Source: Octopus vulgaris (Eukaryota). Taken from it: a stretch of DNA of 64,000 nt. The stretch is taken from positions 992,001 to 1,056,000 of the forward strand of contig OX597836.1 in the NCBI GenBank assembly GCA_951406725.2. The letters are read 5' to 3'. This document shows, in pieces, positions 1 through 64,000 of this stretch (within the stretch, counting starts at the first letter, position 1; every line of letters begins with the position of its first letter). Made by a program: the position numbers and the translations under genes. The notes below the pieces were generated by a model. It made no database searches. It was given only the letters and a program-made list of their open reading frames with translations, and was not told where the DNA came from.

Positions 1-481
1 ACACACACACTCACACGGATTCTCTCCGTGCAACACACACTTTCCCAATTTCTCTCTCCCTCTTTCTTTCTCTCTCTCTCTCTCCATCTTCATCTTTCGA
101 ATATATTCATTTCCCGCCTCTTTCTCATCTCCTCCTCCTCCTCCCCTCATCAAACAGTCTCTCACTTCCGCCCTCGCCCGTCCACAGCTCTACTCTGCCT
201 TCTCCTCACATTATGTCACACTTAATCCCCTCCTAATGCTAATCTCTTTTCACTTTACTGTCGCCATCTTCTTTTCAACCAACCATTTTATCATCAGCCA
301 CACACACACGCACACACACATACACACATGGATATAAACATATGAGAACCCATGCACTCTCGCAAACACATACACACTGAGAGACATAAACACAAAAGTA
401 CCACTATTTACACAGACACACATACACACACACATACATTCGTCGTATACCGTTATTTTAGCCGTCACAGCCACCGCCCTG

Positions 482-515
<34 letters not shown>

Positions 516-1100
516 GTATGCGTGTATGTCTGTGTGCGAGTGTGCGTAGATATACATACGTGTTCGTACTTACAAATATATATATGCATGTATACACGCG
601 TATAAACTTAACATACTTAGTTAAACCGGCGCGCAGAAACGGAGGCATAGACATGTATATAGCAGAATGTACACACACCTAATACATGCACACACATATG
701 TACATATACACTCACCCGAGCGAACGCGTACATAGCACACACGCACGCGCACATATACATATACATACGCATACATATATATGTTTAAACATCCTTTGGC
801 GCATGTATGTATATACATATACCAACGTACAATCATTCCCCTCCTATACATACATAAATAGTTATACACATCCATACACTCACACACCGCTGCATACACA
901 CATACATACGCGCACAACATCGTTCATTCCGACACAAACGTACAGAAAGGTAGTGACACACACACACACACACACAGACCTATTTACACACATACATAAC
1001 TTTACACACCATCCAAACACTTTGTATATAGGCGTACTTCTGCGCAAACACAAGTGTCCGCGTGTGTGCATGGGATTATATATATATATATATGCATAGA

Positions 1101-1149
<49 letters not shown>

Positions 1150-1160
1150 GCACACACTTA
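1..1160. repeat. Compound microsatellite / low-complexity block ((CA)n, (CT)n, (TG)n, (TA)n)
   Basis: Dinucleotide runs are directly visible; all ORFs here are HT/CV/YI repeat translations. Similar blocks recur throughout the window. Confidence 0.95.
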
Positions 1161-1510
1161 CATATGTTATGTGTGTGCGCAGCCGTATGCGTTTATGAGA
1201 AGAAAAAGATGAAAAGCGAATTAAATTGGTTTGGCGCGAAGAAGTGGAAATATCCAGAGATTCCGGTTTTCTAAGGCCTTTGATCATTTAAACCGGACAT
1301 TTTCAAACCACAGTGTCACGTCTGGGCCGCAGGTGTGCCGCCAATTTCCGAGGTGTGTCTACAAATACCAAGATACAGAGAGAACTCCACTGTTTTAATG
1401 TTTCACACCTGTGCATAGCTTTTACTTTTCTGTAAACGACAACGCATGCGCTAACCTCTCGTTCAAAACAGATTCAATACATTCGTGTGTTTGCGCGCGC
1501 GCGCATATAT

Positions 1511-1547
<37 letters not shown>

Positions 1548-1815
1548 CGCAGAGTAGATGAAGCAAAGGCGACTGAAGAAGGGGAATTTTCCTTGTGTTA
1601 TTTGTCCTGTACTCTATTTTTTCGTTGTTTAAAAGAAATGTCCATTTCCTTGGTTTTGTGTTTATGTTTTCGTTTCTCATTGTGTTCGACGTTTTTTTTT
1701 TGTGTCCTGTACCCATATATGCATGTATATATACATGTAGAGGTAGGTACGTACATATATGTATATATATATATATGCATGACGGAACGCACGCATCCAT
1801 TTCTAAGTAAGTTTG

Positions 1816-1857
<42 letters not shown>

Positions 1858-1889
1858 ATACACACCGGAATAAGCACATAAATGTGAAA

Positions 1890-2038
1890 CAAGGTGGAAA
1901 AAATAGTACTCAAATACCAGAGGTAGAGTAATATGCTTTATTTAAAAGCTGCAGAAATATAACAGAAATAACAATATATTGTTATTGTGAAACTCTGAGT
2001 AACAGCTTCTGTTATATTTCTGCTGCTTTTAAATAAAG

Positions 2039-2040
<2 letters not shown>
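1890..2040. mobile_element. Fold-back inverted repeat, probably a Penelope-like element terminal fragment
   Basis: Arms 1936-1967 and 2007-2038 are reverse complements with 1 mismatch; a perfect 20-bp palindrome lies at 1967-1986; flanked by (TA)n. The PLE assignment is inferred from the inverted architecture. Confidence 0.5.
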
Positions 2041-2069
<29 letters not shown>

Positions 2070-2528
2070 ATATATGAAATCTTTTATCTGTTTATGTTTC
2101 AGTCATTGGAAGGCGGCCATGCCGGGATAACACCATGAATTGTTTCTGAAATATGTTTTTTTTTATGTAGTTAGCGATATTTAAAGAAAAAATTTCTCAA
2201 GCTACAAATAACTATATTACAAAGTTCTTAACAATATAAAACAGGTAAGTAGATTACTATCCACCTGGTGGAAGGAAGATTTTGAGTAAGCATTTGCATT
2301 CTATCGATCTATCTATCTATTTATCTATCTATGTTCTTGGTCGAGTCAGCTCCTTGCTACTTTGGGTTTCACCTGTGGGTGTCAAAGGCCTTCGGGCGAT
2401 TTATGACTTGTCTGGTGATCTTGTCCACTTACAGGTAAAACTCAGAGCCGCAAAAGACTGACTCGACCAAACGAAAATAGATTATTAATCTATAAGAGCT
2501 TTCTTTTTTCCGACAGTTAATCCTAAAT

Positions 2529-2572
<44 letters not shown>

Positions 2573-2970
2573 TCTCACTGGTTGCCCAGCAGTTTAGTCT
2601 CCAAAAAACACAAAAAAAACCCAACAACTTTCTCTGTCTTGCTATTTACTGTTGTCTATATCCATCAGGATTTTTTCTAAGCGATTTTTTCTTGTCATTT
2701 GGTCGCAAGGCCGTATTTTGCTCGTTTCGTCTTAAATTACATTTCTTTACTTTCGCATCTCCACTCTGTGTCGTTTTGTATGCTTGAGGCCCGATTCTCT
2801 GCGTCTTTCGCAGGCACCGCCAAGACGGGAAGCCCCCTCCGCCCCCTCAGTCTTATCATTAAAGGTGCAAAACTGAGTATTACCATTCTGGTTGATAACT
2901 GATTAAGAAGAATTAGGGACCCTCTGTGTCTTATACGTTTTGTATCTGTCGTTCTTTATTTATAAAGCAT

Positions 2971-3008
<38 letters not shown>

Positions 3009-3012
<4 letters not shown>

Positions 3013-3525
3013 TGAAGTATATTTGCCACTTAAATGTATCTAACTCTTAAGGGTGGATGCTACTGTAGCTTGTAGCCCCAGGAGGACACCTCCTCCAGGT
3101 GGCTATTGACACACTTTCTGTGCCCTATCAGTATTTGCAAAGGTAAGCCATCCTGCCCATCTCCAACATGACATGATACACACGGATCCGAGTTTCTGAG
3201 TATTGACCCATCATCAGCGTGTGACAATCGCCGGTGGTCGATGTGAAGTGGTTCCCGATGCAAATATATTTATTTCCTTTTTCCAGTGACAAAAAGTCAC
3301 TGATCTCGATAAAGTCTAAACAAGCAATAATAAGTCTCTGAACAAGATAGAGACAGTAGCTGCAACACATCGTGAAGTATATTTGCCACTTAAATGTGGC
3401 CAACCCTTAATGGTGGATGCTACTGTAGCTTGTAGCCCCAGGAGGACACCTCCTCCAGCAGGCTATTGACACACTTTCTGTGCCCTATCAGTATTTGCAA
3501 AGGGAAGCCATCCTTCCCATCTCCA
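3009..3525 (-). repeat. 157-bp direct repeat pair (3009-3165 and 3369-3525), probably duplicated non-LTR retrotransposon 3' ends
   Basis: ATCGTGAAGTATATTTGCCACTTAAATGT...CCCATCTCCA occurs twice at an exact 360-bp period with few substitutions. Confidence 0.75.
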
Positions 3526-5148
3526 GAAACTCGGGGTCAGTGTGAAACTCGGGGCCGCAAGGTGCAGATCAAGGAAAATATTGATGTGAATATGGGTTGA
3601 ACGAAATGGATGGAGATGATTGAAACTTAGAGGGACAAGGGAAAACGGGGCCAATGGCATAGTTTTGGGAGCCATTCTGAGCCATTCTCAGACTGGAATT
3701 TGTTGAAGACAGAGAAGGGCCTGGTGGTGGTGGTGGAGGGTGTAAAACGATGAGTGCGATATGGAATTGGGTGTGAACACACATTCATACACACTCACAT
3801 ACTAATACATACAGACAGACATATGCACATTAATACACGCATGTGCATACGTGCTTAAAGTACATACAAACATACGCACATGTGAGTGTGTGTGTGTGTG
3901 TGTGTGTAAAGAGAGAGGGGGGAAGGAGACACGTTATCTAATCATAGGAGGAGATACAATGCTAAGCAATGCAGCAAAGTATGGCACAACAAAGCAACCG
4001 AGAAGTTCTTTTTTTTTTTTGACGTCTGGGAAATAGCAGCCAATTGCGAGCCTTCGCTATTGACTTCGAGGAAACGGGGTGATATTTGAGATGATATAGT
4101 ATGGGGTCACGAGACGCTCATAAGAGGTGAGGTAGTCATGGATGAAATGTCTTTGATCCCTGGTGTATTTGATCAGAGCCAACCTGGGGCTTAAACAATG
4201 CTGCGACAGATTATATCCCAAAATGAATGACATACCAGCAAAATACAACATCAAAATTAACGCCATAACAACACAGAACACAACACAACAGGATTTCAGA
4301 CACAACGGAGAAACGCACAACATAATATATCACCTAACACACACACACACACAGCACACACACACTCACAGCACAACATAAGAGAGGACAGGAGCCGAGG
4401 CAAGATCCCACTCCATAACCCCCTTCCCTCCCCCCAAGAAACTGCCAAACAACGCCGCAGCACATCCTCGCACAGCACCACTCTCACCATTCGACGCATC
4501 ACCTGATAAATCTCACAACACACCATTCCACAACAATACAAGGCCACACTTCAACACAACCACGCTACATATCACCACTCTGTCACACAACACACAAACA
4601 ACGGACCTCACAACACTTCACAACACACCACCATCCCCCCACCCCCGCCTCGAAGGCTGACATTGAGATTTCGCCAGTCAATTCACTAAACATTTTCTCT
4701 AATCTCTCCACTCAATTCTAGAAGTTTCCATCGATTTTTCTCCAATAATTTCATCTCACAGACTCAAACTGTTTCCTGCAATAAGCTTTCTCTTCTTCCG
4801 CCAGCCATTTCCTCCACCCAGCTTTCCTTCTACCATCACTCTCTCTCTCTCTCTCTCCACATTCAATCACACACCTGCACATAGACATGGACACACAGAC
4901 ACACGCACACACCTACTCTAACTCTCCTCCATTCACCCCCACCTACTTTTCTCTGTAACTCAACATTTTTTTCTCTTTACACGTCTCCCTTCCTCATTCT
5001 TTCACTCTCTCCACTTCCTCTTTCTCTCTCTTTCTACCTCTCTCTTTCTCAACCACACTCTCCATTTTCTCTCTCTCTCTCTCACTGTTTTTCCCTTTTT
5101 TTTCTTTTTATTCTACCTCTGCTTCTCTCTCACTCATTTCTCACTCAT

Positions 5149-5185
<37 letters not shown>

Positions 5186-5869
5186 TTCACCTTTTCGTAA
5201 ATTAACAACTTCCTTCTACTTTATGTTTCTGTGTGTGTGTGTGTGTGTGTGTGTACATATGGACGTGTTTCTACGACTGTATGTGTGTGTGTGTGTGCTT
5301 CTTTCTGTGTGCAGTTCTATGTATATATCTGGTGTGTGTGTGTGTGTGTCTCTTTACACGAATGAATTTGCGTTTTGTTCCTGTAAACGTGTGTGTGTCT
5401 ACGCGAATGCATCTGTCTGTGCAGTTCTGGTTATTTGTGTGTGCGTGTGTTTGTTCGCTGATAGCTTTACGTGTATCTCTTGTACGCTTATGTGATTCCC
5501 TCTGTCTGTGTGAGTGTATGCATTTCTAGGAATCTGAGTGTCTGTCCCTTTGTGCTTGTGTGTGTGTGTGTGTGTGTGTGAGCGTGTATGCGCAAGCGGG
5601 CAGTTTTGCGAGTGTGTGTGTTAGTATCGTCGTGTGTGTGTATGTGTGTGTGTGTGCGTGAGTGTAAGCTTTTTTTGTGCTTGTTTCTACGTTTGCTCTT
5701 TCGTCATTTAATAAATATTTCTTTATTTATTTCTTTTCCTCATTTAACAAACGACAAAATTGTTTGTTTTTCGAACTGAAACAGTTACATTGCGGTAGAG
5801 TCACTTTAGCCACATAATGCACACACGCACCGCTATATTATTTTCTTTTCCGTTTTGCATATGGAAGTG

Positions 5870-6010
5870 GAGTGAAGGAATTGGCAGAGCGTCGTACCAA
5901 TGTCTTTTGGAATTTGTTCCGGGTCTCTGTGATCTGAGTTCAAATCCCAACATAATCAAGTCTACCGTTCAGCCTACCGGGTATCGATAAAATAAAATAA
6001 AGGTCAAGTT
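5870..6010 (+). mobile_element. Degenerate tRNA-derived SINE, family B
   Basis: TTGGCAGAGCG...CTGAGTTCAAATCCC...GTATCGATAAAATAA aligns by eye to the family B copy at 49091. Confidence 0.55.
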
Positions 6011-6178
6011 TTGGCGTCAAATTTCATTATCGCAGCCTATGTTGACGGAGCTCATTCTCTCGCTCGCTCATGCTATCAGCTCCAGTATGGCCAAAGAATT
6101 CGGCTTCAGCTCCATACACACACAAATAACTAGAAATGCACAAACGCGTTCACGCATACACACAGACACACGCGCGGA

Positions 6179-6255
<77 letters not shown>

Positions 6256-6413
6256 ATGCAGCTTCACAGCGTCAATAACTAACTTAGCATCACATTCAAC
6301 AACGATCACTTTTATGCGCATGAGGGTTTTCCTTTAACCAATCTTCTCCTAACAAAGCATCATCCAGGAATCGCCCCAGACACTAGACAACAAATCCACA
6401 TGGATTTCATGAA

Positions 6414-6459
6414 CAGGGTTGGCATATCTCCATCTGCCGATGGAGATATGCTAACCTTG
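6414..6459. repeat. 21-bp-stem hairpin with 4-nt loop
   Basis: CAGGGTTGGCATATCTCCATC-tgcc-GATGGAGATATGCTAACCTTG; both mismatches are G-U wobbles in plus-strand RNA. Confidence 0.9.
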
Positions 6460-7311
6460 CACCAACAAGAAACCATTAACACCTCTCAAAGCATGAATAT
6501 ACCATCGCACCACATTCCCATCAACATTGAAGGGCACTGAACGAAATCCCTCTTAATCGTGCCAAATGCTGGGTCTCGCTGCCCTCGAGGATCCCTCTTT
6601 TGGCCAAATGCAATTCCGAAACATAGCTGACACCGTATCCCAACGACTTTTGTATTCAGGGCCAGAAGACACTTCAGCCCAGCCCGACAATAGACCTTCT
6701 ACAAAGCGCAGACAAGACAAAATCGATGTGATTGCCATAAAATGTGTCAGGGTGGATCTAAACAATTTGAGCTGAAGAAAATGGACAACAAACTAATTAT
6801 ATTCTGCCATCAACAGACACATTTGTCCAATGCATGGCAAAATCAAAATCCTTAGGGTCCCCGTTTTGTGACTTCAAAGCAAAATCCGAGCCGGGATTCA
6901 TTCCCGTATTCATCGCAAATAGATGCAATTTTGATATTTTCTAATCCTTTTCCTCAAATAATCATACGCAGAAATCGACTGGTGTGACCATCACAAAGCC
7001 CCAAAAGGAGGCCTCTAATGGAATGTTGCTGTCATATCTTGGAGTGTAATATTGATCCACGCACAAAATCCTTGGCTTCTTTCCTAAAATTGTCAACTGA
7101 ATAATTGCAATAAACTCCCTCAGCGAGAGACTCCAATCTCTGGAAGACAACTCCACTGTGTCCTCTCTCTCTCTCTGACTTTTCCATCTCATCTCTAGAA
7201 ATAGATTTACACTCTTCACAATTGGCTCGGCTCATACGAACCGCCACTCTTCAACTCGTGTGAATGAGTGTGTGTGTGTGTGTGTGGGGGGGCGTGTGTA
7301 AAGAGGAACGT

Positions 7312-7351
<40 letters not shown>

Positions 7352-7512
7352 ACGTTCAGTTCAATATGAAAACTCCACCAGAATACACGAAAGCGCTAAT
7401 ATATGATATAAGTTATATGATGTATAAAAACATGTAATATACAAATAAATATCTGTAAATATAAAACCATCCGAATTTCTTCTAATATGAAATACCTGTA
7501 CATCATCTCCAA

Positions 7513-7579
<67 letters not shown>

Positions 7580-8039
7580 ATCAATGCTTACATACACACT
7601 CACGCACACACAGAGAAAACACATCACTCAAGCCGATAAGTTCCGTTAGCTTCGGCTTCGTCGAATTCCTGAACAATGTAACAACACCGTGAGTCCCGGA
7701 AGAGATACGTAACCTGAAAGACATAGTTTAATGAGTACACATTTACCTATGTGTGTATGTGCGTGTGTGTGTGTGTGTGTACATCTGAGTGCGAGTGGGC
7801 GCGTGCTTTTTCTGTGTTAGTCTATGTGTGTATGTATACATATATATATATGTATCTACCTATCAATAAATGTGTCTATTTACACACACTCACACAACTA
7901 TATTGATGTAGAAATCAACTCTTGTCCCTACTTAACAGGACCCTGCTCATGGTTCAGTGACTGCAATTGTATTTGCGTGGGAATATTAAGGATCTGAAAA
8001 GGAGACCAAATCTATCTAAAGTTCAGCCTATCAACAAAA

Positions 8040-8500
8040 TCAATATATATAAATATATATGTAGATGTATGTATATATATGCACATATATCTATATGTAT
8101 ATATATATGTATACATATATATGTGTGTGTATATATATATATATATATATGTATTCATATATATACATATATGTATATATATATATACACATATATGTAT
8201 GCATATATATATACGTATACATATATATACATATATATGTATGCATATATATATACGTATACATATATATACATATATATGTATGCATATATATATACGT
8301 ATACATATATATACATATATGTAAATATATACATATATTTACACATATATATGCATATATGTATTCATATGTATATATATGTATACACATGTATATACAT
8401 ATATATGCATACATATATATGTGAATATATATGCAAACATATATGTATAGATAGATATATATATATATGCATACACACACACACATATATATATATATAT
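8040..8500. repeat. AT-rich microsatellite with a higher-order 42-bp unit
   Basis: The translation shows [14 protein letters not shown] repeated about 3 times, i.e. a 42-bp minisatellite inside (TA)n-derived sequence. Confidence 0.8.
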
Positions 8501-8689
8501 TTTCTTTCTCCGTCTTCCCTTCCTCGGACCTTTCCTTCAGTTTCTGAAACATTAACTCCTCCTTCTTTCTTTCCTTTCCTGAGCGTCCAATAACACTATA
8601 CTTGTTCCATGTCCTCGCGTTGTTGTGTTTTCTCTTTGCGTTTTCATGTTTGGATTAACTATACATACATATATATAAATATATATATA

Positions 8690-9335
8690 TCTTTTACCTT
8701 TTACTTTGTTCAGCCATTAGCCTGTGGCCATGATGGGGCAGTGCCTCGAGGAATTTTAGTCGAATGTATCCGCCGCAACACTTTGCCTCAAAGCCAGGTA
8801 CTTATTCTATCAGTCTCTTTTGCTAAACCGTTAAGTTACGGGATATAAACGCACCAACACAGTGGTGGTGGTGGGAGACAAACACAGACACAAAGACACA
8901 CACATATATAAATATAGGACAGTGGTATAACAATGCACCACCATTTACTGGAAATAGCAGACTACGTGTCTCTCTCTCTCTCTCTCTATATATATATAGA
9001 GACACGATGGGCTTCGGGCTTCTTTCAATTTCCGTCTACCAAGTCTACTCAAAAAGCTTTGGTCGGCTCGAGGCTATAGAAGACACTTGCCCAAAGTGCC
9101 ACATGGTGGGATCGAACCCCGAAACATGTGGTTGGGAAGTAAACGTCTTACCTATATCTATGAATGTATGTATAATCATATATAATAATACATACAAACA
9201 TACACACATACATTATATATCTATTATATACGACAGGCTTCTTTCAGTTTCCGTCTATAAAACCACTCACAAGGCTTTGGTCGGCCCCAAGCTATGGTAG
9301 AAGACACTTGCCCGGGGTACTACGCAGTGGGACTG
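8690..9335 (-). mobile_element. tRNA-derived SINE family A, one copy plus an adjacent partial copy
   Basis: CCGTCTAC(C/T)AA...GCTTTGGTCGGC...AGAAGACACTTGCCC blocks match the copies at 11600 and 12735; internal microsatellite. Confidence 0.85.
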
Positions 9336-10356
9336 ATGATGTTTTATGATGTTTTTGCAGATTTAATAATAAGGTACACACACACACACACACACTTATG
9401 ATACATCACATTATATTATAATATATATAATCTATGGAAAAATTCTTTTTTTTTTCAGTGATTGAAATCGAACCCACGACCTCATTGTAATTATGCAAGT
9501 TTTTGTCTCAAAATTTTCTGGAATGATTTAAAGCTTTCTTCGCAATATAGTTTCCTGTTGCAAATAAAATGTAACGAAATAAATAAAGAAAACTCGCTTG
9601 GAAATATGAAAAACTTTTACAATAAGGATAAAAGTAGAGAATGGCTTTGTCGGTAAAACAGCCTCCGTTATTCACACACGAGTGTGTGTGTGTGTGTATA
9701 TGTATATGTATTCTTCACTCAAGCACACGCACAAGCATGCGTCAGTGTGTGTGTGTGTGTGTTTTTCGGGGTGGAGTGTCTTTTGTGTTTTGTTAAGATA
9801 TCTGTGACTTGTCTGTCGTCTGGAGATGTTGAACGATTTAGATACCATCTGTGACAGGGAATTACTTGTAGGGGCACACCCCCACCCCCACCACCACCAC
9901 TTTTGTAGCAGATGCGTCTGTAACAATACCACCAGCAGCAGCAGCAGCAACAAGAACAATGATGGCTACGGTAAGAAGAACATCGCTAATAAGAATCTGA
10001 AGAAACGGCATCGTTGGTTTTTTGTCCTTTTTGTTTTGTTTTTGTGTCGTTGCTAAGAAGTGACTCCACAGCAACGAACCAATCAGCCAATTAACCAGTA
10101 ATTAACCAACCAACCAACCAACGTCGCATGCTAGTAAAAGCAAGCGATGCCAATGACAAAGTTTTCGGCTCTGTGGTTCTGTTGTCTTCCGAATTCCTTC
10201 CCTCAACCTTTGGGTCCTTTCCAGGGGTTTTACCTTTCAAAATTCTCTTTCACTTTGTAAACACGCGCGCGCATGCGCAGACACTTTTGTTTTCCATAAT
10301 GCGTGCGCATGTTCGTGCGTGTGTCTGGGGCTTGTAACTGTGTTCCTATGCGAGAA

Positions 10357-10660
10357 GGCGCCTGGTTTAGTGCTTTGTATATTCGGCTTACGATCGCAAG
10401 GCTGTGAGTTCGATTCCAGCCGGTGCGTTGTGTTCTTGAGCAAAACACTTCATTTCACTCAGCTGGCAAAAGTGAGTCGCGCCTGCAATTCAAAGACTCA
10501 GCTTTGTCCCGTTCTGTGTCACGCTGAATCTCCCCGAGAACTACGTTAAAGATATGCAGGTCTGTGGAGTACTCAGCCACTTGCATGTTTATTTCTCGAG
10601 CAGGCTGTTCCGTCGATCAGATCAACTGCAACAGTCATCGTCCCAAGCGACGAAGGGCCT
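10357..10660 (+). mobile_element. tRNA-derived SINE (family D-like head, CORE-like centre)
   Basis: GGCGCCTGGTTTAGTG (A box)...GAGTTCGATTCC (B box)...TTGTGTTCTTGAGCAAAACACTT shared with the 61280 copy; its 3' body differs from that copy. Confidence 0.8.
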
Positions 10661-11549
10661 AGCTATGTCCGTGTAAATGATTCTGTGGGTGATATACGGT
10701 CGTACAAATATATGCATGCCTACGCGTCTGTATACACACGAACGTATATCCATATACACACACACGTATATATATACACACACACACCTACATACACCCT
10801 CATCCACATATACATTTACATTAATAAGTAGCTTGCTATTTATATTTAAAAGCGTTCAATCAAAGATGACATCAGATTTGTTCGATCAATTAAGCTGTCC
10901 TTTAAGCCGAATGTTTTTTTCAGCTCCACTGGTGCTTAAAAGATACGACCTACATCGCTGTTCAGAGGTTATGATGAGACACTCAACTCGTACGCCATAC
11001 ACGGAGTAGCCTACCCCCCAGCCCCACACTCCCACCTAATACTTATATTCCATCATCATCATTCCTCCCCCTCCTCTTCCTAACGGAATTCCTTTTCCTA
11101 TGTATGAAAGATTCCCTCTTAACGATAATAAAGTGATTCTTGTCCTGGCAAAAGGTGTTTAAACGTTCGCATGGTTTTCGGTTTTCTTAAAAAGTTCGTT
11201 TAATAATTTATGTTTTTGCATCGCTCATAATGATTTCAGAAACGAGATGTTCTCATAAAGACAAAATGAATAAATACATGATGAAAAATAAAAAAAGAAA
11301 GGTTTGAGCAATTACTATACACCCACCCACGCCCACCCCCACTCATATGTTTGTTAATGTTGGATTTTATTTTATGTTCAGTTAAAATAAAAACAATTTT
11401 TCATTTTTCTGATTGGCTTCTTTTGTAGAATAGAAATTTATTATTCTTTGACAAGAATATTATTGATAGGGACTTTGAAGTTTCGACCAGCCATCGTCGG
11501 CAGTCCGGTGATGTCTGTCTGTCTGTCTATATGCATGTCCACACACACA

Positions 11550-11590
<41 letters not shown>

Positions 11591-11599
11591 TTTTTTGTT

Positions 11600-11791
11600 T
11601 CTTTTACTTTTCTTTTATTTGTTTCAATTATTTAACTGCGGCCCTGCTGGAGCACCGCCTTTAGTCGAACAAATCAACCCCAGGACTTATTCTTTGTAAG
11701 CCTAATACTTATTCTATTGTTCTCTTTTGCCAAACCGCTAAGTTACGGGTACGTGGACACACCAACATCGGTTGTCAAGCGATGGTGCGAG

Positions 11792-11830
<39 letters not shown>

Positions 11831-11995
11831 TTCAACGGGCTTCTTTCAGTTTCCGTCTACTAAATCCACTCACAAGGCTTTGGTTGGCCCAAGGCTATAG
11901 TAGAAGATACTTGCCCAAGATGCCACACAGTGGGATTGAACGTGGAACCATGTGGTTGGTAAGCAAGCTACTTACCACACAGCCACTCCTGCGCC
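11600..11995 (-). mobile_element. tRNA-derived SINE family A, full length
   Basis: The minus strand begins GGCGCAGGAGTGGCTGTGTGGTAAG (A box)...GTTCAATCCC (B box); internal (TG)n; A-rich tail. Confidence 0.9.
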
Positions 11996-12009
11996 TATTA
12001 TATATATAT

Positions 12010-12112
12010 AGTTCAAATTTACAGAAAAAAAACGAAGACAGGTGTAAGAACAGCAAACAGGTGTATCAGTTTAACGCTCGAGAAGAATGGAAAAGTCTTT
12101 ACGTTTCGAGAC
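12010..12112 (-). mobile_element. Possible Penelope-like terminal repeat fragment
   Basis: Minus strand CTCGAAACGTAAAGAC...GAGCGTTAAACTG resembles plus-strand 8545-8600 (GAAACATTAAC...GAGCGTCCAATAAC); the GAAAC half of a hammerhead core is retained. Confidence 0.35.
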
Positions 12113-12734
12113 GGCAGACTTTAAGAAACAGCGGTGAAGGAAAGAACAAGAAAACAGAATGGTCCCCTCCCCATTTAAGATGAGGCAAGCAATGAGGTGG
12201 AGCAAACGGTCCTCCTTTTACACACACGCTGGAAAGACATGAGGATTTCCACAAATTTCCACCAATGTTTCCGGAAAAAATCTGCAGTTTATCAAAGAGA
12301 CGGCTTCTGATTCCATGGACTGTACAAGAAATCGAATATTAATAAATACCTTCGAACAAAACTACAGACAAGAACCTGTAATTGAGACGTGGCTGTTGTC
12401 TTGTTTGCTCGTTTCTAGAATTGATTAGGGTCAGTTTTAGAAGGAGCATCTATGTGGACTTGAGGCCAGAAAAATAGGGTCGCAGAAGAAAGTGGTCAAG
12501 TTTGCTGGAAAGGTGGAAAAAACTCGGTTGCAATATTCTCAAATGACTGAATGAGACACCTTGACTTTTCATTTGTTTATATTTATTTACTTCTTTTAAT
12601 TATTGTTTTTATATAATTAAAAAAAAAATTTGTCTCGTTAATATATAACATCCCGTACCCCGCCCCTTGTTTTGTAATTTTATATACTTTTCTCTTTCGC
12701 CTGTTTTGGTCCCTATCATGCTTATTATATACTC

Positions 12735-13128
12735 TTTCTTTACTCTTTACTCTTTTACTTGTTTCAGTCATTTGAACACCGCCTTTAGTCGAGCAACACC
12801 GCCTGGAACACCGCCTTTAGTCAAGCAACTCAATCCTGGGACTTATTCATTGTAAGCCCAGCACTTATTCTATCGGTAAGTGACGGGGACATAAACACAC
12901 CAGCATCGGTTGTCAAGCAATGCTAGGGGGACAAACACAAACATACACGCACACATATATATATACGACGGGCTTCTTTCAGTTTCCATCTACCAAATCC
13001 ACTCACAAGGCTTTGGTCGGCCCGAGTCTATAGTAGAAGACACTTGCCCAAGGTGCCACGCAGTGGGACTGAACCTGGAACCATGTGGTTGGTTAGCAAG
13101 CTACTTACCACACAGCCACTCCTGCGCC
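12735..13128 (-). mobile_element. tRNA-derived SINE family A, full length
   Basis: Minus-strand head GGCGCAGGAGTGGCTGTGTGG...GGTTCAGTCCCAC; (GAGTAAAA)-like tail; small internal duplication at 12775-12830. Confidence 0.9.
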
Positions 13129-15019
13129 TATCAAGCAGTAGTCTTCCATAATGCAACAATCTATACACTCATACACACAACTTGTCAGATCGACCAGTAG
13201 TTTTCGAGAGTAGATAGAGCAGACGGGCCAACAGCCGTCCACATCACAGGGCAAACAAGTTACACGGATAGAGCAAGACAGATATTCGCACGGCCAACCA
13301 GAACCACCAACAATCCTCCACAGCAGACGATCTGTCAGTCAAAACAAAAGCCAGACAGCCAGCCGGCCTTACACACACACACATCGAGCCATTCACACAT
13401 GCAGTGAACCACGCAGAGCCGTAATCATCCCCGCTCCCAGACTGACATACAACCAGACTGATCAATAGCTATTCTACCGCATACACAATGCCATACATTT
13501 AAATGGAGACACATTCAATTGAAACCAACTTAATCAGTTTAAAAGGAGATTCTAGCATTTTCGTATATCGCTGTACCATTTGTATGTCAGCATTTCTAAC
13601 ATCGTTTGTATAGCAATATGAGACTTAGCAATGGGACACATCTTAGCTGTTCTTATCTGCAACAGACATTCTCTGATCTTTAATCTATTCTAGTGAATTC
13701 TATTAGAGAACGTGTGTGTATGTGTGTGTGTGTACGAGTAGATGTATGTAGGTACACATAGGTGTGAAGGTGTGTATACGTGTGAAGTTATATATGAATG
13801 GATGTTGTTGCTTTTGTATTTCTGTGTCTATATTTGCGTGTGTATATAACCATTATATATTTAAGTATAGAGGTAAATACACAAACATGTATGGATATGT
13901 AAAGATTTATAATATGTTTGCACACACACACACACATGTATTATATACCTGTATGCATGTACATATATAAATATGTATATATATATATATATATATATAG
14001 GGTGAAAAGGAACACACGAGCTGATATATATGGAAAAACAAGTCAAGATAGAAAATGCTAAAATAATTTTATAAAGAACATTTCAGTACCGGTTTCAGTC
14101 ATTTTAAGACCTTTTCAAATGTAACGATTAAATAATTAAATTTTGAAAAATTAAAAGAAAAGTTTTTTTAAAGGAATATTTGTATAGTGTTCAAATATAA
14201 GTGGTATTTTCTTTGTTTATGCCTTTCTCTGTCTCTCTTGTTTACACTTGTGGGTTCAAGGTCGTTGTGAATTGTTGGTAGGGTAGAAGAAGAAGGATGA
14301 TGAGGAGAAGGGGGGGAAAAATTTGGGAGTGCCTTGATTGTCGTATTTTGAATGATCAGTGGCGGCTAGCAGTTGCAGTTCAATTCATGAGAATATTTCT
14401 ATTGAAAGGTTTGCTTATAGGATTTGCGTAGGTGTTATACTAAAAAGCATTAGTGATAAAGTTAAGAAGTAGAAGGTGGAGCAGAAGAAGAAGATGATGA
14501 AATATTCTCATATATATATATATATATATGCACATATTAGAGGTGACTCCAGGTCATCAGTATCACTCAGGCTTATCACAGATTTAGTCACTAGGGTTGA
14601 TCACAGATTTCACATAAGACACATGCCTGTTCGAAGAATTTCACGCTCCCCCCCCCCCCGCAATATTTCTAGCCCTAATGGTTTATTTTTTTATATCTAG
14701 CACTATGTCTTTCTCCATTTCAAAGTTTTTATGGGGTCAGTTTTAATTTATAGACTAGTTTATCAAAGCCCTTGTATATCTAAGGCTGAGAGAAAAGAGG
14801 GCAGTATCTGTTAGGGGTAGGGCTGGGGGAGCAGACAGACATCATAATTGGTTTGGTCATAAAAATCAAGATTTATTAGAAGCAATATCATGAGGTTTGG
14901 TAAAGGAAAACTTAAAACAAGATGTCAGCTGACAATTAAGGGGGTGCCCACTAGCAGACCATTGATAATGAAAAAGGGGGAGTCTTATCATGTAGTACTA
15001 TAGTTAAATATTTTAAACA

Positions 15020-16382
15020 ATGTTGCTATATTGTATATAGTTAAAATTTAGGGTTATTCAGAGGATTATCAAGAAGAATATTATAACAAAAGGATAGAAA
15101 TTTATGAATACTTTTGAGTATATACAAACTTTTACCACAATAGAGGGAAGAAAAGAAATTATCCAGAAATAGTTTAATATTTACACATATTGTATACTAT
15201 ATACTAACTCATCAGATGGTATCTGTGAATATTGATTAATCGGTATGTACTGGTATTAATAAAGGAGTACTGGGGTAACGGAACATGGTAATTATATTTT
15301 TATTTTATTTTATCTAGTTTCAGCTCACGAGCTGTGGCCATGCTGGGGCACCGCCATTTTGCTGGGGCACCACCATTTAAATATATATTAATAAAATAAT
15401 AATCTAAGCATTTTTTTTTTATATAAGTAGAGAATATACCAGTATAGTTTTATACAAGATAAGTATGAATTTATAGAGATACAAAAATTAGATTAATTTC
15501 ATAAATAAATAAAGGCTAATTATAAAATAATAAAGAAATAAAATAAAGTAATCAAGTAGGGCAGAACACCATAGAAAAGGAAATAAAATAGTTTAATTGC
15601 TAATACTATGGTATAGTAAATGTAACTTATTAAGACCAACAGAGAAGATTTTTAGAAAAAGTATAAAAATTCAAAATATATTAGACTAAAAATTATATAT
15701 TTACTTATTTAGCTAATATCAGTAAAAGACTGATGTTTGGTATCGGCTAAAGAAATATTTAAGTTATGGGACAATCATATTTTGCACTAATCTTTTTTTT
15801 AAAAAACTAAGGGTCATATTATAGGTTTAAGAAGTTATTATTATTACTCCCTACATGATATTTATAGTTTCTCAGTGGTACTTGTTTAGAAGGGTTATTT
15901 ATATAAAGGCCCTTATAAATACTAAGTTCAGGAGGGTAGAGCCATTTAAGAAAGAGATAAATCAAGTAATTTCTAAAGATCATTTCAAACAATATTGTCT
16001 CATTGTATAAAGTTAAAATTTAGGGTAATCAATTAGGGTAATTAAGAATGAAATTTTAACAAAGGGATAAAACTTCTTTGAATATTTTGAGTATTTACCA
16101 AACTTTTACCACAATAGAAGGATGAAAAGAAAATTGAAAAAGAAATAGTTTAATATTTATTTACTTATTACTTATCTAAATATTAACTTATTTTATGGTT
16201 TCTATGGAGATTAATCAATTGGATTTAATAAGGAAGCAACTGAGGTTAAAGAACATGTCAACTCGATACGGATTTAATTAAATTGAATTATTTTAAGTTG
16301 TCGAGATACTGGTGTTACCTTATATAAGCTGAGTATGAATTCATAGGGGTACAAAGATTGGATTTATTTAAGGCTACTATGA

Positions 16383-16417
<35 letters not shown>

Positions 16418-17090
16418 CAATAATAACAATAATAAAATGATCAGTTAGGGTAGCACATCATAGAAAAGGAATAAAAACAGCCTAATCACTAAAAACCATA
16501 GCAAAATATCCATTCCTTATTCACTCTAATAACAAGTATTTATAGAAAATGCATAATAATTTAAGTATTATGAGCTAAAAATTGTTAATTAACTTATTTA
16601 GCTTATTATAATCAGGACTGAAACTTAAAAGGTATAATATAGATTTTTAAAGTTGTGTTAATCCATAAATGATATTACAGTTTCTTAGGGGTACTTAATG
16701 AGAAGGGCTGTTTGTATAAAGCCAATAAACATACCAAAATTAAGAGGATGGAACACTTTAAAAAAGGGATAAAAAACTTATTTACTGAAACTATTTTAAA
16801 CAAAACGTCATTATTGTATAAAGTTAAAATTTAGAATTATCGGGAAGATTTTTCATTGAGGTGAGAGAACAAATTTACTATAAATTAGTGAAAATTATAA
16901 TTTAGACAGTTTAATGTTAAGTTGTGAAGATACCCGCATTGTTTTTTATAAGCTAAGTATGGATTTATAGGGGTACAAAAATTTAGGTTTGTCTAAAGGC
17001 AATTATAAAGTATTAAAATGATCGGGTAGAGTAGAAACACCATAGAAAAGGATATGAAATAGCTTGATCCCTAAAACCATGATGAAGTAT
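15020..17090. repeat. Diverged tandem triplication of an AT-rich unit of about 0.6-1 kb
   Basis: Anchor TTGTAT(A/T)AGTTAAAATTTAG at 15031, 16003 and 16814; anchor CATAGAAAAGGA at 15570, 16459 and 17041; AAACTTTTACCACAATAGA occurs twice. Confidence 0.75.
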
Positions 17091-17285
17091 ATATATACAA
17101 CTGTGCATTATCCACAAACATACACAGAAAAGTTTTGGCTATTTTAGAAAAAACTTCCCTACTTCCCACAGATATAATGGAATCTTTTCACGTAAGATAG
17201 GATCTCATAATCCACTCTTCCCAATATAGGTACCATCATAGCTAGATTAAGTAGGAAGAATATAAAATTAGCCAGAATTGTTGAA

Positions 17286-17317
<32 letters not shown>

Positions 17318-17553
17318 TAGTACTGTCAACTATAACTTAAACCCCCAAAATGAAAATAGCTGTGTTGATGATGATGGGGTGACTAGAAGGAATAGTGGTG
17401 GCACTTCTAATAAAACATTTATGGATTATAGTCCCAGTCCATATATGGGCATGGAATCCACTGGTATGTCTGACGATGTGTTGACGTATTTTTCACTTGT
17501 TGGTGATGTCCTGTACTCTATGTATTGTATATATATAAACAAACATACATATG

Positions 17554-17669
<116 letters not shown>

Positions 17670-18169
17670 TGTTTATGCATGTATGACGCAAAGGCTACCA
17701 CGTTGTCTTATGATGCGAGCAAGTTGCTTTGTTGCTTATAAAACAGAATGTTCTTTCGACTCGAGAGAGAAGAATACCATTTATTCCACCAGCGAATAGC
17801 TTTATGAATGATCATTTAGAAGTCAGTCGCTTATCGTCTACGGCTGAGGGTGGCGGTGTACTTTTGTATCAGCAAAATATAGAGCTAAGAGAGAGAGACA
17901 ACTGTCAAACTGTGTTGGGCAGACATACTTTTTTGAAATCCGTGTAACAGATGTGATGGTTCTCTCTCTCTTACTGACTTATTCTCTTGTTGTTTAGATC
18001 TCTTTCTTCTCGGTATCGATCTGTGACACGTTTATTGATACACACGGTCACATATTGAAATACACACCACAATACACACACACACAGTATATATATATTT
18101 ATGTATAGACACGTACCTATACATATATACATGTGTGTATGTGTCTATATATGTCTCTCTCTCTCTCTT

Positions 18170-18216
<47 letters not shown>

Positions 18217-18234
18217 CACATATACATGTATGTC

Positions 18235-18434
18235 GATGTTGGCATGGCTGCGTGATAAGAAGTCTGCTTCCCAACGACATGCTTCTGAGTTCAGTCCCAC
18301 TGCGTGGCACTTTGGGCAATTGTCTTCTACTATAACCCCGGGCCAACAAAAAGTCTTATGAGTGGATTTGCTCGACGGAATCTGAAAGAAGCCCGTCATT
18401 ATATATAAGTATGTATATATTCACACACACACAC

Positions 18435-18498
<64 letters not shown>

Positions 18499-18755
18499 TT
18501 TATTTGTGTACTAAGACTACAATTGGTTTCATGTTGAGAAATATCTCAACATTGTGTGTGTGTGTGTGTCTTTCTGTTTTTGCTTGTCCCCACACCACCG
18601 CTTGATAGCCGTAACTTAGCGGTTCGGCAAAAGATAACAATAGAATAAGTGCCAGGCCTTACAAATAAGTACTGGGGTAGATACAATCCACCTTAAAGAT
18701 TCTTAAAGGCGGTGCCCCAGCAAGGCCGCAGTCTAATGACTGGAACAAGTAAAAT
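18235..18755 (+). mobile_element. tRNA-derived SINE family A
   Basis: GAGTTCAGTCCCACTGCGTGGCAC...GAAAGAAGCCCGTC, then a microsatellite, then GTAACTTAGCGGTTCGGCAAAAG...GGCGGTGCCCCAGCA. Confidence 0.85.
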
Positions 18756-19614
18756 ATAGTGTGTGTGTGTGTGTGTGTGGAGTGCACGACCGAAACTTGC
18801 AGCCCTTACGACACTTCTGTAAGTTTTGTACGGATTATGATCTTTCTATCTATCTATCTATCTATCTATATGTCTGTCTGTCTGTCTATCTATCTGTCTA
18901 TTTGTCTAGCTGTCTGTCTGTCTATCTGTCTATCTATCTATCTGTCTATTTGTCCGTCTGTCTGTGTGTCTCTCTGTCTGTCTGCCCGTCTGCCTATCGG
19001 GCTGACTGTCCATATGACACACACACACATACACATATAAAAGTACACACACCTGCGGGCGACCAACATATAAACTCATACATGTACAAACCCACGCATG
19101 CGCGCCCCCACTTCCCGCTCTGTAGCTTTGTCGTTTTGTTCAGGAGATTTGTGACAGTCACATGGACAAGATGGCGCCTTAACTTCTTCTCTCTCTTCTC
19201 TCTCTGATTTGCTCAATAACTGACTGTTTATTACGTTCTAACTATGTCACATAAACAGACACCCACTCACATACACAAACGCATCAATTTGAAGCCTGAC
19301 TTACAATTATTGTGTGACATTATCGATCTAAACGTGCCTTTGTTATGTATAGATTAACTGAACGCACGCTCCAATTATGGCCACCGCGTAACAGCAGATC
19401 TCTGAAAACGCCGTTGCACGAGGAGGATTGCTTCAGAGCATCGGATGAGCAAAAGAAACTGACTCCCTAAAGAACTGAGTCACCAAATAACGAAAACCTG
19501 GATTCTGTCTTTAATTCAAAGGACCAGCCTAGTCACACGCTGGTACGGTCTCAAAAATTACATTAAATTAAACGTGTCTACGAGATACCCAGCCGCTTAT
19601 ATGTTTAATTTCAC

Positions 19615-20023
19615 GGATCGTTTCGGTTTGAACGGCAGTTTTTTCTAGCGGTGTCATATGAAATTGTCACCCATAATTATGACCCTAGCATCGATCTATT
19701 GCATTTCAATCTCTTTTAGGGTTAGGGTTAAGGGTGGGGGAAGGGTATCTTTTTTTCTTCACAAATGTAAATAAACCCAATGTGTTTCTTAAACGAGGGA
19801 CATACGGCATAGAATGCTTTTTAACTCAATACACGTCAGTGATTGGTTGAAATTGCAGAAATTGAAGAAAAAAACAACAAATATCTTACAAACTACAGAA
19901 TTTTCTCAATAAAGCCAAGAGAAAAAGATGCTTTATAAACACATTCTACCAGTATACGAAGTTTAAAATTTTTTAGTTACCTAGAAATTATGTTAAAAAC
20001 TGCCGTTCAAACCGAAAAGATCC
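19615..20023. mobile_element. 409-bp MITE with 29-bp GG-terminal TIRs and 8-bp TSD (Merlin-like)
   Basis: TIRs GGATCGTTTCGGTTTGAACGGCAGTTTTT / AAAAACTGCCGTTCAAACCGAAAAGATCC (1 mismatch); TSD AATTTCAC (19607-19614) / AATTTCCC (20024-20031); internal TTAGGG repeats at 19716-19734. Confidence 0.9.
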
Positions 20024-20224
20024 AATTTCCCTACTATGTTTTCAGCTGATTCTATAACTTAGTGCTCATCGAGATAACCGTATCCTGAACATCGTTATTC
20101 CGTCGAGACTTGATGAAATTCAGTTCAATAAGACATCGAGAGCAGAACTAATTCTGTACGAAAAAAACATTGGATAATTGATATTTTTTACAGGCGGTTC
20201 GTTGTTCGACAGCAGAGACTAATG

Positions 20225-21330
20225 AGTAGAGAGCTGCTACGTGGTCACTCGATATGCTAGAAACAGCAGCCAAAAATCTCCTTCGAATGACGGGGCCGTG
20301 TTTACAAAGGGAATAATGCATTGGCCATCGTTGTCCACAATACATAAGAACGCAGAACGGCCACATTGAAAGAGTTGTTTCCTAGGTAGACGTGTCTGGC
20401 CAGATTGGACTGTATCTTAACATTATCATCATCATCGTCAACAACATCAACAACAACAATGGTTTCACAAAGTGTTGCTTGACTTTCAAGAAATAGCAAC
20501 CAACTCTCACTCACAAACGCTGATGCAAAAAAAAAAAAAAGATTGAGGATCTGTTCGCCTAAAGGCGGTGCACCAGCATGGCCGCAGTCAAATGACAAAT
20601 AAAAGAATAAGCGCATTAGTTAATGTTATTCAAGATACACGATAAATGAATAAACGAAGGGATCGTCATAGTTGGAACGCCCTTGATTGCACAGTTGATC
20701 CGTGTTAACTTGGAACTAAAGAACAGCAACAGCAGATTTGAAGAGTGTTGGAGGGGTAAGTGCTAACACAAGATGTTAACCCTGTGGCTGTTGAGGGGTT
20801 TCAGAGGATACGATTGCAATGCAAACATTAGGGGCCGCGTTCTTGGTTTGATGATTACTGCCTCCTTTATTGCCACCGATTTCGGAAGCTCTGAAAAGGG
20901 GACACAATTCTATCCCACCTCCGCCGATTAAGCCATGAAATATAAATTAAAAGCTGCGGTTAAAATGGGTTCCTGAAGAAGAAACTGAAAAAATAGGAAA
21001 CAAAACTATGAAGAATCGTTTTAACGGTAAGAGGGAGTAGCAGCAGGAGCGAGTAGCGGCAGGAGGGAGTAGCGGCAACAGCAGAAAGAAGAAGAACAAC
21101 AGCAACAGCAGAAAGAAGAACAACAGCTACATGTCTTCAGCGGCAACCTATTCTTTCGACCTGCACGTAATAGTAGCAGAGCCTCCCTCGAACCACATTC
21201 TAAAAAGGAAAACCAGCCCACATTAAATGAGGTATTCCAAGATACACTGTGGTACATAGAGTGCCAAAAAGACGGAGGGGGCCCAGAAGGTCTTTGTCTA
21301 CTTAGAGCTGATGTAGGACTAAAATATAAT
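20225..21330 (+). mobile_element. Fragments of an old dispersed repeat (family C)
   Basis: Motifs TGCTAGAAACAGCAGCCAAAAATCTCC and (CT)GGAACTAAAGAACAGCAAC recur in degenerate form at about 29760-30090 (-), 39995-40180 (+), 41310-41460 (-) and 42085-42340 (-). Confidence 0.5.
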
Positions 21331-23666
21331 CATTATAGAAAATACCACCACCAACAGCAGCAGCAGCCGTTCAAGAATTTGGACCTGGAGATCTCCATTT
21401 CCAGCGACTTCGAGGGCCACCTCCCAGTGGTGTCGGGTGTCAACGAAGAGCCCTCGACTACAACAAGACGACCAAAGTTTTTTTTTTCCCAAGGTCTGGG
21501 GTCTTCCGCCTCTAAGCCCTAGACCATCACCTAATCACCCTTACACCCCGTCTTGTGGCTTAACAACAACAACAACAACAATCAGCAGCAGCATACACAC
21601 AATTTACGCGTTTTGCCATTGTACAAGATCCAGAAATGGATTGACATTGCATGTATAAAAGTTTTCTGGGTGCCACCCCGGAGGGTACAAACACTATTAA
21701 TAACATTTTGTGTCGTTCCCGACAACAAAAAAGCAACAGTAAAAAAGAATGGAAAGAATCGTTTCTCCTAATCCTCCACCCGACAACAGAAACGGGTCCC
21801 TCTCTCATCCCACCCTGGCCCCCAGACTTTGCTCTTCCTCGTTTGCGAAAAACTTGCAAAAAGCTGAAGCGGAGAACGGACTAAATTAGGGGACGTTGGT
21901 CGGGGGGGGGGGGAAGGATTGCAGAAGACTGGGCCGAGCGGCTCGTTATTATCCTGTCATCATCATCATCATCGCTGTCAGCGTCAGCAGCGGTGAAGAT
22001 ACCGCCGCTGCCCCCACCATTACCACTGCCATAGCATCGTCATTACCGTCTTAACCCGGAAAATTCTAAAACAAAGGGTTACCTACTTGCAAACAAATGT
22101 GTTAACATGTGACATTATCTTTCCTTTTTTTTTCTTTCCCTTTTACGATCCCTTTTGATCGAAAACCTACCCCACTTTTTTTTTTCTCCCCATAAAGAAA
22201 AGCTCTACTTTGTAATCTGTCCCGTCTGTGTGGCTAATTAAGAAACATATCTACGACCTACACCAATATTATCGCCATCAGCATTTCCATGAACAATATT
22301 ATAAATCGTCACCGCCACCCTCCTCCTCCTCCTCCTCATCATCGTCATCGTTTTCGTCGTCGTCGTCATCATCATCATCATCATCACCATTACCACCACC
22401 ATCACCATCATCATCAGCGCCGTCAGCATAATCAATCTGTTATGAGCTAATGTTTGTTCTTTCAAGATCCCTAAAATGCATCATAGGAAGAACGGAAGAG
22501 AGCCCGGCTGCTGCAGGAGACCCCTTATCAAACAGCACATCAAACTCATCAGAACTTGCATTTATTTACACTCCAATAACAAAACCAGCTTTAAAAATAT
22601 ATTACAAAACATCAAATTAAAAAAACAAAAAAGGACAAAAAAGCAAACCCCGAACCCCGCCGCACCCTCCCGCCCATCACAAACTGCGAGCTTTGCAGTC
22701 ACCTGAATAAACTTGAGATGACTAACGGGACTTAGATATTCAGAAAAACTTCTTATCTGCATCTCTTCTATTCAACAGACAAGTATGGCGTTCGCGCGTC
22801 AACCGATACTCAACATCCAACAACAGAAAACCAGTCGGGGAACCTTAATTGACAATACAACCGTCTCAGACAAAAGGTTTTCTTTCTATTTATTAGTCAG
22901 AGGAAGATTTTGCAGAAAGTGGTGGGGGTGGAAGATTTGAGAAGAAATGGCGGAAGAAGCCAAGACTTCTAAATTAAACTTAGGTCGACGAGTACTCTCT
23001 TTTTTCTCCCTCTTGTTGAATCTATCTATCTATTTATATATCTATCTATCTATCTATCTATCCGTCTATGGGACCCCAAAGAAAAGGGCTGCAGCGTCAC
23101 AGTAAGTAGACTGAAGTCAGAGGCCCTTACTTTGAAGAGATTTGTATTGTTCGGGTGCAGCTGCCCTGGTCCTTTGCGACGAAATATCTTCCGGAACCAA
23201 GAAGTTTTGCACTTGTTTGCAATGAATAAAGTATTCCCTGAAAAAATCTCATTACTTCTGAAATGCACTTTGTACGTATATATATATATATATACACACA
23301 CATACATATATATGCATATATATATATATATGTATGTATATATGTATGTATATATGTATGTACGTATATGTATATATACACACACATATGTATATTTAAA
23401 TATATATGTATATATATTAATATGAATACATATATATGTGTGTATGTATATATGTGTAAGTACGTTATACATATACATATATATGAATGTATATATATGT
23501 ATGCCTGTGTATATATATATATGTAGTTATATGTATTCACACGTATTTATGTATGTCTATAAACATGGAGACATATGCTGAAGGTCTTGCACTTAGACGG
23601 ATATCTCTCGAGGCATTTTAAACTCACCCTTGCCATGCCCCGTCTGCAACAAGCTACATAGAAACG

Positions 23667-23708
<42 letters not shown>

Positions 23709-24494
23709 ATCTGTGTGTATGTGTGTATGTGTGTGTGTGTGCGTTTCCACATAATCTGACCCCCCCCCCAACACAAACACCCCCTGCATGTTATCTATCT
23801 GTGTCAGCAATCTCATGCAGTCACTGTTTACTTTTCTCTTCCTAGCAAGCCCCCCCCCCCCCCTCACCCCACCCCCTCTTCTGGCTTCTCCCTCCCACCC
23901 ATCTACCCTTTTCCCTCTCTCCATCTCTTTACTTCTTTCTACCAATCCTTTTATTACAACTTCAACCACTCTCTCAAATTCTTTTCTACTTCTTTGTCTG
24001 CGCACCTATTTCTTACATCCTCGTACAGTCTGTCTGTCTGTCTGTCTGCTTGCCTTGAATTAACAAACACTTCCAAGGCAAGACTTTGATTCTACCCTTG
24101 TTGATCTTGGTGAGAGCCTCTTTACATTCATATTTCTCAATGAAATGGTGTTGGTGCAATCCACTCGGTGCCCTCTCCACAAATTTCAGGCCTTGTGCCT
24201 ACAGCAGAAAGAATTATTTGGATTATATTTCCAAAACTCTTCACAGAATTATGGGTAACTCACCTTTCATCAAATATATATTTTTGAAAGATTTAACGGT
24301 TGGCATTCCACCGGTTTACATAACAGTTTTTCGAGGATTAATCGCTCAGCTGAAGGAAAATAGCCTTCTCTACAGCTTCAACGTAGCCAACCAGCTTTCT
24401 ATGAATCTTATGCCATTATGCATTCAGATACTGAATGCCTTTTATCGTTTATATATGAGTCAACGTGCATTCACACATTTTTTATTAAATATAC

Positions 24495-24529
<35 letters not shown>

Positions 24530-24530
24530 C

Positions 24531-25110
24531 AGGCGTCCACCAGCCCTTCAATGTCTTCACTGTCGACATCCTGCCCTATATTCTTTCCCATAGAGACAAT
24601 ATGATCAACAATAGCAATTTCCTCGACAGCAGCTCTACTTGTAGCCGTCTCAAAACCCTCAAAGTTTCGTTCTGGTACACAGTCTGGCCAATGTTTCCTC
24701 CATGTTGGATTCGTGGTTCTCTAACTCATTTGGTTCCAAGCGTTATCAATAAGATTTACACAATTCAGGATATTGAAATGATTTTTCCAAAATCCTCTGA
24801 GAATTAACTGAGTGTCATTAGGGACTTGAAAACACTTTCGAAACAGGGCTTTTGCGTAAGGTTTCTTAAAGTTTGCAATGGCCTGTTGGTCCATTGGTTG
24901 TATTAGAGAAGTTGGGCGAGGTGGCGGGAGTTTGACCTGAATAAAATCAAACTCTTCAACTACGTCATCCTCCAGCCCTGGAGGGTGAGCGGGAGCATTG
25001 TCTAACACGAGAAGTTTCTTTTTAACACTCGTGGCAAAACTTCATGAATCCGCTCAATAAAAAATTGTCTGCTTACCCAAGCCTTCGTATTAGCCCGCCA
25101 CGTAATAGGC
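24531..25110 (-). mobile_element. pogo/Tigger (TIGD1-like) DDE transposase remnant
   Basis: Minus-strand peptides WRANTKAWVSRQFF and LDNAPAHP...TSLIQPMDQQAIANFKK...NCVNLIDNAW are typical of pogo/Tigger DDE_1 domains; contains stops and deletions. Confidence 0.9.
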
Positions 25111-25134
25111 AATTTATACTATTATATATCTATA

Positions 25135-25460
25135 CATACATACATGCATGCATGCATGCATGCATGCTGGTATTCATGCATGCATACATGCATGCTGGTA
25201 TACATGCATGCATACATGCATGCATGCATGCATGCATGCTGGTATACATGCATGCATACATGCATGCTGGTATACATGCATGCATACATGCATGCATACA
25301 TGCATGCTGGTATACATGCATGCATACATGCATGCTGGTATACATGCATGCATACATGCATGCATACATGCATGCATACACACACACACACACACACACA
25401 CATACATACATACATACATACACACATACACACATACACACATACATACATACATACATA
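25135..25460. repeat. (CATG)n-based minisatellite with a recurring CATGCTGGTATACATG unit, then (CA)n/(CATA)n
   Basis: Directly visible tandem array. Confidence 0.9.
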
Positions 25461-25882
25461 CAGCCTGTCCCAAAGGTCACTGATGGGTTTCAAATATTAA
25501 TAACTTCCTTAACTTTGCAGATAAATGCACGAAATTTTGATACAACATAAAAGACATACCTGGAAGAAAGAGTCTACGTCAACAAACCAGAGACCCTGGT
25601 GCAACAGAAGGAGAACATCAATAGAGAAATCAGAGACGTGGGGTCTGAAATTCTTTAGGGTGTTGTGGTGCAAGTTTTGAAAAGAGCACGGACGTGCGAA
25701 GCCGAAAATGGCTGCCATTTAAGCGATGTTATTCTTCATATGTGATGTCGAGATGTTGCAAAGTTTGACTCGTGCAGATTAATTTCCATTATGTCTTTTA
25801 TTCTGTATCAAACTTACATACATTTATCTGTTAAGGAAGTTATTAAAAATTGAAATCCATCAGTGACTTTTGGGACACCCTG
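25461..25882 (+). mobile_element. Internally deleted Tc1/mariner-superfamily element (MITE) with both TIRs
   Basis: TA-flanked TIRs of about 33 bp, CAGCCTGTCCCAAAGGTCACTGATGGGTTTCAA / TTGAAATCCATCAGTGACTTTTGGGACACCCTG; the interior encodes a transposase C-terminus YLEERVYVNKPETLVQQKENINREI...KRARTCEAENGCHLSDVI. Confidence 0.9.
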
Positions 25883-25931
25883 TACACACATTTGTATGTA
25901 TATATGTATGTTTGTATGTGTATATATGTAT

Positions 25932-26085
25932 CAAATTCCGCCGAGGTCGACTTTGCCTTTCATCCTCTCGGGATCGATAAATTAAGTACCAGTTACGCAT
26001 TGTGTCGATATAATCGACTTAATCCCTTCGTCTGTCCTTGTTTGTCCCCTCTGTGTTTAGCCCCTTGTGGGTAGTAAATAAATAA
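25932..26085 (+). mobile_element. SINE family B (5'-truncated)
   Basis: CAAATTCCGCCGAGGTCGACTTTGCCTTTCATCCT...GATAAATTAAGTACCAG is nearly identical to the 49170-49320 segment. Confidence 0.9.
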
Positions 26086-27407
26086 ATAAATATATTTATA
26101 TATATATACCCGTGTCTGTATGTTCTTGCACGTGCGTATGTATTTTGCATAACAGTAAAAGTTCTTTAAAATACTCAGGGATTTATACGGATTTTCTAAA
26201 GACTTGAATTATGATCGGAATAATCCACTGCGCACGTCGACACAATGTTTGAGAAGGACTTGTATAGAATAACGAAAATGACTTGGAAATGTTCCTTCAA
26301 CAAAGTACTCCAAGACATTAGTAACAGATATAGAAGCTGTGGTCCATCAAAGAGAGAAGCGGTAGCTTCAAAGCACGATGAAGGAGATATGCCACAGAAA
26401 ACATCCAGCGATGTGGAAAAATAATCAAAGCTTCTGAAAACAAATTGGCGATGCACATGCACCAAATATAACTGGTGAACAAGACACAGCCACAGCAGAC
26501 TATCGACCAAGGCTCACGGCTCTGTCTGTGCTCTGAATAAACCCAGTAGAAGCACCTAATAACTGCCAACAGAAACTTGCATCATCGCCAGAATAAATCA
26601 AGGCCGAAACCAGATTTGATAGACAAACATTGAAATGTTAAAGGAATTCCTAATTCATTGAGAATTAAAAGAAAACAACAACAACACAAACTCATAACAA
26701 CGGTAAGAAATAATTGAAATGCAAACTCCAATCGCTAAAATTATTGAAAGTTGTTGAACCATTATTGTAAAGATAAACAATCGCATTAAAGAAAATAAAT
26801 AATTCTGTCTCAAAAAAGACCCGAAAATTAATAAATATACTTTTGTTAATTTAAATCCTTTTCAAATAGAACTAAAACAGTTTGTTTATAACAGTGAATA
26901 CTGGCAGTACGCTAAAATGGCGAAATATCTTTAAAACAACCCCACTCCAAAATATAGAGGAAGTTTGAATTAACTGAATACATTTAATGAAAAGAAGTAC
27001 CAAATCGGAAAAGCCAACATTCACAGCAGCAATATATATATATATATATGGTGAAAGAGTTTTGAAAAAACGTAGCCTATTTCTTATTCTACCATTGTTC
27101 CCAAAAGGAAGTCAGAGTGTCGCTAAAGATATATCTTTACGGAAGAACGCGTTCTAACAACAACCATTGAAGGCTACCAACTCCAATCGCTAAAATTCTT
27201 AATTAATAAAACCAAACTGAATACATGGTAGTAACAAAAGTCAATTAATAAATAAACGATTGCAAGAATCCAATATTAATGAAGGTCACGCCGATCTCAA
27301 TAGAGATTCCAAAGATAGCAAAATCGAAGAATTTTCTGACAATTGTAAATGGAATGGAATCTATCCATCTCTACCTCCCTCTCTCGTTCTTAAAATAGAG
27401 ATAGACA

Positions 27408-27483
<76 letters not shown>

Positions 27484-27624
27484 AGTGTGTGTGTACATGT
27501 GTATATATTTGCATAGGGACATGCATACATATATGCGCGTTTATGTATGCATGTGTATGTGTTTACGTGTGTAGATATAAACCTGTCCCAGATAGAATAT
27601 TTATATTTATATATACATATATTT

Positions 27625-27739
27625 GCTTACCAGCCACATGGTCCCGGATTCAGTCTCACTGTGTCTTCTACTATAGCCTCGGGCCAACCAAAAACTTGTG
27701 AGTGGATTTGGTAGACAGAAACTGAAAGAAGCCTGTCGT

Positions 27740-27818
<79 letters not shown>

Positions 27819-28060
27819 TGTATGTATGTATGTATGTATGTATGTATGTATGTATGTATGTGTGTGTGTGTGTGTGTGTGTATGTTTGTGTGTGTTTGTC
27901 TCCCCACCATCGCTTGACAACCGATGTTGGTGTGTTTACGCCCCCGTAACTTAGCGGTTTGGCATAAGAAACCGATGGAATAAGTCCTGGGGTCGATTCG
28001 TGCGACTAAAGGCCCTACTGCAGCATGGCCACAGTCAAATGACCGGAATAAGTAAAAGAA
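27625..28060 (+). mobile_element. tRNA-derived SINE family A
   Basis: CCACATGGTCCCGGATTCAGTC...GAAAGAAGCC, expanded (TA)/(TATG)/(TG) core, CCCCGTAACTTAGCGG...CAGCATGGCCACAGTCAAATGAC. Confidence 0.88.
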
Positions 28061-28074
28061 TATATATATCTGTA

Positions 28075-28222
28075 CGAGGAGGTGCTGAAAACTCCCTGGC
28101 TTTAAGGGTGTCGCATAAAGGCTTGGCTGGAGGCCGAGCCTTCCGAGTTCTTTTGTGGGGCTTAGAAAAACTGAAGGACTGCTGCCATAAGTGTGTGAAT
28201 CTGGGAAGATGTTGAATAAAGT
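28075..28222 (+). mobile_element. mariner-derived non-autonomous fragment
   Basis: TA-CGAGGAGGTGCTGAAAA TIR-like start joined directly to a transposase C-terminus GLEKLKDCCHKCVNL; the second TIR is not seen. Confidence 0.6.
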
Positions 28223-29156
28223 TATAACTCATCCTAAATGCTAACGGAACAGTTTCTTTTAAGAGATCAGCGTGGTGAACACTTCACAAATATTCTATCT
28301 GCGACAGGTTTATATTCCTGCTCTTCTGGTAAATAATCGTCTTCGAACCTGCAGCTTTCTTATAATTAAGCGGATCTCAGCTGCACGCTGTTTATCCGCA
28401 CCTCCGTATAATCCAATATTGGGGAACCAGAACATGAGTGAGCGTGTGCCTTACTATCTTAATCTGTTTTAGGGGTTGCGTTTCGGGTTTAAAAGAGATG
28501 AATTTCCCCCCTTTACATTTCAAACAGTCCTTCAGGGGATCTTTGAGGTTATTTGAAAGACGCTTGCTTCATTTTTACAAGAGTCAGAGACAGATAATTT
28601 TTCTCTTTGCTCGGTCCTGGGGATAATTTTCAGGGAGGGAGAAGCAGGGCTGCAAAACCTGTCTCGTACTCTCTGCCCCGTTCGTTGTGAAGAATTCATC
28701 ACACATTCTGTGTTGCTTGGTGCGCTGGCAAAGGTGTTGTTATCATGTGAAACAGCAGAAATGTTTTCCTTTGGCAATGGATACATGAACTCGCCAGTGT
28801 TGTTTCTGACGGTTAAAATATTCTCTGGTTTTTGTTCATCACTATTATTTTGTTATTTTCTTTTTGCATTTAAAAAACTATTCTCGTCCTATGAATTTTT
28901 CAGTGTTTGAGTGCTGTGTTATTTCTTTTTATTTTCTGTTTTCCTTTCGGGGCCCTAACTCGGATTTTTGTTGCCATTTTTCTGTGTTGACAATGTAAAG
29001 AAGAAATAAAATTTGTGTAAAAAAATTGCAAACCGTATTTTTGTTTTTGTCCAAATCTTTATGGGCAAACTCCAAGCTTTTTGAAGGAACCTGGATTCTC
29101 AATGTTTATTGAAAGTCTAATTCATCAAGTAAAAACCTTTCGTTTCGAGGTCCGAC

Positions 29157-29192
<36 letters not shown>

Positions 29193-29354
29193 TAATAATA
29201 ATAATAATCTTTTCTACTTCGGGCACAAAACCTAAACTTTTGGGTAGTGGGGTAATCGATTTAATCGACCAAAGTATTAAACTGAGAAACAACGAAAAGT
29301 TAATAAATAATCAAATTAGTGGATGCTACAAGTACGAATGAGCACGTTTACGTA

Positions 29355-29405
<51 letters not shown>

Positions 29406-30974
29406 GCCTTTCTATGCATTCAAATGCACATAACATGCCCGTACGCGCACATACACATTCATACACACTCATTCATACTCACTCTCTTACTCACACACAA
29501 ACACACACAGAATATTTTCCATTCTGTTTCAGGAACCAATCTTTTTTATTCTGTTTCTTTAAACTTTATCTCAGAGGAAGGAATTCGCAAGATTGTACGA
29601 AAAAACAAAAATCCGTCATTGATAATGCTAATGATGATGACGACAACGGTGATGACGACGACGACGACAGTGATGATGGCTGTTACTAGCCTATGATTAA
29701 AGCCAATCCAGGATCGACCACCCCGCAGAATTACTTCACCTCGTGTGTCTTTTCTTTAAAGAAGTCTGTTGGATGTGATTCGAGGCTGCTATGTCTAGCA
29801 GAGTCAAGAACCATGTAGAGACTCTCCCTTATTGTTGTATATATATTACAGTATATTACGTAAATCGGCTTGACCCCTTACTGTTGATCCCTTAAGATGA
29901 TGTACATTAACCCAAGGTGATACATGATCCAGCAAACCTACAATCAAAGGCGTTTCAGCCGTGACCGTCCCGTGATTTCGGAGATCATGTATTTTGAACC
30001 GCATTTTAAAATATATCCTTCTTTATCAAAGATGGTTCCATTTGAAAGGAACTAAACAAGTATTTCTAGCAAATGAAAAGACCCCATATAGACCCCATAT
30101 AGATGTCTTCCTCGTTCATTGCTGTTGGAGAAGTGTCTGTTGAATTGTAGTAATGTGGTGGTGGTGGTGGTTTTATATGCGGGGATTTTATTCCGATTAA
30201 AGAAAAGGATTTTATTGTTCGAATGGAGCGGTGGTAGCGTCGTGGGATTATCTGTTGTGTCGTTGTGTGATGCTGTTTGGAGAGGTGTTGTAGTGGTGCT
30301 CTGTGGTGTTGTAGTAAACGTTGTAGTACGACTACGGGGAGTGTCGCAGTGGTGTCGTGGATCGGCTCGAAGGTTTGACTAAAGAATACAAAAGGGATAT
30401 TTAGTAAAGTGAAAGCAGTAGCAGTTGTGGTAGTAGTAGTAGTTGCAGCATAAGTAGTAGTATTAGAAGCAGTAGGGCGATGGGGGGAGCACTGCATTTC
30501 AGTTAATTCCCCGTAATTTGTAAGAATTACCTTTGTAGAAATATAGAAAGAGTCAGGAAATGAGCTTCAGACTCCCGCAGACCAGACAAGCATTTCTTTT
30601 CGTCAATCCATAAAAAAAAAATGTAGTTTTGATACAGAATTTACTTTCATCCCCTCGAGGAGTAAAAAGAAGAAGAAAGGAAATTTAGTTATGAAATAAG
30701 TTGAAAATCGATAAAAGAATCCGTTGCAAGTAGGCCTTGCTGATCTCTTCCCTTTTTTTTTTTATTCAGAAAGATATTTCGGAAGACAAGATATTTGCAA
30801 ATGTTTGTTGCGTAGGTCATTGGCTACAAACTATAGATGTATTCTGTTGAACAGAATCGGAATGAAACACTATTAATGCCGCCCTCGTAATTCATTCAAT
30901 GAATTAGACTGTCAAGAATATGTTGTACCGATAGATCAATCTGTTCGATTGTCTGAAGTTCTACATTTTGGTGT

Positions 30975-31145
30975 TAGGCGAAGGTGGAAAGTCAATTACA
31001 TCGGTTCCGGTACTTGACTGGGATTTATTTTATCAACCCCGAAAGGATGAAAGGCAAAGTCGACATCGGCAGAATTTGAACGCAGAACATAAAGAACCAT
31101 AAACAAAGGTGTTCAGCAATAACGATTCTGCGAGCTTGCGGCCTT
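30975..31145 (-). mobile_element. SINE family B
   Basis: CCCCGAAAGGATGAAAGGCAAAGTCGACATCGGCAGAATTTGAAC is the reverse complement of the family B core. Confidence 0.85.
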
Positions 31146-32125
31146 AAGTATGAAGCCCTTAATAATAGTGGGGTTTATACGCATAAATCCCACCTTTATT
31201 AAGTGTTCAAGGGTTCAGTTGCTGACGAAATCCCTACACAAGATTGAAGCTAGACCGGTTAATCCTGCATTATTTATTTCCACAAAGATAATATTGTATC
31301 CGATGGCAGTCCTGCCCTTCACTTTTTCGGACTATTTGAGAAAGTCGCAACCGAAGGCGAAGAATTAGCAGAACCGTGAGAAGGTCGGTCTGGTTGTTTG
31401 CTGTATTTGTTCCAGCCTTTTGAAAATCCTGTCATAGCATTCAAGAGTGCGAGACTTAACGCGACGTCCGTTTTAATACCACCAGGCACCTTGAGTTCAG
31501 TCTGTTTTAAATATTCGGACCAGGTTTCCGAATACTTCTCCCTGTCCCGCTCTCTCTAATCTCAGGAGGCGTGGAACGGATCACGAGCATTGCCTTTCTT
31601 CCTGACAAAAAGGATAAAATGATATGAAGATATACTAACATGATGTAAACATCTTCATACAATTATATCTCTCTGCTACTTAGAGTTTGCATTCAAAATC
31701 TGCAGACAGATTATAAGAGCAAAGTACAGCTTTGAAACAAACACTTATCTACCAGCGATTTAGTAATCGAAATCGCGGCTAAAAATATATTTTATGTGCA
31801 AATCAGTCGATCCGATTTACTTAAGCCATTTGTAATGCTGGGTTTGTAAGAATTACCTTCGTAGACAGAAAATATGGTTACCAATCGCAGAGAAAATTCC
31901 AGTGTAAGACTGACAATAGTCCGGCGAATCTATTTCTCTTCACCAAGATATTGTATATGAAATATGGTGTTACGTTTGTGTTTTACGTACCAGACTCACT
32001 AATATCTATCGATATATTCCGCAGTACAACATAGCAAGAAAAACAATGTTTGGATATAACGAGAAAAAAAGTTATAATACATTAAAAATCAACCACCATC
32101 GTTTCTCTCTCTCTCACCGCCGATT

Positions 32126-32168
<43 letters not shown>

Positions 32169-32949
32169 ATGCAGATCCACTCAAACAATATCTTATAATT
32201 TCGCTACTTAAAATTTCCCCTTCACGTTCCTCAGAAAAATAGGGGAAGAAAAACTAAAGTGATATTCAGGTTTATCTACCAGAATCGTGTGTTTTACTCA
32301 TCAACCATGAAAACCACTAGAAACTTCCTTGTCATCACTTTCCCTGTATGTATGTGTGTTTGTGTGTGCGCGAGCGCGTGCGTGCATGTATTCATGCTCT
32401 ATTTCTAACTATTTGAAGTCTTCTTGGAAGGAACTACTTTATGATTAAGAGCCCAAGGTTGTATCGTTCGACCAATATAAATAGCAAAAGGAAAATAAAA
32501 CAAAACAAAAAAAGTCACATTTTGAATTTGAGAAAAGAAGTTTCGCACGTTTTCATCGTTCCGCTTAAAGTTTGTATTTGTAAAGGGCCTAACAGCTGGG
32601 ATTGAACTTGCAATGTGCAATTTCGCATCATTAAATGCATGCATGCATGTATGCATGTATGTATGTTTTCCTCCAAGATTTAAGTTTTTCCTTTCCCAAA
32701 ACTAAAGCCAATTTCTAAGAAAATGACGAAGTAAATTTGTTGAAATGAAGACAACACGTTCCGTTTGTCGATCTCTTCGTGAGTGAGTGCAGAAGCGAGG
32801 TTGCGGATGTTGATAAACAAATACTCAAATGAGAGATGCGGGTTTGAATAACCCACCACCATACACACACTATGGGAATAGTAGGTGTGTATATCAATTT
32901 AGTACATAAATGTGTGTGCTTCATTAATGTTCTTGAGTATGAGCGTACG

Positions 32950-33064
<115 letters not shown>

Positions 33065-33077
33065 TCCATAGATGCAT

Positions 33078-33640
33078 AAAATGTGAGCACAACAGACCTG
33101 ATATAATTATTTGTGACGAGAAGAGAAACTGAGTGCAGTTGTGGAAACCAGCTGCGCAGCGGATGTTAACATAAATCTGAAGATCGGTGAAAAAGAGAAC
33201 TCTTATGCTGAGCTATTGAGGAACCTGCAGTTACTCTATCCAGGTTACAAGTTTAGGTTTATACTTGTAATTATTGGGGTCCTGAGATATGTAACGCGTT
33301 GCCTAAATACCAATCTTGAGAAATTAGACTTCTCAAAACCAGAAAGGAGAAAGCTAATTCGAAGACTACGGATCCAATCCATCACTGGAACTGTAAAAAT
33401 CTGTAAAAATTTAAATATATATGAGCCTGTCTAGATATGTAGCTATATGCATGAGAATGCATACATAAAACATGCAAATCTGCACACACACACACACATA
33501 CATACATACATACATGCATGCATACATACATACATACATACATACATACATACATACAAAAATACCCTGTTGTTGATGTTGAAGGAGCTTTGGATCTAGG
33601 TTGGAAACCGGCTCTTTATTGGCAAGAAATCTTGAAATAT
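33078..33640 (+). mobile_element. 3' fragment of an RLE-type non-LTR retrotransposon (R2/R4/NeSL group)
   Basis: KCEHNRPDIIICDEKRK...VETSC..DVNI..KI.EKENSYAEL...ILVIIG matches the PD-(D/E)xK restriction-like endonuclease motif set, followed by a probable 3' UTR. Confidence 0.85.
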
Positions 33641-33663
33641 GACAGACAAGACACACACACGCA

Positions 33664-33712
<49 letters not shown>

Positions 33713-33795
33713 TTGTTCATTCCAGAAACTACAACTGAAGGTTCTCTGAAATGTTTTAAAAAATTTTTAACTGTCACTTGTAAAAATGTGTGTGC

Positions 33796-33840
<45 letters not shown>

Positions 33841-34937
33841 CGTGTAAGCGCGCGCGCGTGCGTGCTTGCGAGTGTGTTTATATGGGCAATGGTGCTTTTA
33901 GGCCTATAAATTTAAAGCAGACGATCGTCTACTGAAACTGAGTGAGGCAAAACTTTACAGGTGTACAGCCATGTTGTGAGACAAACGGGGGCCTTCCGTG
34001 TATATAATCATGGCTGGTGGGTTGTAAGGAAGTTGTAAATATGTGTCGAGCAAATGTTCAGTGTTTTCCAATTCGAAAGCACTTCCGATTACTTCACTCA
34101 CTCCCCCTCTCGCTAGTTTCGCGCCTACACCCCCCCCCCAACTGATATGCATGTGTCTATGTATGTATGTATGTATGTATGTATATGTGATGGTGTATGC
34201 TTTTCTGTTTATTTATAGTGATGTGTGGAGTAGATTTTAACTATATTTATATGTGTGTGTGTGTGTGTGTGTGTTGATATTATCAAACATCTTTTAACAA
34301 AGTGTGGCTGAGATACTTAAGCGTGAACCAAGTATTTGGGATTTACGTTCCCCGTCACGTTCCGTTTACGTATTTGGGCAGATATTTATAAACACTCCAA
34401 TCGCATATACAGCTATTTGTATTTATATATACACTCACACATAGACACCCACATATACATGAACACGTTAATATACACGCGCGCACACACGCCCACACAC
34501 AAACAGTCTCTCTCTCTCACTCTCTTTATCAAATACACACACACAAACAGACACACGGCTGGATATCCATCGGACTCGACGATGAGTATTAAGCCCCTCG
34601 ATTTACCGAATTATTTGCCTATGGAACAAGAGAGCAATTAGCATAGCAACTTACTGGCACAATCTCTTCTAAAGGTCCCCCTAAGGACGAAGCAGCTTCA
34701 CACGGCGGGTCATAGTAAGGGACAAGGCTAGACATTTGAATGTCGAGTTCAAGCTTCCGTACGGGCGTAAGGGCGTAAATACCAGTATAAGATAAATATT
34801 ACTCAATTCACCCCGACGCGCTGAGCTTTTACACAAAAATACTTTACAAAACTGAGCAGAAGATTAATTTACCCCAACACAAACACAAAATCTCCATTCT
34901 CTGGTGCAGCAGTGTTTGATGCACAAGAATTTTATAG

Positions 34938-35450
34938 AGGCGCAGGCCTGGCTGTGTGGTTAAGAAACTCCCTTTGCAACCAGAGAGGCTCGGATCTCAT
35001 TCTGTGTAGTCCCACAGTGCAGCACATTAAGCCTGTGTCTTCTAGTATATTCCTGGGCCGACCAATAGCTTGTAATTGAATTTAGTATACGAACGGAGGA
35101 GGAAACTGACTGAGAGAATATATATATATATATATATATTCAGTGCTCCAGCACGGTCGCAATCCAGTAACAGAGACAAGTGAAAGGAAAACAAAATAAA
35201 GAGAATGCCACACTGTTTTCCAATGCCGTACAATATTCCAGAACTCTGTACAAGAGTCTAAAATATTTCACAATGGTTCATAATCTTGATTTTAACTCTT
35301 GGCACAATGCCAGCAATTTCTGGGGAGGAGGTAAGTTGATTACATCGACCCCAGCATTCCGTTGGTACTTCTTTTATCCACCCGAGACGGATGAAAGGCA
35401 ATGTCAGACCTCTGTAGAATTTGAACTCAAAATGTAAAGACAAGCGACAG
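34938..35450. mobile_element. Degenerate SINE A copy (34938-35180, +) and SINE B copy (35300-35450, -)
   Basis: GGCGCAGGCCTGGCTGTGTGGTTAAG head; GGATGAAAGGCAATGTCAGACCTCTGTAGAATTTGAACTC core. Confidence 0.7.
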
Positions 35451-36913
35451 AGTTTCATAATATTTCTGACTATTTATAAAAACCTCCTCAGAATTCATAG
35501 AATTCTACGAAACGGAGCGTCAGACAAACCCTCCCTCACCAGTTTTGGCTTGTTTCGGGGCTCGGATCTCATTCTATGTAGGCTACAGATTAACCTAACC
35601 TTTCATCCTTTTAAACTCGATCACAGAAATACCAGTGAAGCACTACGATCATCGATGGAGGCGTGTATGTACCCCCACCCATGCACCCGTTTACCTGACA
35701 CCCGCCCCCACCCCCGCCAATACTCATAACGCATTACATTTCCAAGGCATGACATCATGGCAGAGGGCGGCACTTGCTTCCAAGTTATATTCTTTTCCAG
35801 TTTTAATGTTTCTCGTTTTTAAATTTGTTCCAACATATTGCTGTGATCGACCTTTTTTTCGTTTCTTTCCGTATATCTGGCCTCCAGCCAAACAAGGAGA
35901 GAACACTTTCAGGATTCACAATAAAAGGTGCGAAAACAAGAAAGAATAACATCCCATAAGCGAAAAAAAAACCCACCAAAAAAAAGAAAAAAAAAAAAGA
36001 AAACAAAAGAAATCGATAAAGAGAGAGAGAAAAAAATCAGAATGAAATAAAGGAGGCAATCACATCCTCCCGATTTCTCTCTGCTCACGCTGCCATTTTC
36101 CTGTTGTTGTGATTCAAAGCAGGAAAGGAAAAGAAGATGGCTGTTGGTTGATAGATTGTCACGTGAGAGAGAGAGAGAGAGAGAGAGAGAAAGAAGGAGA
36201 GAGAGAGAGAGAACAGAACGGAAGTTTCGAAGCGGCCTTCAGATATTATCGTGAACAATCGAGCTGAACGTCTGGATGTGGTGTGTGTGTGTGTGTGTGT
36301 GTGTGTGGGAGAGAGTGTGTGTGCGTGCGAAAGAGCGGATGGAGATTGTATATACGTATGTGGGTGTGAATATATATATAAATATATATATATACATATA
36401 TACATATATATACATATATATATATACATATATATACATATATATATACATATACCTATATATATACCTATATATATACATATATATATATATACATATA
36501 TATATATACACATATATATATACACATATATATACATATATATATATACATATATATATATACATATATATATAAATATATATATATACATATATGTATA
36601 TGTATGTATGCAAACGTGTATGAATGTATGTATATTATCTAAGTATATGTGATGCTATGTTGCGTATGTATATACCTGTTCCAATTACATATATTTTATA
36701 TATTCATTACTTATTGTACAATAGTCCTTCTCTGTGATTTCTGTATGTATATCCAGAGAAACATTTATACATACATACATACACAGGTGCGCGCGTGCTC
36801 AAGCAGATATATCAAATATAAACGCACGTAACGATATGCATACACACACATATATAGAGAGGGAAAGAGAGAGAGAGGGGGTGTCAAATAAATTATTAGA
36901 GAGCTAGATAGAC

Positions 36914-36951
<38 letters not shown>

Positions 36952-36952
36952 A

Positions 36953-37516
36953 TCTTCCAGCAGCTACCCCTTTCCCCCAGGGTAGCGCGACATCCTCCAG
37001 GCACGTGATGTAAGCCCCAGTGTTGAGCCTGAGGCGGTGTGGAAAGATGTCTTGCAACAGGACTCTACCTCCATGACACACAAGCAGGAGAACCCAGTCA
37101 TGGCTGTCAGATAATTTCTGCGACCACATCACCCCTAACATCTGGCCACCAAACTCCTCAGGCTGCAACCCCCTTGATTATTAGGTGTGACGCGCAGTTG
37201 AGCGAGAGACCAAGAAAACTCCTTGTAACACCAAAGATGGATTATGGCGGCATTCACCAACTTAAACAAGGAGACCGTCCAGAAGAGTTGCAGGAGATTC
37301 CAAAGTTGTCTGAAGGCAGTGGCGATTTTATTGAATAGATTTGCTCTTTAGTATTTCAAGATATTTTTATGTAATTCTGGTAAACATATCAATGGCGGTG
37401 CCCCAGCATGGCCACAGCCCGTGAGCTGAAACTAGATGAAATATCTGTTAAAATGAGATGTCAGGGTTATAGTAATTTTTGCGTAATTTAGACGACAATT
37501 TATTCACCGCACTCTG
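36953..37516 (+). mobile_element. maT-like (about DD37D) Tc1/mariner transposase remnant with 3' TIR and an inverted upstream segment
   Basis: Plus strand QQDS..HTSRRTQSWLSDNFCDHITPNIWPPNSSGCNPLDY (one frameshift); ends TTATTCACCGCACTCTG-TA; 36953-37035 encodes the preceding peptide on the minus strand; a SINE A tail is inserted at 37394-37440. Confidence 0.85.
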
Positions 37517-37526
37517 TATAGATATG

Positions 37527-37684
37527 AACGGGCTTCTTTCAGTTTCCGTCAACTAAATCTACTCACAAGACTTTGGTCGACCCAGGGTTATAGAAGACAC
37601 TTGGCTACGGTGCCATGCAGTGGGACAGAACCCGGAACCATGTGGCTGGGAAGCAAACTTCTTACTACCCATCCACGCTTGCGC
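37527..37684 (-). mobile_element. SINE family A, 5' half
   Basis: CGGGCTTCTTTCAGTTTCCGTC...GAACCCGGAACCATGTGG matches the other copies. Confidence 0.85.
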
Positions 37685-38084
37685 TTACACACACACACGT
37701 ATGTACATACATACACACATACATACATACACATATACATACACACACACACACGTATGTACATACATACACACATACATACACATATACATACACACAC
37801 ACACGTATGTACATACATACACACACACACGTATGTACATACATACATACATACAGAAATATGCGTATATAATATATACTCTAATATAATAACGAGTGTA
37901 GTGTTTTTATATATTTGTATTTGTCCAAAATCACGCAGGAGGGAGCAGGAGAAAGAGTAGGATAAGTGAGAGGGGAGGAGGGAAAAGTAAGTCAGTGAAG
38001 GAGAAGTAGTAAGAGTAATAGACCTGACTGAGAGGGAGAAAGTAAGAGCAATGAGAGAGAGGAAATGGCAAAGGGAGCGTCGTG

Positions 38085-38482
38085 TATCTTGTGTTTTTCT
38101 CCGTCACAACATATGAGAAAGGAAGGGGTGATAGACGAAGGAGAAAGGAAGGGGTGAGAAAGGAATCAGCGTTTCAACTCTGTGTGAGTATATTTGTGTG
38201 TGTGTAAAAGGGAGGTATGTGTGTATGTGTGTGTATGTGTGTATGTGTGTGCGTGTACAAGGGATGTATGTGTGTATGTGTGTGTGAACATTGACAAGTG
38301 CATGAATTTGATTTACCATCCATATCTTCTACTATAATAATACTCTTGTGTATTTCTCTGTCACAGCATATGAATGAGAAAGGAAGGGGTGATGAGTAAG
38401 GAACGAAGGGGTGATGGCAAACTTGATAGTGGGACGATGGGAGTTCTACGGTGGAAAGAAAAATCAAACAGCGTTTCAACTA

Positions 38483-38516
<34 letters not shown>

Positions 38517-38535
38517 TGTGCGTGTACAAGGGGAA
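38085..38535. repeat. Local diverged tandem duplication (period about 260-290 bp)
   Basis: TCTTGTGT..TTCT..GTCACA.CATATGA, GAGAAAGGAAGGGGTGAT, CAGCGTTTCAACT and GTGCGTGTACAAGGG each occur twice in the same order. Confidence 0.8.
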
Positions 38536-38642
38536 TATGCGAATGTTTGTATGTGTGATTATTATGTACCTCACTCCGTACCTTATTCATATATAAAATA
38601 CAATTAGCCGTCGTTTATTACGGCACGAGGCCAGCTTGTATA

Positions 38643-38692
<50 letters not shown>

Positions 38693-39622
38693 GCCTATGT
38701 GTGCATGCGTGTGAGTGTGTGTCTGTCTGCACGCGCTGGTTTAGACAAGTAGATGTCAAGAGATTGCTGGATGAGTTGACAGATTCGTAGAAGACAAAGA
38801 TAAGTGGAGGCACTTGTGTTCAAGTTGGTGTGTGTATGTGTGTGTGTGGGGGGTCTATAGGGTACGTATGCATGGAAGAGTGTGCGTTTGTGCTCGTGAG
38901 AGTTCGTTATCTTTGAGTGTGTGTGTGGTGAGAGATAGAAAAATGAGCAACACCTAGTGGAAGTAAGAGTGAATATGAATAGTCAATATGTATATCTATA
39001 TAAATATTGATAAAAATGGTAAGACAACAAAAGATTGAAAGAAACCTCGATATTATGTAAATAGAAGAATTTATCTGTAAATATAATATGAAATTCTTTT
39101 ACGTAGCATTTTAAAATTAATCTGCCGTCGTAATGAAATTCCTTCTACACATGCATACACACACACACTCAGTGAAAGCGATATGATTTGAGAGAGAGAG
39201 AGAGAGGAAAAGAGAGGGAGAGAGAAAGAATGCCCCCAGACGACAAAGGGGGAAGTTTACGATGAGAAAACCGGAAAATGAAGGAGACAAATAGAGAGAG
39301 ATCTTGTCTATTTGTGTCACAGATTTTGAAATCTTAAAATTAAGACAAAATTTTCCAAATTTAAATATTGATGTCCTTTCTCACGTTGAATCTAACTTTG
39401 TAATTCATTTATTGCAGAAAATGTTTTAAAAACGTTTGAGATGCTTAAAGTTTGATCATTTGTTCCCAATCATAAAACAGGATTTGTGCGCAATACCTGT
39501 TTATCATAAAATGAAAGTCAATATTAGAAGACGAAGTTTTAAACAAAATAAAAGCAACCCGCGAGAGTTAATCCCCAAACAGAGTGAAAGAAAGAAAGCA
39601 TAACAAAGAGTGGGGGAAATAT

Positions 39623-39668
<46 letters not shown>

Positions 39669-39730
39669 GCATGGTGACACAGAGAGTAGGAATGTTGTCG
39701 ATTTGTAAGTCGAGTTAATTGCTCGGATGT

Positions 39731-39767
<37 letters not shown>

Positions 39768-40329
39768 TGGATAGATAAAAAAGGAGACTGGGAGTAAGAA
39801 AACTGAGATTGAAATGGAGGAGAAAGTAGGAGGATGGGCTGTGTTGGAAAGAAAATCTGGTTTGTTGTCATTGACATCCATCTACACCAAACCAGAGCAA
39901 CGACACTGTTATCAGCTTTAGCGGAATATTTCAAACACCCACAACCACCACCGCCACCGTCGCTAAACGAGTCGACGGGGAAACTGCGTGATTACCCAGC
40001 TTGTTAGCAATATCAGGAAAATCTCCCTGAAACCTTATCCTCGCCCAACCCAAGTATAGAAAAGGCATTGAATATTTTGGATCTGGGTTTCCTGTGCATA
40101 GAAAACGGTGAGATTGTGCGTACTGGAATGCCTCTGATCAAAAGCCTGTTTAAGACTGAACTGGGGCTAAACAACAGCATCAATACCACCGCCGCCACCA
40201 CCACCACCACCACAATCCCCCCTCCCTGCTACCAAACTTGGCAGCATTTTCGCTCATTTCCGTCAGGTTTCCGATCAAATACAACAAAACGAACATGTTG
40301 GAACAAGTAGCCTCTTCTCCTGGACCATC

Positions 40330-40361
<32 letters not shown>

Positions 40362-40552
40362 TACCACTACTACTACCACCACTACCACCACCACCGCTGC
40401 TGTTGCTGCTTGTTGCACCATCGTTACCTCCACACACCACAGAGGAGCTCCTATGTAGTCGTTCGCCCTCCTAGAAATAAAAACTAAAGTCTCTCAGCAC
40501 GCACATCCTGCTGTTTCAGCAAAGGACACACTGGAAGCTGTGACGCTGGCTG

Positions 40553-40593
40553 ACCCCAAGCGTCACCCCAAGCGTCACCCCAAGCGTCACCCC
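40553..40593. repeat. Perfect 12-bp tandem repeat (ACCCCAAGCGTC)x3.4
   Basis: Directly visible. Confidence 0.95.
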
Positions 40594-41684
40594 GTACAAA
40601 CAAAAATGACGCGAAGATTTTAGGCTTTCATTTTTAGGTTAACAAGTTTTCTTCTTTTCTATTTGTAAGACTGAGGTGGTTGTGTGCACCTTGTTGCTTC
40701 AGGGGAATAAAAGCCATAGTAGTAGTGGTGGAAGAAGAGGCAGGGAGAAGAAAGAGGTCGATGTGGAATGACAATGCCATTGTCAACCAGTGGGGTGGTA
40801 TTCTCTTAAAACGTACCCCAAAGATGTGCGCGTGTGTGAAGCTTGTCCTTGAAATGCAAGCATTATTTCGATGCGGACCTGAAAATGGTCGGCTGCTGAA
40901 CAAGGCCCAAGTATTTCTAATGTGGAACAGGAAGCACCGACTTTTAAGAGATTATTGTCCTAAATCAGGTTTTGTCATAATTTAGGGAATCGAAAATTTT
41001 CTTCTGGTCAAAACTTTGCCGGGAAGTTTTCAAAATGTCTGTCGGATTTCATCTGGCAACTTCGCTTTTCGGGGATCGATATTTAAAATCCAATTTTGGT
41101 AATTGGAGGTGATGCATCTACTTTTTCTCTCATCGACTTTCCATTAAAAAGTAAACGCTTTTGATCAGACCTGATGAGGGAGGGACTCGACCAGGTTTAA
41201 AATGCTTAAAACACACCGTATATCATGACGGCCTAAAATTAAGGACTCTGCGATATGACGGGCAGTTCTCGTTGATCTCTTGGTCTTTGTTTTAAAGCTC
41301 TTAGTAGTTGTTGGTTGCTGTTGGAAGTTAGCTTTCATGGCAGACCTAATCAAGCTTTCTTACCAAAGGCATTCTAAGCGATGACCATCACGTCTTTTGT
41401 TCAGAAAAAAAAAACCATCGACGTTATCCAGTTTGTTCTTTGTTGATAAAGGTGTTGTTTAATTCCACATCAATTCGGAACAAATGGACAGACCTAGGAT
41501 CATAGGTTTTCCAGAAAACTTTTATTCAGAAATCGTTTCATTGACTGCTTTGCTTAGCAGGATTTTTCTGTGTTGCTGTTCTCATGCAGAGAGACCTACA
41601 ATGAAAAGCAGGTTGACCAATGGTCAAAAGGCAGATGAACCCATGACCAACAATCATCTTAAATCAGTTTTTTTCTGGATATTC

Positions 41685-42031
41685 TTTTATCTTCTTGTTT
41701 CTGTCATTAAACTGCGACCATGCTGGGGCACCGCCTTGAAGAAATTTTAGGCGAATGAATCGACCCCATTACGTTTTTTTAAATCTTGGTACATGTCTCT
41801 TTTGCTGAACCGCTGGTTACGGGTACGAAAACGAACCAACACCGGTTGTCAAGCGGTGATGACACCCCACTCACACACATACGATGCACTTTTTTCTGTT
41901 TCCGTCTACCAAATCCATTCACAAGGCTTTGGTCAACTTGGGGCCATAGCCCCAAGGTGCCACTCAGTGAAACCGAACCCGGAACCATGTGGTGGGGAAG
42001 CAATCTTCTTGTCACACAGCCACGCCTGCGC
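41685..42031 (-). mobile_element. tRNA-derived SINE family A
   Basis: CATGCTGGGGCACCGCC tail...TTCCGTCTACCAAATCCA...CACAGCCACGCCTGCGC head. Confidence 0.88.
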
Positions 42032-43380
42032 TTATATGGTATATGTAAGCCTTATAATCCTCTAGTGTCCTCAACGCAAGAGTTTAATTTTAGGGAGGTT
42101 GCTGTTGTTTCTAGCACGTCAAATAAATGCACAGACCAACCCCATTGTTGTTGTTTGAGCTACTCATTAGTCTTGACGAAGCTGACCCCTAACCAAATAT
42201 ATCCGTGACGTCATTATTCTATTTGTCCCGAGCAGTGTGGAATGTCTAACACAACATGGTCATAGAAACTGTTCTTTGTTTTTGATAACGGAAGAAAGAC
42301 CGTAGCTGCTGTTTCTAGCATGTCGAGCGACCTTTGAGAGCCACAGCCACTGACTCGTTAAGTGGGCTTAACAGACAATATTGATTCTGGGAGGTCGAAT
42401 TACAAATGTATCTATTTGTGTGTTGAGTGAAATATACACCCGTTCATTTCATATAGATATTTGTGTAATCGTAAAGAATATCAGAATCGATTAGAAATCG
42501 ATTTATAATGATGATGGCACACCAAAACACTAAAATAGTTTATAAACCATTAACCGAAGCAGTAAACTGTTTAAATTATTTATGAACTTAGACAATATAT
42601 TACATTTGTTGTGAATGTGTATGTATGTGTCTATGTGTGTGTGTATATTTTCTGCTTTCAATTATTTAAATTCCGCCCCCGAGGAAGGAGTTTGTTTCTA
42701 AAAAAGACAGAAAAACTCCACCGTTGGAATGTAGATAACAAAAACACTCGTATTTTGAAGTTGAAAAAATTTTTGCATATTTTTGCAGTTCCACTTACTC
42801 ATTGCATATACAATGTACGAGCTTGGTGGTTGATTTCCTTTTCTGAAGACTTTAGTTCATCCAGATTGTCACTTAGGGGTTTACTCACAAAACCAAATGT
42901 GCCAATTATTATCAGTATAAACGTGAATTTATAATCTGAGTATAAAAGCTGGAGGTTTCGAAGCAGCTGTCCAGTTATTCTCCTTCTCTTTAATTTTTGG
43001 GAAATCTCCAGTAAGTCGGTACGTTCCTATACCAGTAAAACTGCTAAAATATCTTTCATTGTATCCATAGCGTACATTTCTGAACAGACATATTGAGCAT
43101 GGCTTTAAAAATTCATTTTATATTAGACTTATATCAATAAATAATATACGCGTCACAAAGTATTTTGATTTCAAATATTAAATTGAGAAATGTCAATACG
43201 CTTTTCCGAAAGTATTTGCTGATTGAAGACAAGATATAAACACCCAGGGAAGATGCATCGCACAGTTGCACTACGTAACACACGACCATACTGACAGGAA
43301 GCTTCAAAATGTCTGCTACAGACAAGCAGAGAAGTCTATGTCGCACTAACGACCGTTACATTGATTGTCATATCAAAACA

Positions 43381-43530
43381 AGTTTCAAAGGCTGTCATAG
43401 CCGGGAGTGGTAGCAGGGATAAGCTCCCACTGCCTACAAAGTGCTCCCACGGCGTGCGTCTCAAATAGCCTCTGACAGTCAAGTCCAACTCCTGGTCTTC
43501 CCGCGTCGAAACTGTTCCCACTAACAGGAG
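43381..43530 (+). ncRNA. Putative HDV-like (CPEB3-type) self-cleaving ribozyme, possibly degenerate
   Basis: P1 AGTTTC (43381-86)/GAAACT (43508-13); P2 CTCCTG (43489-94)/CAGGAG (43525-30); P3 GTC/GTC (central mismatch) around L3 TTCCCGC; GT after P1'; J4/2 CTAA with candidate catalytic C43521. Manual threading only. Confidence 0.6.
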
Positions 43531-44092
43531 AAGGGGGCAAAGGCGAGTCACTGGCGCCTTAAAACCAGTTGCTTCGGGTAGTTGGGATTCGATAGCCTTG
43601 ACTGGCAGCCGAACTAGGAGAGGGAAACTCCGATTTCAAACCTCTGCTGCCTTGCGGCAAGACCCCCTCTTCGGGAAGGCTAAGGGAGTAAACCCCGACA
43701 GAAAATCCGGAGCTGGAGCCTCTAAGGCGGCCTGACACAACACGTCATCACCGGCAACTCCTGCGACACATCTGGTACCAAGCTGTATCGACCCGTCGTT
43801 CCCTTGAGGCTGCCAGCTGCGTGGAGAGGGGGGGGATCAAACTGCATAAGCAACAGCTGATCCCTCATACAAACCTGCCCAGGCCTTGTAGCTCAACAGG
43901 AAGAGAACCAGGCGAAAGGAACAGCAGCAGCAGCAACCACAGCTCTCATCCCCTTTCTCTTGCACCAGATGTGGTAGGGACTGCCACTCGGTGATTGGTC
44001 TGCACAGCCACACCAGGAAGGGCAGATAAACCCGCCACCTTTTCCGAGCTTCATCATCGTCTCTCGAGACGGACGGATGCCGACGACGACGA
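43381..44092 (+). mobile_element. Bipartite non-autonomous RTE-clade retroelement (5' UTR fused to ORF C-terminus and 3' UTR)
   Basis: 12-bp TSD CATATCAAAACA at 43369-43380 and 44093-44104; 43892-44029 encodes RKRTRRK...FSCTRCGRDCHSVIGLHSHTRKGR*, the zinc-finger-like C-terminus typical of RTE ORFs; ends CATCGTCTCTCGAGACGGACGGATGCC(GAC)n; no RT or endonuclease coding sequence. Confidence 0.88.
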
Positions 44093-44282
44093 CATATCAA
44101 AACAGGAGATTGGTAAAGAAATGTTTGGTGCTAGTTATTCGCCATTACACGTGTTTCATTTGCTAATGGGAATTACAAAATTATACATCTAGAAGAGACA
44201 TATTAAATATCTCCTACTAAAAATTCTCCAGAGAATCAAATAATTCAATTATCATTGTTATTATCATCATAATCATCATTGC

Positions 44283-44472
44283 AGCGATGAGCTGGCATTT
44301 CGGCTTAGCGACATTTCGTCTGTCTTCATGTTTTGAGTTCAAATTCTGCCGAGGTCGACTTTGCTTTCCATCCTTTCGAGGTTGATGAAATAAGTACCAG
44401 TTACGCACTGAGGTCGATGTAATCGACTAGCCCCCTTCCTCCAAAATTTTCAAGACCTTATGCCTTGAGTAA

Positions 44473-44475
<3 letters not shown>
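44283..44475 (+). mobile_element. SINE family B
   Basis: GAGCTGGCA...GAGTTCAAATTCTGCCGAGGTCGACTTTGCTTTCCATCCTTTCG...AAGTACCAG, (AAT)n tail. Confidence 0.88.
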
Positions 44476-44507
<32 letters not shown>

Positions 44508-44514
44508 CATTATT

Positions 44515-45050
44515 AAGTGAGAGAGCAGCGTATGCAATCAAAGTGACACTGGGGTAAAATACACGAAGCCCAGTATACCCATAATGACTGCCCATCTGCT
44601 AAGGGCTCTTCAGGCACATGCATCACAACCATATGTGTGTGACATGGTGATCTCATATCAAGATAAACAGCGCCAGATCTTGCAAGTCGGGTCCAGTTAG
44701 AATTTTCTTTAGGTCAAGTATCCATCCCGCTCAAAAGGCTTTTGAATGAGCGTTGTTTAATGTTGAACGAAACACCCATGTTTCCAGAGATGAATTATCA
44801 AAACCGCAAAGAATCCATCTCAACACATGGCTATGATGCTCCCCCACTACTTCTGCTGATGATCAGAGATGTACATATCGTCAGCCACTAAGGGACATGC
44901 TCAACTGGTTAAGGTCAAACACCTGACAAGCAAATCTGTGGTATTGAGCAGAATATTTGCTGCAGCCCATCTTTTATACCAAGACAAAACAATGTATACA
45001 TGATAACACTTCCAATCAGGTAAGATCAGAAGTCATGAGAGCCACAGCCT
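44515..45050 (-). mobile_element. Probable retroelement 3' UTR fragment bounded by (ATT)n tracts
   Basis: Non-coding mid-GC block lying between two (AAT/ATT)n tracts, within a TE nest; family not determined. Confidence 0.4.
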
Positions 45051-45099
45051 GATAATTAATTATTATTATTATTATTATTATTTTAATTTTAATCTGCAT

Positions 45100-46266
45100 G
45101 TTTGTTACAGTCACTTGCCGAGACACACCCAGTGTCCTGGGGCGAGCGAAGGATAAAAGATATTACAGTATGACTGAAAGCTTGGGAAGGGAGGTAGCGA
45201 AATGTCTTCATGTAATACAACACAGACTTTTAAATGGATAGGGTTTTTCCAAGGATGTGGGCAGTAATTGTCAGCACAATCTTTTGGATTTCTCCGAGAC
45301 ATGGTTCTCTTGGGATCTTATCTAGATATTTCTGACATCTCTTTCTTATCATACCTAGAACATTCACAATAACAGGAACAGTTCTCGTTTTAAGATGCCA
45401 CATCTTTTGTATTTCAATTTCCAGGTCCTTATATTTACTTAGTTTATCAAATTCTTTGACAGGTATATTTTTATCAGTGGCAACACATCTATTAGTCTAC
45501 AAGTCTTTTCTTCTCTGTCTTTAATAATCATGTCCAGTCGATTAGCTTGGATCGTTCTGTCAGTGTTGACTGGAAAATAACATTTTTACCCCCAACGACT
45601 GCCTCGTGCCAGCAAGCAGAAATGCTGCTGATTGTGTAGTGTTTACATATTTTTCAACGTTAATACTGTCCTACCCTATCCTGGCGATTTTGCATTCGTT
45701 AGTTGCCAGCACAGGGCATCCCGAGACGAGATGCTCTATTGTTTCGCTAAATGTGTTGCAGAATATGCATTTATGGTAGTTTTTTTTTTGTGAGCAAGCT
45801 TTGTTCTTATGCCGCCAATATGAGACATGCTTTCAGTCCACAGTTTCTCAGCCATTGATGGGCTGTTGTTTGGTCTACATCAGCATTTCGACTTTGAAGT
45901 ATATACTGTCCATGCAGGGGCTTCTGGCTCCACCGCCCCTCAATTTGTTTCTGCCACCGTTCTTTTTTGCAGTTTGCTTGATCCATTTTGCTTGCTTTTT
46001 GGCAGTGGTTTCAGGTTCTTCAACTATTTCATGGTTAATACCAAGTTCCCTTACGAATGTGCAAGCTTCCTTTACAATAGAATGGGTTTTTTGCTGCTTC
46101 GTGTTTGCACACCAGTCGCGGGGTCCAGTCTTCTGAATTAGGTAAATACCTGTTTATTGCTATTGTGGAGGTTTTACAGGACAATTCTACCTGCATCATT
46201 CCTCTTCCCCCATTACATCTAGGTAGATACAGACGATTAACATTTGCTTTTGGGTGGTGCATGTTC
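45100..46266 (-). mobile_element. R4/Dong-like RLE non-LTR retrotransposon, 3' part of ORF (decayed)
   Basis: Minus strand HHPKANVNRLYLPRCNGGRGM (post-RT motif), CIFCNTFSETIEHLVSGCPVLA (CCHC knuckle) and KLSKYKDLEIEIQKMW (RLE); multiple frameshifts; (AAT)n at the 3' end. Confidence 0.9.
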
Positions 46267-47145
46267 TTAGAAAGAGAGAAAGATCTCCTCGTTGAAGTAA
46301 AACTCCGGAAGAAAACCAAAACTTTCAGATAGAAAGGATCACGAAAGTACAAAACTATTGCAAAGCTTAATGACCACCTCGAGAACCCAGTTTCCAGGAT
46401 AACTGTTCGCCGGGAGCTGCAATCAGAAAACCACTACTTTCAAAAACAAACGTTGCAAAGCGCTTAGAGTGGAGTAAAAACCTACAGAATTGGTCCCATG
46501 GAGCAGTGGAAGAATGTTATTTTCTCGGGCGAGTCATCCTTTACCTTATTTCTGACCACCGACCGAGTATACGTGTGGAGACAGCCACAAGAAGCATTTG
46601 ACCCAGACTACCTTATTCCAACTGTTAAACATGAAGGAGGGTCTGGGGGCCTATATCTTGGAAATCTGCTGGCCCAATGGTTTCCCTTCAAGGCAGAATT
46701 AATAGTCAAGTCTATTTAAGCATTTTATCTGATCAAATGCATCCTATGGTTGCGGAACTGTTTCCGGAGGTAAAGTCAGTCTTTCAGGATGATAATGCAT
46801 CAATACATACAGCTGAAGTTGTTACTGAATGGCACAGGGAACATTCTAATGAAGTTGAACATCTTATCTGGCCACCACAGTCCCCAGATCTCAATATTAT
46901 TGAACATTTATGGTGCATTTTAGGAAAACAAGTAAGGAGTCGATATCCTCCACTATCATCACTACAAGAACAGGAGACTGTTTTAGCTGAAGAATGGACA
47001 AAAATTCCTTGGGAAATAATTCAAACTTTGTACGAGTCTATACCTCGTAGAATTCAAGCTGTAATTATTGCCAAAGCAAGTCCTACCCCATATCAAAATA
47101 AATCTGTTTGAAATTTGAAGGTGTTCCCATTATTTTGTCCACCCC

Positions 47146-47150
<5 letters not shown>
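46267..47150 (+). mobile_element. Tc1-family transposase pseudogene (DD36E spacing) with 3' TIR
   Basis: WKNVIFSGES...TVKHEGGS and FQDDNASIHTA...WPPQSPDLNIIEHLW...ESIPRRIQAVI motifs; frameshifts; terminal GGTGTTCCCATTATTTTGTCCACCCC next to (TA)n. Confidence 0.93.
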
Positions 47151-47198
<48 letters not shown>

Positions 47199-47343
47199 CT
47201 CACGCACTCTCGCACCCTCTCACACATATATGAACTTATTGAGGATTATACTTAAGCAGGTGCTGTAATGCACAAATACACACACACGCTGTCTCGCGCG
47301 CAGTCACACAAACCCATCCACATACATATTCATACTGAAGCGC

Positions 47344-47394
<51 letters not shown>

Positions 47395-48270
47395 CTACAA
47401 TCACGTAACCTATTTCTACGATAGAAGGAAAGCGTTGATTGTGCAAAGAGCAGAAGCCAGAAAGATTTGGACAATCTCCAAACTGACAAACATCCTTTTG
47501 CAGTCGTTGTTATGGCGATATGTCGCAGAGACCAGGGTTCGGCCGAGCGGAGTAATGGTCGCAAGGGCGGTTGACATTGGGTATGATGGCGATGGTGGTG
47601 GTGGTCGCGGTGTTGGCGTATTTGGAGGGCTGTGTGTTTGGTGGTGGGGAGGATGTGGCATGATGTGAAATATACATGGAAACGGATGTCAACTTGATGT
47701 CCATGTTGTTATTGTTGTTGCTCTGGTGATGTTGTTGTTGTTGTTGGTGGTGGTGATAATGGTGGCGGGTAAAATGTGTCTTAGAATGTTGATGTGGGTA
47801 TGACTATGTGCGTCTACATAAGTGCATGTATGTACGTGTGTATGTGTGTATGTATGTATGTATGTATGTATGTGTGTATATATATGTACGTACGTACGTA
47901 TGTATGCATGTATGTACGTGTGTATGATGTGTTCAGGTAGTTGATTCCGTCGGTGTGTTTAACATAGAAAAGTGTAGTCAAGCGTAACGTATGTGTGTGT
48001 GAGTAAAACTCTAAATATATATATATATATATGCATAAGCATACGGTATGTATATTTGTATAAATGTTAAAACAAGGATCTCTTACTTCAAAACAAAGAA
48101 TTACAAAAGTCGATTTAGGGAAAATGTTATTCTACCTTTGAGAGAAGAGGGAAATATACTGTGAAGTTGAATGGGTGTATATATGTGTATGTGTGTGTGT
48201 GTGTTAGATATTTTATATATATATACACACACATATATAAACACATATATAAACACATATAAAAAAAAAA

Positions 48271-48315
<45 letters not shown>

Positions 48316-48504
48316 TATAGGGGAGGGGCGATAGAGAGTAAGATAACTTAGATAACCTAGATATATTCCAGCAAAAGATTGGCGCAGTCCGTGTGTAAGT
48401 TGATAGCACCACCTGACAGGATCTGCTAAGTCATTTTAAAGTCAAGTTTTGTAGCATCATGACTCACTCAAGGGAGTGATCAGAGTAGTAACGATATGAA
48501 GATT

Positions 48505-48920
48505 GCAACGTCACACCGATAACCGGCTGGCGGAAGATCTGCCTGGGGTTAAACTAGAAGTAACATGGAACAGTCACTTCGGTGGCGCGATCAATTTTAC
48601 TTGTTAGTAGAGCTACAAGCTTCTTGGCTTGTTGCAAATCAGTGACCGATGGTCGCTTTGTTTACAATATATTACTGGCCGGACTGGACCCTGGCTATCA
48701 CTTTAGTGACCAGGTACTCGCGACTGGGGATGAGCCAACCAGCTCAAAACTGAGTCAGTCTCACGATCCTGTTGTCTGCGAGAGGATGGTAGGGGTTCGC
48801 TCCCCACCTGCCAGCAATATATATATTGTATATAAAGGTGCAGCGTCAACCGGCTTTCCAGCTAACGGAAGATCTGCCTGGGGTTAAATTAATAGTGACA
48901 TAGAACAGCCACTTTGATGT
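48505..48920 (+). repeat. Pair of diverged direct repeats of about 75 bp
   Basis: CGGAAGATCTGCCTGGGGTTAAA...ACAT.GAACAG.CACTT at about 48531 and 48866. Confidence 0.75.
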
Positions 48921-48963
48921 GGTGTTTGACCTTACTTATGTATACATACATATATATCCAAAT

Positions 48964-49007
<44 letters not shown>

Positions 49008-49090
49008 GCTACAAAACCTTCCCAAAACGAGAAACCGTTAATATTATCCTAGACAAAGCAGTTGCTGGTGTAATATTGTGATTAACTCAA

Positions 49091-49490
49091 GGCCGTGAGC
49101 TGGGCAGAAACATTAGGACGCCCGGTGAAATGCTTAGCAGTATTTCGTCTGTCTTTACGTCCTGAGTTCAAATTCCGCCGAGGTCGACTTTGCCTTTCAT
49201 CCTTTCGGGGTCGATAAATTAAGTACCAGTTACGCACTGGGGTCGATGTAATCGTCTTAATACGTTTGTCTCTGTTTGTCCCCTCTGTGTTTAGCCCCTT
49301 GTGGGTAGTAAAGAAATAGGTATTTCGTCTGCCGTTACGTTCTCAGTTCAAATTTCTCCGAGGTCGACTTTGCCTTTCATTCTTTCGGGGTCGATAAATT
49401 AAGTACCAATTGCGTACTGGGATCGATCTAATCGACTGGCCCCCACTCCCCAGAATTTTCGGGCTTTGTGCTTAGAATGGAAAAGAATAT
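49091..49490 (+). mobile_element. tRNA-derived SINE family B, full head with tandemly duplicated 180-bp body
   Basis: Head GAGCTGGGCAGAAAC...GAGTTCAAATTCC; the unit starting GTATTTCGTCTG occurs at 49140 and 49320; core GCCTTTCATCCTTTCGGGGTCGATAAATTAAGTACCAG. Confidence 0.92.
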
Positions 49491-50304
49491 TTTGAATAAC
49501 GCCATTTTCGAAATAGAAAGTCAAGTTTGGCAGTTATTTAGTTGAAGTATCGTGAATGCTTTTAAAGATCCGAAATTGTCACGACTCCATTATCTATTTT
49601 CATAATTTATTAATGTATTACAAAAACTATAATGGAGGGAATGTCTGTAGATTTCAAAGTTGTCGTCATTGTCATAAATATTTACGGCTATTTTTTTTTA
49701 ACGGCGCCATACTTAATAACGTCCAAGATGGCGTTAATAGTTCTGAAATAAATAAATAAAAGAGCGGAGGTGTTAAAAGGTTCGCTGACATAATGGAAGC
49801 TGTCAATTATTGAGACTCTGTCACATGTGTCTGTTTCTGAACTTTTGGTGACGTTGCGTCCTGTTGATGTTATTGGTAGTGAAGTAATGGCCGGCACAGG
49901 TCTTGTGTCACGTCATCCATTTGTGGCTTCCACTATTGCCATATTGGAACTCAAAAACGCTTTTGGGTTGGAAACTTCGACTCGTTAGGAACGCCTCGTT
50001 TTGTGTCTCTGGTCATCTTGGTCACTTTAAAGGTGACGTCATGCAAAGGTCTCGTTTAATCAGTTCTGCGTCGTCAAACATCCAAAAACAAAAGTCTGTG
50101 TGTCGAGTGTGGTTAGTTGCTTGGACACATCAGCCTTGCCCAAACGAAGCATAATGTTGTTTCGCTTGGCAGAAGCGGTACTTAATAACCAGTTGTTGTT
50201 TTGCTTAGCAAATGATGAGGAGTGGATAAGGGAGGAAAAACAAATTTAAATGTGCTTCTTCAACTTAGCACAAACGCTATACTCACACATATATGTGTGA
50301 GAGC

Positions 50305-50374
<70 letters not shown>

Positions 50375-50377
50375 ATG

Positions 50378-50790
50378 GAGAAGAACTGAGATCGCCAAGA
50401 CGTGGCAGCTACGAGAGTCGAACATAGAAGTTGTGCCTATTGTCATCGGAGCAAAGATCTGGACATTTTAGAAATACCCTACAATGTAGGTGTATTGCAA
50501 ACATCGGCACTTCTTGGAACTGCACGCATATTGCGTAAAGTATTGTCTGTCTGAGGTCCTTGTTGTCACTTGACAAACAGTCTAAAACAATATCTTCAAT
50601 TAACAACATCACGATATTGGACACTGTGCGACATCTTGTAATAATAATAATAATAATATATTTGCCTCGTTGGCACGGCCAGAATAATCCAGAAAGTATT
50701 AGATGGCTGAAAAGAGCACGGTACCGTGGGCGGCAGGAATGCAAGACTCCAGGAGCTCCAACAAAAACTGTGATGAAGAGAAATTAATAA
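50378..50790 (+). mobile_element. R4/Dong-like LINE extreme 3' ends (two short fragments)
   Basis: RTEIAKTWQLRESNIEVVPIVIGA and SALLGTARILRKVLSV*; after (AAT)n a second remnant reads GTARIIQKVLDG*. Confidence 0.75.
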
Positions 50791-50799
50791 TAGTAACAA

Positions 50800-50965
50800 T
50801 AATCCTTTCTCTTATAGGCACAAGGCCTGAAATTTTGTGGGGGGAAACTCGTTGATTACATCGACCCCAGTATTTCACTGGTACTTTATCGACCCCAAAA
50901 GGATGAAAGGCAAAGTCGACTTCGGCGGAATTTGAACTCAGAACGTAAAGACAGACGGAATGCTC
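50800..50965 (-). mobile_element. SINE family B
   Basis: AGGCACAAGGCCTGAAATTTTG...AAGGATGAAAGGCAAAGTCGACTTCGGCGGAATTTGAACTC. Confidence 0.88.
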
Positions 50966-52882
50966 CTAACAACAACGATAATGATAACATCGCTGTCTAA
51001 TTTTTGCTGCAATAAACTTTATAGAGAAAGACAGCAGCGTGCGTTAGAGGAGTGGGCAGACATGAATAAGAGTGGGAAAAGCTGCCTAAATGTAAATCGA
51101 AGGAACTGAGGAAGAGGGGAAGCTTCAGGAAACTGGGTTTTTCTTGAGTTCAATAATAAAAGGAACACAAAAGTGTTAATCATTAGAAAGAAAAAGGATG
51201 CATTCATAAGAGAGGAGATTAAATGCGAAAGATAAATGGAAGAGTTGATGATAAAGTAACTCTGGAGAAAGAAGAAGAAGAGATTGAGTTATGACTAATG
51301 GTGGATGGTAAAGAGAAGAATAAAGAGTGAGGCAGACAGAAATGATCAAATGATTTCTCTGTGGCATCAATATATATTGATAGGAAAAGAAAATCAATCG
51401 ATCGTATTTGAAATAAAATACATCTACAAAGTAGTATAAAAGGTAAGTTGAAAGGATGCGCGGTATTCGGTAGAATAAATCAAGTTGATTTTTCCATTAT
51501 GAGAAAAGTAGGATCATATTTCTGGTGGATGTATTCTTTCTGCTACAAAATGTATTTGAAGAATACTTAGCCATGACTTGAGAAAGAAAGAAGGAAGGAA
51601 AACATTTCGGAGTTTACGGAATGTAGAAGAAAGTGAAGATGAAGAAGAAGGCGCGAAGAAAGGAATCGGTAAAGAGGAGTGAGACATCTTTATTAAGAAA
51701 TAAGGTTAAACAGCTGATCGGTGTTGGAGGAGAGAACGAAACAGATTGCGATAAAGTGACGGACAAAACAATATTGGTATTGAAAAGACGAAAGTAGCCA
51801 ACAGTGTTTGGTAACAGTTTTCAGTCTTTCTATAGAATATATTTGGAAAGCTCTCAGGACCTGGAGTGTTTTTGACACTTAATGAGTCACGAGCTACACT
51901 CTTATTGGTCACTGGGTGCTTACAAAACTTCGAGAAACTTTCAATACATCAAAGAATTCCAAAGAATTTACACCCGTAAAATTGCAATGCAATCAGCTCG
52001 TAGATAAACTGCATTATCTTAGAATAAGTTTATTCTGGTGACAACTTATTCTGGTGATACTTTTCAAAATTAGCCCCTGTTTTGAATTCAGAAAGTTGGC
52101 AGGAGTTATGAAAATGAAGAACTTTTCAATGAAAAAGAAACCCCAGAAAAACAAAAGGAAAGTTAGTACCGAAATATGCCTTTTCAAATTATGTCATTGA
52201 ACACAGTATGCCAAAATATACCAAACTTTGTGGTCCCGCAGTCGTCTTCTTTTCGTTCTTCGTAGATGAGGTATTTTAATTCGATGAGTGTTCAGTGTTG
52301 TGTATATTTGTCTATAAAATATACATGCGGATAAGTCTAAATAAGTTATTTGCCTCTTGTCTAGCAACTTCAGTTCAACATAATTTATCAACGACTGACG
52401 GAATGGGGCTTCGTTAGTGTTGGCAGAATCCCACATGGACTGGTTAAATGAGAAAACCCGTCGACGTCGTTTTCTGTTGACTGCAAATCAATTTTGATGT
52501 GTTGAGCACAGCTGTGAATAACCGCCATATTGGTGTCAATAGATATTCCGATGTTCCTCTGAACATTTGTGAAGTATCTCAAGCTTCCCTTTAGAAAGTT
52601 CTGCTGGGGTCGGATGTCACACTTGTGCTCTAGAGAGGGTTAAAGAACAACTTGTTGCCCTTCGGCTATTCATGTGGCTTTCGAGGTTTTACAAGATTAT
52701 ATATATATATATATCTATGTGTGTGTGTTTAAATACATAGTTGTATGCCAGATTTCTACCAGGGCGCTCATAAAAGCAAATTGTTGCTGGTCACCGCATA
52801 TCATTCTTCCAAATCTGCCCATTTGACTGTCTGCTGTTGTTATGTTGGCCGTACGCCGCCTAGCGTGGGATAAATATACTAA

Positions 52883-53108
52883 TAACGAGAAATACTTTAC
52901 GGATGGAGATTTTATGCTTTTATTAATGCATTGCTAGATATGATTCGGCACAACAGCAGATCTATAGGATATCGTTAAATATTGTTTATAATATCCGTGG
53001 ACATCTTATGGAGATCGTGAAGCGGTCGCATAAGAATACAAATCATGCTGAAATACAGGTATTAGCAATGCATTTAGAAAAGCACAAAATCCGAGAAGTA
53101 TTTCCCGT

Positions 53109-53110
<2 letters not shown>
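52883..53110. mobile_element. Old MITE-like element with imperfect terminal inverted repeats of about 50 bp
   Basis: TAACGAGAAATACTT...GATTTTATGCTTTTATTAATGCATTGCTA pairs with TAGCAATGCATTTAGAAAAGCACAAAATCCGAGAAGTATTTCCCGTTA. Confidence 0.65.
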
Positions 53111-53163
<53 letters not shown>

Positions 53164-53283
53164 ATGTATGTATATATATATGTATATATATATATATATA
53201 GTTTCATTTCAGTTGGGTACTTAAGTCGAAGCAGCAAGTCAGTCGGTGTTATCCGCACAGCTCGAAGTAAGGTGAATAAAATG

Positions 53284-53345
53284 AAAATAAGCAACAGGAT
53301 ATCAAGTAGCACTGCATCACTACTTGATATCCTGTTGCTTATTTT
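53284..53345. repeat. Perfect 26-bp inverted repeat with 10-nt spacer
   Basis: AAAATAAGCAACAGGATATCAAGTAG-cactgcatca-CTACTTGATATCCTGTTGCTTATTTT. Confidence 0.95.
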
Positions 53346-53465
53346 GAGACGCACACACACACACACACACGCACACACACACACACACACATATGTACCT
53401 ATCTATCTATATGTATGCATGTATGTACATATACATTCAGATATCTGTATATATATATGAATGTA

Positions 53466-53572
53466 CTCTTTTACTCTCTGTTGCCGAACCACTATTTCTG
53501 GGACATAAACACACGAACATCGGTTGTCAAGCGATTGTGGTGGGACAAACACAGATACAAAGACACACACAC

Positions 53573-53611
<39 letters not shown>

Positions 53612-53765
53612 GAACGGCTTCTTTCATTTTCCGTCTACCAAATCCACTCTCAAGGCTTTGGTCGACCCGAAACTTTAGTAGAAGACAATCGCCCAAGGTG
53701 ACACTTAGTGGGATTGAACCCGGAACCTTGTGGTTGAAGAGTAATCTTCTTGCCACGCCTGCGCC
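53466..53765 (-). mobile_element. tRNA-derived SINE family A
   Basis: CATCGGTTGTCAAGCGAT...CCGTCTACCAAATCCACTC...GGGATTGAACCCGGAACC...CCTGCGCC. Confidence 0.87.
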
Positions 53766-54327
53766 TGTAATTGTTGTGTGTGTGTGTATACACATAGGTA
53801 ACACATACATTTATACATATATATAAGTGTGTGTGTGTGTGTGTGTGCGCGCATGTGTGTGTGTATGATGTATGTATAGTATGGCGCCCTTATAATAAGG
53901 CAGTGAACGATTAAAAAACTTAGCATTTGAAGAAATTTAAGGTAAGCGCAGGCGTGGCTTTGTGGCGAAGAAGCTCGCTCTAGAACTACGTGGCGTCGGG
54001 TTTAACCTCATCATCTGGCACCTTGGATAATTTTATTTCTACTTTGGACTCGGAACGACCAGTGCCATATAAAGGAATATACATACATTGATGATATATA
54101 TTCATACGCATTAACACGCATAAACAGGCCTATATATATACGGTGCTGTATGCGTAAATATATTTTATATATACGCACGTGAATATGTGCATCCGTATAT
54201 ACTCATAAAATCCTATATATACGTACTTATATACATGCATGAGTGCACATATATACACGCGCAGATACGCAAATTATACCTGGATGTTTACACACACACA
54301 AACACGTACACATATTTGTGTGTGTGC

Positions 54328-54378
<51 letters not shown>

Positions 54379-55318
54379 GATATATGTGAATACAGACTGT
54401 TCCCACAATATATGTGTCTATGTGTCTGTGTGTCTATGTGGCTCTACACTTCTATATACCCACAGCTTCTTTCACCGATGCACGCAAAATTATAATAAGT
54501 AAATTTCTAAGAAACTATATTTGAATTCGACATTCTTCCAGTTGAAGTCTTGAACAGAACGTTTTCAAAAAATAAACATAACAAATCCGTCTCCTTCTTC
54601 CATAAACCAATTCCATCCAAGTTATTTCTATGCAAGAATTACACAATTTTCGTTTTGCCAGGCAATTTAGGAATTGTCATCTGAAAAGAAGGAAAAATCT
54701 TCTGTGAAACCCAATTTCTTTATAAATCGATCACAAAACAACTGAAGACAGAATTTCTCTCTCATATTCTTCACTTCTCTCTCTCTCTCTCTCCCTCTAA
54801 ACTCCCCCTCTCTCCCTCTAATCACCCCTGCTTCATTTACTTCCCCCACTCTTTATTATTAACATTCAATTTTCTCTGCCTCTCATATTTTATCAATGTA
54901 GTTTGAAAGTCGTTCCAAAGTATGCATTAACAATGTAGAGTTATACACATCAAACACACACACACGTGCGCCATATACATGGGTTCATTCACGCATACAC
55001 ACATATATATATATATATAGATACATATACACATATGCACATACATACATACATGCATATTATATATCTTTCTATGTGTAGAGTTGTATATATAAATATA
55101 TGCACCGATGTGTGTGAGTGAATGCACGTGTGTGTAGAAGTTTTGTGTGCGTATATGTGTATATTTTGTCAGTACATGTGTTTGTATATCTGTGTGTGTG
55201 TATGTGTGTGTGTGTGTGTGTGTGGTGTTGTATGTAAAATCAATCGCTTCGAGCATGAAGTTATTTTGGCTCCAAATTGACTTGGAATTCGAGAATTCAT
55301 TCCCGGTATCATATTGTA

Positions 55319-55353
<35 letters not shown>

Positions 55354-57539
55354 TCATACATACGTACATAAATTCATACACGCACACACACGAATATATG
55401 CACACGCTAATGTATTTATACACGCAGGTATGCATGTGTGTCGTTATGTATCTATACACCTGACTATGAACAATGCGTATATGTGTTTATATAAGCACAT
55501 ACATCTACCTGTATGTATATAAATGCTATTCTATCGCCTCTCTCTCTCACTTCTTCTGTCTCTATTACTCTCTCTCTCTCTCTCTTATATATATATATAT
55601 ATATATATATAAACTCACACACACACACATACGATTTGATAACATTCCTCGCACACACACACACACAGTTATAAACTAGATAAACGGTATCTACTTTGTT
55701 TTCGCTCGATCATTGCACCAGGGACTGCACCCGTCCCTCCTTCCCTCCTTCAATGCGACAGCAAAGTTTGATGTATCAAGGCGCGTGTGCAGCCGACATA
55801 CGAGATAATGTCTGCTGTTATTGAAGTAATCTATCCGAGAAACATTTATCCTTTTATACGCCTTGAAGACGCTGGATTAGCGTCTTGAAGACGTAGAAAG
55901 ATGGAATCTTTTCACCAGGTATTCTTACAGTTGTGTGATCAATGGAACCACCTAATGGCTGTGTGATTATGTACTCCCTCCGTGACCCACTCTTCAACAG
56001 ATAACTCGTGTACTTTTAACGTAAATCTCAAACTAATTCACTCTGTCATGTTTTACCAGTATCAAGATGGCCTCGCCGAATTACAGTTAATGTCCTTCAT
56101 GTATTAAAAGGGATTAAACATTCCTGCATCACGTGCACTCAGCCTAATCTATCCATGGTCGCCATGACGATTTCGCATTAGTAGTTGCTGTGTTGATTCA
56201 TGCACAGGTAACTTAATTCACAGGTAAAAAAAAAATCATTGTAACAACGCTGCTTGTCCCCTTCAAATACAGTTGAACTTGTATTCGAGTGTGAAGTGGT
56301 TGAGTATACCTCAAATACAAACCCTTACCGTGACATCAAGGCAAAACCAAACTAATACAATGTGCTTCTGCTAAAGACATTTTGATGTTTTCGTTTCAAA
56401 TTTGGAATGCTTTCAATTTTTGCAGCTCAACCATTTATTTTCATATAGTATATATAAAATATGTGTGAATATTATATATACATATACACAAATATACATA
56501 CATAGAGATATACATAGGCGTAGGAGAGGCTGCGTGGCACCTTGGGCAAGTGTCTTATACTATAGCTTCAGATCCCATCTATGATCGCTAATTTTGTGTC
56601 TTTATTCATATGCATATGTCGGCGGGAAACAGACTGGTGGTTTGCATGTCTGTTTTTAAAATTACCTTCGCGTTAACCAACGTAATTTTTCTTTTGGAAT
56701 TCTTTATTTTGGAGAACTCCCGTGACTTCGGTTTCATAATCCACTGACAGTATCAAGTTCAGCTTTTGTTTGAAGGCATTACACAATAATTTGTGTATTC
56801 ACGTCAATAAACATGAATAGAAAATGGCTTCTTTTTCTGTTTAGTGGAAATGAGTCGCATATTATATTGAGTGTAACCTGTTTCTGTTCTTGTCTGCTGA
56901 TGTGTTTCTCCGCCTCTTCTAAGTGTTCTTGCTTTTTGCCAAGTGAGACAAGGTCGAAAACTAGAGATTTTGACAAAAGAATGAGATTTTGCTGCGTTTT
57001 CACTTTTGTTGCTGTTCTGTCATCGCCGTCATCGATTCTTAGTGGGTTACTAGTTTGTTTTGTTACAAATGCATACAATTTGTTGCTACAGTCGAAATGT
57101 CGGTGGCATTGAATGCTTCGCTGCTGGTAGGTCTTTGACATGGTGTTTTTCTTGCTGTTGTTGTTTTTGCTATCGATATTGTTGCTAGAATTTGCATCAT
57201 TGCAACGTCTGTTGTATTGTGTGGTAGGAGGGGATCATGAAAGAAACTTTCACCTTCGAAACCTCCTCCTGTTTTCTTGTTTTGCTCGGTGGTTGGCAAA
57301 GACGAAACCATTTTGGAAATTTCTTAATTTATTCTTTGTTTTAAAGTTTTGCACCGTGGAGCAACCAACGAAACGGAGTCATCAGTTCATTATGGTTCCT
57401 AATGAACTAACAAAGAAGGTAGAAGAGTAAAATTTATGGCAATTTCCCAGAAAAGAAAACAAGACACGAGTTTACGGAGTTTCCAGAACACACCCCACCT
57501 CGACGATAAATATCCACCACCACCACCACCACCAGCACC

Positions 57540-57578
<39 letters not shown>

Positions 57579-57654
57579 CCTTCCTTCTATTATAGATACG
57601 ATTGTTGAAAGAAGGCTTGCAAGCTCTGTGGAAATCAAGACTTCCAAAGAGTAA

Positions 57655-58158
57655 AGACGTGGTATGATCAAACCCCAGAAGAAGTCACTGAGAATGAGAA
57701 TTGCAAAATCCCTTGAGATGCAATGTTCCAGTGCGATCCTCCGATCAGACATCGGAAACCGGACATTGTTGTGGTGAATAAAAAAGAAAGAACTTATATG
57801 ATAATCGATATAGCATGCCTGGATGACGACAGGATCGATGTGGAAGAAGACGAAAAAATAAACAACTATGAGGATTTGAAGTGGGAAATACGAAAGGTTG
57901 TGGTCAATGAAGAGAGTAGACGTGACACCAGTAGTAATTGGTACACTTTGAAGTATCAGCACTCAACTACCAACATGGCTGAAAAAGATCGGGACAAGTG
58001 TGAAGGTAGAACACCTAGAAAAAGCATCATTGCTTAGAACTGCAAGAATTCTTCGTAAGGTTCTTGAAGCATGACCTGTGAACAAGTGTCACCTTAGTCT
58101 GCTGGCTGTGGACAGCTGACACTTTCCATTACACCCAGCAAAATAAGCTGTGAGTTTT

Positions 58159-58165
<7 letters not shown>
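57655..58165 (+). mobile_element. R4/Dong-like LINE 3' fragment (RLE domain)
   Basis: QCDPPIRHRKPDIVVVNKKERTYMIIDIAC.DD.RI...EDEKINNYEDLKWEI, then after a frameshift TPVVIG...LLRTARILRKVLEA*. Confidence 0.92.
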
Positions 58166-58216
<51 letters not shown>

Positions 58217-58221
58217 GTAAT

Positions 58222-58590
58222 AGATAAAGAGAATAAAAAGTGCCAGATAATTAACTTTACAGTCCCAAATGATGTAAAAAATGAATATGAGGAGTATAGA
58301 AAAAATAGCCAAATACCAGGACCCAGCCATTGAATTACAGAGACTATGGAGAGCGCGGGTAAAATGTATCCCAGTAGTTATTGGTGCATTGGGAATTATC
58401 CTTAAAGATCTGAACAGATGGAGAGAGGAAATAGGGATAAAACCCAGTTTAGTTTAGCTCGAGAAAACAGTGTTATTAGGGACAAATAGGGTACTTAGGA
58501 GGGTTCTTGGCATCTAAGTTGTTTTTTTTTGTAGCCCGATGTTAGGCGTTTTTTCTTTTCCAAGAGTCTAATCTGTTGAGTGTCTTTGAA

Positions 58591-58630
<40 letters not shown>
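58222..58630 (+). mobile_element. Second, divergent R4/Dong-like LINE 3' fragment
   Basis: KIAKYQDPAIELQRLW...CIPVVIGALGII.KDL..W...KTVLLGTNRVLRRVLGI*, followed by an (AAT)n tail. Confidence 0.88.
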
Positions 58631-58631
<1 letters not shown>

Positions 58632-59587
58632 AGGTTCATGTGCAGAAATGTGGAGTGGGTTTAGTAATAAATGAATCTCCATATTTGACTTTATCCCTTC
58701 TTGTGAGATTTTCGGGTGAAACAAAAATGCAAACAACAAGAATAAACAATCTCCAAGAAAATTGCTGAGGCGAGAGAAAGTAAAATTCCCGACAGCTTTT
58801 AAAGAAACAAGAACAAAAATTAATACAAAATGAAACAAGAGAGAAAAACAAAAAATAATTTTCAATATTTTTACATTATGATATAAAAAAAAATTACACT
58901 AAGTGTTTGGGTCAGAGGGTTCAAAGGTTCGATCCACAGGTTGTAAAGCATATGAAAGCAAGTCATATATGTTAGGAAGGATAAAAATATTTTTGATGCA
59001 ATTGTGGTCTGTTTGGATTTTGAAAGCAAACAAAACTGAAGATAACAAAAGAAAATACAAAAAAAAAAATGGTAGATAAAAATAACTGCGAAAGGAAAGT
59101 AAAGGTAAGTTCTGTTGGTTTGTTTGACATTCGAGGATTTAATCTAAAACGTTTCCATTGGAATAGGTCGCAGGTCGAGTTAAGTTGCTGAGAAATGCTT
59201 TATCGCTTTCTCTTTTCTTTGTCTTTCACGGAAGTAAGTATTGAGCACTTCGGTGGTGCACACAAGGAAAGAAAAACAGCGATTAAAGACGTTCACAACA
59301 CACCGACAACTAATATTATGCTACAAACTCACACGCACACACACACACACATGTGTCTATAGGTAGAGAGATTAATTGAGAGAGAGAGAGAGAGATAGAG
59401 AGAGAGAAAGAGAGAGGCAGAGTGTGTATGAGGGTGTAAAGGTGGTTGTGTATGTGTGTGAATGTAAATGAAAGTGAGTTTGTGACATTTAGCGCCAGAT
59501 GAAATTCTCATACACACTGAAAGAAAAATGTGCGAGAAAGTGACAGACACCTGTATATAAACACACACACACGCGCGCGCACACACA

Positions 59588-59629
<42 letters not shown>

Positions 59630-59641
59630 TAGCTAACGTTG

Positions 59642-60290
59642 TAGCTCACTTCCGCTTTTTACAGCAGTGCTTGGAAAGAACGTGTGTAGCGTGTGAAGGT
59701 CGCATTGACCGTGACCGAGAAAGTTGTCATGGCGATACCTGCTTAGAGGTCAAAGCAAAACTGCAGAAAGTGTAATGAGAAGAGTGTCTGAGCCACACAC
59801 GAGAGTACGAGTGGTGCAGGCGTTACTAAGATGGCCAAAAAAATGTCGATATTAACGAACGTTGTGGGAGACACACAACCAGCAGAACGGAGAAAAACAC
59901 ATCGCTAATGTGCGTGCAGCTGTGAGGGGAAATCGTCGAATCCCCATCCGTGAGTTACCAAAGGATGTGCAGATTACTTACGATTCAGTTCAGTCCATCA
60001 TCACTGAAGATTTGGATATGAGATGCGTGTCTGCCAAGTTTGAGCCAAAACTGCTTTCAGCTGACCAAAAGACACTCGGGGTTTCAGTTGCACAAGATCT
60101 CTTTGATTGTGTCGAGAACGATGAAATCTTTTTGAAAACTTTGCGTAGGCCTCTGAGCAGGTATCGCAAAAGTGTGGCAAAATTTGATGCAGATTCTCTG
60201 CTCAACTTCCTCTGTCATGTTCAATGCGACGATCACACGCTACACACCTTCCTTCAAAGCACTGCTGTAAACAGCGGAACTAAGCTAGAA
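59642..60290 (+). mobile_element. mariner-derived fold-back element built from two 5' ends
   Basis: The plus strand encodes the transposase HTH region (VRGNRRIPIREL...VQSIITEDLDMRCVSAKFEPKLLSADQK); the right arm read on the minus strand gives MTEEVEQRICIKFC; arms about 59642-59770 and 60128-60287 are inverted copies. Confidence 0.85.
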
Positions 60291-60330
60291 TATTAAAATT
60301 TAGTGCATATGCATAGCATGTATATGTATA

Positions 60331-60797
60331 CAGTAATCCCTCGACTACCTCCCGCGACAGGTAAAACTCTGGAAAGTAGGAACACTACTGAACCGAATAT
60401 ATATTTTTAAGCATTTTTCTAATTTATATTTATTTATTTTATCATAACTGCAAGACAACACCACACACTCGCCTCCCGAGGTAAGTGCGAATCTTTCTTT
60501 ACTCATTTACGATACATTACGTATTTTCTCTTAATATATTTTAATTAATGTGTTATACAGTGCAGTACTGTACTGTATTACTTATTATTATTAATTTACT
60601 AATTTTTAGGCGTGAAAATGCTTATTTTACCACAGGAATAATTAAAATCTAAAAACAAAAAAAAAAAACCATAAATACCGACCCGCAGCAGAAACCTGCT
60701 AAGTGATGAGGAGTCTGCGATATAGATTTACATAGATGAAGCCAGAAAATTCCGCGATGTGCTGAGTGCACCGCAGGTGAACCGCGATACTACATTG
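60331..60797. mobile_element. Probable pogo/Tigger-type MITE
   Basis: Starts TA-CAGTAATCCCTCG and ends in a degenerate GAACCGCGATA...TGTA; AT-rich non-coding interior. Confidence 0.55.
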
Positions 60798-61164
60798 TAC
60801 CGTTGTAGAAAGGTTCATTCTGGATAGGGTGCTCCTGAGTTCCAGGCACAAAGGAAAAATATGGGCAGATCGGGGGAAGTTTATGATCAATAGCATTCCA
60901 TCTTTGATGACGGTTAACTTAGGATTAAACCAGAGCGACGACGACGACAGGCAAATTGTTGTGTTTCACTCAGAAAGGTTTATAAAAGCCGTGAATGGAA
61001 ACCATTGTTTGAGCCTGTCACGTGTCTCTTGAATTCGGAAGCTTAGCAAATGTTTCAGTTTTTGGTTTTAAATGTTGTGAGCTGCGTCCATGTCTTGCTG
61101 TGTTTGCCGTGATGTGGTGAGGTGCATCTTTATGAAAAGAAGAAAGAGTAAACCATACACAACC

Positions 61165-61197
<33 letters not shown>

Positions 61198-61279
61198 TAT
61201 ATACATATAAATATGTATATATATATATATATATACACATATATATCTATATACATATATATATGAAGGCGCATGTGAA

Positions 61280-61620
61280 GGCGCATGGCTCAGTTGTTAG
61301 AGCGTCGAGCTTACGATCGTGAGGTTGTGAGCTCGAATCCCGGACCGGGCTGCGTGTTGTGTTCTTGAGCAAGGCACTTTATTTCACTTTGCTCCAGTTC
61401 ACTCAGCTGTAGAAATGAGTTGCGACGTCACTGGTGCCAAGCTGTATCGACCTTTGTCTTTCCCTTGGATAACACTGGTGGTGTGGAGAGGGGAGGCTGG
61501 TATGCATGGGCGACTGCTGGTCTTCCATAAAACAACCTTGCCCGGACTTGTGTCTAGGAGGGTAACTTTCTAGGTGCAATCCCATGGTCATTCATGACCG
61601 AAGGGGGTCTTTACCCTTAC
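61280..61620 (+). mobile_element. tRNA-derived SINE family D with CORE-like centre and RTE-derived body
   Basis: A box TGGCTCAGTTGTT, B box GCTCGAATCC, central TTGTGTTCTTGAGCAAGGCACTT; 61421-61550 aligns to 43762-43890; 3' hairpin GGTCATTCATGACC. Confidence 0.9.
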
Positions 61621-61787
61621 ATATATATATATATACACACACATATATATCTATATACATATATATATATACATATAAATATATATATATAGATATTTAT
61701 ATATATACATATATATCTATAAAAATACATATATATATATACATATATATCTATATGTGTGTATGTATGTATGTATGTATGTATCTA

Positions 61788-61829
<42 letters not shown>

Positions 61830-62559
61830 GATAGATGCATATACATACACATACTTACATACGTGTTTATATTTATATATATATATATATATATACACAT
61901 ACATGCATATATATATGTCTATTTGTGTATGTATGTATGTATGTGTGTGTATGTATGCCTGTATGTAAAGAACAGCACAAACCCACGATTTTTAATGATT
62001 GTTAATAGAAAAAGCCGGAGGAAAGTGAATCTTGAAAACCGGCAGCAGACATCGTCGTCGACACAATGGAGTCGATGTAAACACATTTAAAAGCGAAGTC
62101 AAGACAGGATATTATTTCCGATGACACCGAAATAACTCAGATATTTTCAGGAGATAAAAATAAAGAAAATAAATAAATATTTCTACAAATATATGAAAGT
62201 AAAGAAAGAAATGGAACGACGACCAGAAACAAGTGAGCAAACACAAGAGGAATATGTTCTGGGGTTATATATCGGTTCGATGATGTTTGCACGGTATTTG
62301 GGTGGATGCGAGGAAAGTCTTCAACGAATGGTGTTGTAATCTAATCGATAATGGAGGAATTGGTTTACAAAAATGTTATTTTATTTAGCGCATTCATGTT
62401 ACATAATGCTACTTTTGGTAACGAAATGACATACCTGAGACGATTAATTATATGTCTACCTGTCTATCTAGATGCATACGGAAACATAACATATACACAC
62501 ACTCATGCACAGACACACGGACACGCACGCACGCACACACACACACACACACTCACACA

Positions 62560-62593
<34 letters not shown>

Positions 62594-62679
62594 TATGCAG
62601 GCACAAATTCGTGTCTTCACAAACATACATATATGCTTATTTCTTTGTATACACACAAATATATGTGTATATACATACA

Positions 62680-62716
<37 letters not shown>

Positions 62717-62891
62717 TATATACACATGCACATAAATACATGCATACATATAGATATGTATACATACATATATGCACACACGCACACATATATTTAGGTA
62801 ACATATTTGTCAGTAAATAGTTTCCCCCAGGAAGTTGCCAGACTATTCAAGGGCCGCACACATGGAAACATGTACAAGAAGACACCCAAAT

Positions 62892-62945
<54 letters not shown>

Positions 62946-63395
62946 AGTCGAACACATTTACACCTATATTTGATTCAATATTATTGACTGGTCATAAATT
63001 GCTAGAAAACAGCGTGTATTCAATTGTGTGGAAACATTAGAATATATATCAGCCTGAATATGTAAATGCTAATACTTAAGTGCTATGTGTGTGTGTGTGT
63101 GTGCGTGTATACGTGTAAAACATACACATATATAAACATGCATGCATATATGAATATATTACATGTGTACGTAGATATCTAATTTGTACACGTAAATTTG
63201 TATATGCATTATATATATCTATATATAGATATATATATATATGCATATATTCATATGTAATTATGCATAAATACACACATACACACACAGACACATAGGT
63301 ACACATAATACCTTTTCGTTGCCTAGAGATTACGACGCATATGCTAACCCGCACACTTGTGAGAATATAAATGTGATATGCATACAGGCACACGC

Positions 63396-63426
<31 letters not shown>

Positions 63427-64000
63427 TGTATATGTACACACAGATGTACACACACTCATCCTCACCCTCACACACACACACATATATATATATGTAAATA
63501 TATCTGAATGTGGATGCGTTAGTATGTATGCGGACGCGTGTGCTTACAACTGCTTTTGACTTGGTATGTTTCTTGTACAGATGGATAGTGATTTCATCAC
63601 ATACGCTTCGTTTCATAGAACTCGTTGACTCTCTCTCTTTCTCTCTCTCTCTCACACACACACAAACACACACACACACATGCATACAGCAGTACGTGTG
63701 CGCATACACGTGCACACTCCCATATGGAAATATATTGCTATACATTCGCATATATAAATATTTTCTGAAAAAATATATGCAAAAGTACGCAATTATACAC
63801 GCAGTTATAAATACTCCGAGATATATGTTATATGTATGTATGTACACACATATCTTCTATATACACATTTATATACATATTTATATATATATATACATAC
63901 ATACACACATAAATATATATATATATATATGCATTAAGGTTATAATATATACATATATGTGTGTGTATATGCATGTGTGTGTATTTGTATATACACATTC
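61620..64000. repeat. Largely microsatellite / low-complexity DNA
   Basis: (TA)n, (CA)n and (TATG)n tracts with short unique spacers. Confidence 0.85.

Follow-up and report, generated by a model that had tools for sequence, protein, structure and literature searches.

Why do short derivatives of RTE retrotransposons retain part of the parental 5' UTR? PMC5786205 poses this as an open question. Bipartite RTEs, namely RTE-N2_Lch, RTESINE1/2, WALLSI3, MAR4_MD and, by proposal, Bov-A, consist of the 5' and 3' ends of an RTE, with the ORF deleted and without a small-RNA head (PMC5786205), and bipartite derivatives are frequent among RTEs (PMC5786205, PMC7245038). The R2 SIDEs (PMC3414825) and the trypanosome RIME and NARTc elements are internally deleted LINEs headed by an HDV-like ribozyme; they end in the 3' recognition sequence of the parent and are mobilised in trans. 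Ribozymes have already been predicted in RTEs as well (PMC5786205). The element described here, with its predicted ribozyme head, can be likened to both kinds, and since both have been described, the element type is already known. At 712 nt it compares with 195-470 nt for the RTE-N entries (PMC5786205 Tables 1-2), and unlike the listed bipartite RTEs it keeps 42 ORF codons, derives from another parent group and is known here from a single copy. The R2 SIDEs depend on R2/R1 proteins and insert site-specifically into 28S rDNA, whereas the element described here is RTE-derived and lies in unique AT-rich DNA. The best explanation of the locus as a whole, to which we give a probability of roughly 0.7, is one copy of a non-autonomous bipartite RTE derivative with a predicted ribozyme, which would be copied in trans.

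The window, by which we mean the whole 64-kb stretch analysed, is AT-rich eukaryotic DNA laden with microsatellites. The GC content of the element is 56%, against 35-36% in its 500-nt flanks (Table 1). The preliminary description had bounded 712 bp by a perfect 12-bp target-site duplication, and this holds: the identical 12-mers at the two ends are absent elsewhere in the window on both strands. Pairs of 12-mers 400-1000 nt apart are not rare in the window (68 overlapping pairs, in about seven places), but here the left copy adjoins the predicted ribozyme cut and the right copy the tail. The phase of tail and duplication is ambiguous. The (GAC)n tail read previously is possible as (GAC)4 with an 11-bp duplication, but (CGA)4 with a 12-bp duplication reads equally well, and a published relative terminates in CGA (PMC7846101 supplement). 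The T run about 10 nt upstream that is an RTE insertion signature in PMC6007223 was not evident by eye, and a single site is uninformative in this respect. No host gene or exon was found when 218 frames were compared with Pfam, which returned only two DDE transposase fragments, so that read-through transcription at this locus is unsupported. The fragments lie at 46635-47111 (+) and 24724-25041 (-) (PF13358, E 5e-13, and PF03184, E 3e-12).

Table 1. Features of the internally deleted RTE element, in window coordinates
Feature	Position	Strand	Basis or remark
Whole internally deleted RTE element	43381..44092	+	712 nt; duplication and comparison with relatives
Left target-site duplication	43369..43380	+	12 bp; its first base can also be assigned to the tail, which leaves 11 bp
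Predicted ribozyme cut	between 43380 and 43381	+	immediately 3' of the left duplication
Predicted P4-less HDV-like ribozyme	43381..43530	+	descriptor searches; by-eye covariation
P1 (predicted)	43381-86/43508-13	+	6 bp
J1/2 insert, P1.2-like closed helical domain (predicted)	43387..43488	+	102 nt; 3-nt and 8-nt linkers
P2 (predicted)	43489-94/43525-30	+	6 bp
P3 (predicted)	43495-97/43505-07	+	central U-U mismatch
L3 (predicted)	43498-504	+	7 nt
P1.1 partner (predicted)	43514-15	+	
5-nt linker replacing P4 (predicted)	43516-20	+	
J4/2 (predicted)	43521-24	+	predicted catalytic C at 43521
Conserved RTE 5' UTR domain, RTE-derived half of the Ceph domain	43576..43642	+	by-eye match to OegopSINE
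Further RTE 5' UTR	43643..43901	+	RTE-12_AMi match, SINE alignment, collinearity with RTE-Snek_1 entries
Deletion junction	43900..43901	+	probable 1-2 nt microhomology; by-eye comparison with RTE-Snek_1 entries and ORF lengths
C-terminal 42 codons of the RTE ORF, with stop	43901..44029	+	basic stretch and zinc-finger-like motif; without start codon
3' UTR with 5-bp hairpin at 44058-44071	44030..44080	+	pair probabilities 0.82-0.96
(CGA)4 microsatellite tail	44081..44092	+	sequence read
Right target-site duplication	44093..44104	+	identical 12-mer

The RTE-type C terminus recognised in the preliminary description was confirmed. The stop-to-stop frame 43892-44026 had three relatives among five candidates (best 74%), and the ORF remnant is 74% identical to the protein P0001 over 43 residues. 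A second search, with P0001 as the query, retained 54 of 106 candidates, most of them endonuclease-reverse transcriptase proteins of 1041-1050 aa on 3.4-4.5-kb contigs; one RTE-protein relative is named after C. elegans F52C9.6. A C-terminal motif is common to 47 of the 58 collected RTE proteins and the remnant, in which two conserved residues are replaced, V standing for an R found in 44/47 relatives and G for a C found in 46/47, and these substitutions indicate that the remnant is decaying. The stem-loop CGTCTC-TC-GAGACG proposed earlier survives as a hairpin of 5 bp with a 4-nt loop, its sixth pair having a probability of 0. Across 44055-44089, 35 nt are identical to the end of an RTE-Snek_1 entry (PMC7846101 supplement). 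Ten nucleotides at 43453-43462 are complementary to the hairpin strand 44066-44075; a long-range 5'-3' pairing of the two was rejected, its probability being 0 in the whole-element ensemble, and the folding energy of the whole element is unremarkable (z -1.13).

The segment previously called 5'-UTR-like can now be assigned to the RTE 5' UTR by matches, judged by eye, to RTE-Kret, RTE-Snek_1, RTE-12_AMi and RTE-3_BF. RTE-Kret is collinear with the element from base 1 (98/114 columns over the first 113 nt, hand count), and the RTE-Snek_1 entries of clownfish and catfish are collinear with its 5' end by eye (PMC7846101 supplement). Farther in, the Ceph-type domain matches OegopSINE, which is printed with RTE-3_BF, at about 52/70 columns, and 43675-43730 matches RTE-12_AMi at 52/56 columns, both by eye (PMC5786205 supplement); that domain is all that AviRTE has in common with the element. 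The block 43762-43893 aligns with a SINE at 61276-61622 with a score of 106, against 55.5 for the best of 1000 shuffles. This SINE (+) is tRNA-headed, with A-box-like and B-box-like motifs at 61286 and 61331, carries the UTR block in its body, and ends in a 5-bp RTE-type hairpin that differs from that of the element by changes on both sides of two pairs; a partial second copy of its head lies at 10354-10459.

In two relatives the UTR homology reaches as far as the counterpart of base 43901, while homology to the ORF begins at the Lys codon 43901-43903, which together place the junction at 43900-43901 with probably one or two shared bases, rather than near 43890 as first proposed, and leave 42 codons and a stop instead of the last 45 codons. 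The clownfish entry has 350 nt of UTR between the junction point and the Met that starts most of the predicted proteins. The deletion thus removed about 1000 codons together with about 350 nt of UTR, some 3.35 kb of about 4.05 kb (the RTE-Kret entry has 3967 characters), and the relatives thus indicate an autonomous partner of about 4 kb, not 3 kb. No full-length autonomous partner was found within the window, and the sequence of another possible partner, RTE-2_OV, was not found in the supplement files of PMC9115989 that were examined. By sequence comparison, the parent is a ~4-kb RTE LINE belonging to the RTE-Kret/RTE-Snek_1 group, whose nearest Repbase elements are RTE-1_DR and RTE-2_PM (PMC7846101); the first ~520 nt and the last ~190 nt of that parent make up the element. 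The element shares with that group the collinear 5' UTR, the C-terminal motif and the 3' 35 nt, and differs in lacking the ~3.35 kb. The bipartite RTE origin proposed at the outset stands, since both true termini are kept, agreeing by eye with those of full-length relatives out to the terminal bases, and the ORF between them is removed. Horizontal transfer of RTE-Kret and RTE-Snek_1 into snakes is documented (PMC7846101), and RTE UTR blocks are conserved across animals in any case (PMC5786205).

Other constructions of the junction were considered and rejected. An ORF start at 43876-43887 (CPGL), a frameshift near 43900 and three extra ORF codons upstream all fall because the block is UTR in the relatives. 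A tRNA-derived filler is ruled out by the UTR match, the A-box-like 12-mer at 43889 being itself UTR-derived and at chance level (two in the window against 2.3 expected). An N-terminal extension of the protein P0016, tried as a link to the UTR, was insignificant against the element (97/300 and 25/60 shuffles) and significant against the SINE only (0/60). The searched sequence contains no tRNA gene and the element no B box, in agreement with the earlier statement that there is no Pol III head, and the element is not a SINE of the SINE2 or SINE3 kind, whose defining mark is a Pol III head derived from a small RNA and bearing A and B boxes. The hammerhead core CUGANGA is absent from both strands of 43281-44200.

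What occupies the head of the element instead is predicted to be a P4-less HDV-like ribozyme formed by the first 150 nt and cutting at the first base. The order P1-P2-P3-L3-P3'-P1'-J4/2-P2' of the nested double pseudoknot is present with a purine at +1, as are the L3 pattern TYYHCG*Y and the J4/2 pattern CNRA with the catalytic C (descriptor of PMC4870747 Fig. S11); three Watson-Crick pairs in P3 are not, the central pair being U-U, and neither is a match to the Rfam HDV, CPEB3 or drz models. Rfam gave no match at gathering score in the window, and two weak unrelated ones for 43250-44200. Thus, of the 5' ribozyme proposed in the preliminary description, the fold gains support from descriptor searches and covariation, while recognition by Rfam is lacking. 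A first descriptor, which we wrote after the sequence had been seen, found a single match over both strands of the window, and any match in 1/3000 shuffles. The published RNArobo loose-P4 descriptor (PMC4870747 Fig. S11), interpreted from PDF text, found none in its strict form, owing to the P3 mismatch and a J1/2 longer than 50 nt. Relaxed twice, to a J1/2 of up to 150 nt and one P3 mismatch, it found one match with the catalytic C in 128 kb (both strands), with P1 starting at 43381. The false-positive descriptors with A, G and U at the catalytic position found 0, 0 and 1 core, and among 5000 shuffles the relaxed descriptor found two with any match and none at the boundary. With the core fixed, the P1 partner falls at the boundary in 10/20000 shuffles.

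The J1/2 insert folds at -34.1 kcal/mol (z -1.88), 7 of 200 shuffles being equally good, and P1 is present in both the minimum-energy and the centroid fold of 43381-43530. When 50 nt of upstream flank were added, the flank paired with J1/2 and the probability of P1 was 0.02, in nested folding without pseudoknots. The flank at 43355-43372 resembles the first 18 nt of the element (43382-43399) at 72%, so it can compete for pairing with J1/2. On account of the P3 mismatch, we file this copy as an HDV-like fold with a lesion and not as a proven member of the class. The U-U in P3 may have crippled it to a weaker cleaver, and the odds that the ribozyme modelled here is active in this copy are slightly worse than even.

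The case is stronger for the lineage, in which we think it highly probable that a P4-less HDV-like ribozyme, as modelled, is active. The fold is kept, by eye, in all three full-length relatives, RTE-Kret and the clownfish and catfish RTE-Snek_1 (PMC7846101 supplement); the covariation was likewise judged by eye, on these and the element, and four related sequences are a small set. The first pair of P1 is A-U in the element and G-U in RTE-Kret and clownfish; the clownfish P1 differs at three pairs with pairing kept, two of them changed on both sides, and the four visible bases of the catfish P1 pair, its entry being cut 2 nt into the helix. The inner P2 pair is G-C in the element and A-U in RTE-Kret, with one P2 mismatch each in RTE-Kret and clownfish, and P1.1 is U-U and C-G in the element and clownfish, G-C and C-G in RTE-Kret and catfish. 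The catalytic C with CNRA, the L3 consensus and the 5-nt linker instead of P4 are found in 4/4 sequences, and the central P3 pair is C-G in the three relatives, against U-U here. The clownfish and catfish entries have an extra hairpin of ~20 nt that follows L3 and precedes the 3' strand of P3, absent from the element and RTE-Kret; we know of no peripheral domain at that position.

It is unlikely, though of the alternatives this one survives best, that the short form is a family whose fold is not used catalytically but serves protein binding or translation of the parent, with transcription driven by a Pol II promoter inside the element. In this copy the mismatched P3 and the competing flank would suit such a role, as would the failure to match Rfam, and R2 HDV-like folds double as IRES and protein-binding sites (PMC6765202). 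However, the catalytic C and the L3 and J4/2 patterns have been retained throughout the four sequences, and P1 starts at the 5' terminus of the element, likewise with base 1 in the clownfish consensus, and with base 4 in RTE-Kret, which argues for a ribozyme that cleaves.

How does the predicted ribozyme compare with known ones? P4-less HDV-like ribozymes are reported to occur almost only (nearly 99%) in tailed phages, the eukaryotes searched being human, mouse and protists (PMC10879173). By eye, the 6-bp P1, 6-bp P2, 3-bp P3 and J4/2 are shared with the drz-Mtgn-1 and theta ribozymes of that study, and a 7-nt L3 with one base different and a short loop replacing P4 are shared with drz-Mtgn-1. 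Unlike the minimal gut-phage ribozymes, the element has a 102-nt structured J1/2, a P3 mismatch and an animal retroposon as host, and its fold is predicted. In drz-Agam-2-1, too, J1/2 is structured and forms a domain that closes between P1 and P2, where it activates the ribozyme (PMC4908430), but the element has neither the P4 nor the extended P2 of drz-Agam-2-1. The word ribozyme does not occur in PMC7846101, which describes RTE-Kret and RTE-Snek_1.

The mechanism that we propose draws on the known biology of RTE, R2 SIDE and L1Tc elements; the anatomy is read from the locus and cleavage at 43381 is predicted. A source copy would be transcribed by Pol II, either from a promoter in its own UTR or by read-through, and the ribozyme would trim upstream sequence off the transcript. 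An RTE protein acting in trans would bind the 3' hairpin and (CGA)n tail, and probably the conserved 5' UTR domains also, nick the target, and use the RNA as template for target-primed reverse transcription. Being short, the template could be copied through to its 5' end, so that the new insertion would be complete and flanked by a duplication. The copy described here has drifted, with U-U in P3 and two changes in the dead ORF remnant, and may cleave poorly.

The target duplication does not tell an amplified family of the short form from an accident of one locus, as it would survive equally if a full-length copy had lost its middle after insertion. We consider a family quite probable. In its favour, RTEs commonly give rise to such derivatives (PMC5786205, PMC7245038), and neither functional end of the element is truncated. 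The tRNA-headed SINE leaves the common UTR block, by eye, ~10 nt beyond the 5' breakpoint of the element and before a different RTE-type hairpin, and the proximity of two independent breakpoints suggests a selected boundary. Long RTE-Snek_1-like matches number 29 and 18 in two Octopus assemblies under the thresholds of that survey (PMC7846101); if long copies are this few, a given 64 kb would seldom contain a full-length copy that happened to lose its middle. Against a family stand the unstreamlined 190-nt 3' part with its 42 useless codons, longer than the 40-90 nt 3' parts in PMC5786205 Table 1, the decay, and the single copy in the window, where BLASTN returned only the element itself, the SINE block and short simple repeats. 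These same observations fit the next alternative, in which a full-length RTE was inserted and later lost 3.35 kb by DNA deletion at the 1-2 nt microhomology, leaving a dead single locus: the duplication would persist unchanged, one copy would be expected in the window, and both P3 and the ORF remnant could decay around codons never streamlined away. It is unlikely, slightly more so than a family with a non-catalytic fold. Two rare events would be required, a 5'-complete insertion and then a deletion sparing both functional ends, and the apparent scarcity of long copies in Octopus and the nearness of the breakpoint to that of the SINE (within about 10 nt) also speak against it. Least likely of all is a one-off template jump, in which the reverse transcriptase, still close to the 3' end of a full-length RNA, switched to its 5' UTR and the product was inserted as a unit and never amplified; such jumps have been proposed for SIDE formation (PMC3414825) and are compatible with the intact ends, duplication and short microhomology, but the same rarity argument applies and the breakpoint common with the SINE is left unexplained.

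Searches for further members of the proposed family beyond the window came back blank. The junction-spanning frame had one match among 1.84 billion representatives, at 32% and of low complexity, which was rejected, and a second search with it gave 0 of 2 candidates; these blanks say little, since the collections hold no close relative of the ORF remnant either (best 74%). In GTDB genomes, an exact 19-nt scan gave no hit. A protein-profile scan of GTDB gave 19 loci of 51 candidate stretches, on host-derived reverse transcriptase contigs; none overlaps the element at the DNA level (best E 0.40), and Rfam on 7 of the 19 matched only microRNA models on a tandem repeat. Four of these loci (L001, L002, L003 and L009, from Alcanivorax profundi and two MAGs) are short contigs with animal-type RTE proteins of 58-80% identity to the query. 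The RTE contigs in bacterial records are probably host contamination.

Other repeats share the window. An abundant SINE at 44283-44480 (+), which we presume to resemble Octopus SINEs, has relatives at 25931, 29167-29270, 30980-31095, 35323-35442, 49132, 49322 and 50816-50962, the copies being 71-87% identical. The region 14900-17080 is AT-rich (~30% GC) and G-skewed; in it a decayed unit is repeated about three times at a spacing of ~800-980 nt, and short broken minus-strand frames recur. The frame at 59856-60296 (+) we take to resemble the N terminus of a mariner-type transposase, and that at 46035-46433 (-) presumably resembles a LINE reverse transcriptase fragment; neither has a Pfam match.

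In the literature searched, most subscription papers, Repbase and Dfam lying outside it, we found no account of this element or of an RTE ribozyme without P4, and none of octopus ribozymes or internally deleted mollusc RTEs. Ruminski et al. 2011 would be the likeliest earlier report of such a ribozyme. A broader proposal, put forward tentatively and with the balance of probability against its holding in every part, is that the RTE-Kret/RTE-Snek_1 lineage, represented in an octopus-type host, a sea krait and bony fish, has an active, undescribed HDV-like ribozyme with a P4-less core and a 100-nt J1/2 domain, joined in some members by the L3-P3 hairpin; that the 712-nt element is an amplified family; and that its breakpoint near that of the SINE marks the end of the cis module for an RTE protein acting in trans. 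As a natural two-ended template with a defined breakpoint, the element would indicate which UTR blocks suffice. RTE-based gene writers carry their payload between the cognate 5' and 3' UTRs, and the sufficient UTR blocks bear on their design (PMC13708176). The part of the finding worth testing is the P4-less ribozyme: if the prediction is true, a P4-less ribozyme that is conserved in animal retroposons, covaries naturally and can carry either of two peripheral domains would broaden the HDV-like family.

What the first reader, a model, noticed from the sequence alone, without database searches (positions are those of the whole stretch)
43381..43530. HDV/CPEB3-type ribozyme fold whose predicted cut site is exactly the 5' end of a TSD-flanked RTE element
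Seen: the element begins right after the TSD with AGTTTC, which pairs with GAAACT at 43508-13 (P1). CTCCTG/CAGGAG form a perfect 6-bp P2. Between them lie GTC-TTCCCGC-GTC (P3/L3), GT after P1', a 5-nt linker in place of P4, and C-T-A-A immediately before P2'. The strand order P1-P2-P3-L3-P3'-P1'-J4/2-P2' is the nested double pseudoknot of HDV-like ribozymes. The J1/2 of about 100 nt is itself structured (GGCTGTCA/TGACAGTC, GCCGGGAG/CTCCCACGGC). Established: HDV-like ribozymes process the 5' ends of R2, L1Tc and RTE retrotransposon transcripts, and CPEB3 has L3 UUCACGU with a 1-bp P1.1. Inference: this is a minimal variant (6-bp P1, no P4, large J1/2) in a mollusc. This copy has a U-U mismatch in P3 and A rather than G at +1, so it may be decayed.
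Basis: partly seen in the sequence, partly recalled or inferred. Interest (0 to 1): 0.85.

Follow-up and report, generated by a model that had tools for sequence, protein, structure and literature searches.

The report
Ribozyme-headed RTE retroposon, rebuilt each insertion
This 712-base jumping-gene remnant begins exactly at a mutated copy of a predicted hepatitis-delta-type self-cutting RNA fold, an arrangement already known, but nearly every related copy in the genome joins the element's head to its tail at a different point, so these short copies are likely made anew at each insertion rather than copied from one short master.

Summary
The fold is there as described: one descriptor hit in the window, none in shuffles. 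It heads a 712-bp, TSD-flanked, non-autonomous RTE derivative (43381-44092): about 520 nt of 5' UTR joined to about 190 nt of 3' end. In 19 copies homology starts at +1/+2 (74); the catalytic C is kept in 26 of 26 aligned copies; 10 of 31 distant RTE UTRs carry HDV cores, one with the same P4-less layout and different stems. The P3 U-U is private decay; A at +1 is shared by 10 of 19 copies. RTE ribozymes, 6-bp P1, no P4 (abalone) and structured J1/2 are in print, so the ribozyme is a new member of a known kind; cleavage is untested. Less expected: 38 head-tail copies show 37 different junctions, 34 landing in one 40-nt zone, with chance-level microhomology; a ribozyme-less RTE family is mostly full-length. 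Likely recurrent template jumps onto a ribozyme-headed 5' fragment. The scan earlier noted similar chimeras in fungi, and the L3-hairpin variant (seen here in older families) in a cartilaginous fish.

The parts
43369..43380 (+). left target-site duplication (12 bp)
   Evidence: exact repeat at 44093-44104
43381..43386 (+). P1 5' strand; +1 = predicted cut site and element start
   Evidence: pairs with 43508-13; identity among 19 copies rises from 0.37-0.58 upstream to 0.95-1.0 from +2
43390..43480 (+). structured J1/2 (P1.2 helix 43390-97 with 43473-80, inner hairpins)
   Evidence: 94.6% of P1.2 cells paired; C-G to T-A change in family B
43489..43507 (+). P2 5' strand, P3, L3 (U20, C22, G25 positions), P3'; P3 has a private U-U
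43508..43530 (+). P1', P1.1' (GT), 5-nt linker in place of P4, J4/2 with predicted catalytic C43521, P2'
   Evidence: C in 26 of 26 aligned A/B/D copies; L3 position 2 and P1.1' position 2 switch together T-T to G-C in family B
43531..43905 (+). rest of the captured RTE 5' UTR, with conserved GCCCAGGC motif at 43877-43884
   Evidence: element 278-528 is 92% identical to the 5' UTR of autonomous copy L095; motif shared by families A, B, C and H
43901..43905 (+). head-tail junction of this copy (5-nt overlap, the longest of 38 junctions)
43901..44092 (+). RTE 3' end: last codons of the ORF (CxxC...HxxxH motif), stop 44027-29, 3' UTR, (GAC)n tail
   Evidence: 90-93% identical to the 3' ends of ORF-bearing copies L070, L079, L089
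44093..44104 (+). right target-site duplication

Best explanation
This is a decayed, TSD-flanked head-plus-tail copy of an RTE retrotransposon whose first 150 bases form a P4-less HDV-like fold that in the source element likely cut the RNA free at +1, and which was likely assembled during its own insertion by a reverse-transcriptase jump from a short 3' piece onto a roughly 530-nt ribozyme-headed 5' piece. Steps: (1) inferred: a host read-through transcript carries a full-length RTE and the ribozyme cuts before +1; (2) shown: copies start at +1/+2; (3) inferred: the middle of the RNA is lost, while the ribozyme-capped head (ending 10-50 nt past GCCCAGGC) and the protein-bound tail survive in the RNP; (4) inferred: target-primed reverse transcription copies 22-200 nt of tail, runs off, jumps end-to-end to the head's 3' end and copies to the ribozyme-made 5' end; (5) shown: each insertion has its own junction with no more overlap than chance. 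This copy then gained two P3 changes and probably cleaves poorly or not at all (inferred).
For: Fold unique in the window and absent from shuffles. Boundary at +1/+2 in 19 copies. Core letters kept across families A, B, D: U20 25 of 26, C22 24 of 26, G25 23 of 26, catalytic C 26 of 26, A78 25 of 26; family-level compensatory changes in P1 (T-A to C-G), P1.2 (C-G to T-A) and P1.1 (T-T to G-C). HDV core upstream of the ORF in 10 of 31 metagenomic RTEs, against 1, 1 and 4 with A, G or T at the catalytic place, 0 on the reverse strand and 0 in ORF sequence; L165 has the same L3 TT / GT / 5-nt linker / CTAA layout with different P1, P2 and P3. Junctions: 37 distinct of 38; 34 of 38 heads end 11-49 nt after the motif; overlap 0/1/2/5 nt in 18/7/7/1 and untemplated bases in 5; not different from random joins, p = 0.28. 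21 of 24 family-A loci picked by their 5' end are short head-tail copies and 0 run into the ORF, against 1 of 30 and 23 of 30 in ribozyme-less family C. Family B copy L024 has the same landing zone and an RTE tail. 4 of 25 family-C loci and family-A copy L108 start in this zone. 13 of 38 tails start 2-11 nt before a 7-bp hairpin near the stop. Precedents read: in vivo template jumps by R2 (PMC3414825); HDV fold as a barrier to 5' decay (PMC11331408).
Against: No cleavage data and no RNA evidence: only contigs were available. Formal covariation is weak: 36 of 500 shuffles reach the score, 446 of 500 the number of two-sided pairs, 6 of 500 the two-sided cells (four rows were out of register at P1). 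Family B's majority has a C-A mismatch in P2, and 3 of 9 changed pairs between A and B break pairing. Only 3 of 19 family-A copies pass the strict descriptor. +1 is A in 10 of 19. No full-length family-A copy joining ribozyme to ORF was found; the link rests on overlap (L095) and on family B (L023). The A-versus-C contrast is one family against one, and family C was sampled as the 30 best of 919 candidates near a full-length query (919 proximal against 240 distal candidates hints at unsampled short copies). The 530-nt RNA itself was not observed. This copy's own junction has a 5-nt overlap.
Confidence: 0.6

Rival explanations
1. The ribozyme works as above, but the jump is intramolecular: RTE protein holds the 5' UTR and the 3' end of one intact RNA together and the reverse transcriptase skips the looped-out middle, landing just 3' of the bound motif.
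For: Same junction pattern; the landing zone begins in a predicted single-stranded linker (unpaired probability 0.85 at motif+10..19) after a motif kept in four families; head and tail come from the same family in family A.
Against: Internal landing without homology is not the end-to-end jumping described for R2 (PMC3414825 passages); overlaps are at chance level with 5 untemplated joints; L003 repeats positions 211-356, as if two templates were used; 5'-truncated copies start in the same zone, which fits a break or block there.
Confidence: 0.22
2. The fold is an inert relic or only a protective structure; the sharp 5' end comes from a transcription start or a reverse-transcriptase stop, not from self-cleavage.
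For: No assay; weak formal covariation; no Rfam hit; 6-bp P1 and P2, one-pair P1.1 and 11 nt of J1/2 linkers would predict slow cleavage (by analogy with PMC4908430); the fold can help without activity (PMC11331408).
Against: Catalytic C in 26 of 26 copies across three families; C preferred over other bases in distant RTEs, 10 against 1, 1, 4; the boundary is the first P1 base; family C without the core has ragged 5' ends. Rfam also missed the canonical P4-bearing cores in L195 and L234.
Confidence: 0.08
3. The short copies descend from one or a few master SINE-like bipartite elements, as usually assumed for bipartite RTEs.
For: Bipartite RTE families with uniform structure are described (PMC5786205, PMC7245038); L003 and L004 share a junction.
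Against: 37 distinct junctions among 38 loci; tails of 22-200 nt (92).
Confidence: 0.05
4. Full-length copies inserted and later lost their middle by DNA-level deletion.
For: Other deletions and duplications inside the head show short homology (L007, L017); family C has ORF-internal deletions in 3 of 30 (100).
Against: Both breakpoints cluster at the ends of a 3.3-kb interval, overlap is at chance level, and copies are only about 2-6% from their majority (L003, with a duplication, 11%) yet 0 of 24 are full-length.
Confidence: 0.05

Closest known systems
HDV-like ribozymes at the 5' ends of RTE, Baggins, R2 and L1Tc elements (Ruminski 2011 and Webb 2009, not readable here; cited through PMC6765202 and PMC5786205); drz-Agam-2-1 (PMC4908430, parts 1-2 read)
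   Same: Nested double pseudoknot, cut site at the first P1 base equal to the element start, 6-7-bp P1, large helical J1/2.
   Different: No P4, 6-bp P2 (12 bp in Agam-2), one-pair P1.1; not assayed; I found no cephalopod example (search 32; 'ribozyme' absent from PMC13282606).
P4-less HDV-like ribozymes: silkmoth R2 and abalone (PMC3774820 passages); minimal and theta ribozymes (PMC10879173 passages)
   Same: P4 replaced by a short linker (5 nt in abalone, a mollusc); long J1/2 with no P4 in silkmoth R2.
   Different: RTE context; J1/2 of about 100 nt, against a short one in theta ribozymes.
CPEB3 ribozyme (bioRxiv 2022.09.22.508989 passages)
   Same: 7-nt L3 starting UUC; P1.1 of one G-C pair plus a putative U-U.
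   Different: CPEB3 has a P4/L4 arm and is an intronic host sequence; family B here has a two-pair P1.1.
Bipartite non-autonomous LINEs: RTESINE, RTE-N, Bov-A, RIME, NARTc (PMC5786205 parts 1-4; PMC7245038 passages); R2 SIDEs (PMC3414825 passages)
   Same: 5' UTR with ribozyme joined to the 3' end, ORF missing, mobilised by the parent's protein.
   Different: Those are treated as families from single deletion events; here nearly every copy has its own junction. PMC5786205 notes many Vingi-1_EE deletion derivatives, which may be the same process; I could not read the source paper.
Template-jump chimeras: U6-L1 and R2-U12/tRNA (PMC3414825 passages)
   Same: A fixed 5' RNA added to a variably short LINE 3' piece at insertion, recurrently.
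   Different: The added RNA is the element's own ribozyme-headed 5' UTR, not a cellular small RNA.

Membership tests
HDV-like ribozyme | Strand order P1-P2-P3-L3-P3'-P1'-J4/2-P2' (nested double pseudoknot) | tested here: met
HDV-like ribozyme | First P1 base is the processed 5' end | tested here: met
   identity jumps at +1/+2 in 19 copies; TSD ends at -1..+1 in L001, L002, L008, L012, L014 (11). DNA-level only.
HDV-like ribozyme | Catalytic C in J4/2 followed by N-R-A | tested here: met
   26 of 26 A/B/D copies
HDV-like ribozyme | G1-U37 wobble at the cut site | tested here: inconclusive
   this copy A-U; family A 10 A, 8 G, 1 T; majorities of B and D are G-U; in 5 of the 10 the A may come from the target
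HDV-like ribozyme | L3 U20 and G25; P1.1 with C22-G38 | tested here: met
   T-T to G-C switch in family B
HDV-like ribozyme | Intact 3-bp P3 | tested here: not met
   this copy has a central U-U; the family majority is intact, so this lowers the claim for this copy only
HDV-like ribozyme | Covariation of stems | tested here: inconclusive
   weak within the genome; three family-level compensatory changes and one P2 mismatch; wholly different stems in distant RTEs by descriptor, not by alignment
HDV-like ribozyme | Mg2+-dependent, C-dependent self-cleavage | not testable with these tools
   needs an in vitro assay
Rfam ribozyme families | Match to a curated covariance model | tested here: not met
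   no ribozyme hit at E<=10 around the finding, nor at E<=1 in 11 other loci including P4-bearing cores
RTE clade non-LTR retrotransposon | Single APE-endonuclease plus RT ORF in the parent | tested here: met
   L095 PF03372 E 1e-11; L094 and L032 RVT_1; relatives are 1020-1140-aa APE-RT proteins. The clade name is inferred from layout and recalled features; no tree with named references was built.
RTE clade non-LTR retrotransposon | This copy is autonomous | tested here: not met
   712 bp, only the last 42 codons of the ORF (2, 23, 92)
Bipartite non-autonomous RTE family (single master) | 5' UTR plus 3' end, flanked by TSD | tested here: met
Bipartite non-autonomous RTE family (single master) | One junction shared by the copies | tested here: not met
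   37 distinct of 38 (92)
SINE with small-RNA head | tRNA, 5S or 7SL-derived Pol III head | not tested
   no tRNA scan run; Rfam showed no such match and the head is RTE 5' UTR from +1

The most novel reading that the evidence does not exclude
Ribozyme-bearing RTEs throw off head-tail copies at almost every insertion that reaches the 5' end, because self-cleavage leaves a decay-resistant, roughly 530-nt head RNA in the RNP that the reverse transcriptase jumps onto. This would explain why only ribozyme-bearing LINE clades (RTE, Ingi/Vingi, R2) give bipartite elements and SINE bodies, a question left open in PMC5786205, and it would make junction diversity a genome-readable signature of the process.
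Probability: 0.35. Interest if true: 0.78.

Novelty: new variant of a known kind. Interest (0 to 1): 0.55.

Why it matters
The junction pattern matters more: it turns the origin of bipartite LINEs, a source of many SINE bodies, from a rare deletion into a frequent by-product of RNA processing and template jumping, and it can be tested in any genome by comparing RTE families with and without a 5' ribozyme. It also bears on truncation and chimera formation in retrotransposon-based gene insertion.

Tried and rejected
Rfam: no ribozyme match, also none for family C's 5' end. Pseudoknot-free folding is no better than shuffles (z -0.46; z -0.27). A nucleotide profile of the genome's families found 1 of 80 metagenomic loci, so a descriptor was used; its first versions found 2 and 4 of 31 because J1/2 was capped. 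49 of the 80 loci were left out for lacking an N-terminal match with 600 nt upstream. RNA evidence: no RNA holder listed; contigs cannot show cut sites. The first junction script mis-called several joints and was replaced; L075 and L082 (segmental duplicates of L069) and L264 (not a head-tail copy) were left out of the 38. A second ribozyme or a splice signal at the landing zone: RNAalifold on 8 distal UTRs showed conserved hairpins but no ribozyme core that I could recognise; the spread of ends argues against a splice site. Subfamilies by +1 base: not resolved; the apparent marker at positions 34-35 looks like CpG decay. Direction of L3-hairpin gain or loss: tree unresolved. A pattern search for more hairpin copies gave only the 2 known loci. 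No host gene identified near the element (3 nearby ORFs without Pfam match). Ruminski 2011, Webb 2009 and Webb and Luptak 2011 were not held, so their figures and supplements, which may list mollusc RTE ribozymes or L3 inserts, were not seen. Not-in-print claims rest on searches of an open-access library; Repbase reports and subscription papers were not searched.

Full report
1. Observation. A descriptor for the HDV topology, written after seeing the finding and allowing one P3 mismatch, hits only this place on both strands of the window; 60 dinucleotide shuffles of the window gave 0 hits and 0 of 5000 shuffles of the element gave any. Rfam has no ribozyme match here, but it also missed canonical P4-bearing cores in other RTEs, and ordinary folding cannot see pseudoknots.

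2. What the element is. A search of the genome with the first 180 nt gave 39 matches (a lower bound); 30 were fetched: 24 close copies (family A) and 6 at 77-79% (family B). The last 190 nt match the 3' ends of ORF-bearing copies and encode a CxxC...HxxxH motif. Copy L095 carries element positions 278-528 in its 5' UTR, then an APE endonuclease and RT frames, then the same 3' end. Family B copy L023 runs from the ribozyme into an APE-RT frame, and L029 into an RT frame. So the window element is the head of an RTE-type 5' UTR joined to its tail. The RTE label is inferred from the single APE-RT layout and recalled clade features. The host is probably an octopus (inferred from the 2.8-Gb genome and its repeats).

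3. The ribozyme across copies. In the 19 family-A copies that reach the start, identity is 0.37-0.58 upstream and 0.95-1.0 from +2; +1 is A in 10, G in 8, T in 1. In 5 of the 10 the A can be read as part of the target duplication, and families B and D have G-U by majority, so G is probably the older base. Family copies have GCC/GGC in P3 and CTGA in J4/2; this copy's T43496, T43506 and A43523 are private. 3 of 19 family-A copies pass the strict descriptor, 4 more with one P3 mismatch, as expected for neutral decay. Across families A, B and D the catalytic C is kept in 26 of 26 rows; P1 pair 5 changes T-A to C-G, a P1.2 pair C-G to T-A, and the second P1.1 pair T-T to G-C; against this, family B has a C-A mismatch in P2 and 3 of 9 changed pairs between A and B break pairing. 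The formal count on 28 rows is weak: 88.4% of cells paired (35-55% when slid), but 36 of 500 shuffles reach the covariation score; four rows were out of register at P1. Outside this genome, 31 of 80 metagenomic RTE loci had enough 5' sequence; 10 of 31 hold an HDV core, 5 with a perfect P1, against 1, 1 and 4 when the catalytic base is set to A, G or T, and 0 on the reverse strand or in ORF sequence. L165, the best-scoring of these loci, has the same P4-less core (L3 starting TT, GT, 5-nt linker, CTAA) with different P1, P2 and P3. Family C, an abundant RTE at 72-74% in the distal UTR, lacks the core (1 of 30 loose hits, in a microsatellite) and its 5' boundary fades over about 40 nt.

4. The junctions. 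Family-A short copies do not share a deletion. In 38 loci (two segmental duplicates and one non-chimeric locus left out) there are 37 distinct junctions; 34 heads end 11-49 nt after a GCCCAGGC motif (43877-43884 here; offsets good to one base), the other four at 91-288; tails are 22-200 nt and 13 start 2-11 nt before a 7-bp hairpin next to the stop codon. Overlap is 0, 1, 2 and 5 nt in 18, 7, 7 and 1 cases, with untemplated bases in 5; random joins give 55, 26, 12 and 7%, p = 0.28. This copy is the 5-nt case. Among the 24 family-A loci picked only by their 5' end, 21 are short head-tail copies (20 of 21 in the zone), 3 break off and 0 run into the ORF; among 30 family-C loci, 23 run at least 1.3 kb into the ORF, 1 is a short head-tail copy, 3 have ORF-internal deletions and 3 break off. 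The family-C sample is the top 30 of 919 candidates and may favour one young subfamily. Family B copy L024 lands in the same zone and continues with an RTE tail (13 of 19 other loci with that tail have RTE coding sequence just upstream). 4 of 25 family-C loci and family-A copy L108 begin in the zone, whose first part is predicted single-stranded.

5. Mechanism. Shown: fold, boundary, TSD, head-tail structure, junction pattern. From established work: such ribozymes free elements from co-transcripts (PMC6765202 passages; PMC3414825), R2 reverse transcriptase jumps onto other RNAs in vivo (PMC3414825 passages), and an HDV fold shields a template's 5' end (PMC11331408 passages). Inferred: the source RTE cut itself at +1; the middle of its RNA was often lost; the enzyme primed on the tail, ran off, and jumped to the 3' end of the surviving head. 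My odds: source fold was an active ribozyme about 0.88; this copy impaired about 0.75; junctions made at insertion about 0.85; two separate fragments rather than a loop about 0.7 of that. Rivals are intramolecular skipping, an inert fold, a single master, and later DNA deletion.

6. Comparison with print. Papers seen: PMC4908430 (parts 1-2 of 4), PMC5786205 (parts 1-4 of 5), and passages of PMC6765202, PMC3774820, PMC4035085, PMC10879173, PMC3414825, PMC11331408, PMC7245038, PMC13282606, PMC4758252, PMC6962438, bioRxiv 2022.09.22.508989 and 2022.11.04.512097; no supplements. P1 of 6 or 7 bp and a helical J1/2 are described; a silkmoth R2 ribozyme lacks P4, and an abalone one has 5 nt in its place; CPEB3's P1.1 is one G-C plus a putative U-U. 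Bipartite RTEs are common, and why only some clades make them is left open. I found no cephalopod RTE ribozyme, no L3 insert and no per-copy junction analysis in this library; three key papers were not held, and many Vingi deletion derivatives are mentioned in PMC5786205. Earlier notes of this scan report ribozyme-headed RNAs fused to varied LINE pieces in fungi and L3 hairpins in a cartilaginous fish; they are unchecked leads, and the fungal notes prompted my closer look at the junctions.

7. Verdict. Observation confirmed; interpretation supported; the ribozyme is a new member of a known kind and this copy is probably impaired. The recurrent head-tail assembly is the part worth following: a variant of known template jumping that makes an open question testable. 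Interest 0.55.

Noticed in passing
L135-L138, L153 (family D); L157, L099 (E); L101, L103, L161 (F); L102; metagenomic L200:193-218: Older RTE families carry the same core with a 10-20-nt insert, mostly a 5-7-bp hairpin of differing sequence, between L3 and P3'; families A and B lack it. Gain or loss not resolved.
   Followed up: partly
L116:1138-1330 and L277-L306 (family C): An abundant young RTE family without HDV core; many copies share AT-rich or triplet-repeat 5' extensions. Its first 60 nt could form a small H-type pseudoknot (TCACT with AGTGA, CAGGG with CCCTG), read by eye only.
   Followed up: partly
L095:1806-2070; L023:2030-2300; L116:1470-1730: The distal 5' UTR (absent from short copies) is conserved across four families, starts with a CTGGAG/CTCCAG hairpin and holds several stems; the open frame begins upstream of its first Met. 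Possible translation-initiation element.
   Followed up: partly
L003, L007, L017, L028: Extra duplications or deletions inside the head, some with short homology, giving three-part copies.
   Followed up: partly
window:43330-43410: A contig in run X16 spans the left junction with no difference, so this insertion is also present in that sample.
   Followed up: no
window:46468-47111 (+): Broken DDE transposase remnant (PF13358, E 5e-13), probably Tc1/mariner type.
   Followed up: partly
window:45230-45496 (-): Fragment resembling the C-terminal endonuclease end of another LINE (similar to a frame in L019:618+); no Pfam match.
   Followed up: no
L165, L166, L195, L200, L207, L214, L223, L230, L234, L241: Ten HDV-like cores upstream of metagenomic RTE ORFs, most with P4, none matched by Rfam where tested.
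   Followed up: partly
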